From the human T2T-CHM13v2.0 reference genome, Homo sapiens: DNA of 64,000 nucleotides. The DNA is taken from assembly GCF_009914755.1 (NCBI RefSeq), contig NC_060932.1. One strand, given 5' to 3'. The translations under genes and the position numbers were made by a program. Below, one piece after another: positions 1 through 64,000 of the stretch. The notes below the pieces were generated by a model, which was not told the origin of the DNA, ran no database searches, and was given only the letters and a program-made list of their open reading frames with translations. Numbering within the stretch: the stretch's first letter is position 1; the number at the start of each line of letters is the position of its first letter.

Positions 1-674
1 CCTGCGATACTGCTGCGGCCCTGCAGGTAGTGGCGCACGTCTTCCCGCCGTGCGAGCTCGTCCACCGTGGTGTGGCCCTGCGCCAACCGCTGCAGCTCCT
101 CCGCACTCAGGATGCCGGCCTCCTGCAGCCTCTGAGCTGACACCTTCCGCCGCAGGCCATCGAAGCTGTGCTCCGGCTCTGCCTCTGCCGCGGGGCCATC
201 AAGTGCATCCCGGCCATTGGGTAGGGTCTTTGTGGCAGCCACCTGCGAGGCAGTGACCTCCTCTGAGTGCGCCAGCGCGGCCCGGTGCTGCTCCTCCAGG
301 AGCTGCAGCTGCTCACGCAGCCTCTGGTTCTCCTCAGCCAGCAGCTCCTCCTGCTGCCGCCGCTGCTGCTCCAGCTGCTGCAGCTCCTCCTGCTTGCGCC
401 GCACGCCCTCCTCGGCCTCATGCTGCCGCCGCCGCGCCTCCTCCATGCTGGCCACCAGCCGCTGCCGTTCCTGCTCCATCTGCTGCTGCTGCCGCTGCTG
501 CTCCTCACGCAGCTGCTGTGCCTTGGCCACCTCGTCCTGGAAGAGCTGCTCCAGCTTGGCCTTCTCCTGCTCGATGAAGCGCTCCCGCTGTAGCAGGCTG
601 TCCTTTTCAGAGAGGAAGCTTTGCTGCAGGGCCTGCGTCTCCTGCAGCAGCTGCTCCTGCTGCACCGTCTGCAT
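1..674 (-). CDS. PLEC: PLEC exon 32, 5' part (end of rod, start of the C-terminal plakin-repeat region); truncated by the window edge
   Basis: ctgcag|ATGCAGACG acceptor; reads MQTVQQEQLLQETQALQQ... Confidence 0.95.
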   Translation of the reverse strand, partial: MQTVQQEQLLQETQALQQSFLSEKDSLLQRERFIEQEKAKLEQLFQDEVAKAQQLREEQQRQQQQMEQERQRLVASMEEARRRQHEAEEGVRRKQEELQQLEQQRRQQEELLAEENQRLREQLQLLEEQHRAALAHSEEVTASQVAATKTLPNGRDALDGPAAEAEPEHSFDGLRRKVSAQRLQEAGILSAEELQRLAQGHTTVDELARREDVRHYLQGRSSIA

Positions 675-782
675 CTGCAGAAGAAGAGGGTGTGATCAGG
701 GACCGCCAGCCCAGGAGCACCCATCACCCACCAAAGCAGATCCCCGGGCCCACCCGCCCGTCGCACGTAGAGGGGGCGGTAC

Positions 783-3700
783 CTCCTCAGACTTGAGCTG
801 CAGCAGTTTGGCCTCCTGTTGGAGCTTCTCCTTCTCACGCTCCAGCTCAGCGATGGCCTCCCGCAGGCGCTCGGCATCATGGTCACTCTGCTGTCGCTGG
901 ATCTCCAGTGTCTGCACCAGGGTCACCTTCTCCTGGGTGGCGAGCTCCGTGCGGTGCAGCTTCTCACCGATCTCCTCCGCCTGCTTCCGGAAGCGCTGGG
1001 CGTCCTCCTCAGCGCGGGCCTGGGCTCGGCTCATCTCGGCCACACGCAGCTTGAGGCGCTCAGCCTCAGCGCTCATCTCCAGCTGCCGCTGCCGCTCGGC
1101 CTCCAGCGTCCGCTGGAAGCCCTGCGTCTCCTCCGCCAGCTGCTGCGCCATCTGCTCCTTGTCCTCCTGCAGCCGCCGCGCCTGCTCCTGCGCAAGCTCC
1201 TTCTGCTGCTGCAGCAGTTCCGCCTCAGCCTTGAGTCGCGTGGCCTCCTGCACCGCCTGCATCTTCTCCTTGAGCATCTTCTCTGCCAAGGCCCGCTGCT
1301 GTGCCAGGTCCTCCTCTGCCAGCTGCCGCAGTCGCGCAGCCTCTTGGGCCGCCACACTCAGCCGCGCGGCCTCCTCCGCCACCTGCTTCATCTTCTCAGC
1401 CTCCTCCTGCAGGAAGCGCTGCGTATTGTCCTTGTCACGCAAGATGAGTGCGCGGTTCTCAGCCTCGATGCGTGCCTTGAGCTTGCTCAGCTCCTCCATC
1501 TGCACGCGCACCGAGAAGAGCTCCTCCTCCACCTGGCTGCGCTGGCGTGCGGCCTCCGTGGCCTCCGCCTTCAGCCGCTGCAGCTCCTCGTCCAGCAGGT
1601 TCTTCTGGTGGTCGGTCTCCTCCAGCTGCAGCCGCAGTGTTGTCAGCTCCTGCTCCACCTGCGCCTTCTGCCGCAGCGTCTGCTCGGCGAATTTCTTATG
1701 CTTCTCCATCTCCGCGTCAGCTGCCTGCTTCTGCCGCAGGGCCGCCTGCTCCGCCTGTGCCCGCCGCGCCGCCTCTTGCTCGGCCTCCTTGCGCAGCTTC
1801 TCTGCAGCCGCCTGTGCCTGAGCCCGGGCCTGTGCCTGCTCCTCTGCCGACTGCTTCAGCCGCTCGGCCTCTTCCACCTGCCGCCGGGACTGCGCCGCCT
1901 CACGCTCCGCCTGCACCCGGGCCTCCTCCGCCTCCTCAGCCGCCCGCCGGGCCGCCTCCGCCTCGCCGCGCAGCTGGTCCAGCACGCTCTGCTCCTGCTG
2001 CAGCGTCTGCTGTAGCTCCTGCTCCTTCTGCTGCACCGCGAAGGCGTGTGCCTTCTCTTCCGCCTGCAGCCGCTTCTGGGCGGCCTCCTGGGCCAGCTGC
2101 AGCTGCCGCGCCGACTCCTGCTCCGCTCGCTCCCGCAGGCGCCGCGCCTCCTCCACCTTGGCTTTCAGCCGCTCGACTTCCTCCAGCGCCGCCTTCCGCT
2201 GCCGTGCGGCCTCCTCCTCGGCCGCCAGGCTCTTCTGCACGCGCTCCTCAGCCTCACGGCGCCGCCGCTCCTCCTCCGCCGCCAGCTGCCGCTGCCTCGC
2301 AGCCTCCAGCTCGGCCTGCTCCTTGCTGCGCAGCGTGTCCTCCGCGTTGCTGCGGATGCGTCCCAGCTCCAGCTCCAGCTCCGCCTTGCCAGCGGCCGCC
2401 TTCTCGAAGCTCGCCTTCAGCGCCAGGATCTCCTCCTCCACCTGCCGCCGCTGCCTCAGCGTGTCCTCCACCAGCCCCTTCTGCCGCTCCAGCTCGCTGT
2501 CCGATGCCTTGCGCAGCTGGGCCAGGCGCTCCTCGATGTCAGCCTTGTGTTGCGCGGCCTGCTCCTCCAGCCGCCGCCGCTGGAAGGCCTCGTCCTCCGC
2601 CAGCCGCCGCAGGCGCTCGTTCTCCGCCTCCTTCTCCTTGAGCGCGATCTCCGCCTCCGTCTTGAGCCGCGTGGCCTCGCCGATGGCGGCCAGCTTCTCC
2701 GCAAGCACCCGCTCCGCCTCGGCCCGCTGCCGCGCCGCGTCTTCCTCGGCCAGCTGCCGCTGCCGCTTGGCCTCTTCCGCCAGGGCACGCAGGCGGGCGG
2801 CCTCCTCGGCCAGCTCGCGGAACCGGCCGGCCTCGGCCTCCAGCCTCTGCTTGGACTTCTCGCTGGTGGAGCGCGACTCCTCCTCAGCCCTCGCCTTGCT
2901 GGCCAGCAGCACCTCCATCTCGGCCCGCACCTTGGCCAGCTCGGCTTCCAGCTCCTGCCGTTTCTGCGTGGCTGCAGCCGCCTCACGCTGCAGCCGGGCC
3001 AGCTCCTCCTCCAGCAGCTGCCGCTGCTGCTCCCCCTGCTCCGTCTCGGCCCGCAGCCGGATCAACTCCTGCTCCGCGGCCAGGCGCTGCTGCGCGGTGC
3101 CTTCCGCCAGCTGCCGCTGCTTCTCCAGCTCTTGTTCAGCCAGCTCCCGCTGCCGGACGGCCTGCTCCTCCGCCTTGCCGCGCCGCCGCGCCTCGCGCTC
3201 CGCCTCCTCCTTCTGCTTCTCAGCCTCGGCCTGCGCCAGGCTCTTCTGCTGCGCCACCTCCTCCGCCTGCAGCCGCAGCCGTAGCGCCTCGTTGGCCTTG
3301 AGCTGCCAGCGCTCCAGCTCCCGCTCTGCCTCCTCGCGCGCCCGCTCGGCCTCGGCCTGCTGCTGTGCCCGCCGCTCAGCCTCCTCCCGCAGCTGTGCCA
3401 CAGCCACGTGTTCCTCCTGCAGGGAGCGCTCCAGCTGTGCCGTCTTCTCGGCGAAGGAGGCGCGTTTGCTCTGCAGCTCCGCCTCTGCACTGCGCTGCGC
3501 CGTCTCCAGGGCCACCTGTACCTGCCGCGCTCGCTCCACCTCGGCCTGCCGCAGGCGCCGCTCCGCCTCCTCCGCCTGCAGCCGCAGCTCCTCCAGGGCC
3601 TGCAGGGCCCGCTGCTTCTCGCGCGCCGCCTCGGCCTCGGCCTTCACGCGCGAGGCCAGCTCCACCTCCGCCTGCCGCTTACGCTGGCTCTCGTCCTGCA

Positions 3701-4163
3701 CCTGCCTCCGCAAGCGCTCGGCCTCCTCCTGCGCCTGTCGCTTTTGTGCCTCAGCCTCCTCCGCCCGTGCACGCAGTGCCTGCAGCTCCCCCTCAGCCCC
3801 GCCACGCTGGCGCTCGGTGGCCTCCAACTGCAGGCGCACCACGCGGATCTCCTCCTCGATGCGCAGCCGGCTGCGCTCAGCCGCCTCTGCCTGCCGGGCC
3901 TTGGCCTGGATCTCCGCCTCCGAGCTCTGCCGCAGCTGCTGCAGCTCCTCCTGAATGCTGCGCTTCTGCTGCTGCGCGTCCACCGCCGCCTCCTCCCGCC
4001 GCACCACCTCCTCCTGCATGCGCTGCTGCAGCTCCTTCGCCTCCCGCTCCGCCTGTGCCTTTGCCTGGGCGTGCGCCTCGGCCAGCTGCCGCTGCTTCTC
4101 CAGCGCGGCCTCCACCTCGGCCAGCCGCTCGCGCTCCTCTGCCCGCTGCTGCTCAGCCAGCCT
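783..4163 (-). CDS. PLEC: PLEC exon 31, central coiled-coil rod (3381 nt, phase 0-0)
   Basis: ccacag|AGGCTG acceptor, GAGGAG|gtac donor; RLAEQQRAEE...LQLKSEE within ORF 696..4316. Confidence 0.97.
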
Positions 4164-5062
4164 CTGTGGCCACAGCAGAGAGAAGAAGAGAAGCAGAGAG
4201 AGTGTGAACACGGGCAGGCGCTGACGGGGCACGCACCGGCACAGTTCACTCAGACAGCGCGGAGCAGGGGTCGGGGAAGACAGAGGCCCCAGCCCGGCGG
4301 AGGAGACAGCGTGCACCCGCCCAGGGCGCTCGGGCAGCGATCGCAGCCGGCCCCACTGTGCTCACCAGCCTGGGGAAGGAGGCCCAGGCGTCCTCCCTGC
4401 TTCCCGCAGACAGGCGACGGAGACAGACGGACGGGGAGAGAGAGAGCAAAGCAGGAGCTCGGAACCTGCGAGCCACACCCAGCACACAGCCCTGCCTGAG
4501 CTCTGCTGGACACCAGTGGGCCTGGCTCCCACCACTGGACCCCTCTCCCCGACCAGGGTGGGAAGCCTGGGTGGGGCGGGGTGAGGCGAGGCGGCCAGCG
4601 TGGAGACAGCAGTGCAGACCCGAGCCAACTCGGAAGAGGATTCAGGGCCACGCAGAAGGTAGGGAGAAGCCAACAGATGGGTGCCTTGGAAGACCCTCCC
4701 TAGCCCCACAACTCAGCACCCCCGACTTCTGGCAGCAAAGGGTTGAGCGGAAAGGCCAACGCAGAACGCCAAGGAAGAGCCCACAGGACGGCCGCTAGGC
4801 TGCAGGGGGGACGCTCACGAGGGAGGAGAGGCGGCACCAGCCACTGTGGGGGAGCAGTGTAGCCACACCAGGCCAGGGGGGCAGGCCACAGGTGGGGCAG
4901 CCTGGGGCAGGCTGAGCTGGGGGCAGGGGGTGCTGGCAGCGCCAGTGGGGAGAGTGGGGAGGGCCACGAGAGGTGGCCTCAGGCAGCTCCTGTGGCTGTG
5001 TGTGGGACACAACAGGTGGTGAGATGGAACCCTCTGCCCAGCCTCCGCCCAACGGGCTGTAC

Positions 5063-5161
5063 CTCCTCCTCCTCCATGCGCCGCAGAGTCTCGCTGATGA
5101 ACTTGATGTACTGGCTCGTCAGTGTGGTCAGCTCGCTGTAGTGCGTACGCAGGTCCACGTA
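5063..5161 (-). CDS. PLEC: PLEC exon 30
   Basis: YVDLRTHYSEL...RMEEEE; AG/GT boundaries, 99 nt. Confidence 0.94.
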
Positions 5162-5255
5162 CTGTGGAGTAGAGCCAGGGTTAGCCCTGCGAGAGCTGCA
5201 GCTCCAGCCAGAGGCCTGCCAGCCCCTCACCCAGTTAGGTTCGGCCCCACCCTAC

Positions 5256-5360
5256 CTCCTGGATGACACTCTCTGATCCCGACTGGACCTTGGGCTTCTT
5301 GGCCGGGGAGGCCACCGGCTCAAGCTGCGCCTTGTACGTCACCAGCTGGAGTTCATAGTC
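5256..5360 (-). CDS. PLEC: PLEC exon 29
   Basis: DYELQLVTYKAQL...SVIQE; AG/GT, 105 nt. Confidence 0.93.
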
Positions 5361-5530
5361 CTGTGGCAATGCACTGCGGTCAGCCACCAGCTCTGCCCTC
5401 CGATGGCCCCTGCCCAGCCCCTAAACCCTCACATGGGCTTTCCCTGGCATGGCCCAGGCTCAGGGAAAGCCCGCCATCATCCTGGCAACGGTCCCGGACT
5501 TGGGGCCTGGTGCAGGCGGCTGGGCCTCAC

Positions 5531-5614
5531 CTTGATGGCGTTGATGTACTGTTTCGCAAACCTCTGGCACTCCTCGACCTTCTCGCCGTGGCGCTCGATC
5601 TCCTCCAGCAGGGC
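5531..5614 (-). CDS. PLEC: PLEC exon 28
   Basis: ALLEEIERHGEKVEECQRFAKQYINAIK; 84 nt. Confidence 0.93.
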
Positions 5615-5688
5615 CTGGGTGATGGTGTGGTCAGAGCCGTGGCCGCAGGGCACGCCCAGCCGCCCCGTCCCCACCGACCCAAGCCCAC

Positions 5689-6045
5689 CTGCTCCTGCCG
5701 CAGCTGCTCCCGCACAGCCTGGCTGTCGGCCAGCGGCATGGCCTGGATCTGCTCCTGCCGCCGCCTGGCGTCCTGCAGCCAGGCGCCCAAGGGGTCTGCA
5801 CTCTCGCGGTAGTAACGCAGCTGGCGGCCCAGTTGCTCGAGCTCGCGCTGCCGCACGTCGGTCTGGGCCAGCACAGCCTGCCAGCGCTCAAGCAACTGGG
5901 CGACCCGCTCCCGCCAGCGCTCCACCTCCACGTCCCGCTCCCCGTGCCGCTGCTGCAGTCGCTCCCCCACCTCCTGTGCCCCCCGCAGCTCATCCCGCAG
6001 GGCGTCGAACGTGGGCTGCTGTGCCTCGGCCTGGGCCCGCAGCTT
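5689..6045 (-). CDS. PLEC: PLEC exon 27
   Basis: KLRAQAEAQQPTF...EQLRQEQ; 357 nt. Confidence 0.93.
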
Positions 6046-6132
6046 CTGTTGGGGACAGGAGGGACATGTGCGGCTTCAGCTGGGCCCGCTGTACCCCCAC
6101 CCCGCCATGAAGCCCAAGCCTCGAAACGATAC

Positions 6133-6271
6133 CTTCAGAGAGGCCTTGGTGGCCTCGAGCTCCGGGAGGGTGGCCGGCACGGCCTGGGCCTCCTTGAGCT
6201 GCTCCTCGTGGGCCCTGAGCACCTCCTCGGCCCCCTGCGTGCCGCGGATCACCAGGCTGATGGTCTTGAGC
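6133..6271 (-). CDS. PLEC: PLEC exon 26
   Basis: LKTISLVIRGTQGAEE...KASLK; 139 nt. Confidence 0.93.
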
Positions 6272-6674
6272 CTGGCGGGAAAGCGGGGCTCAGGGCCATG
6301 ACATGGGGCTCGAGCAATAGCCCAAGGGAATGGAACCCAAGCCACAGCGACCCAGGGTGCTGCCTGCCAAGCCCAGACCCAACCCTGGGGGTCAGCTGAC
6401 CCTGTGGTCAGAGGCTTGCTTCAGGAGAAGAACAGCCTTGGGGAGAAGGAGGTTGGGAGCCTCTGTAACACAAGGACACTCAGGACCCAGCCTGGAGAGG
6501 GGGTGCGCCAGCCAGGAACGGCAGACCCCAAGGCCCCGAGACAGGACGAGCCCACTGGCTGGATGACAGCGGCATCCTGGTGCCCACAGGGCCTGGAAGC
6601 GTAGTTCTCAGCCCTTGCAGCCCAAGACTGGGCGAAGGGGACACCGGGGTGGAAATGGCACCCTGTGGTAGCCA

Positions 6675-6978
6675 GCGGCGGCCCTATCACTGTGCTGGTT
6701 CTGTGAGGAGTAGACAGCGGGTGGACCTGTGGTTTGCAACACAGGAAGAGGCGGCGGCCCTATCACTGTGCTGGTTCTGTGAGGAGTAGACAGCGGGTGG
6801 ACCTGTGGTTTGCAACACAGGAAGAGGTGGCGGCCCTATCACTGTGCTGGTTCTGTGAGGAGTAGACAGCGGGTGGACCTGTGGTTTGCAACACAGGAAG
6901 AGGCGGCGGCCCTATCACTGTGCTGGTTCTGTGAGGAGTAGACAGCGGGTGGACCTGTGGTTTGCAACACAGGAAGAG
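6675..6978. repeat. Minisatellite, 4 x 76-bp units, in PLEC intron 25
   Basis: gccctatcac recurs at 6681, 6757, 6833 and 6909; one C>T variant at 6828. Confidence 0.97.
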
Positions 6979-7381
6979 ACTATGACATAACACATTGGAA
7001 ATAAATGCCAGAGGCCCTTAAGTCCAGGCCAGGAACAGGACAGACGAGAGGCAGGGTGCAGGATTCCTTACTGTGCCACTGAAAGTGGATCCACAGCTTC
7101 CCCACCTCACTCAGCAGCCGCTGCCCAGCTCCACTGTCTCTTCCCCACACCCGAATCTCATCACCAGGAAGTCCCCCGGCCGCCACTGTCGAAGCGTATC
7201 CAGCCCTGAACTCTTCTCACCACCTCTGCGGCCACCACCCCAGCTGGGCCTCCCGCCTCCTGGCCAGATCTCTGAACAGCCCCCAACTCGTTCCCTCCTG
7301 CACCCTCCTGCAAGGTCACAGCCCTCACCCCAGCACCCCCCAGCCGACCCCAGCCCCTCGCCTGTGGCCAGGTGCACTCAC

Positions 7382-7560
7382 TTCTCCAGGTAGATGGCAG
7401 ACAGGCTGCGGACCTGCTCCAGCTTGCCCAGCGTCAGCTCCAGCTCCGAGCGCAGCGTGGGGGCCGCAGGCGATGGCTCTGGTAGGGCCAAGACCTTCTC
7501 GGCCTCGGCAGAGAGCCGGGCGACCCCCTTGCCCAGCCCCTCCACCTCTGCCTGTGCCTT
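7382..7560 (-). CDS. PLEC: PLEC exon 25
   Basis: KAQAEVEGLGKG...AIYLEK; 179 nt. Confidence 0.93.
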
Positions 7561-7692
7561 CTGCAAAGACAGGGAGTGGGAACGCACTCATCACCGAGCG
7601 CAGCACACAGCGCCCCTTGAAGGCCAAAGGAGGGAGGGTGGGAGGAGGGATGGGGAGAGGGATGGGACTGGATGGGGGGGGACGGCCCCTGC

Positions 7693-7850
7693 CTGCTGCT
7701 CGGCGATGCGCTGGGCACACTCCCGTGCCGGCTCTTTGTCCAGCGGCAGCCGCAGGCGGTGCACGGTGCGCGTCTCACAGGCCTCCAGCTGCAGCCGGAT
7801 GTCTTTGAGCTCGGAGATGCAGCGCTGGCAGCGAGACTCTTCCTGTGCAC
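7693..7850 (-). CDS. PLEC: PLEC exon 24 (followed by a GC donor)
   Basis: AQEESRCQRCISEL...RIAEQQ; continuity with exon 25 requires CAG|gcaggg. Confidence 0.88.
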
Positions 7851-7924
7851 CTGGGGAACACATGTGGGTCACTCCACCGCCCACCTCGCACCAGCCCAAC
7901 CGCCCCAGCCCTGCCGTGCCCTAC

Positions 7925-8108
7925 CCTGTTCCAGGCTCTGCAGCAGCTGCTGGTAGTGGTGGCTGCAGGAGCCGTACTCGCGCTCAGCCATCAGCCGGTC
8001 CTCGGGTCCGAAGCCGCCCGCGTCCTGGCTGTCCCGCAGGAAGGCCTGGTAGTGCAGCTCCAGGCTGTGCAGGGCTTGGCGCTGCTCCTCTGGCTTCAGG
8101 GTGCGGAA
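7925..8108 (-). CDS. PLEC: PLEC exon 23
   Basis: FRTLKPEEQRQAL...QSLEQG; 184 nt. Confidence 0.93.
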
Positions 8109-8214
8109 CTGGGGGAAGCACGTGGGGCTGAGTGCCGGGCGAGGCGGCCGTGCCCTGCACAACGCCTCTCCCCTCCTCCCACCCAGAGAGCCCCCGGCTC
8201 GGGGGCAGGCGTAC

Positions 8215-8341
8215 CGTGGCCAGGGACCAGGAGCGGATGAGCTGCACGTCGCGGCGAAGGCTCTGCCAGGCCAGAAGGCTCTTCATGTCCACGTGCAACT
8301 GGTGCCACAGCGTGACCAGGGCCTGGTGCTGGGCCTCCAGC
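8215..8341 (-). CDS. PLEC: PLEC exon 22
   Basis: LEAQHQALVTLW...WSLAT; 127 nt. Confidence 0.93.
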
Positions 8342-8422
8342 CTGGCAGGTCAGGGCTACAGTCAGCGTCACCAGCGCCCCACCCGCCTTCCAGCCCCCAC
8401 CTGCTGAGCCCCCGCCACCCAC

Positions 8423-8577
8423 CTGGTGACGGCCTCCTGGGCCTCCTGGTTGGGCGGGGGCACCAGGAAGCACACGGAGGGCACGGCGGCCTCGCTGCCG
8501 GAGCTGCTGAGCACCTTCCAGTGGGACGGCTGTGCAGGGCCCACCAGCTGGCACTCGTCACCCTTGTGCACAGTCAC
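8423..8577 (-). CDS. PLEC: PLEC exon 21 (SH3 domain, C-terminal part)
   Basis: VTVHKGDECQL...VPSVCFLVPPPNQEAQEAVT; 155 nt. Confidence 0.93.
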
Positions 8578-8662
8578 CTGGGACGGGCAGAGTCGGTGAG
8601 GACATGGCCACACCCTGCCCTGCCTGGCCACGCCCCCCAGTGGACCCCCGGCCTGCGCTCAC

Positions 8663-8815
8663 CTCCACCTGCTTATAGTCGCACACGGCCAGCAGGGGCA
8701 GGCGGCCCCGCATGGGGTGGGCTGGGTGGCGGGGCTTCAGCTGCACGACGGCCTTGGCCCGCTTGGCCAGGCCTGAGAGGTGGCCCTTGTACTCGTTCAG
8801 CTGTTCCTTCTCGTC
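8663..8815 (-). CDS. PLEC: PLEC exon 20 (start of SH3)
   Basis: DEKEQLNEYK...LAVCDYKQVE; 153 nt. Confidence 0.93.
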
Positions 8816-9364
8816 CTGTGGGGGAGGGGCAGCATCCAGACGAGGGCCATGGAGACCCACAGGCCTGCCCCAGGCACCCCCAGACCCCGGGACCAGGCCT
8901 GTGGGGCCCTCCTGATGCTCCCGGGGTGGCAGCACTTGGAAGCAGGAGGTATAGCTGGGACAGGCCCCGGGGGTTGGCCCCAAGCAGACCCATGCACCCT
9001 CGCTCCTTCCCAACCCAGACAGGGCACCCTCCTCTCACCCCAGCTCACCCACCATGTCCTCCCAGCTACGCTCTGGTCCCTACAATGCCCTCGCCCCTTG
9101 CCCCTCCCCTGCGGGCTGCAGAAGGTACTGCCTCCTCCCATCCCACCCCTCTGCGGGGGCCAGGCCGCAGGACGGCACACACCTGGGAGCTGCCGGCTCT
9201 CCCCCCGGCCCAGCCCTGCCGACCTCAGAGGCCATTTCAGTCTCCAGTCCCTCTTCCCTGTCACTCCCCACTGTGCACCCGCCCTCCTGGGTGATCCCAC
9301 CCCTGCTCCCAGAGCACAAAGCCCAGTTCCACTCTGCCCGCTCCAGATCTCAGGCCAAACAGCT

Positions 9365-9453
9365 GGTGCCCCTTCTATAGTACAAGGGCTGGCAGTGCTC
9401 CTTCTATAGCACAAGGGCTGGCGGTGCCCCTTCTACAGCACAAGGGCTGGCGG
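9365..9453. repeat. 3 x 29-bp tandem repeat in intron 19
   Basis: ccttct core recurs at 9371, 9400 and 9429. Confidence 0.9.
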
Positions 9454-9538
9454 CAGCTGCTGACTTCAGGCTTCCACTCACTCTGTGGCTATGGAGATGG
9501 GGGCGGCCCGGCTTGGACCGGCTGCCTCTCGGCTCCCC

Positions 9539-9764
9539 ACATCCTGCCTCATTCCCCCCTTGGCTGACCTCTACACCTCCCATGGTGCCTCCCAACTCCT
9601 GCTGGCCCCTCCAGTTGCCCCCTAGTCTCCAGAGTACCCATGCAGCCCAGAACATCCTGCCTCATTCCCGCTTCGGCTGACCTCTACACCTCCCATGGTG
9701 CCTCCCAACTCCTGCTGGCCCCTCCAGTTGCCCCCTAGTCTCCAGAGTACCCGTGCAGCCCAGA
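9539..9764. repeat. 113-bp tandem duplication in intron 19
   Basis: atcctgcctcattccc at 9541 and 9654; the two copies are near-identical. Confidence 0.93.
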
Positions 9765-9812
9765 CTCCAGGCCAGCCCCTCCTGACACGCCCCTGCACAC
9801 CCCCTCCCTCAC

Positions 9813-9938
9813 CTGGGCATCCTGCAGCAGGTCCTCCAGCCGGGTGACGGTGGCGGAGCGATCACAACTGTATTTCCTACGCAGTGCCTCCTGCAGCTTC
9901 TGCAACTGCCCCTCGGCCTCCCGCACATCTGAGAAGAA
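9813..9938 (-). CDS. PLEC: PLEC exon 19
   Basis: FFSDVREAEGQL...LLQDAQ; 126 nt. Confidence 0.93.
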
Positions 9939-10215
9939 CTGGGGCAGCGGGAGGGGGTCACGCCAGGCTACCTGGGACCAGAGCCCCAGCCCACAGTTGT
10001 CCCAGGGCAGGCCCAAGACGGGGGCACTGAGGAAGGAGTGGCAAAGCCCCCAGGAGGCCTGGGGAGCACCCCTGTCCAAGGCCCCGGTCAGGCTGCAGGC
10101 AGCAGCTGGCAACGTCTGCAGACAGGAGGGCTCCTGATTGGAGCTGCCGAGGGGGTCCAGGGGCTCCTGCAAGGCTGCCGCTGAGCCACAGTGCGGAGGG
10201 GGCTCCGGTTCTCAC

Positions 10216-10311
10216 CTGAAAGTAGGCAGCGTTCTCCTTCAGGTGTGCCTCGATACAGCAGCACAGCTGTAGCATCCAGCTCCACTGCGTCTGCAGGGCC
10301 GCCTGGAAGGA
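10216..10311 (-). CDS. PLEC: PLEC exon 18
   Basis: SFQAALQTQWSWMLQLCCCIEAHLKENAAYFQ; 96 nt. Confidence 0.93.
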
Positions 10312-10408
10312 CTGCGGGACAGCAGGTCCCGGTCAGGCCCCGCCCCGCCCCGCCTGGGGACCCGGCACGGCCCCCCCCGCAGCCCCGCCCCTACCCAGGG
10401 AGCCCCAC

Positions 10409-10513
10409 CTCCACCGTGGGCCGGGCCGGGTGGTCCTCCCGCAGCAGCCGGTCCCCAGCATTTTGGAGCTCCTTGATCTTCTTCTCCTTCAGCTCCAGCT
10501 CCCGCATCAGCGC
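10409..10513 (-). CDS. PLEC: PLEC exon 17
   Basis: ALMRELELKEKKIKEL...PTVE; 105 nt. Confidence 0.93.
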
Positions 10514-10678
10514 CTGGCACCAGAGCAAAGGGTCTCAGGGACGGCCGGCCACACCCGGCTCTGCCACGCTCCCAGCAAACTCGACCCAGGGCCCCCACTG
10601 GTCTCTGACCATAGGGGACGGCCAGGGCACAGCTGGGGAGGGGGCTGTGGGGTTCAGGGCAGCTGGGCCACCGCTCAC

Positions 10679-10840
10679 CGAGTAGCTCTCCTTCTTGGCG
10701 GTCATGTTGGTGTTGCGGTCGCTCCAGTCGAAGCCCACCTCCTCCTCCTCCTTCTCATTCAGCCACATTAGCTCCTTAGTGGCGGCTGCCACAAAGCTGT
10801 GCAAGCTCTCCAGGGACCTGAGGCGGGCCTTGGAGGAGTT
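10679..10840 (-). CDS. PLEC: PLEC exon 16
   Basis: NSSKARLRSLESLHSFVAAATKEL...KESYS; 162 nt. Confidence 0.93.
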
Positions 10841-10913
10841 CTGTGGGCAGGAGGGTGCGTGTCAGCAGGCCGCGGGCTACCCACCTCCCCCGGCTGGCCC
10901 TGCCCCCACTCAC

Positions 10914-10991
10914 CAGCAGCTTGGCGTACTGCAGGTCCAGCCGACCCAGGCAGTCACGGTAGGCACCCCGGGTGGCGGGGGAGAGCTGGCC
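10914..10991 (-). CDS. PLEC: PLEC exon 15
   Basis: GQLSPATRGAYRDCLGRLDLQYAKLL; 78 nt. Confidence 0.93.
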
Positions 10992-11071
10992 CTGCAACAG
11001 ATGAGACGGTGAGGTCTGCAGTGGCTGGGCCCGGCCCACCCCCGCACTGCCCATCGCTCAGCGCCACCCAC

Positions 11072-11390
11072 CTCGTCACTCCGTGCCCGCTCGATCTTGG
11101 CCCGGAATTCTTCGATGGACTGGTGCAGGCCTCGGTGGCTGCCCAGCTGCGCCTCCACGCTGGGCAGGTCCACACCCCACTCAGCGCCATCCACACGGTG
11201 CTGGTTCTCCTCCACCCAGGCCAGCAGGTCCTGCAGGTAGCGCAGAGTGGAGTCCTCCAGCTCGGGGCGCCTCTGCACACTCTGCAGAGTCACCTGGGCC
11301 ACCTGGGTTGCAGGGGCCGCCACGCCTGCCTTCAGCCGTAGGTTGTACTCGGTGCGGATGGCTACCAGGCGCTCGTGCAGACGGTACACC
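11072..11390 (-). CDS. PLEC: PLEC exon 14
   Basis: VYRLHERLVAIRTEY...RARSDE; 319 nt. Confidence 0.93.
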
Positions 11391-11475
11391 CTGGGGCAGC
11401 AGAGGACTCAGGTAGGTGTTGGCGGGCCTGGGGCCGTGTGTACCTGGGCTTCAGGGAGGGCAGGGCGGGGCCCAC

Positions 11476-11630
11476 CTGCGGTACATCTGCTCGCCCTGCG
11501 GGTGCCGTCCATCCTTGAGGGTCTGCACGTCGTTGAAGAGCAGCCGGATCATGCTATCCGCCTTGTCCAAGTCCCGTTCCACCTCCCCCGCCCGCTGTGG
11601 CACTTTGCCTGCAGCCAGCAGCCGGACATC
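11476..11630 (-). CDS. PLEC: PLEC exon 13
   Basis: DVRLLAAGKVPQ...EQMYR; 155 nt. Confidence 0.93.
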
Positions 11631-12276
11631 CTGCAAGGTCGTTGCCATGACTCGGAGCACAGCTGATCCCCCTCTGACCTCACAGGGGCCCCGGCCAAGA
11701 CGGCCACCCTCAGCCGCTTCCTCAGCCTCAGTGGGCCACTGCCTCCATCCCTGTCCTTCCCCTTCCCTCCCTGCCCACCTCACACATCTTCCTACTGGCC
11801 TTCTGGGGGATTGGGACCAAGTCCAGAGTACTTAGCCCAGTCCAAGAACCGAGACCCCCATGACCATGTCTGTGGGGTCCTGGGCCTCATCCTCCATCAC
11901 CCACCCTGGGTAACTCCTCCTGTAATGCCACGTGGGCCCTGTCCTCCTGGGCAATCAGCAGTGGGTTGGGCCCTCCCCCAACCCCTCCCCTAACAGTAAG
12001 CCGCTGTCGGGGAGGGGGCCTGGCGGGGGCAAGGCAGCCCAGCGTGGGTTCTGCCCCGTGGCCAGAAACCAACTCTGCCCAAAGCAGGCAGTGAGAGTTA
12101 GCTGCACACGAGGAGGGAGGAGCTCAGGCCTGGATTCCCCACCACATGCCCCGCCCCTGCCCCTGCCCCTGCCCCAGGAGCCCAGGGGGACAGCCCCCTC
12201 CTGGCTTTAGGGCTGCAGGGCGGGGCAGGCTCCTCCGGCCTCCCTCCCGCCCACTGCCTGCCCCACACCCCCTCAC

Positions 12277-12370
12277 CGACTGCAGCAGGGCGTCGGCCTG
12301 GTTCAGCTGCTCCTCACACAGCCCCGCCTCCATCTGCAGCTTGGTCACGATGCGCTGAAGACACTCCAGC
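12277..12370 (-). CDS. PLEC: PLEC exon 12
   Basis: LECLQRIVTKLQMEAG...ALLQS; 94 nt. Confidence 0.93.
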
Positions 12371-12596
12371 CTGCAGCAGCAGCACAGGGAAGGGGCCGCG
12401 TTGGCCGGGTCCGGCACAGCCCTGGCCACAGACTGCAGCTCGCCTCCCGCTCCGGTCTCCCTGGCTGTGGCCCACTGTCCTAAGGCGAGTGGGAGCTTGG
12501 GTTCCCCCGCCGGGGGCGGGGCGGGGAGGGGGGTTTCCTTCCCAGGCAGTGACACACCCTCGGGTGGTTCCCCTGCCACCACAGGGCCCCACCCAC

Positions 12597-12724
12597 CTCT
12601 CAAACTCGCTGCGGAGCTGCTTCTCCCGCTCCAGGATGGCCACGTGCAGCTTGCCCCACTCCTTCTCCACATCCAGCGGGTGGTAGCCAGGGGGCACCTT
12701 GAGCTGGCCTGCTTGCACCGCTCC
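12597..12724 (-). CDS. PLEC: PLEC exon 11
   Basis: GAVQAGQLKVPPGYHPLDVEKEWGKL...SEFE; 128 nt. Confidence 0.93.
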
Positions 12725-12913
12725 CTGTAGACAGGGGCCACACTCAGGCCCTATAGGCAGGGGGCAGGGGGTGGGGCGCTGGGCCTTCAGACCCCAGCCC
12801 ACCAGACCTGGGACAGCCCTGGTCCCAAAGGCAGGGCCAGGTCGGCTCCGGAAGAACCTTTCAGGCCTGGGGCGTTCCAGGACACCACCCACCCCTCCAG
12901 CGGTCCCACTCAC

Positions 12914-13009
12914 CTCCAGGGATTGGTAGATGCCCTTGGACCTGTTCTTGTCGGCCTCCTTGGCTGGTAGCTCCATCTCCTTAAACTTCAGGAACTGAGA
13001 CCACAGGAT
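12914..13009 (-). CDS. PLEC: PLEC exon 10
   Basis: ILWSQFLKFKEMELP...YQSLE; 96 nt. Confidence 0.93.
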
Positions 13010-13088
13010 CTGCCAGGGACGAGGCTGTCGGCAACCACGCCGGGCTCTCAGGGCAGGCCCAGGACCCCGCCCCCCACGGCAGGCCCAC

Positions 13089-13208
13089 CTCAATCTCCTC
13101 GAAGCTGGAGGGGAACCTGCGTTCCTCAAAGGCGGCCGTGTGGTGTCGCATCCACTGAAGCAGCAGCAGCACCAGCTCCCGGTACTCCTGCCAGCGCAGC
13201 TGCAGCTC
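13089..13208 (-). CDS. PLEC: PLEC exon 9 (start of the plakin domain)
   Basis: ELQLRWQEYREL...SFEEIE; 120 nt. Confidence 0.93.
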
Positions 13209-13289
13209 CTGCGGGCAGGCACGGGCGGCTGTCAGGGGTCGTCGGGGCGTCCAGGCCCAAGCCCCCTGCCCTCCGGGCCCCCCACTCAC

Positions 13290-13396
13290 GTTGGCCCTCA
13301 CCCCATCCTGCACGTCCGGCACGCGGGGCATGGCGTCATACAGCGACGAGACGTAGGTGATGATGGACTTCTCGTCGGGCTGAGGGACATCCACGT
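13290..13396 (-). CDS. PLEC: PLEC exon 8 (end of CH2)
   Basis: VDVPQPDEKSIITYVSSLYDAMP...; 107 nt. Confidence 0.94.
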
Positions 13397-13476
13397 CTGC
13401 AGGGAAGGGCAGCTCAGCGGTGGCTCTGGGGCAGGCAGCAGGGGAAGGGACAGGGAGGAAGGCCACGCAGACGTAC

Positions 13477-13592
13477 CCTCAGGGTCCAGGAGCCGCGTCA
13501 CTCCCAGGTCCCGCTCCGCCACAGAGAAGGCCTGGTCCAGGTTCTCCAGGTTGGTCTGCCGGTACACCTTGTTCATGTCGATGAGCAGGGGC
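13477..13592 (-). CDS. PLEC: PLEC exon 7 (CH2)
   Basis: PLLIDMNKVYRQTNLENLDQAFSVAERDLGVTRLLDPE; 116 nt. Confidence 0.94.
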
Positions 13593-14126
13593 CTGGGACA
13601 AGCAGGTGGCTGGTCAGGTGGGTGGGACAAGACCAGCGGCCACACCACACAGGCGGGTGCACAGGCCGGCTCCTCACACATCCCAGCAACCATGGACCCC
13701 CCCAACACTCACCCTGAAAAATACACTGTCACATGGGCAGAGCTGAGAGCACCCTGCCACCCCCACACCCAGAAGCCCAGGGGCACAGCACAGAGGACTG
13801 CGCAGAGCTGAGGGTGCCAGGCAGCTGGGGTTCCCTGCAGCCACCCTCCCCACCAGGCCCCTCCGGAGGCGTCCACAGAGGGCACATGCACCTGGCTGTG
13901 AGGACCAGCAGCCCGCGGGCCCTCCAGTCTTGAGATCAAGTGGTGGTGCTTCTGAAGGACACCAGGGTGGGGCTGGGCCCTGAACTCCACCACCCCGAGG
14001 CGGCCAGCTGGCACTCATCCCTGTTCCTCCTGCCCTCCTCCCTGCCCCAACGTGTCTGAAGTTGCCTAGTGGAGGCGCTGTGGGGGTGCCCCCAGCCCAC
14101 AGCCCCCTGCCCCCGGGGCCATGTAC

Positions 14127-14293
14127 TTGTGCCGGTGGATGATGGCATTGAAGAGGCGGCCGTCTCTCCAGCTGGAGGTGAAGTTGTCGCATCGCAGGCC
14201 CTGGTACCCCTCCACCATTCGCTGCGACCACAGCAGCAGCTTCTCCTTGGCCGTCATGTCCTCCGACTGCCCACTCACCTGGATATCTGAGAT
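14127..14293 (-). CDS. PLEC: PLEC exon 6 (CH2)
   Basis: [24 protein letters not shown]...NAIIHRH; 167 nt. Confidence 0.94.
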
Positions 14294-15257
14294 CTGCTCA
14301 CAGCAGAGAGGAGGCCACAGCTCAGCCACAGCCACCAGGCCTGCTCTGTGCCCACAGCCACATGCACAGGGGCAGGGGTAGCTCAGCACCCAGGGGGAGT
14401 GCATGGGGCCACCAAACCAGCCAGGGCAGCACCGGGCTCCAGGGCCCTTCCCTGTTGGGAAGCTGCTGGGACTGGCCATGCCTCGGGGCCACAAGTCCAG
14501 CCACTCCAGCCGGTGGCAGCTGCCACCACGCAGCTCAGAACCCCCAACCCTCACTGCCACCACACAGCAGGTGCCCACTCCCCTAGCTGGGGAGGGCTAG
14601 GCTGCACCCTGCACCTCCCGGAGCTGGGATGGAGCAGAGTGGAAGGGCAGTGGGCATAAGAGGAACCCACAAGTGTACCACTAAACCTGGCCCAGAACCC
14701 CCAGGCCTGGAAAAGGCTGGGGGTCGAGCTCCATCGATGGTTGCAGGCTGGCAGGTGGGGCCTCTGGCAGCCTGGCTTTACACTCAGTGGCATGCTCAGG
14801 CCAGGTTCTGCCCACCCACCCCTAGCTGCCTGTCGTCCTGCCAGCCTGTGTGACTCAGCTGCCGTGCCAGCACCAGGCTCTGCCTGCTCAGCTCTCAGAT
14901 TTGTGGTTTCCTGTGCAGCCAGGACAAGCAGCGGGTGAGTCAGCCTGTGCTGCGCAGAAGCCTCCCCAGGGCAGGCACCGGGGCCTGCATTCCTCCACAG
15001 GGAGGCTCTGGGCCCTGCCCAGCCAGGGCCAGAGGGCACGGATAGGTGGCCTCAGAGAGAGGCCTGTACCCTCAGGCCACAGATCCAGTCCAGGGTTGCG
15101 GCTGGCAGGAAGGCACCCAGGTGCCACCATACCTACGGCGCCAGTCACCTCCCAGGCCACGCCCTAGCCAGAAAGCGGATCAACCCGCCAGCCAAGGAGC
15201 CCAGGCTACCCTGGAAACTCCTGCAGGGGGTGGGGGTCCTGGGGGCAGCCGTTCTAC

Positions 15258-15350
15258 CTGGAAGTGCAGAATGATTGTCCAGATGAGGCCAAGGGTCAGC
15301 TTGGGGTTGCCGTCAGCGATGTCATCATTCCTGATGTTCACCAGCTTCAC
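15258..15350 (-). CDS. PLEC: PLEC exon 5 (CH1)
   Basis: [31 protein letters not shown]; 93 nt. Confidence 0.94.
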
Positions 15351-15443
15351 CTGTGAGCGAGGGGCTCTCGGTCACGGCCCACAGGGCGGGGCTGGCTTGG
15401 TGAGGGGTCTGGGTGGGGCCCAGGGCCTGCCGGGCAGCCTTAC

Positions 15444-15521
15444 CTGGCGGTGCCGGAGGTAGTCCAGGGCAATCTGGACATTCTGCAGCTTGTGGAAACG
15501 CATCCTCCCCTTCTCCCGGGG
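15444..15521 (-). CDS. PLEC: PLEC exon 4 (CH1)
   Basis: [26 protein letters not shown]; 78 nt. Confidence 0.94.
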
Positions 15522-16027
15522 CTGTGGGGAGGCACAGTCAGCACCCACAGTGCAGCTGCAGCTCCCGGGCCCCACCCTCAGCATGCCCCAAAGCGCCGCA
15601 GCAACCGAGCCAAGGGTCTTCCCCAGGGGGCAGCAGCCCCTCATCCCAGGTTCACCCTCCCCCGCAGGGAAAGGGAGGCCACCGGCCCAGGGGCCAGGCC
15701 AGGCCCATCAGGGCTCGGGAAGTCCAGCGACCCAGGCTGAGGGAAGGAAGGAAGGGGTGGGAGGAGACAATAGCCAGGAAGCCTCGTGTGGAGGGCAGTG
15801 GCACTAAAGGGGGGGTCCTCCTGCCTGGCGGTGGCAGCCACAGCAGCCACCGGTGGGTCCCAGGCCAGCTCTGGGCAGCACGGTGGACGGGCAGCTTGAC
15901 ACCCAACCACCTACCCGCCCAAGAGCCAGGCAGGGGTTGGCCGACGGGCCACCAGCCCCCAGAAAGCCGGGCTCCACGGTCTTGGGGAGCTCCCGTGCCG
16001 CTGCAGCCGGCAGGCACAGCCACTCAC

Positions 16028-16063
16028 CAGGCGTGAGCTCCTGCTTACGTCCCGCTCCCTCGG
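16028..16063 (-). CDS. PLEC: PLEC alternative microexon 3alpha (36 nt, PRERDVSRSSRL)
   Basis: Long pyrimidine tract + gcag|CCG...CTG|gtgagt; phase 0-0 between exons 3 and 4. Confidence 0.88.
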
Positions 16064-16429
16064 CTGCCCGGCCAGAGCAGGGCAAAGGGTAAAGGGCAGA
16101 GGTCAAGGTTCAGAGTCCAAGCAGCAGAGAAACCAAAGCAAAGCGGAGCATGAGGTTACTGTGTCCCGACGCGGAGGGCGGCAAGGCCCAGAGCAGCCGA
16201 GGTCCGAGGGTTGCGGCCACTCCCAGGCCAGGCCCTCGGCTGTGATGCCCAGCAGCCTGGGCGGGAGGTGCTGCCAGGGACGAGGCCAGCCTGCCCCCAG
16301 GGAGAAGGCAGGAGGGGTTGAGCTGGATTCCAAGTAGAGTGGGCGGCCGGAGAGGCCCCAAGGAGGGAAGGCAGGCAGAGGTCTCCAGGTGGGGCAGGCG
16401 GGGCCCGGAGGGGGCAGGGGCACACGTAC

Positions 16430-16519
16430 CAGGCTGTCCCCCGAGAGGACCTCCAGCAGGGAGATGAGGTTGTGGCCATCGCGGAGGTCTTCATACAGGT
16501 CACTGATGTGCCTCTGGGC
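16430..16519 (-). CDS. PLEC: PLEC exon 3 (CH1)
   Basis: [30 protein letters not shown]; 90 nt. Confidence 0.95.
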
Positions 16520-16679
16520 CTGTGGGGACAGCAGCGGCTGAGGTGGCCAGTCCCCCAGAGCCACCAATAGGCCCTGAGTGGCTGATCTACAGAGTGGGTG
16601 CTGGTCCCAGAGGGAAGGAGGCGGGGGCTGAGTCTCCCGGGAGCCCACGGAACACACCCTGCCCCACGGAGGCACCTAC

Positions 16680-16694
16680 CTCTGCCCGCCAGTG
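16680..16694 (-). CDS. PLEC: PLEC alternative microexon 2alpha (15 nt, HWRAE)
   Basis: ttgcag|CACTGGCGGGCAGAG|gtaggt with a very long upstream pyrimidine tract. Confidence 0.9.
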
Positions 16695-16909
16695 CTGCAA
16701 GGAGAGACCAGGAAAGACCAGAAGGAAGAGGAGGAAGAGAGAGGCAGGAGCAGGCGTAGGGAAGAAAGAGGACAGAAAATAACAGGTTTCAGAGATGAAA
16801 GGTGAGCACACAGGCAGCATGGGGACAGCCTTGGGCGGCAGGGGCCACCCTCCCTCAGCGCCTCCCACAGCCTCAGCCCCTGTGACACGCACCAGCATGC
16901 GCCACCAAC

Positions 16910-16971
16910 CTTGATGAGGTGCTTGTTGACCCACTTGGTGAAGGTTTTCTTCTGCACACGATCCCGCTCAT
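16910..16971 (-). CDS. PLEC: PLEC exon 2, common phase-1 acceptor for all first exons
   Basis: ccccag|ATGAGCGG; (D)ERDRVQKKTFTKWVNKHLIK; 62 nt. Confidence 0.96.
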
Positions 16972-17628
16972 CTGGGGGAGACAAGACCAGCTTACCTGGG
17001 GCCTGGGAGAAGCCCCGGGGGCCCTCAGGTGACCACCGTGCAGACACAGCAGCCTGGCTGGCCAGGTCCTGCCTGGGGAGCCCCAAAGCCTCCCTCAGAT
17101 CACACACTGAGACCCAGGCGCCCTCACCCGCAGCCCAGCCACACAGCAGAGACCCAGGTGCCAGGGGCCCAGGCGCCACCAGGTGCAGCCACCCCACCCC
17201 GGACTCTTCCCCCGAGGAAATGGGAGGGTCCTGGGCGCACCCTGAGCCCAGGGCACACAAGTCCCGTCCTGCAGTCCCCCCCGGCCTCTACAGACTGAGA
17301 CCCAAGCAGGGGTGTGGCAGAGCCAGGGCCCGGGCCCGCTGGGGTGTTGGAAGGGAAGCCGCGTGTGCTGCTGACAGGGCAGCGAACCTTCCCCAGAGCG
17401 CAGAGTTCCTCGCCCTTCCAGGCCCGACATCTGACGCTCGGAGGCCCCCGTCAGCCTCGCGGGCGCCTGTCGGCCCACTCCGTGTTGGGTGGGGATGGCT
17501 GGCCCCCGACCCCCATCTCCAAGACCAGCCCCCCAGCGGTGCCAAGGCTTTCCTGCCACAGGAAGTGGGCCTTCCTCCCGCAGGGGCCCGCCCTGCCTGG
17601 CGGGGGTGCCCGAGGGGAGCCCTGCTAC

Positions 17629-17740
17629 CTTTCTTGCCCTCAGAGGCCCTGAGCACAGCCAGGTACAGGTTGTCCTCCGAGCTGGTTCTCTTTCGGCCCA
17701 GGCCCTCGGGCTGCGGCACGCGGAGCTGGTGCTGAGACAT
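17629..17740 (-). CDS. PLEC: PLEC alternative first exon 1a (coding part)
   Basis: MSQHQLRVPQPEGLGRKRTSSEDNLYLAVLRASEGKK + G|gtagc; 112 nt. Confidence 0.93.
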
Positions 17741-18576
17741 GCTGCCCCCACACCTTCGTCGCCCGGACCCTCGGCCTCAGGCACGGTGCTCTGGGCAGCC
17801 CCGTGTGGCACACAGGCAGCTGAAGGCTGGCGGCCCCACGAGACGCTCACTCGGCACAGGCTCAGCTCAGAGCCCCAGTCGGTGCGGCCACTCCCTGCCT
17901 GCTGTACTCCCCGGCGAGGCCGGCCCGCCCCCGAGGCCCCACCCTGCCCAGGCCGCCGCCAGGGAGGGGAGTGTCCCGGCGGGAAGGAGCAAGCAGCCCC
18001 CTCCCCCACAGACACGCCCTCGGCCCGCCAGAAACAGGAAACCGGGGTTTCCTCACCCACCCCGACCACTGCAGCCCCCTAGGGGGACCTGGGGACACGG
18101 GGAGCTGGCACTTCACTGCACACCAAATGGTGCCAGGACCGCAGAGGAACACAGGCCGTCCCCACAGCCACCCAGAAGGACCCCCCAACAGACTGAAGGG
18201 CTCCCCCGACGGGAGGGGCTCTGAGGCCACGCCTCTCTTTGGAGCTCCCTCCAGGCCTGGGCCAGGCCCTGCTTCAGCCTCTGCCCACCCACCCTGCCAG
18301 GGCGGACTCAAGAAGCCGCTGATACCTGGCGAGGGGAGGGGACCTGCTGCCTGTCAGCTCTTGCAGCCCCCCAATCACACCTCTTCACAGACCTGCATGA
18401 AGCGGGGAGCACACCCTGCCCCATGGTGCCTGCCCTGGCCCTGGGGCCAGTGGGGTCCCACCCCAGGCCTGGCCCCTCCCAAGCTGCCCACCTGGCACAT
18501 CCTGGAGCAGTGCCCACCTGCGGAGCCCACCCTGCCCCAGGCAGACACCTCACGTCGGAGGCGCGTAGCTGAGGGC

Positions 18577-18682
18577 TGACTCACGGAGGCCGGGCCTCAT
18601 GGGGGAATGGAGCATCGGGAAGCCCCAGGAGGGGCCTCGCCAGTGAGTCAGGGATGGGGAGGGGGCCCAAGCCTGTGACTCA
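18577..18682. promoter_or_regulatory. Cluster of three AP-1 (TGASTCA) sites upstream of exon 1a
   Basis: TGACTCA at 18577, TGAGTCA at 18644, TGACTCA at 18676. Confidence 0.55.
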
Positions 18683-20669
18683 CAGAGGGGAAGCCACACC
18701 TGAGGCAGGACCTGGGCGACCCCAGGGGTGGGGGGTGCTGTTTGCAGCTGGGTGGGGCTCAAGGGAAGCAGTCTCATGCTGTAAAGGGCAAAGGGCAAAG
18801 GGCCTGCGCTGGCTGGGGCCTCCGGCTCCCTGGGGTCCGGGGCGGAGCTGCCTCTGGCCAGCTTCTGGGCCTGCCCAGCCCACCCGACCACCATAGGAAA
18901 GAATGCGCTGCCCCAACCACAAGAATGTTCCAGCCGCACATCAGGCAGATTCGGTCCAGCTGGGAGCTGCACTCGGCCTCAGTTCTGGGAAGAGCTCACC
19001 CCACCTCATTCCTACTGCCCCTGAGGCCGTGAGGGGGCACCAGAACCCTCACAATGGGGGGTGCCCAAACCCCTCAGAGGTGGGGAAGCCCCCACTCCAC
19101 GCCAAGGGGCACAGCCAGCCCCTAGGGCTCTGCCACATCGTACACGCCGCCCAACGAAGACACCCCTTGGTCTCCATGCATGGTCTCTGAGCCTGGCATG
19201 AGATTCAGGGTGACCCTCTTGCTCTGCCTGTCCGGCCCAGCAGCCTCCAGAACCTCAGGAGTCACCAGAAGCCCCCAAATCAAAATCTGACCCCGCACTG
19301 GTCAGCACCTCCAGTCTTGTGCCCAAGGGCACCCCGGACCCCACACCTCTGCTGCCCCTCCCTGGGTCCAAAGCCTCTGGAAACACTGTCGCCTCTTCAG
19401 AAGCCCTGGGCCAGCAGCTACCCTGAGGCCAAGCCCCGCGCCTGCTGGGTATGGGCTCTGGGGGCCCGGCCGTGACCAGGTGGCTCCTGCCTGCAGGAAC
19501 GGGGCTGCCACTCTGCTGAGGCACAGTGTGAGATCCCGGAACAGCCAGGGAGGTGGGCACAGGGAGTCCACGACAGCTGGAAACTGGGAGCCGGGGCCAA
19601 GGTCCAGGACCCACGTGGAGCCCACCCCAGCCAGGCCCCTGTTCCAGCCTTCTCCCTGCCACTAACAGGCCTCCAAAGATGCCGCCCTGGGCCGGGCCAG
19701 GGTCAGGAATGGGGCAGGGGCTCAGGGAAGGGAAGGGGCACGGTGGGGACTCCAGACACGGACTCGGGCAAGGCTGGGACCGGGTGAGGAGAAGGGCTGG
19801 GGCGGGGCAGGGCTGGGACCAGGTGGGCTGGGGGCTCGGTCAGGGGCCTCCACCTCCCAAGCCTGGCTCAAGCTCCCCTTCCCTACTTCCTGCCTCTGGG
19901 TGCCTCTTTGCTCTGAGCTCTTCCCTCCTCATCACCTCCCCTCCCTCCCAGCCCAGCCTGCCCCGCCCCATCCATCCTATTCTGACCCTAAAACCAACAG
20001 ACACACCCGCCCCACCCAGCCAGGCTACACCCACCCTCTACAGCTGCAGCTCAGCTGGCTCTCCCACCTGGGACGCACCCAGAACACCCCCAGCTCAGGT
20101 GCCTCTGCACACCTGCCTGACACCTGTGCTGTCCAGGGCTGCTGACCCTCGGCCGCCAGCCCAGGGTCCCTCACGACAGGCACTGCCGTGGCCCTCTGAG
20201 GAGTATCGCCCCCGTTTTACAGGTGTGGACCCTATGGCTGAGGTCCCGCAGCTAGTGGAGACGGTCCTAGGATGGAAACCCCAAGACTGGGAAGGGAATC
20301 CCACTGGCCCAGGACTGCAGCAAGTCCACAGAAGGCCTGGAGCCCCGCCTTCAGCACCTCCTCCCTCCCCCGTGTCCTGGAAACCCAGGCCAAAGCCCAG
20401 GCTGACGTGGAACAGCCGGGGGTGGGCCAGCCCCGCCCCCTCCAGCCCCGCCCCCTCCAGCCCCTTCTCTAGAGACAAACAAATGGGGGTAGGGGAACAT
20501 CACCCCGCCTTCCTCCCCAGGTGTTTCCGGAGCTCGGGGGCAAGGCTGCACCGGGCCAAGGCGCCACCCCCATCCCAGCCCAGGCGGCGGTTCCCAGCAG
20601 AGACCCAGCCCCACTAGGTGAGAGCGATGGTGGCCCCTTCTGTGCCACCGGCCACGCCACTGCACCCAC

Positions 20670-20793
20670 CTACGCAGCACAGCTGCTGGTAGAGGTAGCC
20701 CCTGCGGGCCGGCTCGCAGCCCCCGTCCAGCCAGCACGGCCGCTCCAGCAAGACCTCCCTCGGCGAGGCAAAGGCGCCCCCCGCCCCCGACAT
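20670..20793 (-). CDS. PLEC: PLEC alternative first exon 1g (coding part)
   Basis: MSGAGGAFASPREVLLERPCWLDGGCEPARRGYLYQQLCCV + G|gtgggt; 124 nt. Confidence 0.9.
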
Positions 20794-22056
20794 GCCGGCC
20801 ACGGCCGGAGCCCTGGTTCGGCCCACGGACAGTGCGGGGAGCTGGACCGCGGCGGCGCCTCTGCTTCCAGCCCACGCTGCGAGGCTGCCGGCTTCGCTCT
20901 CCACCTCTTCCACCTCCCCGCCACAATCCGCCCACTGCGGGAGCGAGGCCCAGACCCAAAGAACCTGCCCCTGGCGCGCAGCCCCGCCCAGCGCAGCCAG
21001 GAAGCCGCGCCCCAACCCACGGGCCGGGCTGGGAGGCTGCCCTGGGACTGAAGCGGCATGGGAGGGGGCCTCCCAGCAGGATGTGCGGTGGGGACTGCAG
21101 GGCCCAGGGAGGAAGGCAGGGCATGGGGCCAGGTGGTGGGCAGACAACGCTGGAGGCAGAACCGAGGAGCTGAGCCGCGTCTGGCACCACCAGGGAGTAG
21201 AGGCATCCTGTGAGCCAGGACCGTGGCCGAAGGGGGCAATTGTGGGCTGAGGTGGGGAGGCAGGGACAGTGTCTGGTCCCCAGCCAAAAACATGGATGGG
21301 GAAGAAGCCCTCAGCCCAAGTCCCATCCTGGCAGCTGAGTCCCCGGCAGCTCCGGGCGTCCCCAGCGCCACGCCTAGAAGCCCCATCTTGACTCATCTCA
21401 AGTCCGGGGATCCAGCAGAGGAGCTGAGCCAGGCAGCGCCCTCACTGCAGGAGAGGTCTGGCCAGCCAGGTCCCCGATAGGCAGTCCCTCTGGCCAGAAG
21501 CCCATAATTGAGGCTGCCCAATCCCCAGGGCCCCGCCCCATCCTGTGCTGGGCACGGTTGCCACCTGGGACCACAGCCCAGGAGCTGGTGACTTTGAGCA
21601 GGGAGGGCAGGGCACAGCCTGGCTGCCCCCGCCCCCTGTGCGGCCCGAGGGCATGAGGGCACCTGCCTCACCTGCGTGTGGCTCCACCCCCTGCTGTGTG
21701 TGCAGGGAGCCACCTCCACCTCAGTGCTGGCCGGACAGGCACCTGCCCACTTGTCCCTGCCACGGCGGCTGCCACAGGCCTCCCTTCGTGTGGGGGACGC
21801 TCCTGCCCTGCCGGCCTCCGCTTCCACCCACCTGTCCCGCACAGGCTGCAGGCTGAGGGCCACTGCAGAGCCCGCCCCGCCCTGGGACTGCAGCAGGGTC
21901 AGGGTCTACACTGCAGGGTGGGGTGGAGGGGCAACACTGCTTTCACTGACATTCAGCTTGGAAACAGGAAGGGGAGGGCGCAGGGAATGAAGGGGCAGGA
22001 GGCAGGCGGCCCCTCTGCCCCGCCTCGAGTCCCTGGCAGCCACCAGCGGGGCTTAC

Positions 22057-22168
22057 CTTGCTCGTCCTGCGCCCACCGACGTCCCCTGCGCCAGTGCCAC
22101 ACAGCGGCCAGGGTGACAACGTGACCCACAACCACCAGGGAGGGAAACAGGCTGCCCGAGGGCTCCAT
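22057..22168 (-). CDS. PLEC: PLEC alternative first exon 1b (mitochondria-targeting isoform)
   Basis: MEPSGSLFPSLVVVGHVVTLAAVWHWRRGRRWAQDEQ + G|gtaagc; hydrophobic anchor followed by basic residues. Confidence 0.92.
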
Positions 22169-22925
22169 AGCCGCCACGCGGAGCCGCCAGGGCTGCCCTT
22201 CCTGCGCTGGGAACCGGCTGCTCCAGGCTAGACAGCCCCCTCCCTGCGTGCAGGGCGAGCGAGGGGGAGCGCCGGGACCGGAGCCTGCCCTGCCCGCAGG
22301 ACCGCCCCATACGCGGCGGCAGCCCCACAACAGCTCCCGCCCGCCTCCTCTCCTCCTCCCTCCGCGGGTCCGGCCCTCGGCGCCTCCCCACCCTCGCTCC
22401 CCACCCGGCCGGCTCAGCTGTCCCTGCGCAGGGCTACTGACGCTCAAGGTTAGTTGGCCTTAACCCCTGCGTCCCCGCGGCCACACCCGCCGGGAGGAGG
22501 GGCCAGCCGCACGCCTGGCCAAGCCGCAGCCCCCCAGCACTGCCCGCGGCCTCGGCACACACCCTCCCTCCCTCCCAGCCTCCCCCTGCTGTCCCCACCA
22601 GAAGAGGGGCCCGAGCAGCCCACTCTGCCTCCAAGGCTGCCCTCTGGGGACAGCTGGCAGGCATGGAGGGATGCCAGAGCCCCCACCTCAAGCCTGCAGC
22701 TGAACCCACTGCACTCCTTCAACTTCGCCCTCCTCACCAGCCCCAACACCCCAAAAGTGAGACTGCAGACCAGGGCTGAGGGGGTCTGGGTGAGGGCACA
22801 TGAGGCAGGCTGTGTGCAGGGCGAGGGACAGCGCCCCTGGCCTCCAGCCTCAGCCCCAGCCCTCTGGCCCCTGTCCCCAGCAAGGGGCCAGGATTTCACA
22901 AGGCTTTCAAGGGCTGCCCACCTAC

Positions 22926-22941
22926 CGGGCACGATCTTCAT
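22926..22941 (-). CDS. PLEC: PLEC alternative first exon 1d (coding part, MKIVP)
   Basis: ATGAAGATCGTGCCCG|gtaggt; 16 nt, phase 1. Confidence 0.88.
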
Positions 22942-23118
22942 CGGGGACGGTGGCAGGAGCCCACGGGGCAGACGGAGCGGGCCAGGGGTGTGGGAGGTCA
23001 CAGGCCCCTCGGAGGAGGCACAAGCCACTGGCGGCAGCGTCGGGTGGGAGGAGGGCACGGCCGTGCTGCTGTCAGCAGCAGCTTGTGGGGGAGGGGAGCA
23101 GTGGGCAGGGGCCCAGGG

Positions 23119-23130
23119 GATATAAATATC
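23119..23130 (-). promoter_or_regulatory. TATA-like element (TATTTATA on the minus strand) upstream of exon 1d
   Basis: Isolated AT-rich gatataaatatc in GC-rich DNA ~180 bp upstream of the 1d ATG. Confidence 0.45.
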
Positions 23131-23468
23131 CGAGGAGGGCGCGCAAGGACCGTCACCACCCAGACTTGGAACATGACGCACGGCGCCAGGGCACCCAGGC
23201 CCCGCTGCAGTCAGGTCTGGCTGGACGGTGCCACCCGACACCTCGGTCCCCCAGCTCCCACAGGGGGTTCTAATATAATAGAGCAGGGCGCGGGAGGTGC
23301 GGGCTCACGTCCCTGCAGGAGGCGGTGCAGTCCCCACCCACCTGCCCTGCCAAGCCAGGGGGTGCTCTTGGAAAGGCCACAGGGGCCAAGAGAAGAGGCC
23401 GCCCATTCTCCCAGAGGGCCCTGCGCAGGTCACTCAACACAGCACCTGGCCCCACCGGTGGCCGGGAC

Positions 23469-23557
23469 AGCCACCCCAAAGTCACGCGCAGGCCAGAGAC
23501 CCAGGCAGCCCGAAACCAGGGCTCAGGCCTGCGCCTGCCCCACAGCACAGCCTCTCC
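23469..23557 (-). ncRNA. MIR661: MIR661 precursor hairpin (mature ~23484-23507)
   Basis: Matches the recalled hsa-mir-661 sequence, mature UGCCUGGGUCUCUGGCCUGCGCGU; arms GCGCAGGCC/GGCCUGCGC are complementary. Confidence 0.88.
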
Positions 23558-24627
23558 TGGGGTCCCAGGGATCTGGGATGGAGACGCCTCTCCTGGGCCA
23601 CGGCAGGAGACTGGCCTGGCTCCACCCAGGAGTCCCGAAGCCCTGCTCTGTGGAAGGCCTGGGTCAGAGAGCCGGGCCACAGGCAGGCCCACAGCATATC
23701 CTATGCAGATCAGATCCCAATGCAGCCGGGGAAACAGGACGTGGGACACGCACAGTCCTGCTCCTCTTCCTGGGACCCCTGTCTGCTGGGCGCACCCCTC
23801 AGGCCCAGGAGAATGCACGTTGACGGTATACCCCATTCCACAGCGTCGCTCCTGGCACCACATGGAACCCTCAGCAAACCCCATGAAGTCCTATACCATG
23901 AAGGCCTCATACAGACCAGGAGCCTGAGGCGCCGCCTGCTGTCCCGCACGCTGCCATCTGAGCCCAGGTGGCCTCCAGTGTAGTTACCTCAGCCCACAGC
24001 AAGGCACAGTGAACCAGCCTGGCCCCGGGCCACTGGGCAGGCCACCCAGGTCCATGCTGGGAAGCCCGCGGACAACAAGAGGGCCGGGCCCACCCCAGCC
24101 TCCTGCTCTCCAGCCCCACACCTCAAAAACGTGCGGCCGAGGGAAATGCCTGCAGTGGCCCACTCTGGGCGGCCAGGGGTCGGGCGGGCCCAGGCAGCCC
24201 TGAGGGTCAGGGATACCCAGGCATGCCAGAAAGGGCCCAACTCCCAGCTGAGCCCAGGACAGCATCTGGCCAGCAGTGGGCAGGGGCCGACAGGCCGGAC
24301 GTTTCAGCCCACTCCCTGCCACGTGCTGGGGAAGCCTCAGAGGAGCCTGACTCAATGGCCTGGGTGAGAACCAGCTCCTGGCGGGAGGAGTGCCCCAGGC
24401 TGGCAGCGGGCAGTTCTTCTACCACTCCACGGAGGTCCGGACAGGCCTGTGCTTCCGGGACACACATCACACACACCCCTGGGGCAGCTCCGAGAGGGGG
24501 CTGTGCCTATCCCTGCATCCCAGGTCTGACGGCACAGAACGGTGGACAACGGGAAGAGACAGGTCTGCCAGAGGCGGCCCCGGCCCTCTCCTCTGCCTCC
24601 CACAGCCCCCAGCTCTGCCTGCCCTAC

Positions 24628-24670
24628 CTTGGCCCAGCTGAATCAGCTCCTCCATGCTGTACCTGTCCAT
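24628..24670 (-). CDS. PLEC: Candidate additional PLEC coding first exon (MDRYSMEELIQLGQ)
   Basis: Strong Kozak gcagccATGG, 14 codons + G, donor AAG|gtaggg, in frame with exon 2. Confidence 0.7.
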
Positions 24671-25748
24671 GGCTGCCACACAGGCCAGGCTGCTCCGAGA
24701 GCCGGCAGGGAGGAAGGCGAGGCAGGAAGGAGGGAAGGGGTGGGAGGCAGAGGGAGGGCCCACTCATGCCCTGGTAGCAGCGGCTCCTCCTCGCAGCCAC
24801 CCCTTAGTCAGTAAGCAGAGATGAAGCCCAGCCGACTGACGGGTCAGACCAGCCCAGCAGACCTGCCTGGGGGTGCAGGGGACTGGCCTGCCTGCAATCC
24901 CAGAGAGCCCTCCGGCCCCAGCCCACGGGTCTTCCCTACTGTTCCTGCCCCGCCCAGCAGACCCCCCGCCCAGCAGACCCCACCCTGTAGCCTCCCCTTC
25001 CCGCTGCAGGCCCCACCAGCCCAGCCCTGCCCTCCCACCCTCCCACCCACATTCCAGGCATCCATGTGCCCAGCGGTATTTCAGGAGCCAGGCGGGAGCA
25101 GAGCCCCAAACTGCCCACCACACCCCACTCCTTGAGACTCACATTCCTCAGCCCCAAAGGTGGTCTCTTCCTCCACCTGAGTCCTCCCCAACCAGCACAG
25201 CCCCAGGCATCTGTCCAGGGGCAATGGTGACACCTGCCTCCCCTCTCCATACCTCTCCACCCAGGTGCTTGCTGACCAGTGAAGTGCAAATCAAATCCCA
25301 TCGTAACTACCCCTTAGAAGCCTGCCGGCGATCTACAGAAATCCCGCAAACGGGTGACTCGGCCAAGCCAGTGATCCCTGTGGAAAGCTGGCCGGGCCAT
25401 AGTCCCTCCACCTAGAGCACCCTGTGGCTGGGAAGAAGGGCAAGGCAGCCAGGCCACCTCCAGGCTTCCTCCTTGACGCAGGGCCACAGAGGGTCAAGGG
25501 GGGAGGTCAAGGCACAGGCGTGTCCTCCGTGTAGAGGGGAAGTCATGGTGGCTACCCAACCCCTGCCCTTTGCTGTGGGAAGCAGCTCTAGGTGCTGTGC
25601 GTGTACAGCGCTCACCGTGGTGGCGGCTACCTGGCCCCTGCCCGTTGCTGGTGCATGGACAGCGCTCAGCTGGCGTCTCCTCCACACAATCCTCGGTTCC
25701 TTCAGAATTTTGAGCCAGGCAAAGCATCGCCATTTGCAATGTAAATTA

Positions 25749-26050
25749 GGGCTGGGCGGTAGCTATAATCCCAGCACTTTGGGAGGCTGAGGCAGGCGGA
25801 TCACCTGAGGTCAGGACTTCAAGACCAGCCTGGCCAACATGGCGAAACCCCGTCTCTACTAAAAAAAAAAAACAAAAATTAGCCAGGCATGGTGGCTCAT
25901 GCCTGTAATCCCAGCTACTCAGGAGGCTGAGACAGGAGAATCGCTTCAACCCGGGAGGCGGAGGTTGCAGTGAGCCAAGACTGTGCTATTGCACTCCAGC
26001 CTGGGCAACAGAGCGGGACTCCATCTCAAAACAATAAGTAAAATAAAAAT
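25749..26050 (+). mobile_element. Alu (AluS-like)
   Basis: Dimeric Alu consensus with A-rich linker and tail. Confidence 0.93.
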
Positions 26051-28461
26051 GAAACGTAAATGAAACTCACATATAAAAACACATTCCTACAGCTTCCCAC
26101 CACACCAAGCAACTGAAACTCTGCCACAGGCCCAGGGCCTTCCCATGGGTCCTCTCCCTCTGGCCTTCCGGCCTCCCTCTGTCCCTCTCTCTGGGCTGCT
26201 CCTGGCAGGGTAGGCACCTCCTCAGAGCCCTCCCTGATTGCTTCTGAAGCCACCTTCCCATCACGCTCTCCTCACCCAGTTCACCCCACATATCTGGAGC
26301 CCCCTGGGGCAGGGGCTCCATCTGGGTCTGGCCCTGGCCTGTGCATGGCTAAACAAGCAGGTGGACGGATGGCTTCCCACACAGATGTGTTGCTGGCAGG
26401 CCCCCATGGGCCCCACCCAGGGACAAGCAGACCACCAGGGCACAGGGAGGGCAGGGGCCTCACTGCAGGGGTACAGCTGGTGCTCCCTAGCCAGGGCTGG
26501 GTGGAGAGGGGCAGCCCATCCAACAGGGCCATCCTGGACCAGCACAGTTGGCCCACGAGCTCTGACCTTGCCCTTCTGCCAACCCACGGAGCGGCTGTGC
26601 AGTGGGGAAGGGCAGGGCAGCTCACTGCTTGGTCACTTAAAAACTCCAAGAAGTGCCTGGTCTCAGGTATCATCAGAACTGCCCCGGGCTGTATGCAGGG
26701 CCATCCGGACCCCTGTCACTGCCTGAGGCCCAGCCCTGGCCCTCTGCCACACCCCACATCCGAGCCGCCTCCTTCCCCTAGCTTCCCATCCCAAGCTCAG
26801 CCCGTGAGGTCCAGGGCAGAGAGGGGTTTGAGCCTGCTGGCCCTGACTCATCCCGGAGCTGTGGCTCGCTTCCTGTTGGAAACTCTGAGCTGCTGCTGGC
26901 GGCTGTGGCTTTGGGGGGACTGAGTCACCTCCATCGGGGAGGGGTGCCCTCCGCTCTGCCTGCTGCAGCCACACCCAGCACACCCCACTCTTGGCCCTGC
27001 CGCCAGCTGCCCGCCCTGCAGGCCCAGCCCAGCCACGGACAAGGAAGGAGAAAAAGGAGGGGAGGGACTCCCAGTCACCACAGCTAGGAGTTGAGCATGG
27101 GGAAGCTGGGCTGCCAAATGACCGGGGAGTGGGTGGGCAGGGGTGCCGGGTGGGAGAGGACAGCAGGAAGGCCACATGGGCCGGGGCCTGGACTACATGC
27201 CTGGCCAAGCAGTCTTTGTCTCATGCCTCCTGTCGGGAGACATGTCGTCCATTTAGAGAGGAGCTGGAGAGGCCACTAAACCTGTCCAAAGCCGCAGAGA
27301 GAGCCAGGAGGGGAGGCCAGCCTCCACCCCACAGCCTCACTGATCCTCCCAGATGGGCCCAAGGCAAGCCCCTAACAAGTCCAACTCACCCCAGGCCAGC
27401 CAGCACCAGGGCTCCGCCCAGCATCCCACACGGGCAGCTGCGCCCTAAACTTGGGCCTCCCCTGGGCCCCCTCCCCCACACCCTGGCAAATCCTGCCCAC
27501 CCTGAGAGCCCCACCCCAGGCCCCCTTCTTCAGCCTGAGAGAGCAAGCTGCTCCCAGGTGCCAGCCCCAAAGAGGGAGGTGGGGCCAGGTGCTGGGGGAC
27601 CGGGCCATCCGGAGCCAGCACGGAGGGCAGAGTGCTCCACAGTGTGTGTGTGAGCCTCGGGCTGCAGGGGACACATCTGCCCACCTGGGTCCTGCTGGTA
27701 CAGGTGCTTGTGGACAGAGGGAGGCCACAGAGAAGGGGCAGAGCAAAGGGTCTCTGGAAGCCTCTGGGATGACAGGACCCGTCCTGTCCTGTGCGACCTG
27801 GTTCGTACCGGGAAAGGCCTATCTAGGCCCCAGGCTGGGCCAGCAGACACCACACCACAGCCTGGCCTCTGCCCTGCCGGAGGAGCCTCCTGCCTGGACC
27901 CTGCGCTTCTCCCCATCCCGCCCAGGGCCGTCCCCAGCCACCACCAAGTCCAAGCTGGCCAAGCACTCAGTTACCGGTCACACCGGGCACTCTGTGCGGC
28001 ACCAAGCCTCACCCATCAACCCCCGCGGCAAGGGAGGCGGCCAGGCCATGTGCTGGAGGAGGGCCACACCCAACCGGCGCCAGCACCTCCTCGCACACCC
28101 CCACCTCAGTGCCGAGGAGCCTCGGGGAAGACAGGTCACTGGGACAGGAGAGGAGGCGGAGGGGGCGAAGGCAAGGGCAGTGTTGGAGAGAGGGGAGGGG
28201 GCGCCCCGGGGTGTGCCTGGGCCACAGGCTCCTCCTTGGCCTACACACCCGAAGGTCCCCAGCCGAGGAGGAGGGGCCACATGGGCCCATCAGCAAGCGC
28301 ACCCCCTGACCCTCGGCTAGGGGGGGCCACCTGCTGGTGTGAGCGACGCTCCGCAAGCCGGCTGACCACTCCAACCACTCCAGCCCAGGCCCAGGCCCAA
28401 GACCCGACAACCAGACCCCTACTTGCCACCCATCATGACTTGGGGTCAGGGTGCAGCTGAC

Positions 28462-28984
28462 CTGTGGCTGGGGCAGGCTCCGGGCCTGGCCTGGCCAGGG
28501 TCCGCTGGGTGGTAGCAGGCACCACAGGGGTCTCAGGTGACACCTCCTCAAGCTCCTTCCGACGGTAGACCCGCTGCTCCTCCGTCGGCAGCGGCCCCCG
28601 CTTGGGTGGGGAGCCCAGGGGACCCTGCACAGCCTGCACGTGGGGGGTGCGGCGTGCGGGCATCACCATGGCGACGGGGCGGCGCACGCGCTGCAGAGAG
28701 GCGGGCACGATCTCTGGCGGCAGGTGCAGGTACTGGCGGAGGTGGGCGATGCCTTCATTGGTGAGGTACCAGTAAAAGTGGCACCAGGCAAAGGTCTCGC
28801 GGACCAGGCCCCGTGCCCGCAGGGACGCCATGGCACGCATGACCTGCAGGTTGGTGACGCCGGGCACATGGGGGTGCAAGCTGCGGGGCCGCCGGTCCTT
28901 CTTGGCCACCATCACGCCCTCGCGGAAGAGCACCTCATAGATGGCCCGCAGCTGGTCCCGTGGCATGAGCATGCCGGCCACCAT
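28462..28984 (-). CDS. PLEC: PLEC alternative first exon 1 (contains the ribosomal protein S10-like domain)
   Basis: [30 protein letters not shown]...PAPAT + G|gtcagc; 523 nt. Confidence 0.95.
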
Positions 28985-30313
28985 GGCTGCTGGAGCCGGG
29001 CAGTCAGTGCGGGGGCAAAGGCAGCAGGCAGGGTACCACGAGAAGGCCCGGGGCGCTGCGAGAAGCTCCCGCGCTACAGGGTGTGACAGCGGGCAGCGGC
29101 AGGGCAGGCGGGCGGGCAGGCAGGCTGGGGTGCTGAGCGTGAGGGCGCGGGCTCCCGGCTGTGTGGCTCGTGGCGCCTGGCTCCGTGCAATCCCTGCCGG
29201 CACTGCCGGCTGCCCGCCTTCCTCCAGGACGCCGGGCCGGCCCCCTCTGACTCAGCAGCATGGGCGGCCCCTCCCACCCACAGCCGACGGGGCCCTTGTA
29301 GAGTGGGGGGCACCTCAAGAGGCAGCGGCCACCCCCACAGCTGCCCCTTTCCCCCCACCAGGCCCCACGGCTCCAACGTCAGAAATGACATCAGTTTCTA
29401 AACACATTCTTCAAGGTCCCTAAGACTGTGCTGGGGCAAGTGGGGGCGGATATAGACCAAGAGTCTAAAGAAGAGGGTGGCAGGGCAGGCAGGGGGGCTG
29501 AGGGCAGGAGGGGTACTCGGCAGGGATGTGGGCTCTGGTGTCCCGGCTTCACAAGGATCTGAAGGGGGGTGCTGGGCTGCCAGGCCTGGAGGGATGAGGG
29601 ATGCGAGGCTTGAGCGGAGAGGACTAGGGCCTGGGGAAGAAGCTGGGGTCTTGCGGGAGGAAGTCCGAGGGGAGCGGCTGGGGGCAGCTGCCACAGCACA
29701 TGAGGAGGGCTGCAGGCACCGCTGCTGCTGTCCATCAGGCGGGCAAACGGACAGAGCCCCCACCTCCACACACCAGGCTTAGAGGCAGTGGCCACTCAAG
29801 TTAACACTTCCCATTCCAGGCCAGATTAGGAGTGGCCTCTCCAAGCCCACAGCCCTCTGAGCAGAGCACCGGCTAGGGGGCTCAGAGGGGCCTCAATTCA
29901 CCCCCACCTCCAACCCAGCTGTTGGAGGCCAGAGATTCCCAGCCGCTGCCACAGAGAAAGTCACCGAGTCCCTACCGCCCACAGATGCCCACCCTGGGCA
30001 GCCCAAGTGCCCGTCTGCAGGCCAGATGGATGGCTGCAGGGTGGAAGAATGCCAGGCCAGAAGACGGCCAGGGCCCAAGGGAAGGGAAGAGGAAACTGCC
30101 CTGTGAGGCCCTGCAGGCCTGGCCCAGCCACACCCATCATCCACCCCCCCCTCCCCGCCCCGCTGCTGCCGCCCCCACTGAGGGTCCAGGCATGAGAACC
30201 GCACCCAACACTCCCACTGTCCCACGCTGTGCTCCATGGACCCCCACCCGTATCGCTGCTCGCCCCAAGCCGACACACCCCTTCCCACCAAGCCCGGCAA
30301 ACCCGGGAACTGA

Positions 30314-30323
30314 TTATAAATAG
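30314..30323. promoter_or_regulatory. MEF2 consensus / TATA-like site
   Basis: TTATAAATAG fits YTAWWWWTAR; adjacent GC box. Confidence 0.5.
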
Positions 30324-30456
30324 GGCGGTGGGGGGGAGTGGGAGAGAGGGGGGATCCCGAGGTGGGAGGCGCTGGCCAGCAGCCGGCAGGCGGCCAACAA
30401 GCAGCTTGTGGGGGCGGGTTTATGGGGCCGTCGCCATGGCGCCACGGTGCAGGCTC

Positions 30457-30459
<3 letters not shown>

Positions 30460-30497
<38 letters not shown>

Positions 30498-30525
30498 GCG
30501 CACACACGCACGCGCACGCGCACGC
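30460..30525. repeat. (CA)17 microsatellite continuing as a CA/CG alternating purine-pyrimidine tract
   Basis: Read directly from the sequence. Confidence 0.95.
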
Positions 30526-31737
30526 CTGCGTACACAGAGGTGTGGTGGCGGGGAAACTCCGAAGGCATAGCCACGGTTCCCACAGCCCTCTGGCAGGGCC
30601 AGCTCGCTGCGGCATGGCTCTCCCTCCCTCTGAAGCCAGCCCCAGGCAGGAAAAGGCCAGCCTCAGGAGGTGAGGCTCCAGGAAGATGTAGGGACCACAG
30701 TGGCCACGCCCCTCGGACCACCAGCACCTGCGGACCCTCCACCCACCAGGGTTGTGGCTTTGGGAACAACACCAGCTGGGTCCAAGCCTGCCCAGCCCTG
30801 TGCCCAAAGAAGGCCCTACCCTCTTGGCCAGTCCCTCAGCGCACCCCCCCACACTGACCTCCTGCACTCCCGGCAGGCCGACCGCATCTTCCTGGCCTGA
30901 TTCCCTAACCTAATCCCCCCCAGATCTCCAAGGGCCCCACCAAACTAACCCACGATACCCACACTGTCCCAAAATGATCCCAAGGCCTCTTAAAAGCACG
31001 TGGACCTAGGTTCTCTCCTACACAGGCCTGCAGGGGTGCCAGGACTGACCCCCGCTGGGCCGCCACCCAACCAGCCCCGCCTCCCCCAAGCCGGCTCCGG
31101 GCAGGAAAGGGCGGTAGCTTCCTCCAGCAGAGATGGGGCGGGGCTCGGCGGGAGTCCCCTCCCTCCCACCAGCCAGGGGCCTGCAGGCGGGAAGGGAAGC
31201 CGCAGGGAGGAGCCCGGAGCAGAATGTTCCTGGCCCACCCTGCCAGCTCCGCACACGCCCCCCTGCGGCATGCGCCACCCCCCCCCCGCCTCGCAGCACA
31301 CACCTCCTGCAGCACACACCCCCCCCGAAGCACACACACCCCTGCGCCAGGGTCCAGGCGTCCCCCAAGACCCCCGGGCGGAAGCTACCGCCCCCTGCCC
31401 CCACCCTGTGGGAACCGAAGCGGGAGCTGATTCAGCACTGGGAGGGCCAGGGTGTGCGACTGGGCGGCCCCTTCTCCCCCCACTCCAGACCCCTTTGGGT
31501 TTCCAGAGCAACCAGTCAGGGCTCCTGGGCAGCCCCCAGCCCCCCCACCCCACCCCAAGACAAAGAGCCGCAGTGTGGACTTGCTCAGGGCCAGCCGGCC
31601 CGGCGCCTCTGCACAGTGGTCCCCCAGCCCTGCCCTGCCCCTTGGACGCCAGGTTGTGGGCGGCAAACTCGGGCCGGGTGGAAGGGGCTGACCCTGCTGT
31701 GAAGGCTGAGCTCCCACTGTGTCCCTGTCCCCGCCCC

Positions 31738-31763
31738 GCCGCCGCCGCCGCCGCCGCCGCCGC
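31738..31763. repeat. (GCC)8 trinucleotide repeat, (GGC)n on the PLEC sense strand
   Basis: Read directly from the sequence. Confidence 0.93.
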
Positions 31764-32012
31764 TGCAGCAGCCACCCCGCCCCCGACGCTCCTGCAGGGC
31801 TGCGGAGCCGCTGAAGCCAGCCCAGTAGGACCCCGAACCAGGTGGAGCCCGGAGGGGGACGAGTCTGGGGTCTCCTGCGGCTCTGGCTCAGCGACCCACA
31901 GTGTCACCCCAGGGATGGCAGACCCTGCCCGCCACCCTGCGTGGACTGCACCCAGCCAGAGGTCACTGTGTGGTCCGCGCCCCCCGGCTCGGGCCCGGCC
32001 CCAGGACCGCAC

Positions 32013-32058
32013 CTTTGAGGGAGCTGATCTCGTTCTGGATGGCTCGCGAGGGGTCCAT
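32013..32058 (-). CDS. PLEC: PLEC alternative first exon 1e (MDPSRAIQNEISSLK)
   Basis: ATG...AAAG|gtgcgg; 46 nt; CpG-rich upstream region with a GC box near 32185. Confidence 0.92.
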
Positions 32059-33481
32059 GTCTGCGCCGGGGCTGAGGGCGGCTGTGCCACCACCAGGCAG
32101 AGTCCAGCCCCGCACCGCACTGCCCAGGCCAGCGCCGCAGCCGGGGGAGGAGCCCGGAGGTCCGGGGCAGGGCTTGCCGGCCAGGGGCGGGGCTTCAGCT
32201 GATCAATGCGCCGGACAGGGCCGCCCCGGGCGCATGCTCCCGGCCGCACCGCGCACCCCTCCCCCCCAGCCTGTGGTTCTGGGGCACGCGACCCCGCTAA
32301 CCCCAGCCAGACTGCCAGGTCACCAGGCCGGATCCAGGAGCGCTCGGACGGCCCACTCCCCAGCTCCGCAGCCCCCGGCCCACCCCACAGCCCCCCGAGT
32401 CCACTGCAACGAGCCATGCTTAGAACAGCCTGTGGGACACACGTGCGAGGGCCTTGAAGCCGTTACCCGCGCCCTGCAGGAGATACCCACCCATCCAGAT
32501 CTCCCAGTAACTTCCTCAGCCGGCCCAACTCCAGGGCCTGGGCTGGCAGGCTGCTGAGATCAAGCCCCCAGACCCTGGTCGGCCACCTCCCACCTCCCCG
32601 GCCCCAGCAGTGTGCCCCTTCCCCGGGCGTCTCGCCTCTGCGCAGCCCTGGGTCAGGCACCTTGTACACTGGCTCCAAAGATGACAGGTCCGACCTGCAC
32701 CCTGGTCTCTGCCTCTCCCACCCAGCCTCAGGATGCCCCACAGGCAGCCCCACAGGTCCTCCTGGCTGCGCCCCCCAGTCTGCCCACTCGCCAGCATCTC
32801 CACTGCCGCCAGATGACACTGCAGCTCCATCCCTCACCCACCCCCCACGACCACCAGGGACCCTTCGCAGCTGCTCTGATCCAACCACCCCTATGGCTAA
32901 TGGGGTCAGCCTCCTCAGCCCGCAGGAGTAGCTGTGTGTCACTGCGCACGCCTGGGGGAGCAGGTAGCACTGGCAGGGTGAGGTCAGCTCTGCCTCACTC
33001 ACTGCGCTGCAGGGGGCACGGAGGAATGCTGGGCCCTGCCCACACCAGGGCACCCCTTCAACACTGGCCCCGGGACTGTGCTCCACCCCAGTCCGTGCTG
33101 GTAGTGTGGGGCAGGACAGCCTCCACAAGATAGAAGTGACTAGCCTGCCTCAGTCTCCAGCAAGGCCTTTCCTCTGCCTTCACCCGCAAGTCCTTCCCCT
33201 CCTGTAAACAGACCCACTGTGCGCCAGGCTGGGGCTGGCATGGAGGACGTGACCATGATCCAGGAGCGAGGCCGGCAGCTCCCACGGGTACGAGCTAACA
33301 GGCAAAGGGCCAGAAGCCAGCCCCACCTCCACCGTAGACCCAGCAGTTCTGGAGTCTCTCGTCCCCCTGCCCGTCCCTGCCCTCCCTGGGACTCAGCCAG
33401 TTGGGGTGTGGGGAGTCTCAAGAAACACCAGTTGCCAAACTTAAGGAAAATGGTGAAGTGAGGAATTAAAACAGAATTTCA

Positions 33482-33732
33482 GGCCGGGCACGGGGACTCA
33501 TACCTGGAATCCCAGCACTTTGGGAGGCCGAGGCAGGTGGACCACTTGAGGTCAGGAGTTTGAGACCAGCCTGGCCAACATGGCAAAACCCCATCTCCAC
33601 TAAAAATACACAAAAAAATCAGCCAGGCATGGTGTCACACGCCTGTAGCCCCAGCTACTCAGGAGGCTGAGGCACGAGAATCACTGGAATCCAGGAGGCT
33701 GAGGTTGCAGTGAGCCGAGATCGCGCCACTGC
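33482..33732 (+). mobile_element. Alu, 3'-truncated
   Basis: Alu consensus ending at cgcgccactg with no tail. Confidence 0.9.
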
Positions 33733-33853
33733 TGAATTCCCAGCTAGGTTTTACTGAGCTGTATCTGGATAAACCTAAATTTGGCCTGCAAGTGAATCAT
33801 ACTTCCTTAGTAAACCTCAAGTGAAAGTGACAGATATTTATAAAGAGATCTAA

Positions 33854-34178
<325 letters not shown>

Positions 34179-34225
34179 CAGATCAATTTTTTTAATTTAA
34201 TGCATAAAAATTTTCCTCAGCCTAG

Positions 34226-34547
<322 letters not shown>

Positions 34548-34586
34548 TAAAGGATTAAAACGCATAAAATGGAATGTTATAAGATT

Positions 34587-34866
34587 GGCCAGGCGTGGTG
34601 GCTGAGCACTTTCCGAGGCTGAGACAGGAGGATCACTTGATCCTGGGAATTCAGGACCAGTCTGGGCAACAAAGCAAGACACCGTCTCTGCAAAAAACTA
34701 AAAAACTATCCTGACACGGTGGCCTGGGCCTGTGGTCCCAGCTCTTTGGGATGCTGAGGCAGAAGGACGGCTTGAACCAGCCCACCCAAGGCTGCAGTGA
34801 GCCGTGATTGCGCCACTGCATTCCTGTCTGGGAGAGAGCAAGACTGACTCGAAAACAAACAAAAAG
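34587..34866 (+). mobile_element. Alu (AluJ-like, diverged)
   Basis: ggccaggcgtggtggct... with an A-rich tail. Confidence 0.88.
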
Positions 34867-37129
34867 ATAGGATCATGGTTTCAAGCTAATGAGAAGGTGA
34901 GGGCACACAGCTGTTCAGAGAAGGAACACACAGCTTTTCATGCACCGACTCCGCCTTTAACTTCCCCCCTGAAGTCAAGCTGCCCGCCTGTGAGTGGCCA
35001 CCATGGTCACCTGTGGTCTCCCGCAGCCAGAGGCTTATCGACAAGCTGCAGCAGCAGCAAGTTCCCATGAAGGAGCCTGAGACTGCCCAGCCCAGCCTGC
35101 CTGGAACGGTGGCCACATGGTGCAGCCTTGGAAGTGGGGGCGGCCACGATGACCCTGGGAAGGGCTCAGCCAGCTGCACGTCAGTCAGCTCTGTGGTTCC
35201 TTCCCGGCACAGGCTTCCCAAAGGAAGGGACAGCTATGTGGGGACGGGCCGCAGGCAGCCAGCACAGGAAGAGAGGCCACAGGCACCAAGGCCTTGCCGT
35301 AGAGGAAACAAGTCCAGGCAACCCCCAAGAAGGTGGAGGTGGCTGCAGCCGGGAGGGGGGCGCCTGGAGACGGGGCTACAGCCGGGGATTTCAACAGGAC
35401 AGGCAGGTCCCAGGCTGGCAGCGAAGGGCCCACGAGCAAGAGATTTAGGCAGCGGGGAGGAAAGGGAGCTGGGGTAGAGGAAGCTGGGCGCCCTGGTGAC
35501 GCAGCTCTGGAGCGTGGGAAGCAAAGCCCCGGCCACTGCCCAGGAGATCTCATCGCTCTGGCCCCAATTCATGGATCACAAAGGAGTCTTGCCGAAGAAG
35601 CACGCGGGTCTGTGTGTCCAGGCCAGTGAACTGCAGGGACCCCCAGGCTGCAGTCGGGCTCACCAGCACCAGTGCCTCCGGAAAACCCCTACCTCTAGCT
35701 TCTGCTTTGCTGGTCGAACCCAGCATGGCCCCCATGCCCAGCTGGGGTGCCATCAGGTCTCCTGGCCAGGTCTCACACCCTGGGCAAAGCCAAATCCTCA
35801 TGAAGCTCTCTGCAAATTCCCCACACCACTGGGGACCCCAGAACCAAGGTTGAGCCCAGGCACCACAGATAAGCCCTCCCTCCTTCCCAACCCCTCTGTC
35901 TGGGCACAGAGCAACCTCCTCTTCACCAGTCCCCAGGCCCTGGCTGCCCTGGCCACAGGCCCAGGCCAAAGAAGGGGCTCCAACCCTGTCCCCCACACCA
36001 CACCTGCGAATGGGATGGGCCCTCCCCTGAGGCCCTGCCCACCACCACCCTGCCTGCCCTCAGCTTTGCTCCCTGCCCCATCTTCACGCCCACCCACCCA
36101 CCCAGCCCCTAACCCCCTGGCAGCCTGCCCTGCTGGGGCTCTCTGGTGGTGGTGGAGCAGGCCAGTGGGCTGTGACCCAGTGACCCCATGCAGAGGCGAC
36201 CTGCGACAGGCAGACACCCTGCTGGCAGATACCTCCACCTGGGGCCCCCGACAATAGCCCCAGGGAGACCAGGCCCAGTGAAATCCTGCCAGATACATCC
36301 AGCACACACTCAGCCCTCCGGAGGCACAGACCCCTGCTCTGCTCCCCGCCTGAGCCTGCGGCAGGTCCACAGGAGCCACCTCACCTGCCCCAGGCTTCTG
36401 CCTCGCAGCCTTGGCCCAACAACAGCCCGGCCTCTGCGGATGCTGCGGGACAGGTGGGAGGAGAGCCTTCCATGCTCTGGAGGCCACCCCTGCGCAGGGT
36501 GGGGCTCAGTGCGAGCTCAGTCGGGCCAGCCAGCCTGCAGGATTTCTGGGGTGGAGGGCCACCACTGCGGGACTGGATGCCCACCAGGGCTGCTGGGAGT
36601 CCCAGTGAGGGCCCAGGAGGCACAGAGGTCATCTCTCCGAGCCACATCCTTCTCCTCTCTCCCCTGCAGCCCAGTACAAGAGTATCTCAATACCAGGTGT
36701 CTGCTAGAGACCAATTTGCGGGGAAGGTCCTGGGTCCCACCCACATGACCATCCATTAGGGGGCCCATCGTTCCCAAATATCTCTCAAACCTGTCCTGTG
36801 CCCACTGTCTCCACCACACCCTGGCCTGGCCACCACCCTTTCACCTCAAAGACAGTGGTAGCCTCCCTCGTTGCCCCTCACCTCCAAGCACTGGACAACA
36901 GCAGCCAGTGCTCTCCGAGCACAAGCAGGTCCCACCACAGCCCTGCCGCTGCCCTCTGGAGGCCCTCCTCACGCAGGCACCTGCTCTGCTGCAGCAGGGT
37001 GGACCTCGCCAGGCCTCTGTGGAGAGGCTTCTCACCTGATCCATGGTGGCTCCCCCTTCCCTCCCTCTCAGCCCTCCAACACCGAGACACCTGTGGGCCC
37101 CTGGGGCGGCTGCCTCACCCAGCACCAGA

Positions 37130-37700
37130 CACGAAGGTGTCACCACAGGAAACATGGAGCAAGAGAAGAAATGAATTCCTGGAGTTCAGGGATAATGCAC
37201 TTTCCCAGAACTCTGTTAATATCGTTGACTTCACTAGCAGATTAAAGGAGAAAACCGGTATATTGATCTAGAAAATCTCGACAGCTCATTTGATAAAAAC
37301 CAGTATTTATAACAAGGAATGAGCTTACATCGTTAACATGCAAATAAATGACCCTTGTAGCACAGCGGGGCACCCTCCCAGTGTGAGGCGAGGCTGCTGA
37401 GGGGAGGGCGTGTGAGGGTGAATGCGGACGGTGCAGGCGCAGCTCTCGGTCCAGCGCCAGGACATGGGACAGCATTTACCCAAGTCAGCACTGCTCCTCT
37501 TGGCACCTGAAACAACTCAACTCACCATTTACTGGAGCTCAGAGAAAGTTCATTGAGAGGCTGGCTTCAAACGCAGTTAAAAGACCCGAGAGATTTCTTT
37601 AGGCCAGTAATAACAAGTTAGGAAAATACAGCAGGAAAAACTCTTCATCAGCACAAAACGTGCTGGAATAAGATAACTGACGATCGGTCAGAGCTGATGC
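37130..37700 (+). mobile_element. Ancient L1 ORF2 remnant (approximate)
   Basis: A-rich patches resembling L1M ORF2 (e.g. gcatttgataaaa-like, aaaggagaaaa); highly decayed. Confidence 0.45.
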
Positions 37701-38003
37701 AGGGAACGCCCCGGCTCCAGGATGGCTCCAGGACCAGGCTCGGGGTCCGGGATGCAGAGGCCCAGGTGGCAGATGCCGCGCTAACCTGACGCGGCCGCAG
37801 TTCTGCTCACCCTCCCGCTGGCTCTGCCAGGAGACTCCTTACACAAGTTCCCATCAGACAGCGAGGCCATGTGACTTGTCTGAAGCTCCAACACCGGGTG
37901 CTGGGCAGGTGGGAGGAGTCGGCCCACTTGGGCACTGCTGGAGGGACGACGACTGCAGTACCTAGCCAGCAACTTAGAAATTGTTTAAAAATTGTGTCTG
38001 AAA

Positions 38004-38921
<918 letters not shown>

Positions 38922-39480
38922 TTATAACAGTTTACATTCTTCCCTTCACTAAACTTTAAAAATCAAAATCGTGTTGGAATAGAAAATATTCACGTGACTC
39001 AAACACTGAGAGTAGACAGAGAAGTCTTGCTCCCCTCCCTTCTCCCTGTCTCCCCCCACCCACACACACAGTGTGAAAATCACTGTTAGTGGCTTCCTGT
39101 TTGTTTCTCCAGAATTTCTTTACAGAAAATCAAGCAAATACCATGTGATTCTTGGTTTTCTTCCTTTTAACACAAACGGTGAAATCTTCCGGGCACCATT
39201 CTGCCCCTGCTTTCCCACCCACCCCACAGCTGGAGGCCTCCCGCTCTGCACGGGGACCGTGACCCACGTCTGGCCATGCAGAGCGGCACGTGTGGGCCCA
39301 GCCTCTGAGCGCACTCAGGCCAGTGACCATCGTCTGCTCGGACACACACTGCGCGTTTGTGGCTCTGACAGACGCTTTCTCTGGCCTGGTTCCCACAGCT
39401 TCAGCAACAGAACCTAGAAATCCAGATTTTTGATTTTTGCCAATACGATAGGTAAAAAACAGTATCTTGATGTAAATTAA

Positions 39481-39810
<330 letters not shown>

Positions 39811-40112
39811 AGAAATTCCCTTTTTAACAACAGTCATAGAGATGCACAATGACCCAGCTACAACACTGTTCACTGCAGTCATTTCTAATACAAAAATCCA
39901 AAATTAAACTCCGTGTCCTAGGAGAAAGGATTGATTGGTTAAATATGATATGGTTTCCATACAGGGGAATGCTGTATTGTAAATTAATGTCACAGAGAGA
40001 TGCCCAAGCTGTATCACTAAGTAAAAGAAGTTACTTATGTCTAAAATACTTCATAACATTAAATCATGAAATTACAGATAAATTAACACACACTAAAGAA
40101 CACTGTGCATGC

Positions 40113-40267
40113 TTTTTTATTTTTTTATTCTTTTTGAGACAGGGTCTTGCTCTTGTAGCCCAGGTTCACTGCAGTGTTGACATTCTGGGCTCAAGAGATC
40201 CTCCCACCTCAGGCTCCCAAAGTGCTGGGATTACAGGCATGTGCCACCTGTAATCACGTGCCCAGCC
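40113..40267 (-). mobile_element. Partial Alu (deleted AluJ / monomer-like)
   Basis: ttttgagacagggtcttgc...cccaaagtgctgggattacagg. Confidence 0.8.
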
Positions 40268-40344
40268 CACTGTGCACGCTTTTTAAAACAATGACTATGG
40301 AACAAAAATGTGTAAGTTCTACATTAACCAACTACTGCAGGATG

Positions 40345-42967
40345 GCTGGGTAGGTCCAATGGTGGCCACAAAAAAATCTATGTCCATGTCCCTGGAGCTC
40401 ATAAATGTGGCCTTATTTGTAAACAGGGTCTCTGCAGATATAATTAAATAAAGGATCTTGAGATGAGATCATCTTGGATTACCTGGATGGGCCCTAGATC
40501 CAAAAGCAAGTGTCCTTAGACGAGGAGAGACACAGAGGCAGGGATTGGCATGATGCAGCCACAAGCCAAGGGGCAGTGGAGTTGGAAGAGGCAGGCGGCT
40601 ATTCCTAGGCTCTTCCCGGGTGCCTTCGGAGAAAGCGTGGACCTGCCGACACCGGATTTTTAACTTCTGGCCTCCGGAACAATCAAAAGATAAATTTCTA
40701 TTGTTTTAGGGCGCCCTGCCTGTGGCTCTTCCCTGTGGGAATCAAAGGAAATCAATACAGACAGCGAGCAGGAGCAGGGTGCCTCTGTGACGAATATCTG
40801 AAAATGTGGATGTGGCTTTGCAATTGGGTAATAAACAGAAGCTGGGACATCTTGAGGCACACAGTAGAAAAAGCCTAGCCTGTCTGACCAGACGGTTGGT
40901 AGAAATATGGGTATTAAAGGTGCTTGTGGTGAAGCCTTAGAAGGCAACGAGGAAAGTGGAGGAAAGGTGCTTCTCACATTGAAGCGAAACTTCGCCGAAC
41001 TGTGTTCACTGTCGGGTGCTCAACAGAACTTGTAAGCAATGAACTTGGATATTTAGCTGAAAAGATTTCCAAGCAAAGTGTGGAAGGTGTGGCTTGGCTG
41101 CTTCTTGCTGCTTATGGTAAAGTACAGGAAGAAAGAGATAAATTGAGGAAGGAACTATTAAGCAAAAAGGAAACAGCATGGGTGATTTGGGATATCTGCA
41201 GCCTATTTAGATTGCAAAAGATGCTCATGTTGGGAGGTTCACTGTTAGGAAAGTGTGTTCTGCAGAGAAAGCCATCTCTGCAGAGATGAGGTATGTGACT
41301 CATGGGTCCATTCACTCATCTCAACAGAAGCCAGGAATAGAGACAAGATTATCCAGGGAGGATCCGAGTGAACCCTTCTCTCTAATGGCCTGGCTCCCTG
41401 TGACATACAGGGGAGACCCAGAAGGTTTATGAGAATGTTTTACCAGCAGAAACACTGCCTGCTTGGATTGATGGGAACAGAGACAGGATGAAATGAAGGA
41501 AGGTATTGGGCTTCTGAGAGTCTACAGGCAAGAAACAGGATGACAGACCCAGGCAGCTGCAAACATGTGCTACCCTTTGAGAAAAAGGAAGAATGACTCC
41601 AAGGTCAGGGCCTTAGGCCTAGAGGCAGAGGCTGGCAGAGGTGCAGGTGCAGAGGGTGGGGCACTGAGCCACAGAAGAGCATTCACGGGCCTTGAAACCC
41701 CACGGAATTTGCCCTGCTGGATTTCAGACTTGCTTGGGACTGGCAACCCCTTTATTCCTTTATATTTCTCCCTTTGGGAATGGTGATGTCTAGTCTATGC
41801 CTAGCCCAACATTGCAGTTTGGAGGCATAAAACTTGCTTTCTAGTTTTACAAGTAAAAAGATGGAGAAAAATTTTGCCCCCATCTGGATCCTACCCAGAG
41901 CCTCACCAACACCTGATTTAGACACAACTTCGATGATCAGATTTGGGACTTCTGAGCTGATTAAATGTTGTTCTTGTTTTTTTCAAGATGGGGTCTCATT
42001 CTGTCACCTGGGTTCAGCCTCCAGGGTTAAGCAATCCTCCTACCTCCACCTCCTGAGCAGCTGGGACTACAGCCATGTGCCACCACACCTGGCTAATTTT
42101 TTTTTTTTTTTTTTTTTTGAGATGGAGTCTTGCTCTGTCACCCAGGCTGGAGTGCATTGGTGCAGTCTCGGCCCACTGAAACCTCTGCCTCTCGGGTTCA
42201 AGCAAGTCTCGTGCCTCATACACCTGAGTAGCTGGGATTATTGGTGTGTACTACCATGACTGGCTGATTTTTGTATTTTTAGTAGAGACAAGGCTTCACC
42301 ATGTTGGCCAGGCTGGTCTCCTGATCTCAGGTGATCCACCCACAGGCCTCCCAAAGTGCTGGGATTACAGGCGTGAGCCACTGTGCCTGGCTAAGCGGAT
42401 GGAATTTTAGACTTAGAGCTGATGCTACAATAGGTTGAGACTTTGGGGCATGTTGGCATAAGAAACATTTATTTTGGAAGTGGGGCAGATGTAAGTTTTG
42501 AGGGACCAGAGGACAGACTGTAGTGGGTTGAATGGAGGTCCCCAAAAGATATGTCTATGAACAATTCCCTGGAACCCATAATTGGTATCTTATTTGGAAA
42601 AAGGGTCTTTGCAGGTGTAATTAACACAAGGATCTTGAGATGAGATCATCCTAGATTACCCAGTAGGGGGCCTAGAACCAATGCCAAGTGTCTTACAAGA
42701 GATGGAAGAGAAGCCACAGGGGAGAGGGCCACGGGAGGATGGAGGCCGACACTGGAGTGATGCGGCCACGAGCCCAGGCACCGATGGCCACCAGGAGCTG
42801 GAGAGGCCAGGAACAGAGTCCGCCCTGGAGCCTCCGAAGGAGCGTGGCCCTGTCAACATCTTGATTTTGGACATGTGGCCTCCAGAACCGTAAGAGAATA
42901 CATTTCTGTTGTTTAAGGCCACCCAGTTTGTGGGTACGTGTGACAGCAGCCACAGGAACCTAAAACA
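40345..42967 (+). mobile_element. ERVL-MaLR (MLT1-type) element: 5' LTR ~40345-40759, internal region, 3' LTR 42519-42967
   Basis: Two similar LTRs (shared aaggatcttgagatgagatcatc; ends aataca/aaaaca); internal peptide LGYLAEKISKQ resembles MaLR-int; purine tract before the 3' LTR. Confidence 0.82.
41975..42392 (-). mobile_element. Composite Alu insertion within the MaLR internal region
   Basis: Alu fragment, then poly-T, then a second Alu. Confidence 0.85.
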
Positions 42968-44910
42968 GGGCACATTCTCTGGGGGTATCTGTATTCTGTA
43001 AACAACCATGCATTCTTGTGGCAGTCATGACAGTGGCGTCCAGCTGTGTCTCTTAGGCCTATCCTGTGCCTGCTCTGTTAGCTTCCCAGGTAGCCACTCG
43101 TTTAGCAAGAAAGAAGAGAAAGAGATGCACTTTCAAAAGGTCAAAAGACACATTCATTTGAAAAACAGAGCAGAATAAAAATCATAAAAGCCACAACCAG
43201 AGACCTTTACTGCAGCTACCTCCTTCTGCTCCTGCAGACCCACACTTCCAGCCCTGACCAGCCCCACTCCCCCAACCAACCCCCACCCCCCCGCCCACCC
43301 TGGTGTGCCCCTGTGGATGGCCTTCCCCACCCTCACCGTCCCACTTGGCCCCAGCCCACCTGACACACCAGCCTGCCCAAGAGCACCCAGACTCACACCA
43401 GCCACCCTGATGCCGTCCTGGGGCCTTCCTTTCCTGCAGCACTGGCCCTGGGTCTGCCGCTACTCCTGGAGCCACACAGGGACACAAAGTGATCCCCATC
43501 CCATTCCTGGTCCTGGGTCTCCTCTGCCTCCAGGAAGAAGCAGCAACAGTCCTGCCAAGAGCTGACCACCAGCTGGGAGGACTCTTCTGCAGCTAACCAG
43601 GACCCAAATCCTGGAGAGCAGGCCCCACAGGCTGATGTCCCAAGTCCTACAGGATCCTGTCTTCCCAGCTGGCACCCTCCTTCCACCGTCTGAACGCGTG
43701 TTCCCAACTCCCCTTCCACTGGGCCTACAGATGACCCGGCCCATGCCCCATTTTGGGTCCCTGACCTCATGACCCACGGCCCCTGCTCTCCCAGCCCCGC
43801 ATCTCCCTACCCACTGTGGGTCTGTGGGCATCACCCATGACCCCAGCGGTGGGAGATCTGGGCACCTGGTCCCACTAGCATCGCCCTTCCCAGCCTCCTC
43901 CAGTCCCTTCTTGAGGTACCTGGCCCCTGGCCCCTCTGCTGCCAGCTCCTCTTGGGCCTCACTGGGGAAACTGAGGCCACAGGGCACCACTGCCCACACC
44001 CTCCCAACAGCCCAACCCTGGGAAAATCTCCAGGGCCCTCAGTGGTGAGCAGCAGTCTGGACTGGCCACTGATGATGTGTGGCTGGGTAAATGTGAGCGA
44101 CCACTCAGTACTCACCCTGGGCCAGGTGATGCCCATGCCCCCTGTGACCATGCAGGTCCCTCAGGCCAAGGCCCAGGGAACTCCTTCCCCAGGGAACTCG
44201 GGCCAGCATCCAGCTGAGGCTGTGACCTGCTGCGGCCTAGCCTCCATGTCACCGCTCTGTCCTGGAGAGGGTTCTCCCTCCCTGCCACCCTGCTGGACCC
44301 ACCATAGCCTGGCACCAGCAGGGCCTCCTGAGCACTTCCCACATGCCCCCTGGCACCTCCAATCCGACGACACCCCAAGCAGTCCCGCTGAGGTCCCAAC
44401 ACCCCTCATCACCTGGTCCCAGCACCATCCAGGCCTCACCCTGCTCCCAACGTGGCCCTGCTTCCTCACGCCCCTTCCTCCTTCGCAGACCCAACAGGCC
44501 CCCATGGCTGCACAGCTGCCCACTGCTCTGCTTCCCGGCTGCCTCTTCTCATAGGCACCTAAGCTCTGGAGGACCCCAGGCTCAGAGCTCTGGCCCGAGG
44601 CCTGCCCTAGTGATGGCCTCCCAGCCTGGCCTCCCCACCTCAGCCCAGCATTTCCTGCACCTCAGTGTCTGCACACGCATACCTATCTCACAGGCATCTC
44701 TGATTTTATGCACCCAAGGCTAAGCGCTGGCTCTTCCGCCCTCTCTGCCGCAGGCACATCCTCTCCACCCCAGGCTGCTCTCTACCTCCACAGCCACCAC
44801 GGGGGACTCCTCAGCCGCTCCTTGGGAGGCACCAGGCCAGGATCTTGCAGGGGTCCAGCCAGCTCCAAGTCCACCTATCCCTCCCACCCAACGCTTGTTT
44901 CAAGCCACAC

Positions 44911-45071
44911 CTGCCACAGGACAGGGCGGGGCTCGGCTGGGGGGGTACAAAAGTGAAGCAACACATAGTCCCCGCGTCAGGAAGCTGGATTCTGCCACAG
45001 GACAGGGCAGGGCTCGGCTCGGGGGCACAGAAGTGAAGCAATACACAGCCCCTGCGTCAGGAAGCCGGATT
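44911..45071. repeat. 81-bp tandem duplication
   Basis: ctgccacaggacaggg at 44911 and 44992. Confidence 0.88.
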
Positions 45072-45369
45072 GGTGGAAGGGGAGATGTTTACAATCATCC
45101 CTGTAACCCACAAGCCCACGGCCAGACCCTATGAGCGTGACACCAAGCATGACATCGAGCCTCCTTGAACATCTCGACCTCAGCCCCAAGCAAATTCCAC
45201 AAAGATTAACGACAGAGATGTTTAAAAAAATGCAGCAGTGCTGGAAGCAACTCTCAGCAGATGTTTTTCTAAAAGAAGGCCATTTTAAGCATAGCATAAA
45301 ATCCAGAAATCATAAAAGACTGGTGAGTGTTAAAAATTGATATGGCTAAAGAAACCACAGACAGAATTA

Positions 45370-45928
<559 letters not shown>

Positions 45929-46045
45929 CCAGGCATGGCAGCAGCTCACACCTGTAATCCCAGTACTTTGGGAGGCCAAGGCAGGAGGATCCCTTGATTC
46001 CATTTCCATGTGAGCACAGGAGTTTAAGACCAGCCTGGCCAACAA
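45929..46045 (+). mobile_element. Alu left-monomer fragment
   Basis: cctgtaatcccagtactttgggagg...accagcctggccaaca. Confidence 0.8.
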
Positions 46046-46137
46046 TGCTTGTGAATAGGCAGTTCACAAAAGAAAAGGTGCAAATAGTCAACAACTCTAG
46101 GAGATGTGCTCAGCTTAATTAATAATCAAAGAATTCA

Positions 46138-47567
<1,430 letters not shown>

Positions 47568-47569
47568 CA

Positions 47570-47919
47570 TTCCTGTCTGCCTGAGCCCCTCAGCCCCCCC
47601 ATTCTCCCTGTCCCCCATCCAGGGCAGATTCCTCTGGGGCTGAGGCTACTGCAGCCTGTGGCAGGAGAGCTCTGGGCACCCTATGGGAGAGGCCTCCGTG
47701 CTGAGGGCTGTGGGCTGGTGACTTAGACAGTCGGCCCAGCTGCCAAGAGGTGTCCAGTCGCCCAGCCCCCCAAGCCTGGCCTGTGACAGCTCATAGAGGC
47801 TGGGCCGTCCTGCCACACCATGGGAGCCTGGAGAGAGACCTGGGGTGGGTGTGGCAGGGCGGGGACAGTTCTAGGAGAGAGTTGTGGCAATGCAGGTGAG
47901 TGGAGGTGAGGCGGTCAGT
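47570..47919 (+). repeat. Left arm of a 350-bp inverted repeat
   Basis: Reverse complement of 48976-49325; 6 mismatches and no indels by manual alignment. Confidence 0.97.
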
Positions 47920-48811
47920 GAAGAAAGAAAGAGCGGCCCAGCAGCAGTCCAGCGTTGTGGGCAGGGGCCTGTCCTGGGGGTCAGGGCATGAGTGCAGGCC
48001 GGGGAGTGGGGAGTGGGGCCAGCCGGGGGCCTGGGCAGCTGGGGATAGAGACTTTAGGTTGTCATGTTAGGGATGGGAGTGGGGCTTAGGGGTGCTGTGA
48101 GGTGGTCCTGGAGAGGGCAGCAGGGGTGAGAATGAGGCCGGGGTGAGTACCGTTGGTGAGTGGGTGGCGTTGGTGTGGGGCAGGGGCCAGGGGTGGGAGG
48201 CCTGCATTGGTCTGGGGGAAAAGCGGGCCTGGAGAGGGGCTGGGTGTGTTGGGTCTCCACAGGGCGTGTGCCCAGCCTGTGGCCTGCACTCTCTTCAGGA
48301 CCCCTTGCCAGCCCTGGGCCTGCCCAGTGCCACTGTGCCTGGCCCCCTCCTCATGTGTCCCCTACTCTCCCCTGTCCTGGACTCTGAGCTTGGTTATCTG
48401 TGTCCCTGGCACTGGCCCCAGGCCCTCAGCCAGCACTGCAGGGTGTTTGCACGGGTGAGTGGGTGATGGCGTAGGGCGTCATCTGCAGTGGTTGGTGCTC
48501 AGCTGGCAGAGGGCAGGCTGGAGGTTATTTGGGGCTCACTGGAGAGGAATTTTGGTCGGTGTTTACTGTCAAAAGTAAAACGCTCCAAAAAAAAAAAAAA
48601 TCAAGCAGGGTGGAAGTATACAAAGAAAAACGGGGAGAGTCACACCTCTGGGTTCAGGCTCCCGGCTGGGGCGATCGCTGTGCATGAGAGAGGGCGGGAG
48701 AGAGCACACGGATTTGGCCGCCCCTTTACAGGGAGCTCAGACTGAGATTTCCTCTGGAGCCACTGGCTTTTCATGTCAGTACCAATTAGGTTGACCTCAT
48801 GCTGATTATTA

Positions 48812-48975
48812 GTATTTTTTAATAGCTTTATTGAGAGGTAATTCACATGCCACACCATTCACCCATTCAAAGCGTCCAATTCAGTGGTTTCAGTAGATTC
48901 GGAGTTGTGTAGCTGTCAATTCCAGGATATTTTCTCACCCAGCCCCTGGCAACACCGCTCTCTTTTCAGTTATGG
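48812..48975 (-). mobile_element. L1 3' terminus (L1MB-like), inverted relative to the L1 body at 46452-47567
   Basis: Minus strand reads ...gttgccaggggctggg...aaccactgaattg...gtgaattacctctcaataaagc. Confidence 0.8.
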
Positions 48976-49325
48976 ACTGGCCGCCTCACCTCCACTCACC
49001 TGCATTGCCACAACTCTCTCCTAGAACTGTCCCCGCCCTGCCACACCCACCCCAGGTCTCTCTCCAGGCTCCCATGGTGCGGCAGAACGGCCCAGCCTCT
49101 ATGAGCTGTCACAGGCCAGGCTTGGGGCGCTGGGCGACTGGACACCTCTTGGCAGCTGGGCCGACTGTCTAAGTCACCAGCCCACAGCCCTCAGCACGGA
49201 GGCCTCTCCCACAGGGTGCCCAGAGCTCTCCCGCCACAGGCTGCAGTAGCCTCAGCCCCAGAGGAATCTGCCCTGGATGGGGGACAGGGAGAATGGGGGG
49301 GCTGAGGGGCTCAGGCAGACAGGAA
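48976..49325 (-). repeat. Right arm of the 350-bp inverted repeat
   Basis: Reverse complement of 47570-47919. Confidence 0.97.
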
Positions 49326-51399
49326 GTTGGCGATGTTCCAAGCGGAGCAGTGGCCGCCTGACTGTACAGGGAAGACCGGGGATTTCCAGGGGAGAGCCAG
49401 GGAATGACGTGTCCAGGGGAGGGTCTGAGACGTTGTGGGGTGGGGGGTGAAGGTCACCGGAGTGAGGGTCAGACAGGGAGTTGTCTGTGAGAGGGCACAG
49501 TGAGGTGGAACCGAGGCAATGCCACAGAGGGGAGGAGGCCAGGAGGCCTAAGCCAGAGCACCTCCTCAGTGCAGGGATCAGCTGGGCAGGGGGCACAGGC
49601 CTGGCCTCCCTGCCCTCCTCAGAACCACCAAATGCTGAGCTGGGCCCAGGACAGGGGCCCGCAGCTGCTTACCATGGAGGGATTTGGGGCTGCCTTGCCG
49701 TCACTGGCTGGCTGGCAAGGGGTGCCATGCCCTCCCACAGTCCCTCCACCCCAGGGACAGGAAGGGCCGGGGCTCCAGCCCTCTAGCAGGTCCAAGGGGC
49801 TCACAGAGGTCAGGCCTGGAAAGGTGTAGGGCACAGGGGCCACCTCTGACCTCCTGCAGGCCCTCCTCAGCCTTGGTCCGTGGCTCCCAGACACAGGTAC
49901 CAGCCCAGCCCCTCCCGTCCCCTTGTCTCAAGCCAGGAGCTAAGGAGACTTGGGGTACCTGGTGTGCTCACGGAGCCTCAGCACCTGCCTTGCTGTTTAG
50001 CCACTCTCAGGCCAGTGCCACACACATGCGGGCAGCTGCACCATCACGTGACAACTCCACTTCAGGCAAGCCCCCCGGCCCCCCTGCCCCCTCACCAGCC
50101 TCCACCACCAAGCCCAGAAGGCAGACAATGGGCCAAGACTGCGAGTGTGCCCAACACCAATCCTGGCCTCCAGAGGAGCTGCGCTTGGGAGGGAGGACCC
50201 TGACAGAGGGTCCCAGCAACCTCCAGGGATCTGTCTGGCTCACCCCTGGATGAATCAGAAGTAGTTCCCACCCCAGGAGGTAGAGGAAAGACAGCCCTGG
50301 GGCCAGGAAAGCCTCAGCACAATGCCCAGAACAGGCTGGGGCACCCCAGGCAGCCCAGCAACCTGACCAGATGAAGAACTCCAGGAGGAAACGATCCTGC
50401 ACAGTTCCCGCACTTTGAACAGAGTGGTCAGCTCAGAAACAGCTCTGTCCTGGGGCTTGCCAGGAGGGCTGGAGCCCAGGTGGGCGGCTGCTTCCCTGCC
50501 CTATACCCCAGCACCCCTCCGGGTGCTCCCTCTAAGGCAGGGCCGGCCATGTAGAGCATGAGCAACAGGCTGCCCGCTCCAGGCCTCCCCAAGGGTGCAG
50601 GAGTGTCTCCCCTGGCCCGAATGAACTAGTCACACAGGCAAAGCGGCTGGGCACAGCACTGTCAAAGAGAGCCACAGCAGTACATCCACCCTGCCCCAGA
50701 GCCGTCGCTGGAGGACGCCTGAAGGAGATGAGTTCGGGGCACCATGAAACCTACCCAGCTGGGCAAGGTTGTGGTGGAGAGCGGCACCACGGGGCCCCAG
50801 CAGGACCTCTCTCCCTGAGCTGCCCTTGGGGGCAGAGCCAGCAAAACCAGCCACGTGGAGCTGGAGTCTGCTCTGATCGGCTCTGCCTGGGGGCCCCCAC
50901 CGCGACCCTCCCCAGCAGCTCAGTCCCTTGCTCCTAAGCCTCTGCAGGCCGGCAGCCAATGCTGTGTCCACAACCGCCTGGAGCCGGGCGACCCAGGCTG
51001 AGCCAGGCAGCTGGGCTGCAAGAATGGCCGGTGGGACCAGGACCTGGGAGGGTCCAGGGGCTCCCCGTGGGCGTGGACTAGGGCAAGGGGGTCTGCCGAG
51101 GCATCAAGCAGGTGGGCAGGCCACTCTGATGCTCCCCTAGAGAGGAAGGAGGGGCCACCCTGACCCCTAGCCCACAGCTGTCCCCTAGTGAACAGAGAAG
51201 GGGTGTGGGGGGGGTGCCCTGCCAAGGAAGGGTGGCAGCCCAGGCCCTCGCCAGTTTAGGGAGGTGAGGAGAGGCGGCAACTATGTGACCCATTGCCAGG
51301 CGGCGGAGCTGCCCCTGTTCCATGCAGACGCGCCCCAGAGGTGGGGCAGGGGATGGCTCAGCCTTGACCCATGTGTCTGCTGGCCACAGACACCGGATC

Positions 51400-52160
51400 C
51401 TGGCTCAGACAGCCGACCCCGACAAGCCCTGAGCGCCCCCACCCGCCCGCGGCCCACCCCACCCACCCGAGCCGCGCGATGCCCTATTAAGGGCATGGCC
51501 TCGGGGGCTCAGCGGAGCGAGTCCTCCCCTTCCCTAGGCACTGGCAGCCGTTGGGGGCGATCCAGGCGGACGAGGCCGGCGGAGTGGCCGCGCTCGGGCC
51601 GGCGATCGGGACCGCCACCGTGGACGACAAGGTGCTCGGCGGCTGGGCTGTCAGGAGCGGCCCGACAGGCAGCGGGACGGGGGGCCGTACCTTTGTACTT
51701 CTCGCGCACCTCCTCGTAGGCCTGGATGAAGTCCTGCTCGTCGGGCAGCGGGCCGGCCATGCCGGCGGGCGCGGGGCGCGGGGTGCAGCGGAGCCTCCAG
51801 CACCCGGCGGCCACTCTGTCCCCGCGGCCGCGCGCGCCGCTTAAAGAGGCCGCCCCCGCCCCGCCCCCGCCCCGCCCCCGCACCCAGGATGCCCCACGGG
51901 CGGGGCGGGGCCGGGGCCGCCGCGGCCGGGCAGAGGGAGCCGCGTCTGGGCCCCTCCCGGCGGGCCGGTTCCGCGGGCTCCGAGTCCCGCACGCACGCCC
52001 TTTCCCGTTCTCGCCCGGGTCGCGGCCGCCGACACCGCGGTCGCCCGGGGGTCCTCGGGTGGCCCCCGCCCAGGGGCGGCCGCGACCTGTCTGTTCCCCG
52101 CCGGGCCGGCGACCTGCCTCCGAGACGCTCCCCTGCCCGCCCCCCACCTTGCTTCCTGCG
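51400..52160. promoter_or_regulatory. CpG island / promoter of PLEC exon 1f
   Basis: Dense CpG; tandem GC boxes at 51850-51915; AT-rich ttaaa at 51841. Confidence 0.85.
51691..51760 (-). CDS. PLEC: PLEC alternative first exon 1f (MAGPLPDEQDFIQAYEEVREKYK)
   Basis: ATG...AAAG|gtacgg; 70 nt. Confidence 0.94.
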
Positions 52161-53464
52161 TGCAGCTGAGAACTTTCCCATTGCAACATTGGAGACGACT
52201 GAGTCGGTATAAAGAACCCTTAAAACACTACACACAAGAAAAATTAAGTACACATACGAGGACTGGAATAGCCCATTCACAGAAGGAAAAAATGCTTGGT
52301 GATAATTAAAACAACTCTTTCCACCCATCAGATTGGCAAAGCCCCCGCTCTCCCCGCCTTCACCAATGTCGGCCACCCTGTCTGGGATGCCCCTGGCCGT
52401 GTTTTCTCCAAGCTTAATGCCATATGTCCTGTAACTGCAAGTCCCGCTTCCAGGAATCGGTCCTAAGGAAACCGTCAGAGGACGCAGAGCCCCGGCGCGG
52501 AAGGTGCTGGCTGGGGGCAAAGCCTTTGCAGTGAGTACCGAAGGCAACCACGGTCAGCCGGGGCCTCGGGACCCCCCACACTCCTCCACAACTGTAAAGG
52601 TGATGCTGAAGAAAGCCCAGGCGTGGGAACGACACAAGTGATTCCCTTTCAAGTGGGAAGAAAGTGACTTCTTTCTTTAAAGTCCGTGTGTGCTGTGAAA
52701 AGCCCTGAAGGTCATGCAGATGGAACCAGACCCTGGGGCTGGAGCTGGGTGCACAGCAGTGACCCTCTCCTTCCCTCTTTCCTGCTCCTACCAGCCCCGC
52801 TTCCCGTCGTCTGCAACATCCCCCCAGGGCTCAGCACCTGGCCTTGCAGCCCTCTCCTGGCCTCCCGCAGGGGCCTCCCTGCCCTCCGGCTGGAACAGGT
52901 CAGGACTCTCAAGCCAAAGCCTAGAGAGCTACTGCTCCTCCCTCTCCTAGCACAGCTCTAGGTCACCCACTTCCCTCCTGCCCTCCCCCTTCCCCAAGCA
53001 TCTCGCTGGATGCTTCCCATCGTTCTCCCTGGATGGGGAGCTACTGGAAAGCAAGGCCAGATCCTGGCTCAGGAAGAGGCTGGGGCTCCAGACAACCAGG
53101 TACCCCCTCCCTATACACTGCTCCTGTACATTCCCACCTGGCCGCCATTGTGGCAGCCAAGACCGAGGGCCTGGTGGGGAACCCAAAAAATTATCCTTGT
53201 TGCATCTGGGCACTGGACCGTGTTAAAATCAAGGATGGACGCCGCGGCAAGAAGCCCAACCCCAGGCCTCATGAACCGCCTGGGCGCGGCCGGCAGGTGG
53301 CGCTGTGCCGCCTGCACTCACCTGGGACGCGCGAGGCCCTCCGTGACCCGCAGATCCCCCTAGGCCTCCCCCACCCAGTCCCCGCTCCAGCGCCTAGCAC
53401 GCAGCGGGAACTCAGTCAACCTCGCGTGCCAAGGAGGTGCACAGGCAAGGCCCTGCGCAGTTAC

Positions 53465-53657
53465 CTGCGATGCGAATGACCGCCCGCTCAGCTGGGTCCA
53501 GGACACTCCCGTTGCTCCCAGCGCCACCCCCGCTGCGCCGGCTCCGCTGCGTTTTCCCAAGGTTCCAGGGCAGTGTGTCCCCAGGGCTGGGCGAGCCACT
53601 GCTTCCATTGGAGACATCTTCAGAGACTGCCCGGACCTCAGCGTCCTCACCCGACAT
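53465..53657 (-). CDS. PLEC: PLEC exon 1c (coding part; own acceptor at 53663)
   Basis: MSGEDAEVRAVSEDV...AVIRIA + G|gtaact; ccttccag|GAGGCCATG. Confidence 0.94.
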
Positions 53658-55480
53658 GGCCTCCTGGAAGGGGAGCAGGAGGGGTCACATCTCTGCCTGT
53701 TCAGGAGTGGACTCTGCACGCCGACCCACCCACCACCTTCTTAACCTAGACACTGAACTCTCCCCACCCAGCCTCTCGCCTGGACACTGGCACCCACACC
53801 CCTCCTGCACTCTGCTGTACCCACATATTGACCCCCATGCTCTGGCCCCAGGCACTGACTTACCCTCTCTCCATCCATGACTGCCTTGCCCCCTCCCGCG
53901 CACTCCTCAGATACCTACACAGTGACCCCCCAGCCACTGGCCTTACCCTCCAGTCCATCACCAGGACACTGACCACCCTGGCCACCCCCACTCCCACACA
54001 CTGACTGCCACTCTCCTCTCTTAGTCACCCACACCCCACCCACCTACTCTGTCACCCAGGGGCTCAACCGGCACACGACAGACCACCTTCCACTCTGTCA
54101 AATGGAAGGGGAAGGGGTGACTACCTTCACTCAGATGCCGGCCTCCACTGCCTCCATCCCAAACTGGACCCGCCTCTAACCCTCTAATCGCAGGCAGGCG
54201 AGGCCATCAAGGAAAGCTGACCACCGCCCCCTCCACTCACCGGGTCATCAGGGAAGGACACCCAAGCCCTTCCCCTGGACACCGGCAGTCCACCTCCAAG
54301 CTCTCTCGACCTCTAGGACTCCCCATCACGCCACCCCACCTCAGCCCGCAGTCCCACCTCGATCTCCGCAGCGAAGGCCTATAAATAGCTGCAGCCGCAG
54401 CGGCGTGGGCCGCGGGAGCTCTGCTGCAGCGAGGCCGGGAGGGAGCCCGGGCCGCAGCTCCAGCGGCCCACAGTGGGGGCGCGTACACCGGCACCGCGGA
54501 CGCAACCAGGACGCACGCATACCCACGCGCGCACACTCCCCAGCCCCCGTCCCCAAGAGCACTGGCGTGCGGGAGGTGAATGGGGCTCTGTCTCGGAGGG
54601 GGTGGGCTGGCGCGGGGGCACAATGTGGGCTCTGTGCCTCCGCCCTCAGGCCAAGGGCTAAGGAGGAGGCAGCGGACACCGAGGAGGGGGCCGCCGCGCC
54701 CCGCCCCCACTGGCTTCTCCACGGGCCGCCCCGGTTGCAGCCCCCCGCCCGGAGCCCTGCGGTCAGCCGCGCCTCCCCAGCGGCCTTTCCTGCCCACACC
54801 CCGGGCACCGCCCGTCCAGTTCCGCAGTCTCGGGCGTGCAGGGAGGTGCTGTCCTCTCGAGCGAGGGCAGGAGGGGGCGCGGCGCAGCCCCTAGTTCCGT
54901 GTGGCCTGCGGCCGGAGACCGCCCCCCGACCCCCACCCCGCAGCGCCCGCACGCGGCGCGCCTCTCCATCCTGGCCGCGGTCATACATGCCTGGTGGCTC
55001 CGCTCACTTCAGCTCTGCCGCCGCAGCCAGACTGCTCGGGCCGGGAGAGCGGCGGAGGCGGCGCAGGCGGGGCGAGCCCCGAGCCCCGCCCCGGCCCCCA
55101 CCCAGAGCTGCGCCGCGCGGGCCCGGCCGAGAGCGAGCGAACGCTGCCAGCGAGATCGGGCGCCCGTGTCTGCGCGGGGCCGCCGAGATCTCGGGAGCGG
55201 CGGGGCTGGGGCCCGGGCGGGCGATTCGGCCAGGGCAGCGGCGCACACCTGAGCCCCCGGCGCACGGGGCGGGCCGGTAGTCAAGGAGACGCTGTCTGCG
55301 CCGGCGTGCGCGACACGGGAACGTCGTGCGCTCGCCCCGGTGAGCTCCGGGCCCCGCCCCGCACCCCGACGCCTCCTCGGAAGCAGCAGATCCCGCCCCT
55401 GGGCCGCGGAGATCCCCACTCCCCAAACAGAGGTCGCAGTCAGAGTTCCCGGGTCCCTTCCGCCTGGGTTCACGTTCACG

Positions 55481-55486
55481 TTTATT
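55481..55486 (-). terminator. PARP10: PARP10 polyadenylation signal AATAAA
   Basis: tttatt on the plus strand, ~285 nt downstream of the PARP10 stop codon. Confidence 0.85.
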
Positions 55487-55771
55487 CAAACAACAGAGCC
55501 GACTCGGGCGAGGTCTGGGAGCGGCGGGCGGGCGGTGTCGCCTCCTGGGCTCTGCTGACCCCTGGTGGTGGGGTCGGCCCAGGCTGGGACCTAGCCCGGC
55601 CCCCCTCGGCCGCTGCTGACCGCCATCCCCCACACCGCCTTCTGGAGCCCGCAGAGGGAGGCAGGGGCGTCCCCGGGGACAGCTCAGGCGGCCACAGTTG
55701 GGGGCGGGGAGCATCAGCCTGTGCGGAGCTGGGAGCCTGGGAAGCAGGAGGCCAGAGGGTGGCCCCTTCGG

Positions 55772-56503
<732 letters not shown>

Positions 56504-57077
56504 TCATGCTCTGTCCAGCAGCAGACAGTAACACCTCCGTGAAGCAAGTGACTTCAGAGGGCCGCTGGGGAGGCCTGACCCCTCCCCCTCCCGTGGAGGT
56601 CTGCGGGCGGGCAAACCCCACCCACTCAAGCGAGGCCTCTGCAGAGAAAAGCTGAGCCAGGGCCCTATGCTGCCTACAGGACTTGACTCCAACACGAGGA
56701 GATGCCACAGACCTCTCAGTGCTGAAAGACCCAGGTGGGAGAGAAGGCCTCAGGTGACCAACCTGACAGCCCTGGGAAACACTTTTAAAGAAATTTTAAA
56801 TAGTTTCTTCAGAGAGTTGCAAAAGAACACCATGTCTATTAAACAAAACTAGCTGCTATGAAAAGGAACTAGTCTGAAAACCAGAGTGCTCCTGCATTCA
56901 GAAAGGGACGCTGAGCTAAATCTAGAGGGGGTGAGCCAAATGAGGAAGTGGTTCAAACTGAAGACCCAGCTAGCGTTCTAGATGGAGTTCAGGAACTGAT
57001 GCAGAGTGAGAAGCTAACGGAAGAGAAAGGAACTCCGAGGGAGCAGGTGAGGGGGCCTGAGGTCTGAGCCGGCATAG

Positions 57078-57560
<483 letters not shown>

Positions 57561-57867
57561 AACCCTGCAAGTTTACACACACACACAACAAGGTCAATAT
57601 GCAAACCGGAAGAAGTCTCACCTTCTCACATTGGGTCTCTCATTACCGACACCAGATGCTAAGAAACCATGGGGGGATATTTTTTAACTTTCCAAGAAAA
57701 ATATTCTTTTAAGAATGAAGAAAAACAGCAATGTCTTCAAATATCTGAGGAAAAACATATTTTGAACCTGAACACTATATCCAGCCAAACTAGTAATGAA
57801 GAATGAGGACAAATAAGGGCATATTAGGACACACGAGAACATGGAAGTTCATACCAACATCAAATTA

Positions 57868-58895
<1,028 letters not shown>

Positions 58896-59346
58896 TCAAA
58901 TATGTTTAGCACCCACTCAAGGAGATACTCCCACTAAACAAAAGAGTCTGTGCCAAAAGGTGACAAGCGGGGTACTGAGTAACCCGGTGGTCAAGAATGG
59001 CCTGGAAAAAATGAAGAAAGTCAAAAAAAGAAAAGCCATTAGCCTTGAATCCTAGAACATCTTTTTTACAGAACAGAATTTTAATAACTAGGATTTCACT
59101 TCTCTTTCTATGGCTCAGTGGTAAATGTTTTTTCATTATTATAGTATGTCTACAAACCTATGGCCCACGCATGGAGGCTTTGTGATAGTTACAGAAACCT
59201 TTACGACATAATAAAAATAATGTAACTGACCAAATTGAGATGGAAGATGAGGGAGGAGGCAAAAGAGAGAGAAGCGAGGCCCATTCTCCTCATCTTCCAT
59301 GCGGGAAGGCAAGAAACAATCTCTAAAGCTGTCAAGTGAAAAAAAA

Positions 59347-59425
59347 AAATTCAAGCATACCATTTAAAGTCATCAAGGTGCTCACTAAATTCAAGCATAC
59401 CATTTAAAGTCATCAAGGTGCTCAC
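59347..59425. repeat. 40-bp tandem duplication
   Basis: tcaagcataccatttaaagtcatcaaggtgctcac at 59351 and 59391. Confidence 0.92.
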
Positions 59426-59479
59426 CGGAAGAACCAAGTACGTATAATTAACAAAACCACCAGGATATGAGGTCAGTGC

Positions 59480-61540
59480 GTCTGGGTGGTGGTGATCCTG
59501 GTGGCGGTGAGCGGTGACGGTGTGTTGGTGAAGCTGACGGTGACAGTGGTGATGCTAATGGTGGTGATGATGGTGGCCACGGTGGTGGTGGTAGTGGTGG
59601 TGGTGATGGTGGTGACGACAGTGAGTGGTGAAGGTGATGGTGATGATGGTGGTGACGACAGTGAGTGGTGAAGGTGATGGTGATGATGGTGGTGACGACA
59701 GTGAGTGGTGAAGGTGATGGTGATGATGGTGGTGACGACAGTGAGTGGTGAAGGTGATGGTGATGATGGTGGTGACGACAGTGAGTGGTGAAGGTGATGG
59801 TGATGATGGTGGTGACGACAGTGAGTGGTGAAGGTGGTGGTGATGGTGGTGACGACAGTGAGTGGTGAAGGTGATGGTGATGATGGTGGTGACGACAGTG
59901 AGTGGTGAAGGTGATGGTGATGATGGTGGTGACGACAGTGAGTGGTGAAGGTGGTGGTGATGATGGTGGTGACGACAGTGAGTGGTGAAGGTGATGGTGA
60001 TGATGGTGGTGACGACAGTGAGTGGTGAAGGTGGTGGTGATGATGGTGGTGACGACAGTGAGTGGTGAAGGTGGTGGTGATGATGGTGGTGACGACAGTG
60101 AGTGGTGAAGGTGGTGGTGATGATGGTGGTGACGACAGTGAGTGGTGAAGGTGATGGTGATGATGGTGGTGACGACAGTGAGTGGTGAAGGTGATGGTGA
60201 TGATGGTGGTGACGACAGTGAGTGGTGAAGGTGGTGGTGATGATGGTGGTGACGACAGTGAGTGGTGAAGGTGGTGGTGATGGTGGTGACGACAGTGAGT
60301 GGTGAAGGTGATGGTGATGATGGTGGTGACGACAGTGAGTGGTGAAGGTGGTGGTGATGATGGTGGTGACGACAGTGAGTGGTGAAGGTGATGGTGATGA
60401 TGGTGGTGACGACAGTGAGTGGTGAAGGTGGTGGTGATGATGGTGGTGACGACAGTGAGTGGTGAAGGTGGTGGTGATGATGGTGGTGACGACAGTGAGT
60501 GGTGAAGGTGATGGTGATGATGGTGGTGACGACAGTGAGTGGTGAAGGTGGTGGTGATGATGGTGGTGACGACAGTGAGTGGTGAAGGTGGTGGTGATGA
60601 TGGTGGTGACGACAGTGAGTGGTGAAGGTGGTGGTGATGATGGTGGTGACGACAGTGAGTGGTGAAGGTGGTGGTGATGATGGTGGTGACGACAGTGAGT
60701 GGTGAAGGTGGTGGTGATGATGGTGGTGACGACAGTGAGTGGTGAAGGTGATGGTGATGGTGGTGATGACAGTGAGTGGTGAGGGTCATGGTGATGGTGA
60801 TGATGATGAGTGGGGATGATGGTGGTGATGGTGACTGTTGTGATGGTGATGGTGGTGATGGTGATGGTGGTGGTGATGACAGTGAGTGGTGAGGGTCATG
60901 GTGATGGTGATGATGATGATGAGTGGGGATGATTATGGTGATGGTGGTGGTGATGGTGATTGTTGTGATGGTGATGGTGGTGATGACAGTGAGTGGTGAG
61001 GGTCATGGTGATGGTGATGGTGATGATGATGAGTGGGGATGATTATGGTGATGGTGGTGGTGATGGTGATTGTTGTGATGGTGATGGTGGTGATGACAGT
61101 GAGTGGTGAGGGTCATGGTGATGGTGATGGTGATGATGATGAGTGGGGATGATTATGGTGATGGTGGTGGTGATGGTGACTGTTGTAATGGTGATGGTGG
61201 TGATGGTGATGATGGTGGTGACGACAGTGAGTGGTGAAGGTGATGGTGATGGTGGTGATGACAGTGAGTGGTGAGGGTCATGGTGATGGTGATGATGATG
61301 AGTGGGGATGGTGGTGATGGTGACTGTTGTGATGGTGATGGTGGTGATGGTGATGGTGGTGGTGACGACAGTGAGTGGTGAAGGTGATGGTGATGGTGGT
61401 GGTGATGACAGTGAGTGGTGAGGGTCATGGTGATGGTGTGATGGTGGTGGTGATGGTGATGGGGTGATGGTGATGATGGTGGTGATGATGGTGGTGAGGG
61501 TCATGGTGATGGTGTGATGGTGGTGATGATGGTGGTGAGG
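59480..61540. repeat. Compound VNTR in a PARP10 intron: ~29-30 x 40-bp units (59614-60790), then ~110-bp higher-order units, in (GGT/GAT)n flanks
   Basis: gacgacagtgagtggtgaagg recurs every 40 bp (three 37-bp units); gagtggggat at 60921, 61031 and 61141. Confidence 0.96.
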
Positions 61541-61653
61541 TCTGGGGACAGCCAGAGGTTCTTTTTGCATTTCTGACCAGCTCCTGGTGGAGGGTGATGC
61601 TGCTGGCCCCACGCACAACTTTGGGCATCAAGAGTTGAGAGTGCCCCGTGCAA

Positions 61654-62061
<408 letters not shown>

Positions 62062-62343
62062 TCAAAATGACCACAAGATGGCATCACCGCCCCATGCTCC
62101 AAATAAGGAAACTGAGGCCTGGAGCTGGTCCCATAGTCCCTGCTGACCCAGCCACGAGTGGCAGAGTGGGGACCCTCACTCAGGCCTATCAGATCCCAAG
62201 GCCCCCACTCTGTTCCCTCCTGTTTCCCTACCCACTTTGGGAACGCCCTCTGGGCAGAGAACAGGGCTGGGAGCCTGTCAGCTCCTGGTCAGCTGACCTT
62301 GATGTAGGCGAGAGGGACAGGCCACAGACTTGGCAAGGCGCTA

Positions 62344-62556
<213 letters not shown>

Positions 62557-62632
62557 TCAGAGCCATGCCTGGGGCACTAGCCCCTGCTAACCAGCCCACC
62601 CCACCGTCCCTCAGTCCAGGAGGTAGACTCAC

Positions 62633-63277
62633 AGGTAGGGCCTGAAGCTGCCAAGGGAAAGGCCAAACTCTGATCCCAGGGGCCAGCCAGAAGTGCCACC
62701 AAGTGGCGGGCAGCACGGGCAGGGTGGGCCCCGAAGCCACGGAGGATGGTGCAGTCACCACGCAGGGCAACACTCACACCATGGCACCGCTCCAGGCGAG
62801 CACGCAGCTCTGCAGGCAGTGTGCGGCGCCAGGGCCCCACCGTCTCCTCCTGGACGTGGACCTCCAAGGCAGCCCTGAGCGCCCGGTCCAGCTCCTCCAC
62901 ATCCTGCTCAAAGGCCGAGTGCACCACCAGCTGGGCCTTGCCATCAGTCCCCCCATCTGGGGGCTCTTCTGCCTCCAACGGGGGCTGCTCCAGCAGGGAG
63001 AGGGTTAGGGCTTGCCGCAGGGCAGCAGCCTCCTCCTGCTCAGCCACCTGACCTTGAGGCTCCAGTGACCGGTGGAGGGCCAGCTGCAGAGCGGCCTCCT
63101 CCTCCAGCCACCTGGGTGCCACAGTGCTGGGGGCCACAGGCTCCTCCTCCTCATGCCCTGGGGTCGCCTCCTCCTCTGGCTGCTCCTGAGGCCCTTCCTC
63201 CTCCAGCTCCCGAGGCAGCCAGTCCTCCCCGTCTAGGTCTAGGCCCTCCAGGGTGGCCAGCAGTTCTCGGACCTCCT
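62633..63277 (-). CDS. PARP10: PARP10 exon (NES, acidic region, two UIMs)
   Basis: LLATLEGLDL; EEEAALQLALHRSL; EEAAALRQALTLSL; 645 nt. Confidence 0.93.
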
Positions 63278-63473
63278 CTGGGGGCAGGGAGAGGCCATTG
63301 GGTCAGGGGCTGGACCCAGGAGGAGTTGGAATGGATGAAAGATGGGGAGCAAGTTTTTAGGGTACAGGGTGGGCCTAAGATGGGTCAGTAGACAGATGGG
63401 AGCACAGAGCAGGGCAGGGGGTGAGGTCAAGTGAGGGCCACAGGATGTGCTGAGGGCTCCCAGGGAGCCCTAC

Positions 63474-63570
63474 CCAGGCTCACGTCCTCCTGGTCACCAC
63501 CTGTACTGTCTGGGGTCCACAGGGTGTGGGCGTTGCCAGGGAGCACTGGGAGGGCCTCGGTAGGGTCCAC
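63474..63570 (-). CDS. PARP10: PARP10 exon
   Basis: VDPTEALPVLPG...EDVSL + G|gtaggg; 97 nt. Confidence 0.9.
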
Positions 63571-63675
63571 CTGTAGGGAGAGGATGTCAGGACCACTAGC
63601 CTCTGGGCAAGGGCAGAGGAGGCCTGGGGCAGAGGCGTGAGAAAGGGGAGGGCAGGGGTGGGACTCCATCTCTAC

Positions 63676-63897
63676 CTCTTCAAGGCCTGTGTCCAACGTG
63701 GCTGTGGCCAGGCGCTCTGTCCCAAAGACACACTGGAACTGAGCCTCCAGCCCCTGGAGAAGGTGCTGCCCTTCTGGGCCCAGGAGAAACCTGGCGCTGC
63801 CCGGGTGCTCCAGGCACAACACATGGCAGCTAATGCTGCCCAGCAGGCTCCGCAGAAACTCCTCAGCCGCCTGGCAGGAAGCCTGGGCTCCACAGAG
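63676..63897 (-). CDS. PARP10: PARP10 exon
   Basis: LCGAQASCQAAEEFL...DTGLEE; 222 nt; upstream exons lie outside the window. Confidence 0.9.
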
Positions 63898-64000
63898 CTG
63901 CAGGGCCATTGCAGAGATGGAGTTTGCAGGTTTAGAGCACAGGAAAGGTACTTTGAGTCCCCAGTAGGAGGAGGGGGCTGAAGGTGAGGAGTCCTGAGGG

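What the first reader, a model, noticed from the sequence alone, without database searches (positions are those of the whole stretch)
24628..24670. Ninth coding first exon of PLEC outside the canonical eight
Seen: gcagccATGG (optimal Kozak), MDRYSMEELIQLGQ, then G|gtaggg. This is exactly the 3n+1, G-ending architecture of all other first exons and gives ...LGQ-DERDRVQKK. It is not one of 1, 1a-1g as I recall them. It may be the less-studied isoform sometimes called 1k, which I cannot confirm. A new N-terminus implies a new targeting signal.
Basis: partly seen in the sequence, partly recalled or inferred. Interest (0 to 1): 0.7.

Follow-up and report, generated by a model that had tools for sequence, protein, structure and literature searches.

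The report
Known ninth plectin start exon
This is a real, already-annotated alternative first exon of the human plectin gene that adds a 14-residue tip identical in humans, seals and a whale; it is most likely the published isoform "plectin 1k", so it is ordinary rather than new.

Summary
ATG at 24670 (minus strand), 14 codons plus G, donor at 24628, in frame with PLEC exon 2. The architecture alone is weak evidence: 27 of 83 donor-like sites have an in-frame ATG. Conservation makes it real. The head, joined to exon 2, is 14/14 identical in 8 of 343 fetched proteins: human, orangutan, three seals and a Kogia whale. The whale's upstream sequence matches human mainly in shifted frames. It is not new: RefSeq already lists exons ending at 24628, and reviews describe nine coding first exons (1, 1a-1g, 1k). 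Identity with 1k is inferred (about 0.8) by elimination. The primary 1k papers were not held, and two other non-canonical human first exons exist but show no conservation in my set. The head likely acts by extending helix A of the actin-binding domain and tuning it (weak model, pLDDT under 40), not as a stand-alone targeting signal. It lacks the plectin-1a calmodulin motif. Low interest.

The parts
24628..24670 (-). Coding part of the alternative first exon: 14 codons + 1 nt (phase 1); start ATG at 24670, second in-frame ATG (Met6) at 24655, both with purine at -3 and G at +4
   Evidence: identical head in 8 of 343 proteins
24622..24630 (-). 5' splice donor aag|GTAGGG
   Evidence: 10.3 bits; leave-one-out range of 30 PLEC internal donors 2.1-10.7
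16910..16971 (-). Common exon 2 (start of CH1 helix A) to which the exon is joined
   Evidence: junction present in P0074, P0078, P0079, P0101, P0121-P0123, P0224
24671..24766 (-). Likely proximal 5' UTR, free of ATG; holds a 37/40-pyrimidine tract at 24707-24746; homologous to whale mainly in shifted frames
   Evidence: the true start site was not measured
24628..24767 (-). Out-of-frame upstream ATG at 24767; its 47-codon ORF overlaps the main ATG and would stop 1 nt into exon 2. It matters only if transcription starts above 24767; the whale model appears to have Trp, not Met, at the matching place
24628..27891 (-). RefSeq model extent of this exon (5' ends 27870-27891); likely over-extended, as it carries 42 upstream ATGs and an Alu-like masked repeat at 25759-26057
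   Evidence: hub gene table

Best explanation
This is a coding alternative first exon of PLEC that joins exon 2 in frame and gives plectin a conserved 14-residue tip; it is most likely the published exon 1k, and the tip likely works by extending the first helix of the actin-binding domain. Shown: sequence, frame, donor, presence in public protein models, 14/14 identity across primates, carnivores and a whale. Inferred: (1) its own promoter lies within roughly 100-200 nt above the ATG, not 3.2 kb; (2) it is 1k, the isoform reported at podosome-like adhesions and cell borders (about 0.8); (3) residues 6-14 form an amphipathic helix continuous with CH1 helix A on binding F-actin or a partner, tuning affinity and location together with the domain (about 0.5); (4) it is not switched by calmodulin in the plectin-1a manner (about 0.75).
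For: Frame and junction. Conservation: 8 of 343 proteins from 6 species carry the head, all in one invariant form. Human vs seal is 14/14, against 33/37 (1a), 34/37 (1b), 53/64 (1c), 4/5 (1d), 14/15 (1e), 19/23 (1f), 29/41 (1g) and 154/174 (1). Upstream control: the whale's 50 upstream residues align to human in two shifted frames (scores 60, 77) better than in frame (32). 1k by elimination: the literature has exactly one coding first exon beyond 1-1g (PMC3695321 section 6). Of three non-canonical human candidates this is the only one with non-human matches: exon 36882 appears in 1 of 343 proteins (human only), exon 17388 in 0 of 343. Helix: the model has helix 6-35 running into CH1; hydrophobic moment 0.47 for residues 5-15. 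Precedent: beta-III-spectrin residues 37-52 form an actin-binding helix continuous with CH1 helix A (PMC8810934 passages), and the plectin-1a tail folds into a helix on binding calmodulin (PMC4353693 passages). Calmodulin: in the 1a register (L25, V29, A32) this head has D, M, L and net charge -2; L25D with V29D abolishes 1a binding.
Against: No source I could read gives the 1k sequence or position. McInroy 2011 and Boczonadi 2007 are not held, peptide searches found 0 papers, and the review's identifiers for 1k (A0A8I5KUE3, ENST00000693060.1) could not be resolved to sequence. The seal and whale entries are predicted 'isoform X' models and the orangutan entry may be a projection of human annotation (inference), so they show conserved DNA, not independent translation. 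The head is absent from 22 slow-loris, 8 dog and 13 Mus entries listed; 90% clustering hides isoforms, so this is weak. The structure model is poor: mean pLDDT 60.6, residues 1-20 at 37-39, and no other row of the alignment shares the head. No CAGE, junction-read, Ribo-seq or mass-spectrometry data were available.
Confidence: 0.75

Rival explanations
1. It is a real coding first exon but not 1k: 1k is the 54-codon exon at 36882-37044 or the exon at 17388-17575, and this one is an annotated but unstudied tenth head.
For: A human protein entry carries the 36882 head (P0234), which has a strong start context and donor. RefSeq lists 17388-17575. I saw no sequence for 1k.
Against: Those two candidates have no non-human match among 343 proteins. 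17430 has a weak start context. Reviews allow only one extra coding exon, and it is unlikely that the best-conserved candidate was the one missed.
Confidence: 0.15
2. The exon is used mainly as an internal cassette, spliced from an upstream phase-1 first exon via the AG at 24672, which would be in frame, with the pyrimidine tract serving the acceptor.
For: 37/40-pyrimidine tract at 24707-24746; the AG two bases before the ATG is in frame with phase-1 donors.
Against: That AG scores 4.1 bits and 287 of 2669 intronic AGs score 4 or more; the two AGs nearest the tract (24692, 24689) are out of frame. None of the 8 proteins has another plectin head upstream: 7 start at this Met and the whale model has only contiguous upstream sequence. 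Exon 1 has the same GCAGCCATGG context.
Confidence: 0.05
3. It is a barely used or untranslated exon that gene predictors propagate between species.
For: All non-human entries are predictions. The RefSeq 5' extent with 42 upstream ATGs, or the overlapping upstream ORF from 24767, would suppress translation. Absent from the loris, dog and mouse entries listed.
Against: 14/14 amino-acid identity across three mammalian orders beside a frame-shifted flank indicates protein-level selection; strong donor and start context.
Confidence: 0.05

Closest known systems
Plectin isoform 1k (P1k; McInroy and Maatta 2011, seen only through reviews PMC3695321, PMC11774597, PMC12472915, PMC8469460)
   Same: A ninth coding first exon beyond 1 and 1a-1g, spliced to exon 2, described in human cells.
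   Different: No difference known; sequence identity could not be checked because no held text gives the 1k sequence or position.
Plectin first exons 1, 1a-1g
   Same: Own ATG, phase-1 donor ending in G, joins exon 2; short head before CH1, closest in size to 1e (15 aa).
   Different: No sequence homology to any of them. Found only in placental mammals in my set, whereas 1a-, 1b-, 1c-, 1e- and 1f-type heads have fish, bird or reptile counterparts. Net acidic.
Plectin 1a calmodulin-binding tail (PDB 4Q57; PMC4353693)
   Same: The same position just before CH1 helix A; predicted helix propensity.
   Different: Asp at motif position 1 and net charge -2 versus Leu and +2, so the 1-5-8 motif is not met in register.
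N-terminal actin-binding helix of beta-III-spectrin and utrophin (PMC8810934)
   Same: A short segment immediately before CH1, of similar length (16 vs 14 residues), continuous with helix A in the model.
   Different: A functional analogy only; no sequence homology shown and actin binding untested.

Membership tests
PLEC variable coding first exons | Own ATG, open frame, phase-1 GT donor joining exon 2 in frame | tested here: met
PLEC variable coding first exons | Spliced product present in annotation or protein databases | tested here: met
   hub table exons ending at 24628; P0121, P0122, P0224 and seal/whale models; these are models, not reads
PLEC variable coding first exons | Coding conservation in mammals | tested here: met
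   14/14 in 6 species of 3 orders; flank frame-shifted
PLEC variable coding first exons | Own promoter / transcription start (CAGE) | not testable with these tools
   no TATA box, no CpG island (o/e 0.2-0.3), two GC boxes at 24955-24971; not diagnostic
Plectin isoform 1k | Distinct from 1 and 1a-1g | tested here: met
   the eight canonical heads map to other exons
Plectin isoform 1k | Sequence equals the published 1k head / ENST00000693060 | not testable with these tools
   primary papers not held; peptide searches empty; the primer table in PMC10807171 covers only 1-1g
Plectin isoform 1k | Only conserved non-canonical coding first exon in the locus | tested here: met
   8 vs 1 vs 0 of 343 proteins for exons 24628, 36882, 17388; clustering limits the view
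Plectin isoform 1k | Targets to podosome-like adhesions | not testable with these tools
   reported in reviews
Plectin-1a-type calmodulin switch | Hydrophobic 1-5-8 motif at -13, -9, -6 from the CH1 Asp, basic context | tested here: not met
   D, M, L; charge -2
Pre-CH1 actin-binding helix (spectrin/utrophin type) | Helix continuous with CH1 helix A that contacts actin | tested here: inconclusive
   helix 6-35 in the model but pLDDT under 50; actin contact not tested

The most novel reading that the evidence does not exclude
The exon is not 1k but an unstudied tenth plectin head that arose in placental mammals, has stayed invariant since, and forms an acidic, calmodulin-insensitive helix that sets the actin affinity of the domain behind it.
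Probability: 0.12. Interest if true: 0.4.

Novelty: already known. Interest (0 to 1): 0.15.

Why it matters
Little as a discovery: the exon is in RefSeq models and public protein sets and probably is plectin 1k. Two modest uses remain. First, it is outside the selected RefSeq transcript and absent from a standard isoform primer panel, yet fully conserved, so variants in these 43 bases could be overlooked in plectin disease screening (inference). Second, how first-exon heads prime the actin-binding domain is stated to be unexplained (PMC8391331), and a 14-residue invariant acidic head is a small, clean test case.

Tried and rejected
Architecture as proof: rejected, too common. Paralogous exon in MACF1 or DST: the genome searches found none. 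The DNA query was single-copy, the protein query had only its own place below E 0.39, and the degenerate pattern gave 12 matches vs 17 for the control, none near MACF1 or DST exon 2. Non-mammalian homologues: none among the listed hits. The best was a catfish hypothetical protein at 5/14, and an 11-residue Seriola head is too weak to call. Only the best 120 of 676, 1280 and 283 hits were seen, but 31 and 37 rank head-bearing proteins first. Solved structures: 44 PDB sequences matched, and plectin matches begin at query residue 14-15, so none holds this head. AlphaFold model too weak to search by fold. Literature: 'exon 1k' 0 papers; peptide strings 0; a five-term promoter search 0; four papers not held. 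Internal-cassette use considered and judged unlikely.

Full report
Observation. On the minus strand the sequence reads gcagccATGG with the A at 24670, then 14 codons and one G to 24628, then GTAGGG. Exon 2 begins at 16971 with AT after cccccag, so the join restores Asp and the frame of CH1. This exon plus exons 2-30 reproduces public protein P0122 at 1325 of 1325 residues; full length would be 4524 residues and the rodless form 3397, the length of P0122.

Chance. The pattern alone proves little. Between exon 2 and 56000, 83 sites scored as donors at 3 bits or more and 27 had an in-frame upstream ATG. Nine had a strong start context at their most upstream ATG, and only three of these (1b, 1e, this one) are first exons seen in proteins. 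All first exons must be phase 1 and end in G to rebuild Asp with exon 2. The donor itself is good: 10.3 bits, second of 11 first-exon donors in a matrix trained on 30 PLEC donors.

Conservation. A search with exon 31 gave 676 hits among 7976 scored candidates, 120 listed; 4 of the 120, from three seal species, begin with the identical head joined to exon 2. Searching with residues 1-40 of one of them gave 1280 hits among 1615 candidates at near lengths and 283 among 316 at shorter lengths, 120 listed each. These added two window-encoded human proteins, Kogia breviceps and an orangutan 'PLEC isoform 13, partial'. In all, 8 of 343 distinct proteins from 6 species carry the head, in one invariant form. 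Human-seal identity is 14/14, higher than for any of the eight canonical heads. The whale model extends 50 codons upstream, and that stretch aligns to human in two shifted frames (scores 60, 77) better than in frame (32). So the flank is homologous DNA that is not read as protein, and the start is at 24670. Against: these are predicted models; the head is not among the 22 loris, 8 dog or 13 Mus entries listed; and no non-placental match was seen (best 5/14). Clustering at 90% hides isoforms, so absence is weak. No paralogous exon was found elsewhere in the genome.

Anatomy of the 5' end. RefSeq models run the exon to 27870-27891. That would put 42 ATGs before the start, so I take those ends as over-extended (inference). 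The 96 nt above the ATG are ATG-free and include a 37/40-pyrimidine tract. An out-of-frame ATG at 24767 would open a 47-codon ORF that overlaps the start and ends just inside exon 2; it matters only if transcription starts above it. There is no TATA box or CpG island; two GC boxes lie about 290 nt upstream. A weak in-frame AG two bases before the ATG (4.1 bits; 287 of 2669 intronic AGs score 4 or more) gives little support for cassette use. Met6 also has a strong start context and could give a 9-residue head by leaky scanning (inference).

What is known. PMC3695321 (passages and section 6) states that nine first exons, 1-1g and 1k, are coding and three (1h-1j) are not. PMC11774597 (passages, section 5 part 2) lists P1k as A0A8I5KUE3 / ENST00000693060.1, at podosome-like adhesions. 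PMC12472915 and PMC8469460 (passages) report 1k rescue of podosomes in SW480 cells and 1k with periplakin at cell borders. PMC8391331 (passages) calls 1k the last isoform identified and says only the 1b head was shown to suffice for targeting. PMC10807171 (passages, supplement search) names 1k but has primers only for 1-1g. PMC4452579 and PMC5979291 (passages) added nothing on 1k. The primary papers were not held, and searches for the peptide and for 'exon 1k' found no paper. The label 1k is therefore inferred. The eight canonical heads map to other exons (their letter labels follow database names, the papers and recall). Of three non-canonical human candidates, only this one has non-human matches: 8, 1 and 0 of 343 proteins for 24628, 36882 and 17388. 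I put the identity at about 0.8.

Mechanism. Shown: an in-frame, conserved 14-residue head on the actin-binding domain. Inferred: an own promoter selects this exon, and the head tunes the domain. An AlphaFold model of P0224 (62-row alignment) draws one helix from residue 6 to 35, but confidence in the head is 37-39 and the model is weak overall (60.6). The hydrophobic moment peaks at 0.47 for residues 5-15. The precedent is good. Beta-III-spectrin residues 37-52 form an actin-binding helix continuous with CH1 helix A, and removing them abolishes binding (PMC8810934 passages). The plectin-1a tail is disordered until calmodulin folds it onto helix A through L25, V29 and A32 (PMC4353693 abstract and passages). 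In that register this head has D, M, L and net charge -2, so the calmodulin switch is unlikely. I commit to helix-extension tuning of actin or partner binding (about 0.5) rather than an autonomous targeting signal. No solved structure holds this head.

Verdict. A real, conserved, already annotated coding first exon, most likely plectin 1k. Novelty: already known. Interest 0.15. The open residue is a 12-15% chance that it is an unstudied tenth head, which one database look-up would settle.

Noticed in passing
window 36882-37044 (-): Another non-canonical human first exon: strong start context, donor gag|GTGAGG, 54-residue Cys-rich head equal to P0234 'plectin, partial [Homo sapiens]'; seen in 1 of 343 proteins, human only. 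A rival candidate for the 1k label.
   Followed up: partly
window 17388-17575 (-): RefSeq first exon with an in-frame ATG at 17430 (also 14 codons), weak start context, donor aag|GTTCGC; 0 of 343 proteins carry this head.
   Followed up: partly
window 49000-49075 (-): Best-scoring donor in the scan, with a strong in-frame ATG 25 codons upstream; no protein head maps there. Probably chance.
   Followed up: partly
window 23844-26065 (+): The predicted lncRNA LOC124902040 exon overlaps this first exon in antisense (hub table).
   Followed up: no
window 26844-26927: Two AP-1 consensus sites 77 nt apart, about 2.2 kb above the ATG; 12 such sites in the window.
   Followed up: no
P0276, P0303, P0312, P0331, P0332: MACF1-type proteins have heads resembling plectin 1b, 1c, 1f and 1g, and a 17-residue head that looks more like 1e than like this exon; none resembles this head, consistent with a later origin.
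   Followed up: partly

What the first reader, a model, noticed from the sequence alone, without database searches (positions are those of the whole stretch)
47570..49325. 350-bp near-perfect inverted duplication of non-repeat DNA inside the PLEC 1c/1f intron
Seen: 47570-47919 is the reverse complement of 48976-49325, with 6 mismatches in 350 bp (~98%), no indels and a 1,056-bp spacer. The arms do not resemble Alu, L1 or LTR sequence. In the PLEC-sense (minus-strand) RNA, 4 of the 6 mismatches become G-U wobbles. Inference: 1c/1f pre-mRNAs could fold a ~350-bp almost perfect duplex, much cleaner than typical inverted Alu pairs. That would make an isoform-specific substrate for ADAR, Dicer or dsRNA sensors. 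At the DNA level the arms could support hairpin/cruciform formation or NAHR re-inversion of the spacer.
Basis: partly seen in the sequence, partly recalled or inferred. Interest (0 to 1): 0.85.

Follow-up and report, generated by a model that had tools for sequence, protein, structure and literature searches.

The report
Inversion scar inside a PLEC intron
A real, genome-unique 350-base inverted repeat in an upstream intron of the human plectin gene is most likely the scar of a small old inversion that copied its own breakpoint; it was already listed in print as a possible double-stranded RNA that is barely expressed, so it is fairly ordinary.

Summary
47570-47919 is the reverse complement of 48976-49325: 344 of 350 bases match, there are no indels and the spacer is 1,056 bp. 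The arm occurs only at these two places in the whole CHM13 genome.

The new result is the origin. An old L1 element is split. Its 5' piece ends at the outer edge of the left arm. Its 3' piece lies inverted against the inner edge of the right arm. In 10 of 10 other L1 copies that hold both pieces, the pieces are colinear. An 8-nt inverted duplicate marks the L1 breakpoint. This layout, A-Y-rc(X)-rc(M)-rc(Y)-X-D, is the known signature of an inversion that duplicates its breakpoints (Ranz 2007). The event is roughly 3-37 Myr old.

The repeat sits in the first intron of the 1c and 1f transcripts. The arms are predicted to pair at 347 of 350 positions.

The locus is already a row in Barak et al. 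2020, Table S8 (hg19). There it has FPKM 0.003, an editing signal consistent with about one read-base per arm, and none in muscle. Function as a dsRNA element is unsupported. Interest is low to moderate.

The parts
46902..47569 (+). Segment A: 5' piece of an old L1 (3' part of ORF2 and the start of the 3' UTR), L1 sense on the + strand. It ends at the outer edge of the left arm.
   Evidence: 5,681 first-look candidates in the genome, 40 scored, 71-75% identity over 46962-47435; all 23 other L1 loci match within 46902-47462, and one (L026) matches to 47540; the profile HMM matches 47302-47451 at E 1.7e-23. The last ~30-120 nt are assigned to L1 on weaker pairwise evidence.
47560..47567 (+). Y: 8-nt word at the L1 breakpoint. 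Its reverse complement recurs at 48968-48975. It is followed by 2 unexplained bases (47568-47569).
   Evidence: An 8-nt shared word occurs in 123 of 20,000 random pairs of 20-mers from the window. Pairwise alignments to L006 and L007 place both copies at the same L1 site.
47570..47919 (.). Left arm, rc(X): inverted copy of the right arm.
   Evidence: It has 6 CpG against 9 in the right arm. All three CpG-involving differences are CpG in the right arm and non-CpG in the left.
47920..48789 (.). Unique part of the spacer, rc(M). It is single-copy DNA, now inverted relative to the ancestral order.
   Evidence: 47920-48610 has 1 of 1 place in the genome (itself); no L1 profile hit on either strand; no Rfam family. 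The inversion is inferred from the adjoining L1 piece.
48790..48975 (-). 3' piece of the same old L1 (3' UTR with AATAAA and an A-rich end), L1 sense on the minus strand, so inverted relative to segment A. It abuts the inner edge of the right arm.
   Evidence: 513 candidates, 40 scored, 75-89% identity over 48798-48940; rc(48940-48809) matches HMM nodes 397-541 at E 2.4e-26. L006 matches up to 48970; 10 of 10 loci that hold both pieces have them colinear, opposite to the window.
48968..48975 (.). rc(Y): inverted copy of the 8-nt word, at the new junction with the right arm.
48976..49325 (.). Right arm, X. It is probably in the ancestral position, contiguous with the flank at 49326 onward.
   Evidence: Position inferred from the model A-Y-rc(X)-rc(M)-rc(Y)-X-D.
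51691..51760 (-). Coding part of PLEC first exon 1f (approximate ends), upstream of the repeat in the gene's sense.
   Evidence: the minus-strand translation contains the 1f N-terminal peptide. The search motif and the exon end were recalled, not taken from the hub table.
53465..53657 (-). Coding part of PLEC first exon 1c (approximate ends), upstream of the repeat in the gene's sense.
   Evidence: same basis.

Best explanation
The inverted repeat is the scar of one local rearrangement. The ancestral order was A-Y-M-X-D. A and the start of M were one continuous old L1 element. Y was 8 bp inside that L1, and X was 350 bp of unique DNA about 1 kb downstream.

The stretch Y-M-X was inverted. The sequences at the two breakpoints were copied in inverted orientation, 350 bp at one and 8 bp at the other. 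This gives today's order A-Y-rc(X)-rc(M)-rc(Y)-X-D. Two mechanisms give this product: two pairs of staggered breaks that are filled in and end-joined (the Ranz 2007 model), or two replicative template switches.

Shown: the repeat, its uniqueness in the genome, the opposite orientation of the two L1 pieces, and their exact abutment to the outer-left and inner-right arm edges. Inferred: the single-step mechanism, the age and neutrality. The age is about 7-17 Myr from 1.7% arm divergence, with a Poisson range of about 3-37 Myr, and would be older if the arms have gene-converted.

As a by-product, PLEC 1c and 1f pre-mRNAs carry two 350-nt complementary stretches that can pair in the nucleus. I see no evidence that this is used for anything.
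For: - Repeat: 344 of 350 match, no indel.
- Copy number: the arm is found at 2 of 2 genomic places, both here. The spacer 47920-48610 is single-copy.
- Left outer flank: an old L1 in sense orientation.
- Stretch just inside the right arm: the L1 3' end in antisense orientation.
- Comparison with other copies: of 23 other L1 loci examined, 10 hold both pieces, and in all 10 the pieces are colinear in one orientation, 200-305 bp apart in 8 and about 640 bp apart in 2. The window therefore has one piece flipped.
- Position: the two L1 pieces touch the arms exactly where the model A-Y-rc(X)-rc(M)-rc(Y)-X-D puts them.
- 8-nt word: it ends the 5' piece (47560-47567) and recurs inverted at the start of the 3' piece (48968-48975). 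The chance of such a word between two 20-mers is 123 of 20,000.
- Pairwise alignments to L006 and L007 place both 8-mers at the same L1 site.
- The L1 profile does not hit the arms, the spacer on either strand, or the right flank at E up to 100.
- Published model: 17 of 29 Drosophila inversions carry such inverted duplications, with a median of 321 bp (PMC1885836, passages read). The same reasoning was applied to human X/Y (PMC2817401, passages read).
Against: - No outgroup genome was available, so the ancestral single-copy state is inferred from the L1 alone.
- Exact contiguity of the two L1 pieces at the junction is not proven. The poorly conserved middle of the L1 profile has 243 nodes, but the window offers only 153 nt there. 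Up to about 90 nt are therefore deleted somewhere.
- The tail 47453-47569 is assigned to L1 only by weak alignments. For L005 and L009 the 70-nt tail aligned elsewhere, with scores (9) no better than the controls (7-12).
- 13 of the 23 L1 loci showed only the 5' piece.
- Two bases (47568-47569) between Y and the arm are unexplained.
- The 8-mer alone has about a 0.6% chance probability. That is suggestive, not decisive.
- The one-step and two-step routes give the same product and cannot be told apart from one genome.
Confidence: 0.6

Rival explanations
1. Two steps. First an inverted copy of X was inserted into the L1, with an 8-bp target duplication. This gave A-Y-rc(X)-Y-M-X-D. Later, homologous recombination (NAHR) between the two arms flipped the interior. 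The orientation may have flipped more than once and could still vary among people.
For: This route gives exactly the same present structure, including the inverted 8-mer. Arms of 350 bp at 98% identity, with perfect runs of 93, 83 and 99 bp, are within reach of homologous recombination. Human inversions between inverted repeats more than 90% identical recur often (PMC6748972, passages read).
Against: It needs two events instead of one, and no known process accounts for the first. The arm has no poly(A) at either end, so it is not an L1-mediated retro-insertion. It has no other copies, so it is not a transposon. The shortest repeats in the cited human NAHR set are 654 bp, longer than these arms.
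Confidence: 0.22
2. There was no inversion. The L1 3' piece at 48790-48975 is an independent, 5'-truncated L1 insertion in the opposite orientation. The arm was simply duplicated in inverted orientation next to a 3'-truncated L1.
For: Short 5'-truncated L1 3' ends are very common (general knowledge). The junction-level contiguity of the two pieces is not proven.
Against: The 3' piece supplies just the part that the 5' piece lacks, to within about 90 nt. Both pieces end exactly at arm edges, on the sides the inversion model predicts. They also share the 8-nt word at those ends. Independent events would have to coincide in all three respects.
Confidence: 0.08
3. Whatever its origin, the repeat is kept because the 350-bp RNA duplex does something in PLEC 1c/1f pre-mRNA, such as ADAR recruitment, small-RNA production or control of first-intron processing.
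For: The arms are predicted to pair at 347 of 350 positions in PLEC-sense RNA, and at 348 of 350 with 600-nt flanks. 4 of the 6 differences are G-U in that strand. Barak 2020 Table S8 gives non-zero editing indices of 5.56% and 6.67% in the 15-tissue pool.
Against: - The 4:1 strand split of transitions is not significant (0.375).
- Expression is FPKM 0.0031, below that paper's own 0.01 cut-off. In muscle editing is 0 and FPKM is 0.00065.
- The indices fit a single edited base per arm.
- In unstranded data, reads mapped to the wrong arm could mimic A-to-G, because 3 of the 6 arm differences are A versus G (inference).
- No Rfam family matches.
- CpG observed/expected of 0.16-0.24 is ordinary methylated DNA.
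- The young age means identity needs no selection.
- Two full-text searches linking plectin/PLEC with an inverted repeat found nothing relevant: with A-to-I and intron, 0 papers; with inversion and breakpoints, 5 papers, none on this locus.
Confidence: 0.05
4. The repeat is an assembly artefact or a private feature of CHM13.
For: None found.
Against: hg19, an independent clone-based assembly, has the same 350/1056/350 geometry and the same 98.2857% identity (Barak 2020 Table S8).
Confidence: 0.01

Closest known systems
Inversions flanked by inverted duplications of ancestrally unique breakpoint sequence (staggered-break model of Ranz et al. 2007, PMC1885836; applied to human X/Y by Lemaitre et al. 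2009, PMC2817401)
   Same: Unique, non-repetitive DNA is duplicated in inverted orientation at the two ends of an inverted segment. The duplication size of 350 bp is close to the Drosophila median of 321 bp. Sequences from both breakpoints are duplicated (350 bp and 8 bp), as in 6 of the Drosophila cases.
   Different: The inverted segment is tiny, about 1.06 kb between the arms, against hundreds of kb to Mb. The ancestral state here is inferred from a split L1, not from outgroup genomes. The locus sits inside a human intron.
Human polymorphic inversions mediated by NAHR between inverted repeats (Giner-Delgado et al. 2019, PMC6748972)
   Same: Highly identical inverted repeats bracket a short invertible segment. 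The ratio of repeat length to inversion length is high (0.33), a feature that the paper links to recurrence.
   Different: The arms (350 bp) are shorter than any in that set (654 bp to 24.2 kb). No evidence of polymorphism or recurrence is available here. In my reading the repeats are a product of the inversion, not its cause.
Long (over 300 bp), tight (over 96%) inverted duplicated sequences in human pre-mRNAs: putative dsRNAs of Barak et al. 2020 (PMC7006430, Table S8)
   Same: It is literally one of the 197 listed structures: chr8 145043449-145043799 / 145044855-145045205 (hg19), 350 bp, 98.2857%.
   Different: The paper lists it by coordinates only. PLEC is not named in its text or supplements, and its origin is not discussed.
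Inverted Alu pairs in introns and 3' UTRs, the main ADAR substrates
   Same: Intramolecular complementary stretches of about 300 nt within one transcript.
   Different: This repeat is not a mobile element and has only two copies in the genome. It is 98.3% complementary. The Alu-sized pairs of this window reach at most 91.1%, and the median of all 59 pairs is 79.6%.
L1 twin-priming inversions
   Same: An L1 whose two parts lie in opposite orientations.
   Different: Twin priming puts the inverted 5' part directly upstream of the 3' part at the time of insertion, and it does not duplicate flanking unique DNA. Here the parts are separated by the left arm and 870 bp of unique DNA that lies beyond the L1 poly(A) end. 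The 98% arms are also far younger than the L1, which is about 70-75% identical to other copies. Rejected.

Membership tests
Inversion with inverted duplications at its breakpoints (staggered-break / template-switch class) | A segment is inverted relative to the ancestral order | tested here: met
   The two pieces of one old L1 are in opposite orientation in the window. They are colinear in 10 of the 10 other copies that hold both pieces, out of 23 examined. The profile HMM confirms the identities and strands. The ancestral order is inferred from the L1, not from an outgroup.
Inversion with inverted duplications at its breakpoints (staggered-break / template-switch class) | Ancestrally unique sequence is present twice, in inverted orientation, at the two ends of the inverted segment, in the layout A-Y-rc(X)-rc(M)-rc(Y)-X-D | tested here: met
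   The arms are unique in the genome. The 5' L1 piece abuts the outer left edge and the inverted 3' L1 piece abuts the inner right edge. The 8-nt Y lies at 47560-47567 and rc(Y) at 48968-48975.
Inversion with inverted duplications at its breakpoints (staggered-break / template-switch class) | The outgroup shows the uninverted, single-copy state | not testable with these tools
   No primate genome is held; the genome search states that the window's genome has no relatives here.
Recurrent NAHR (flip-flop) inversion | Inverted repeats long and identical enough for homologous recombination | tested here: inconclusive
   350 bp, 98.3% identity, perfect runs up to 99 bp. This is shorter than the 654-bp minimum of the human NAHR set.
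Recurrent NAHR (flip-flop) inversion | Both orientations are present among haplotypes or species | not testable with these tools
   Only one haplotype (CHM13) is readable. The hg19 row gives the arms, not the spacer orientation.
ADAR-edited long intramolecular dsRNA | Both arms lie in one transcription unit and can pair | tested here: met
   Exons 1c and 1f lie upstream of the repeat and exon 2 downstream, all on the minus strand. In the minimum-free-energy (MFE) fold, 347 of 350 arm positions pair with their cognate partner. This is a prediction only.
ADAR-edited long intramolecular dsRNA | Clustered A-to-G changes in RNA from expressing tissues | tested here: inconclusive
   No RNA data can be analysed here. 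Barak 2020 Table S8 gives indices of 5.56% and 6.67% at FPKM 0.0031 in 15 tissues, consistent with about 1 of 18 and 1 of 15 observations, and 0 and 0 in muscle.
Dispersed repeat or DNA transposon with terminal inverted repeats | Multiple copies in the genome | tested here: not met
   The arm has 2 of 2 places, both local. The spacer has 1 of 1. Very old repeats (MIR or L2 grade) could escape this search: the L1 tail 47400-47569 also found only itself.
Dispersed repeat or DNA transposon with terminal inverted repeats | A direct target-site duplication flanks the outer ends | tested here: not met
   The outer flanks of the two arms show no shared word.

The most novel reading that the evidence does not exclude
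The 1.06-kb segment is a hominid-specific invertible switch that still flips by recombination between the 350-bp arms. Human haplotypes would then differ in its orientation. In tissues that use the 1c (neural) and 1f (muscle) promoters, the 350-bp near-perfect intronic duplex would be a genuine ADAR target. It could become immunogenic or inhibitory when introns are retained or lariats accumulate.
Probability: 0.08. Interest if true: 0.55.

Novelty: new member of a known kind. Interest (0 to 1): 0.27.

Why it matters
- It gives a clean, kilobase-scale human example of an inversion that made its own flanking inverted repeats. That mechanism is documented mainly for large Drosophila inversions. 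It warns that inverted repeats at inversion breakpoints are not always the cause of the inversion.
- It explains one of the 197 long, tight putative dsRNAs of human pre-mRNAs. Others in that list may also be breakpoint duplications rather than mobile elements.
- For PLEC itself the practical meaning is small. The repeat is a possible source of mis-mapping and false A-to-G calls, and a possible site of small structural variation in the 1c/1f intron.

Tried and rejected
- Common repeat or transposon with terminal inverted repeats: rejected. There are only two copies in the genome and no target-site duplication.
- Processed retrocopy ending at the A15 tract 48585-48600: rejected. 47920-48610 has no other copy in the genome, and the homology of the arm does not stop at the splice-donor-like site.
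- L1 twin priming: rejected on layout and age.
- Known RNA families: 0 matches at E up to 1 in 46900-49900.
- Exact mapping of the L1 junction failed three ways. A genome search with 47400-47569 found only itself. The profile HMM aligned only the conserved ends. 70-nt pairwise alignments were informative for 2 of 4 copies.
- MAFFT --addfragments misplaced the head of the 3' piece.
- Literature, two full-text searches: PLEC with inversion, inverted repeats and breakpoints gave 5 papers, none on this locus; plectin with A-to-I, intron and inverted repeat gave 0 papers.
- Literature, inversion catalogues: in a search on PLEC, InvFEST, HsInv and polymorphic inversions, 49 papers held at least 2 of the 4 terms, and none of the 12 listed held PLEC.
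- Literature, PLEC in individual papers: PLEC is absent from the two supplement files held as text for PMC12695637. It is also absent from the main text of the dsRNAscan preprint PMC11838218, whose supplements I could not see.
- Microinversion paper PMC8755829: it concerns 17-33-nt events, a different scale.
- Weak similarity of the arm to 17502-17603 (65% over 105 nt, E 6e-4): treated as GC-rich noise and not followed.
Full report
**Observation.** The inverted repeat is exactly as described. The arms are 47570-47919 and 48976-49325, 350 nt each, 1,056 nt apart. There are six mismatches and no indel: five transitions and one C/G transversion. In PLEC-sense (minus-strand) RNA four of the six are G-U pairs. 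In plus-strand RNA only one is. A 4:1 split of five transitions is not significant (two-sided binomial 0.375, hand calculation). A gapped comparison extends weak similarity inward to 47936/48955 (371 columns, 96%). Among 59 inverted pairs of at least 150 nt in the window this is by far the cleanest: 98.3%, against 91.1% for the next and a median of 79.6%. The other pairs are Alu-sized stretches in the masked regions.

**Copy number.** A search of the whole CHM13 genome with the arm returns two places of two candidates, the arms themselves. The spacer 47920-48610 returns only itself. The arms are therefore not a dispersed repeat at this sensitivity. The caveat is that very old repeats can escape the search: the diverged L1 tail 47400-47569 also found only itself. 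Rfam has nothing in 46900-49900.

**What flanks the arms.**
- The left outer flank is an old L1. The stretch 46962-47435 matched 5,681 first-look candidates, of which 40 were scored at 71-75% identity.
- The stretch just inside the right arm is an L1 3' end. 48798-48940 matched 513 candidates, of which 40 were scored.
- I compared both pieces with 23 other L1 loci from the same genome (six, seventeen fetched).
  - All 23 hold the 5' piece and 10 hold both pieces.
  - In all 10 the two pieces are colinear and in the same orientation, 200-305 bp apart in eight and about 640 bp apart in two.
  - In the window they are in opposite orientations.
- A profile built from eight of these copies matches 47302-47451 on the plus strand (nodes 4-153, E 1.7e-23). 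It also matches the reverse complement of 48940-48809 (nodes 397-541, E 2.4e-26).
- That profile gives no hit at E up to 100 in the left arm, the spacer on either strand, or the right flank.

**Reading of the structure.** One old L1 has been cut. Its 5' part ends at the outer edge of the left arm. Its 3' part, with poly(A) signal and A-rich end, lies inverted with its cut end against the inner edge of the right arm. An 8-nt word at 47560-47567 ends the 5' part and recurs as its reverse complement at 48968-48975. Such a word is shared by 123 of 20,000 random pairs of window 20-mers. Alignments to two copies (L006, L007) put both words at the same L1 site. For the other two copies the short alignments were no better than the controls.

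The present order is therefore A-Y-rc(X)-rc(M)-rc(Y)-X-D, derived from an ancestral A-Y-M-X-D. Here X is the 350-bp arm sequence and Y the 8-bp word. This is the signature of an inversion that duplicates its own breakpoint sequences in inverted orientation.
- Ranz et al. 2007 (PMC1885836, passages read) explained it by two pairs of staggered breaks, fill-in and end joining.
  - They found it at 17 of 29 Drosophila inversions, with a median duplication of 321 bp.
  - In six cases both breakpoints were duplicated.
- Lemaitre et al. 2009 (PMC2817401, passages read) used the same logic on human sex chromosomes. They preferred the one-event model on parsimony.
- Two replicative template switches would give the same product.

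**Weak points.**
- No outgroup genome is available.
- The middle of the L1 profile (243 nodes) is poorly conserved, and the window has only 153 nt there. Exact contiguity at the cut is therefore not shown, and up to about 90 nt are missing somewhere.
- Two bases (47568-47569) are unexplained.
- A two-step history gives the identical product: an inverted copy of X inserted into the L1 with an 8-bp target duplication, followed by a flip by homologous recombination between the arms.
  - I rank it lower because the first step has no known mechanism. The arm has no poly(A) and no other copies.
- Independent insertion of a second, truncated L1 would need three coincidences: complementary truncation points, both at arm edges, and a shared 8-mer.

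**Age.** The arm divergence is 1.74% after K2P correction.
- With recalled human substitution rates of 0.5-1.2e-9 per site per year, this gives 7-17 Myr. The Poisson range on six differences is about 3-37 Myr.
- The event would be older if the arms have gene-converted. This predicts an event in the ape lineage.
- The L1 itself is far older, at about 70-75% identity to other copies.
- All three differences that involve a CpG are CpG in the right arm and non-CpG in the left, which has 6 CpG against 9.
- CpG observed/expected is 0.16-0.24. The arms are ordinary methylated DNA, not a CpG island.

**Transcript context.**
- Minus-strand translation places the coding part of exon 1f near 51.7 kb and exon 1c near 53.6 kb, both upstream of the repeat. 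Exon 1 lies near 29.0 kb and exon 2 at 16,966-16,971, both downstream (short recalled motifs were used to find them).
- The hub table cuts off four exons beyond 29204. I cannot exclude that one of them lies in the repeat.
- ViennaRNA pairs 347 of 350 arm positions with their cognate partner in the 1,756-nt PLEC-sense RNA (MFE -1208.6 kcal/mol). The figure is 348 of 350 with 600-nt flanks, and 344 of 350 on the other strand. This is a thermodynamic prediction only.

**Prior knowledge.** Barak et al. 2020 (PMC7006430; passages and supplement 1, parts 3-4, read) list 197 human inverted duplicated sequences longer than 300 bp and over 96% identical within RefSeq pre-mRNAs.
- One row reads chr8 145043449-145043799 / 145044855-145045205, length 350, identity 98.2857%. 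That is 350/1056/350 with 344 of 350 matching, which is this repeat in hg19.
- As a side check from memory, not from a call: the hg19 5' end of PLEC that I recall is 5,708 bp beyond the row's last base. That equals 55033 minus 49325 in the window.
- The row's values for the 15-tissue pool:
  - Editing indices are 5.56% and 6.67% and FPKM is 0.0031.
  - Inosines per transcript are 7.3 and residual identity is 96.2%.
- For the muscle pool the values are 0 and 0, at FPKM 0.00065.
- At the paper's conversion (1 FPKM = 88.64-fold coverage), FPKM 0.0031 is about 0.27-fold coverage. The indices then fit one edited base among about 18 and about 15 adenosine observations (my arithmetic).
- Three of the six arm differences are A versus G. 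A read placed on the wrong arm in unstranded data would therefore mimic editing (inference).
- The paper names the locus only by coordinates. PLEC does not occur in its text or supplements.

**Other literature.**
- Full-text searches that link PLEC or plectin with inversions or editing at an inverted repeat found nothing relevant.
- PLEC is absent from the supplement files held for PMC12695637.
- Giner-Delgado et al. 2019 (PMC6748972, passages read) show that human inversions between inverted repeats of 654 bp to 24.2 kb recur. Flipping here is conceivable but untested, and the arms are shorter than any in that set.

**Verdict.** The claim that a duplex could form is supported as a prediction and is already in print as a catalogue entry. 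The functional reading (ADAR, Dicer or sensor substrate) has no support, and the expression data count against its importance. Cruciform formation across a 1-kb spacer is unlikely on general grounds. The new element is the origin: a kilobase-scale inversion that made its own 350-bp and 8-bp inverted breakpoint duplications. This is a new member of a known kind, and interest is low to moderate.

Noticed in passing
window 49075-49000 (minus strand, inside the right arm): In PLEC sense the right arm holds an ATG followed by 25 open codons. They end at a consensus donor (CAG|GTGAGT) with one extra G. That is the same phase in which the known first exons join exon 2. It could be a cryptic or unlisted first exon, or chance. 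The hub table hides four exons beyond 29204.
   Followed up: no
window 47920-47936 and 48955-48967: The two ends of the inverted unique segment are themselves a short imperfect inverted repeat of about 14 purine-rich nt with one gap. This is why gapped blastn extends the arms to 371 columns. In the ancestral order these would have sat next to the two breakpoints. It may be microhomology or chance.
   Followed up: partly
window 48574-48600: An A15 tract is preceded by AGTAAA about 10 nt upstream, which looks like a retrocopy tail. The sequence before it is single-copy in the genome. In the inferred ancestral orientation it would be a T tract.
   Followed up: partly
window 47612-47715 / 49180-49283 versus 17502-17603: The arm has a weak similarity (65% over 105 nt, E 6e-4) to a stretch beside alternative PLEC exons near 17.4-17.6 kb. 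It is probably GC-rich noise.
   Followed up: no
window 46902-47569 and 48790-48975: Two old L1 fragments of about 670 and 190 bp are not among the stretches that the hub lists as masked in NCBI's file. 'Unmasked' therefore does not mean non-repeat in this window.
   Followed up: yes
Barak et al. 2020, Table S8 (PMC7006430, supplement 1): Many of the rows read (parts 3-4 of the file) have the same geometry as this locus: arms of 300-700 bp, spacers of 0.5-5 kb and identity of 98% or more. Some may be further breakpoint duplications of small inversions rather than mobile-element pairs.
   Followed up: no
window 47663, 47767, 47815 versus 49232, 49128, 49080: All three arm differences that touch a CpG keep the CpG in the right arm and have lost it in the left arm (6 versus 9 CpG). 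This hints that the left copy has decayed faster or is more heavily methylated.
   Followed up: partly
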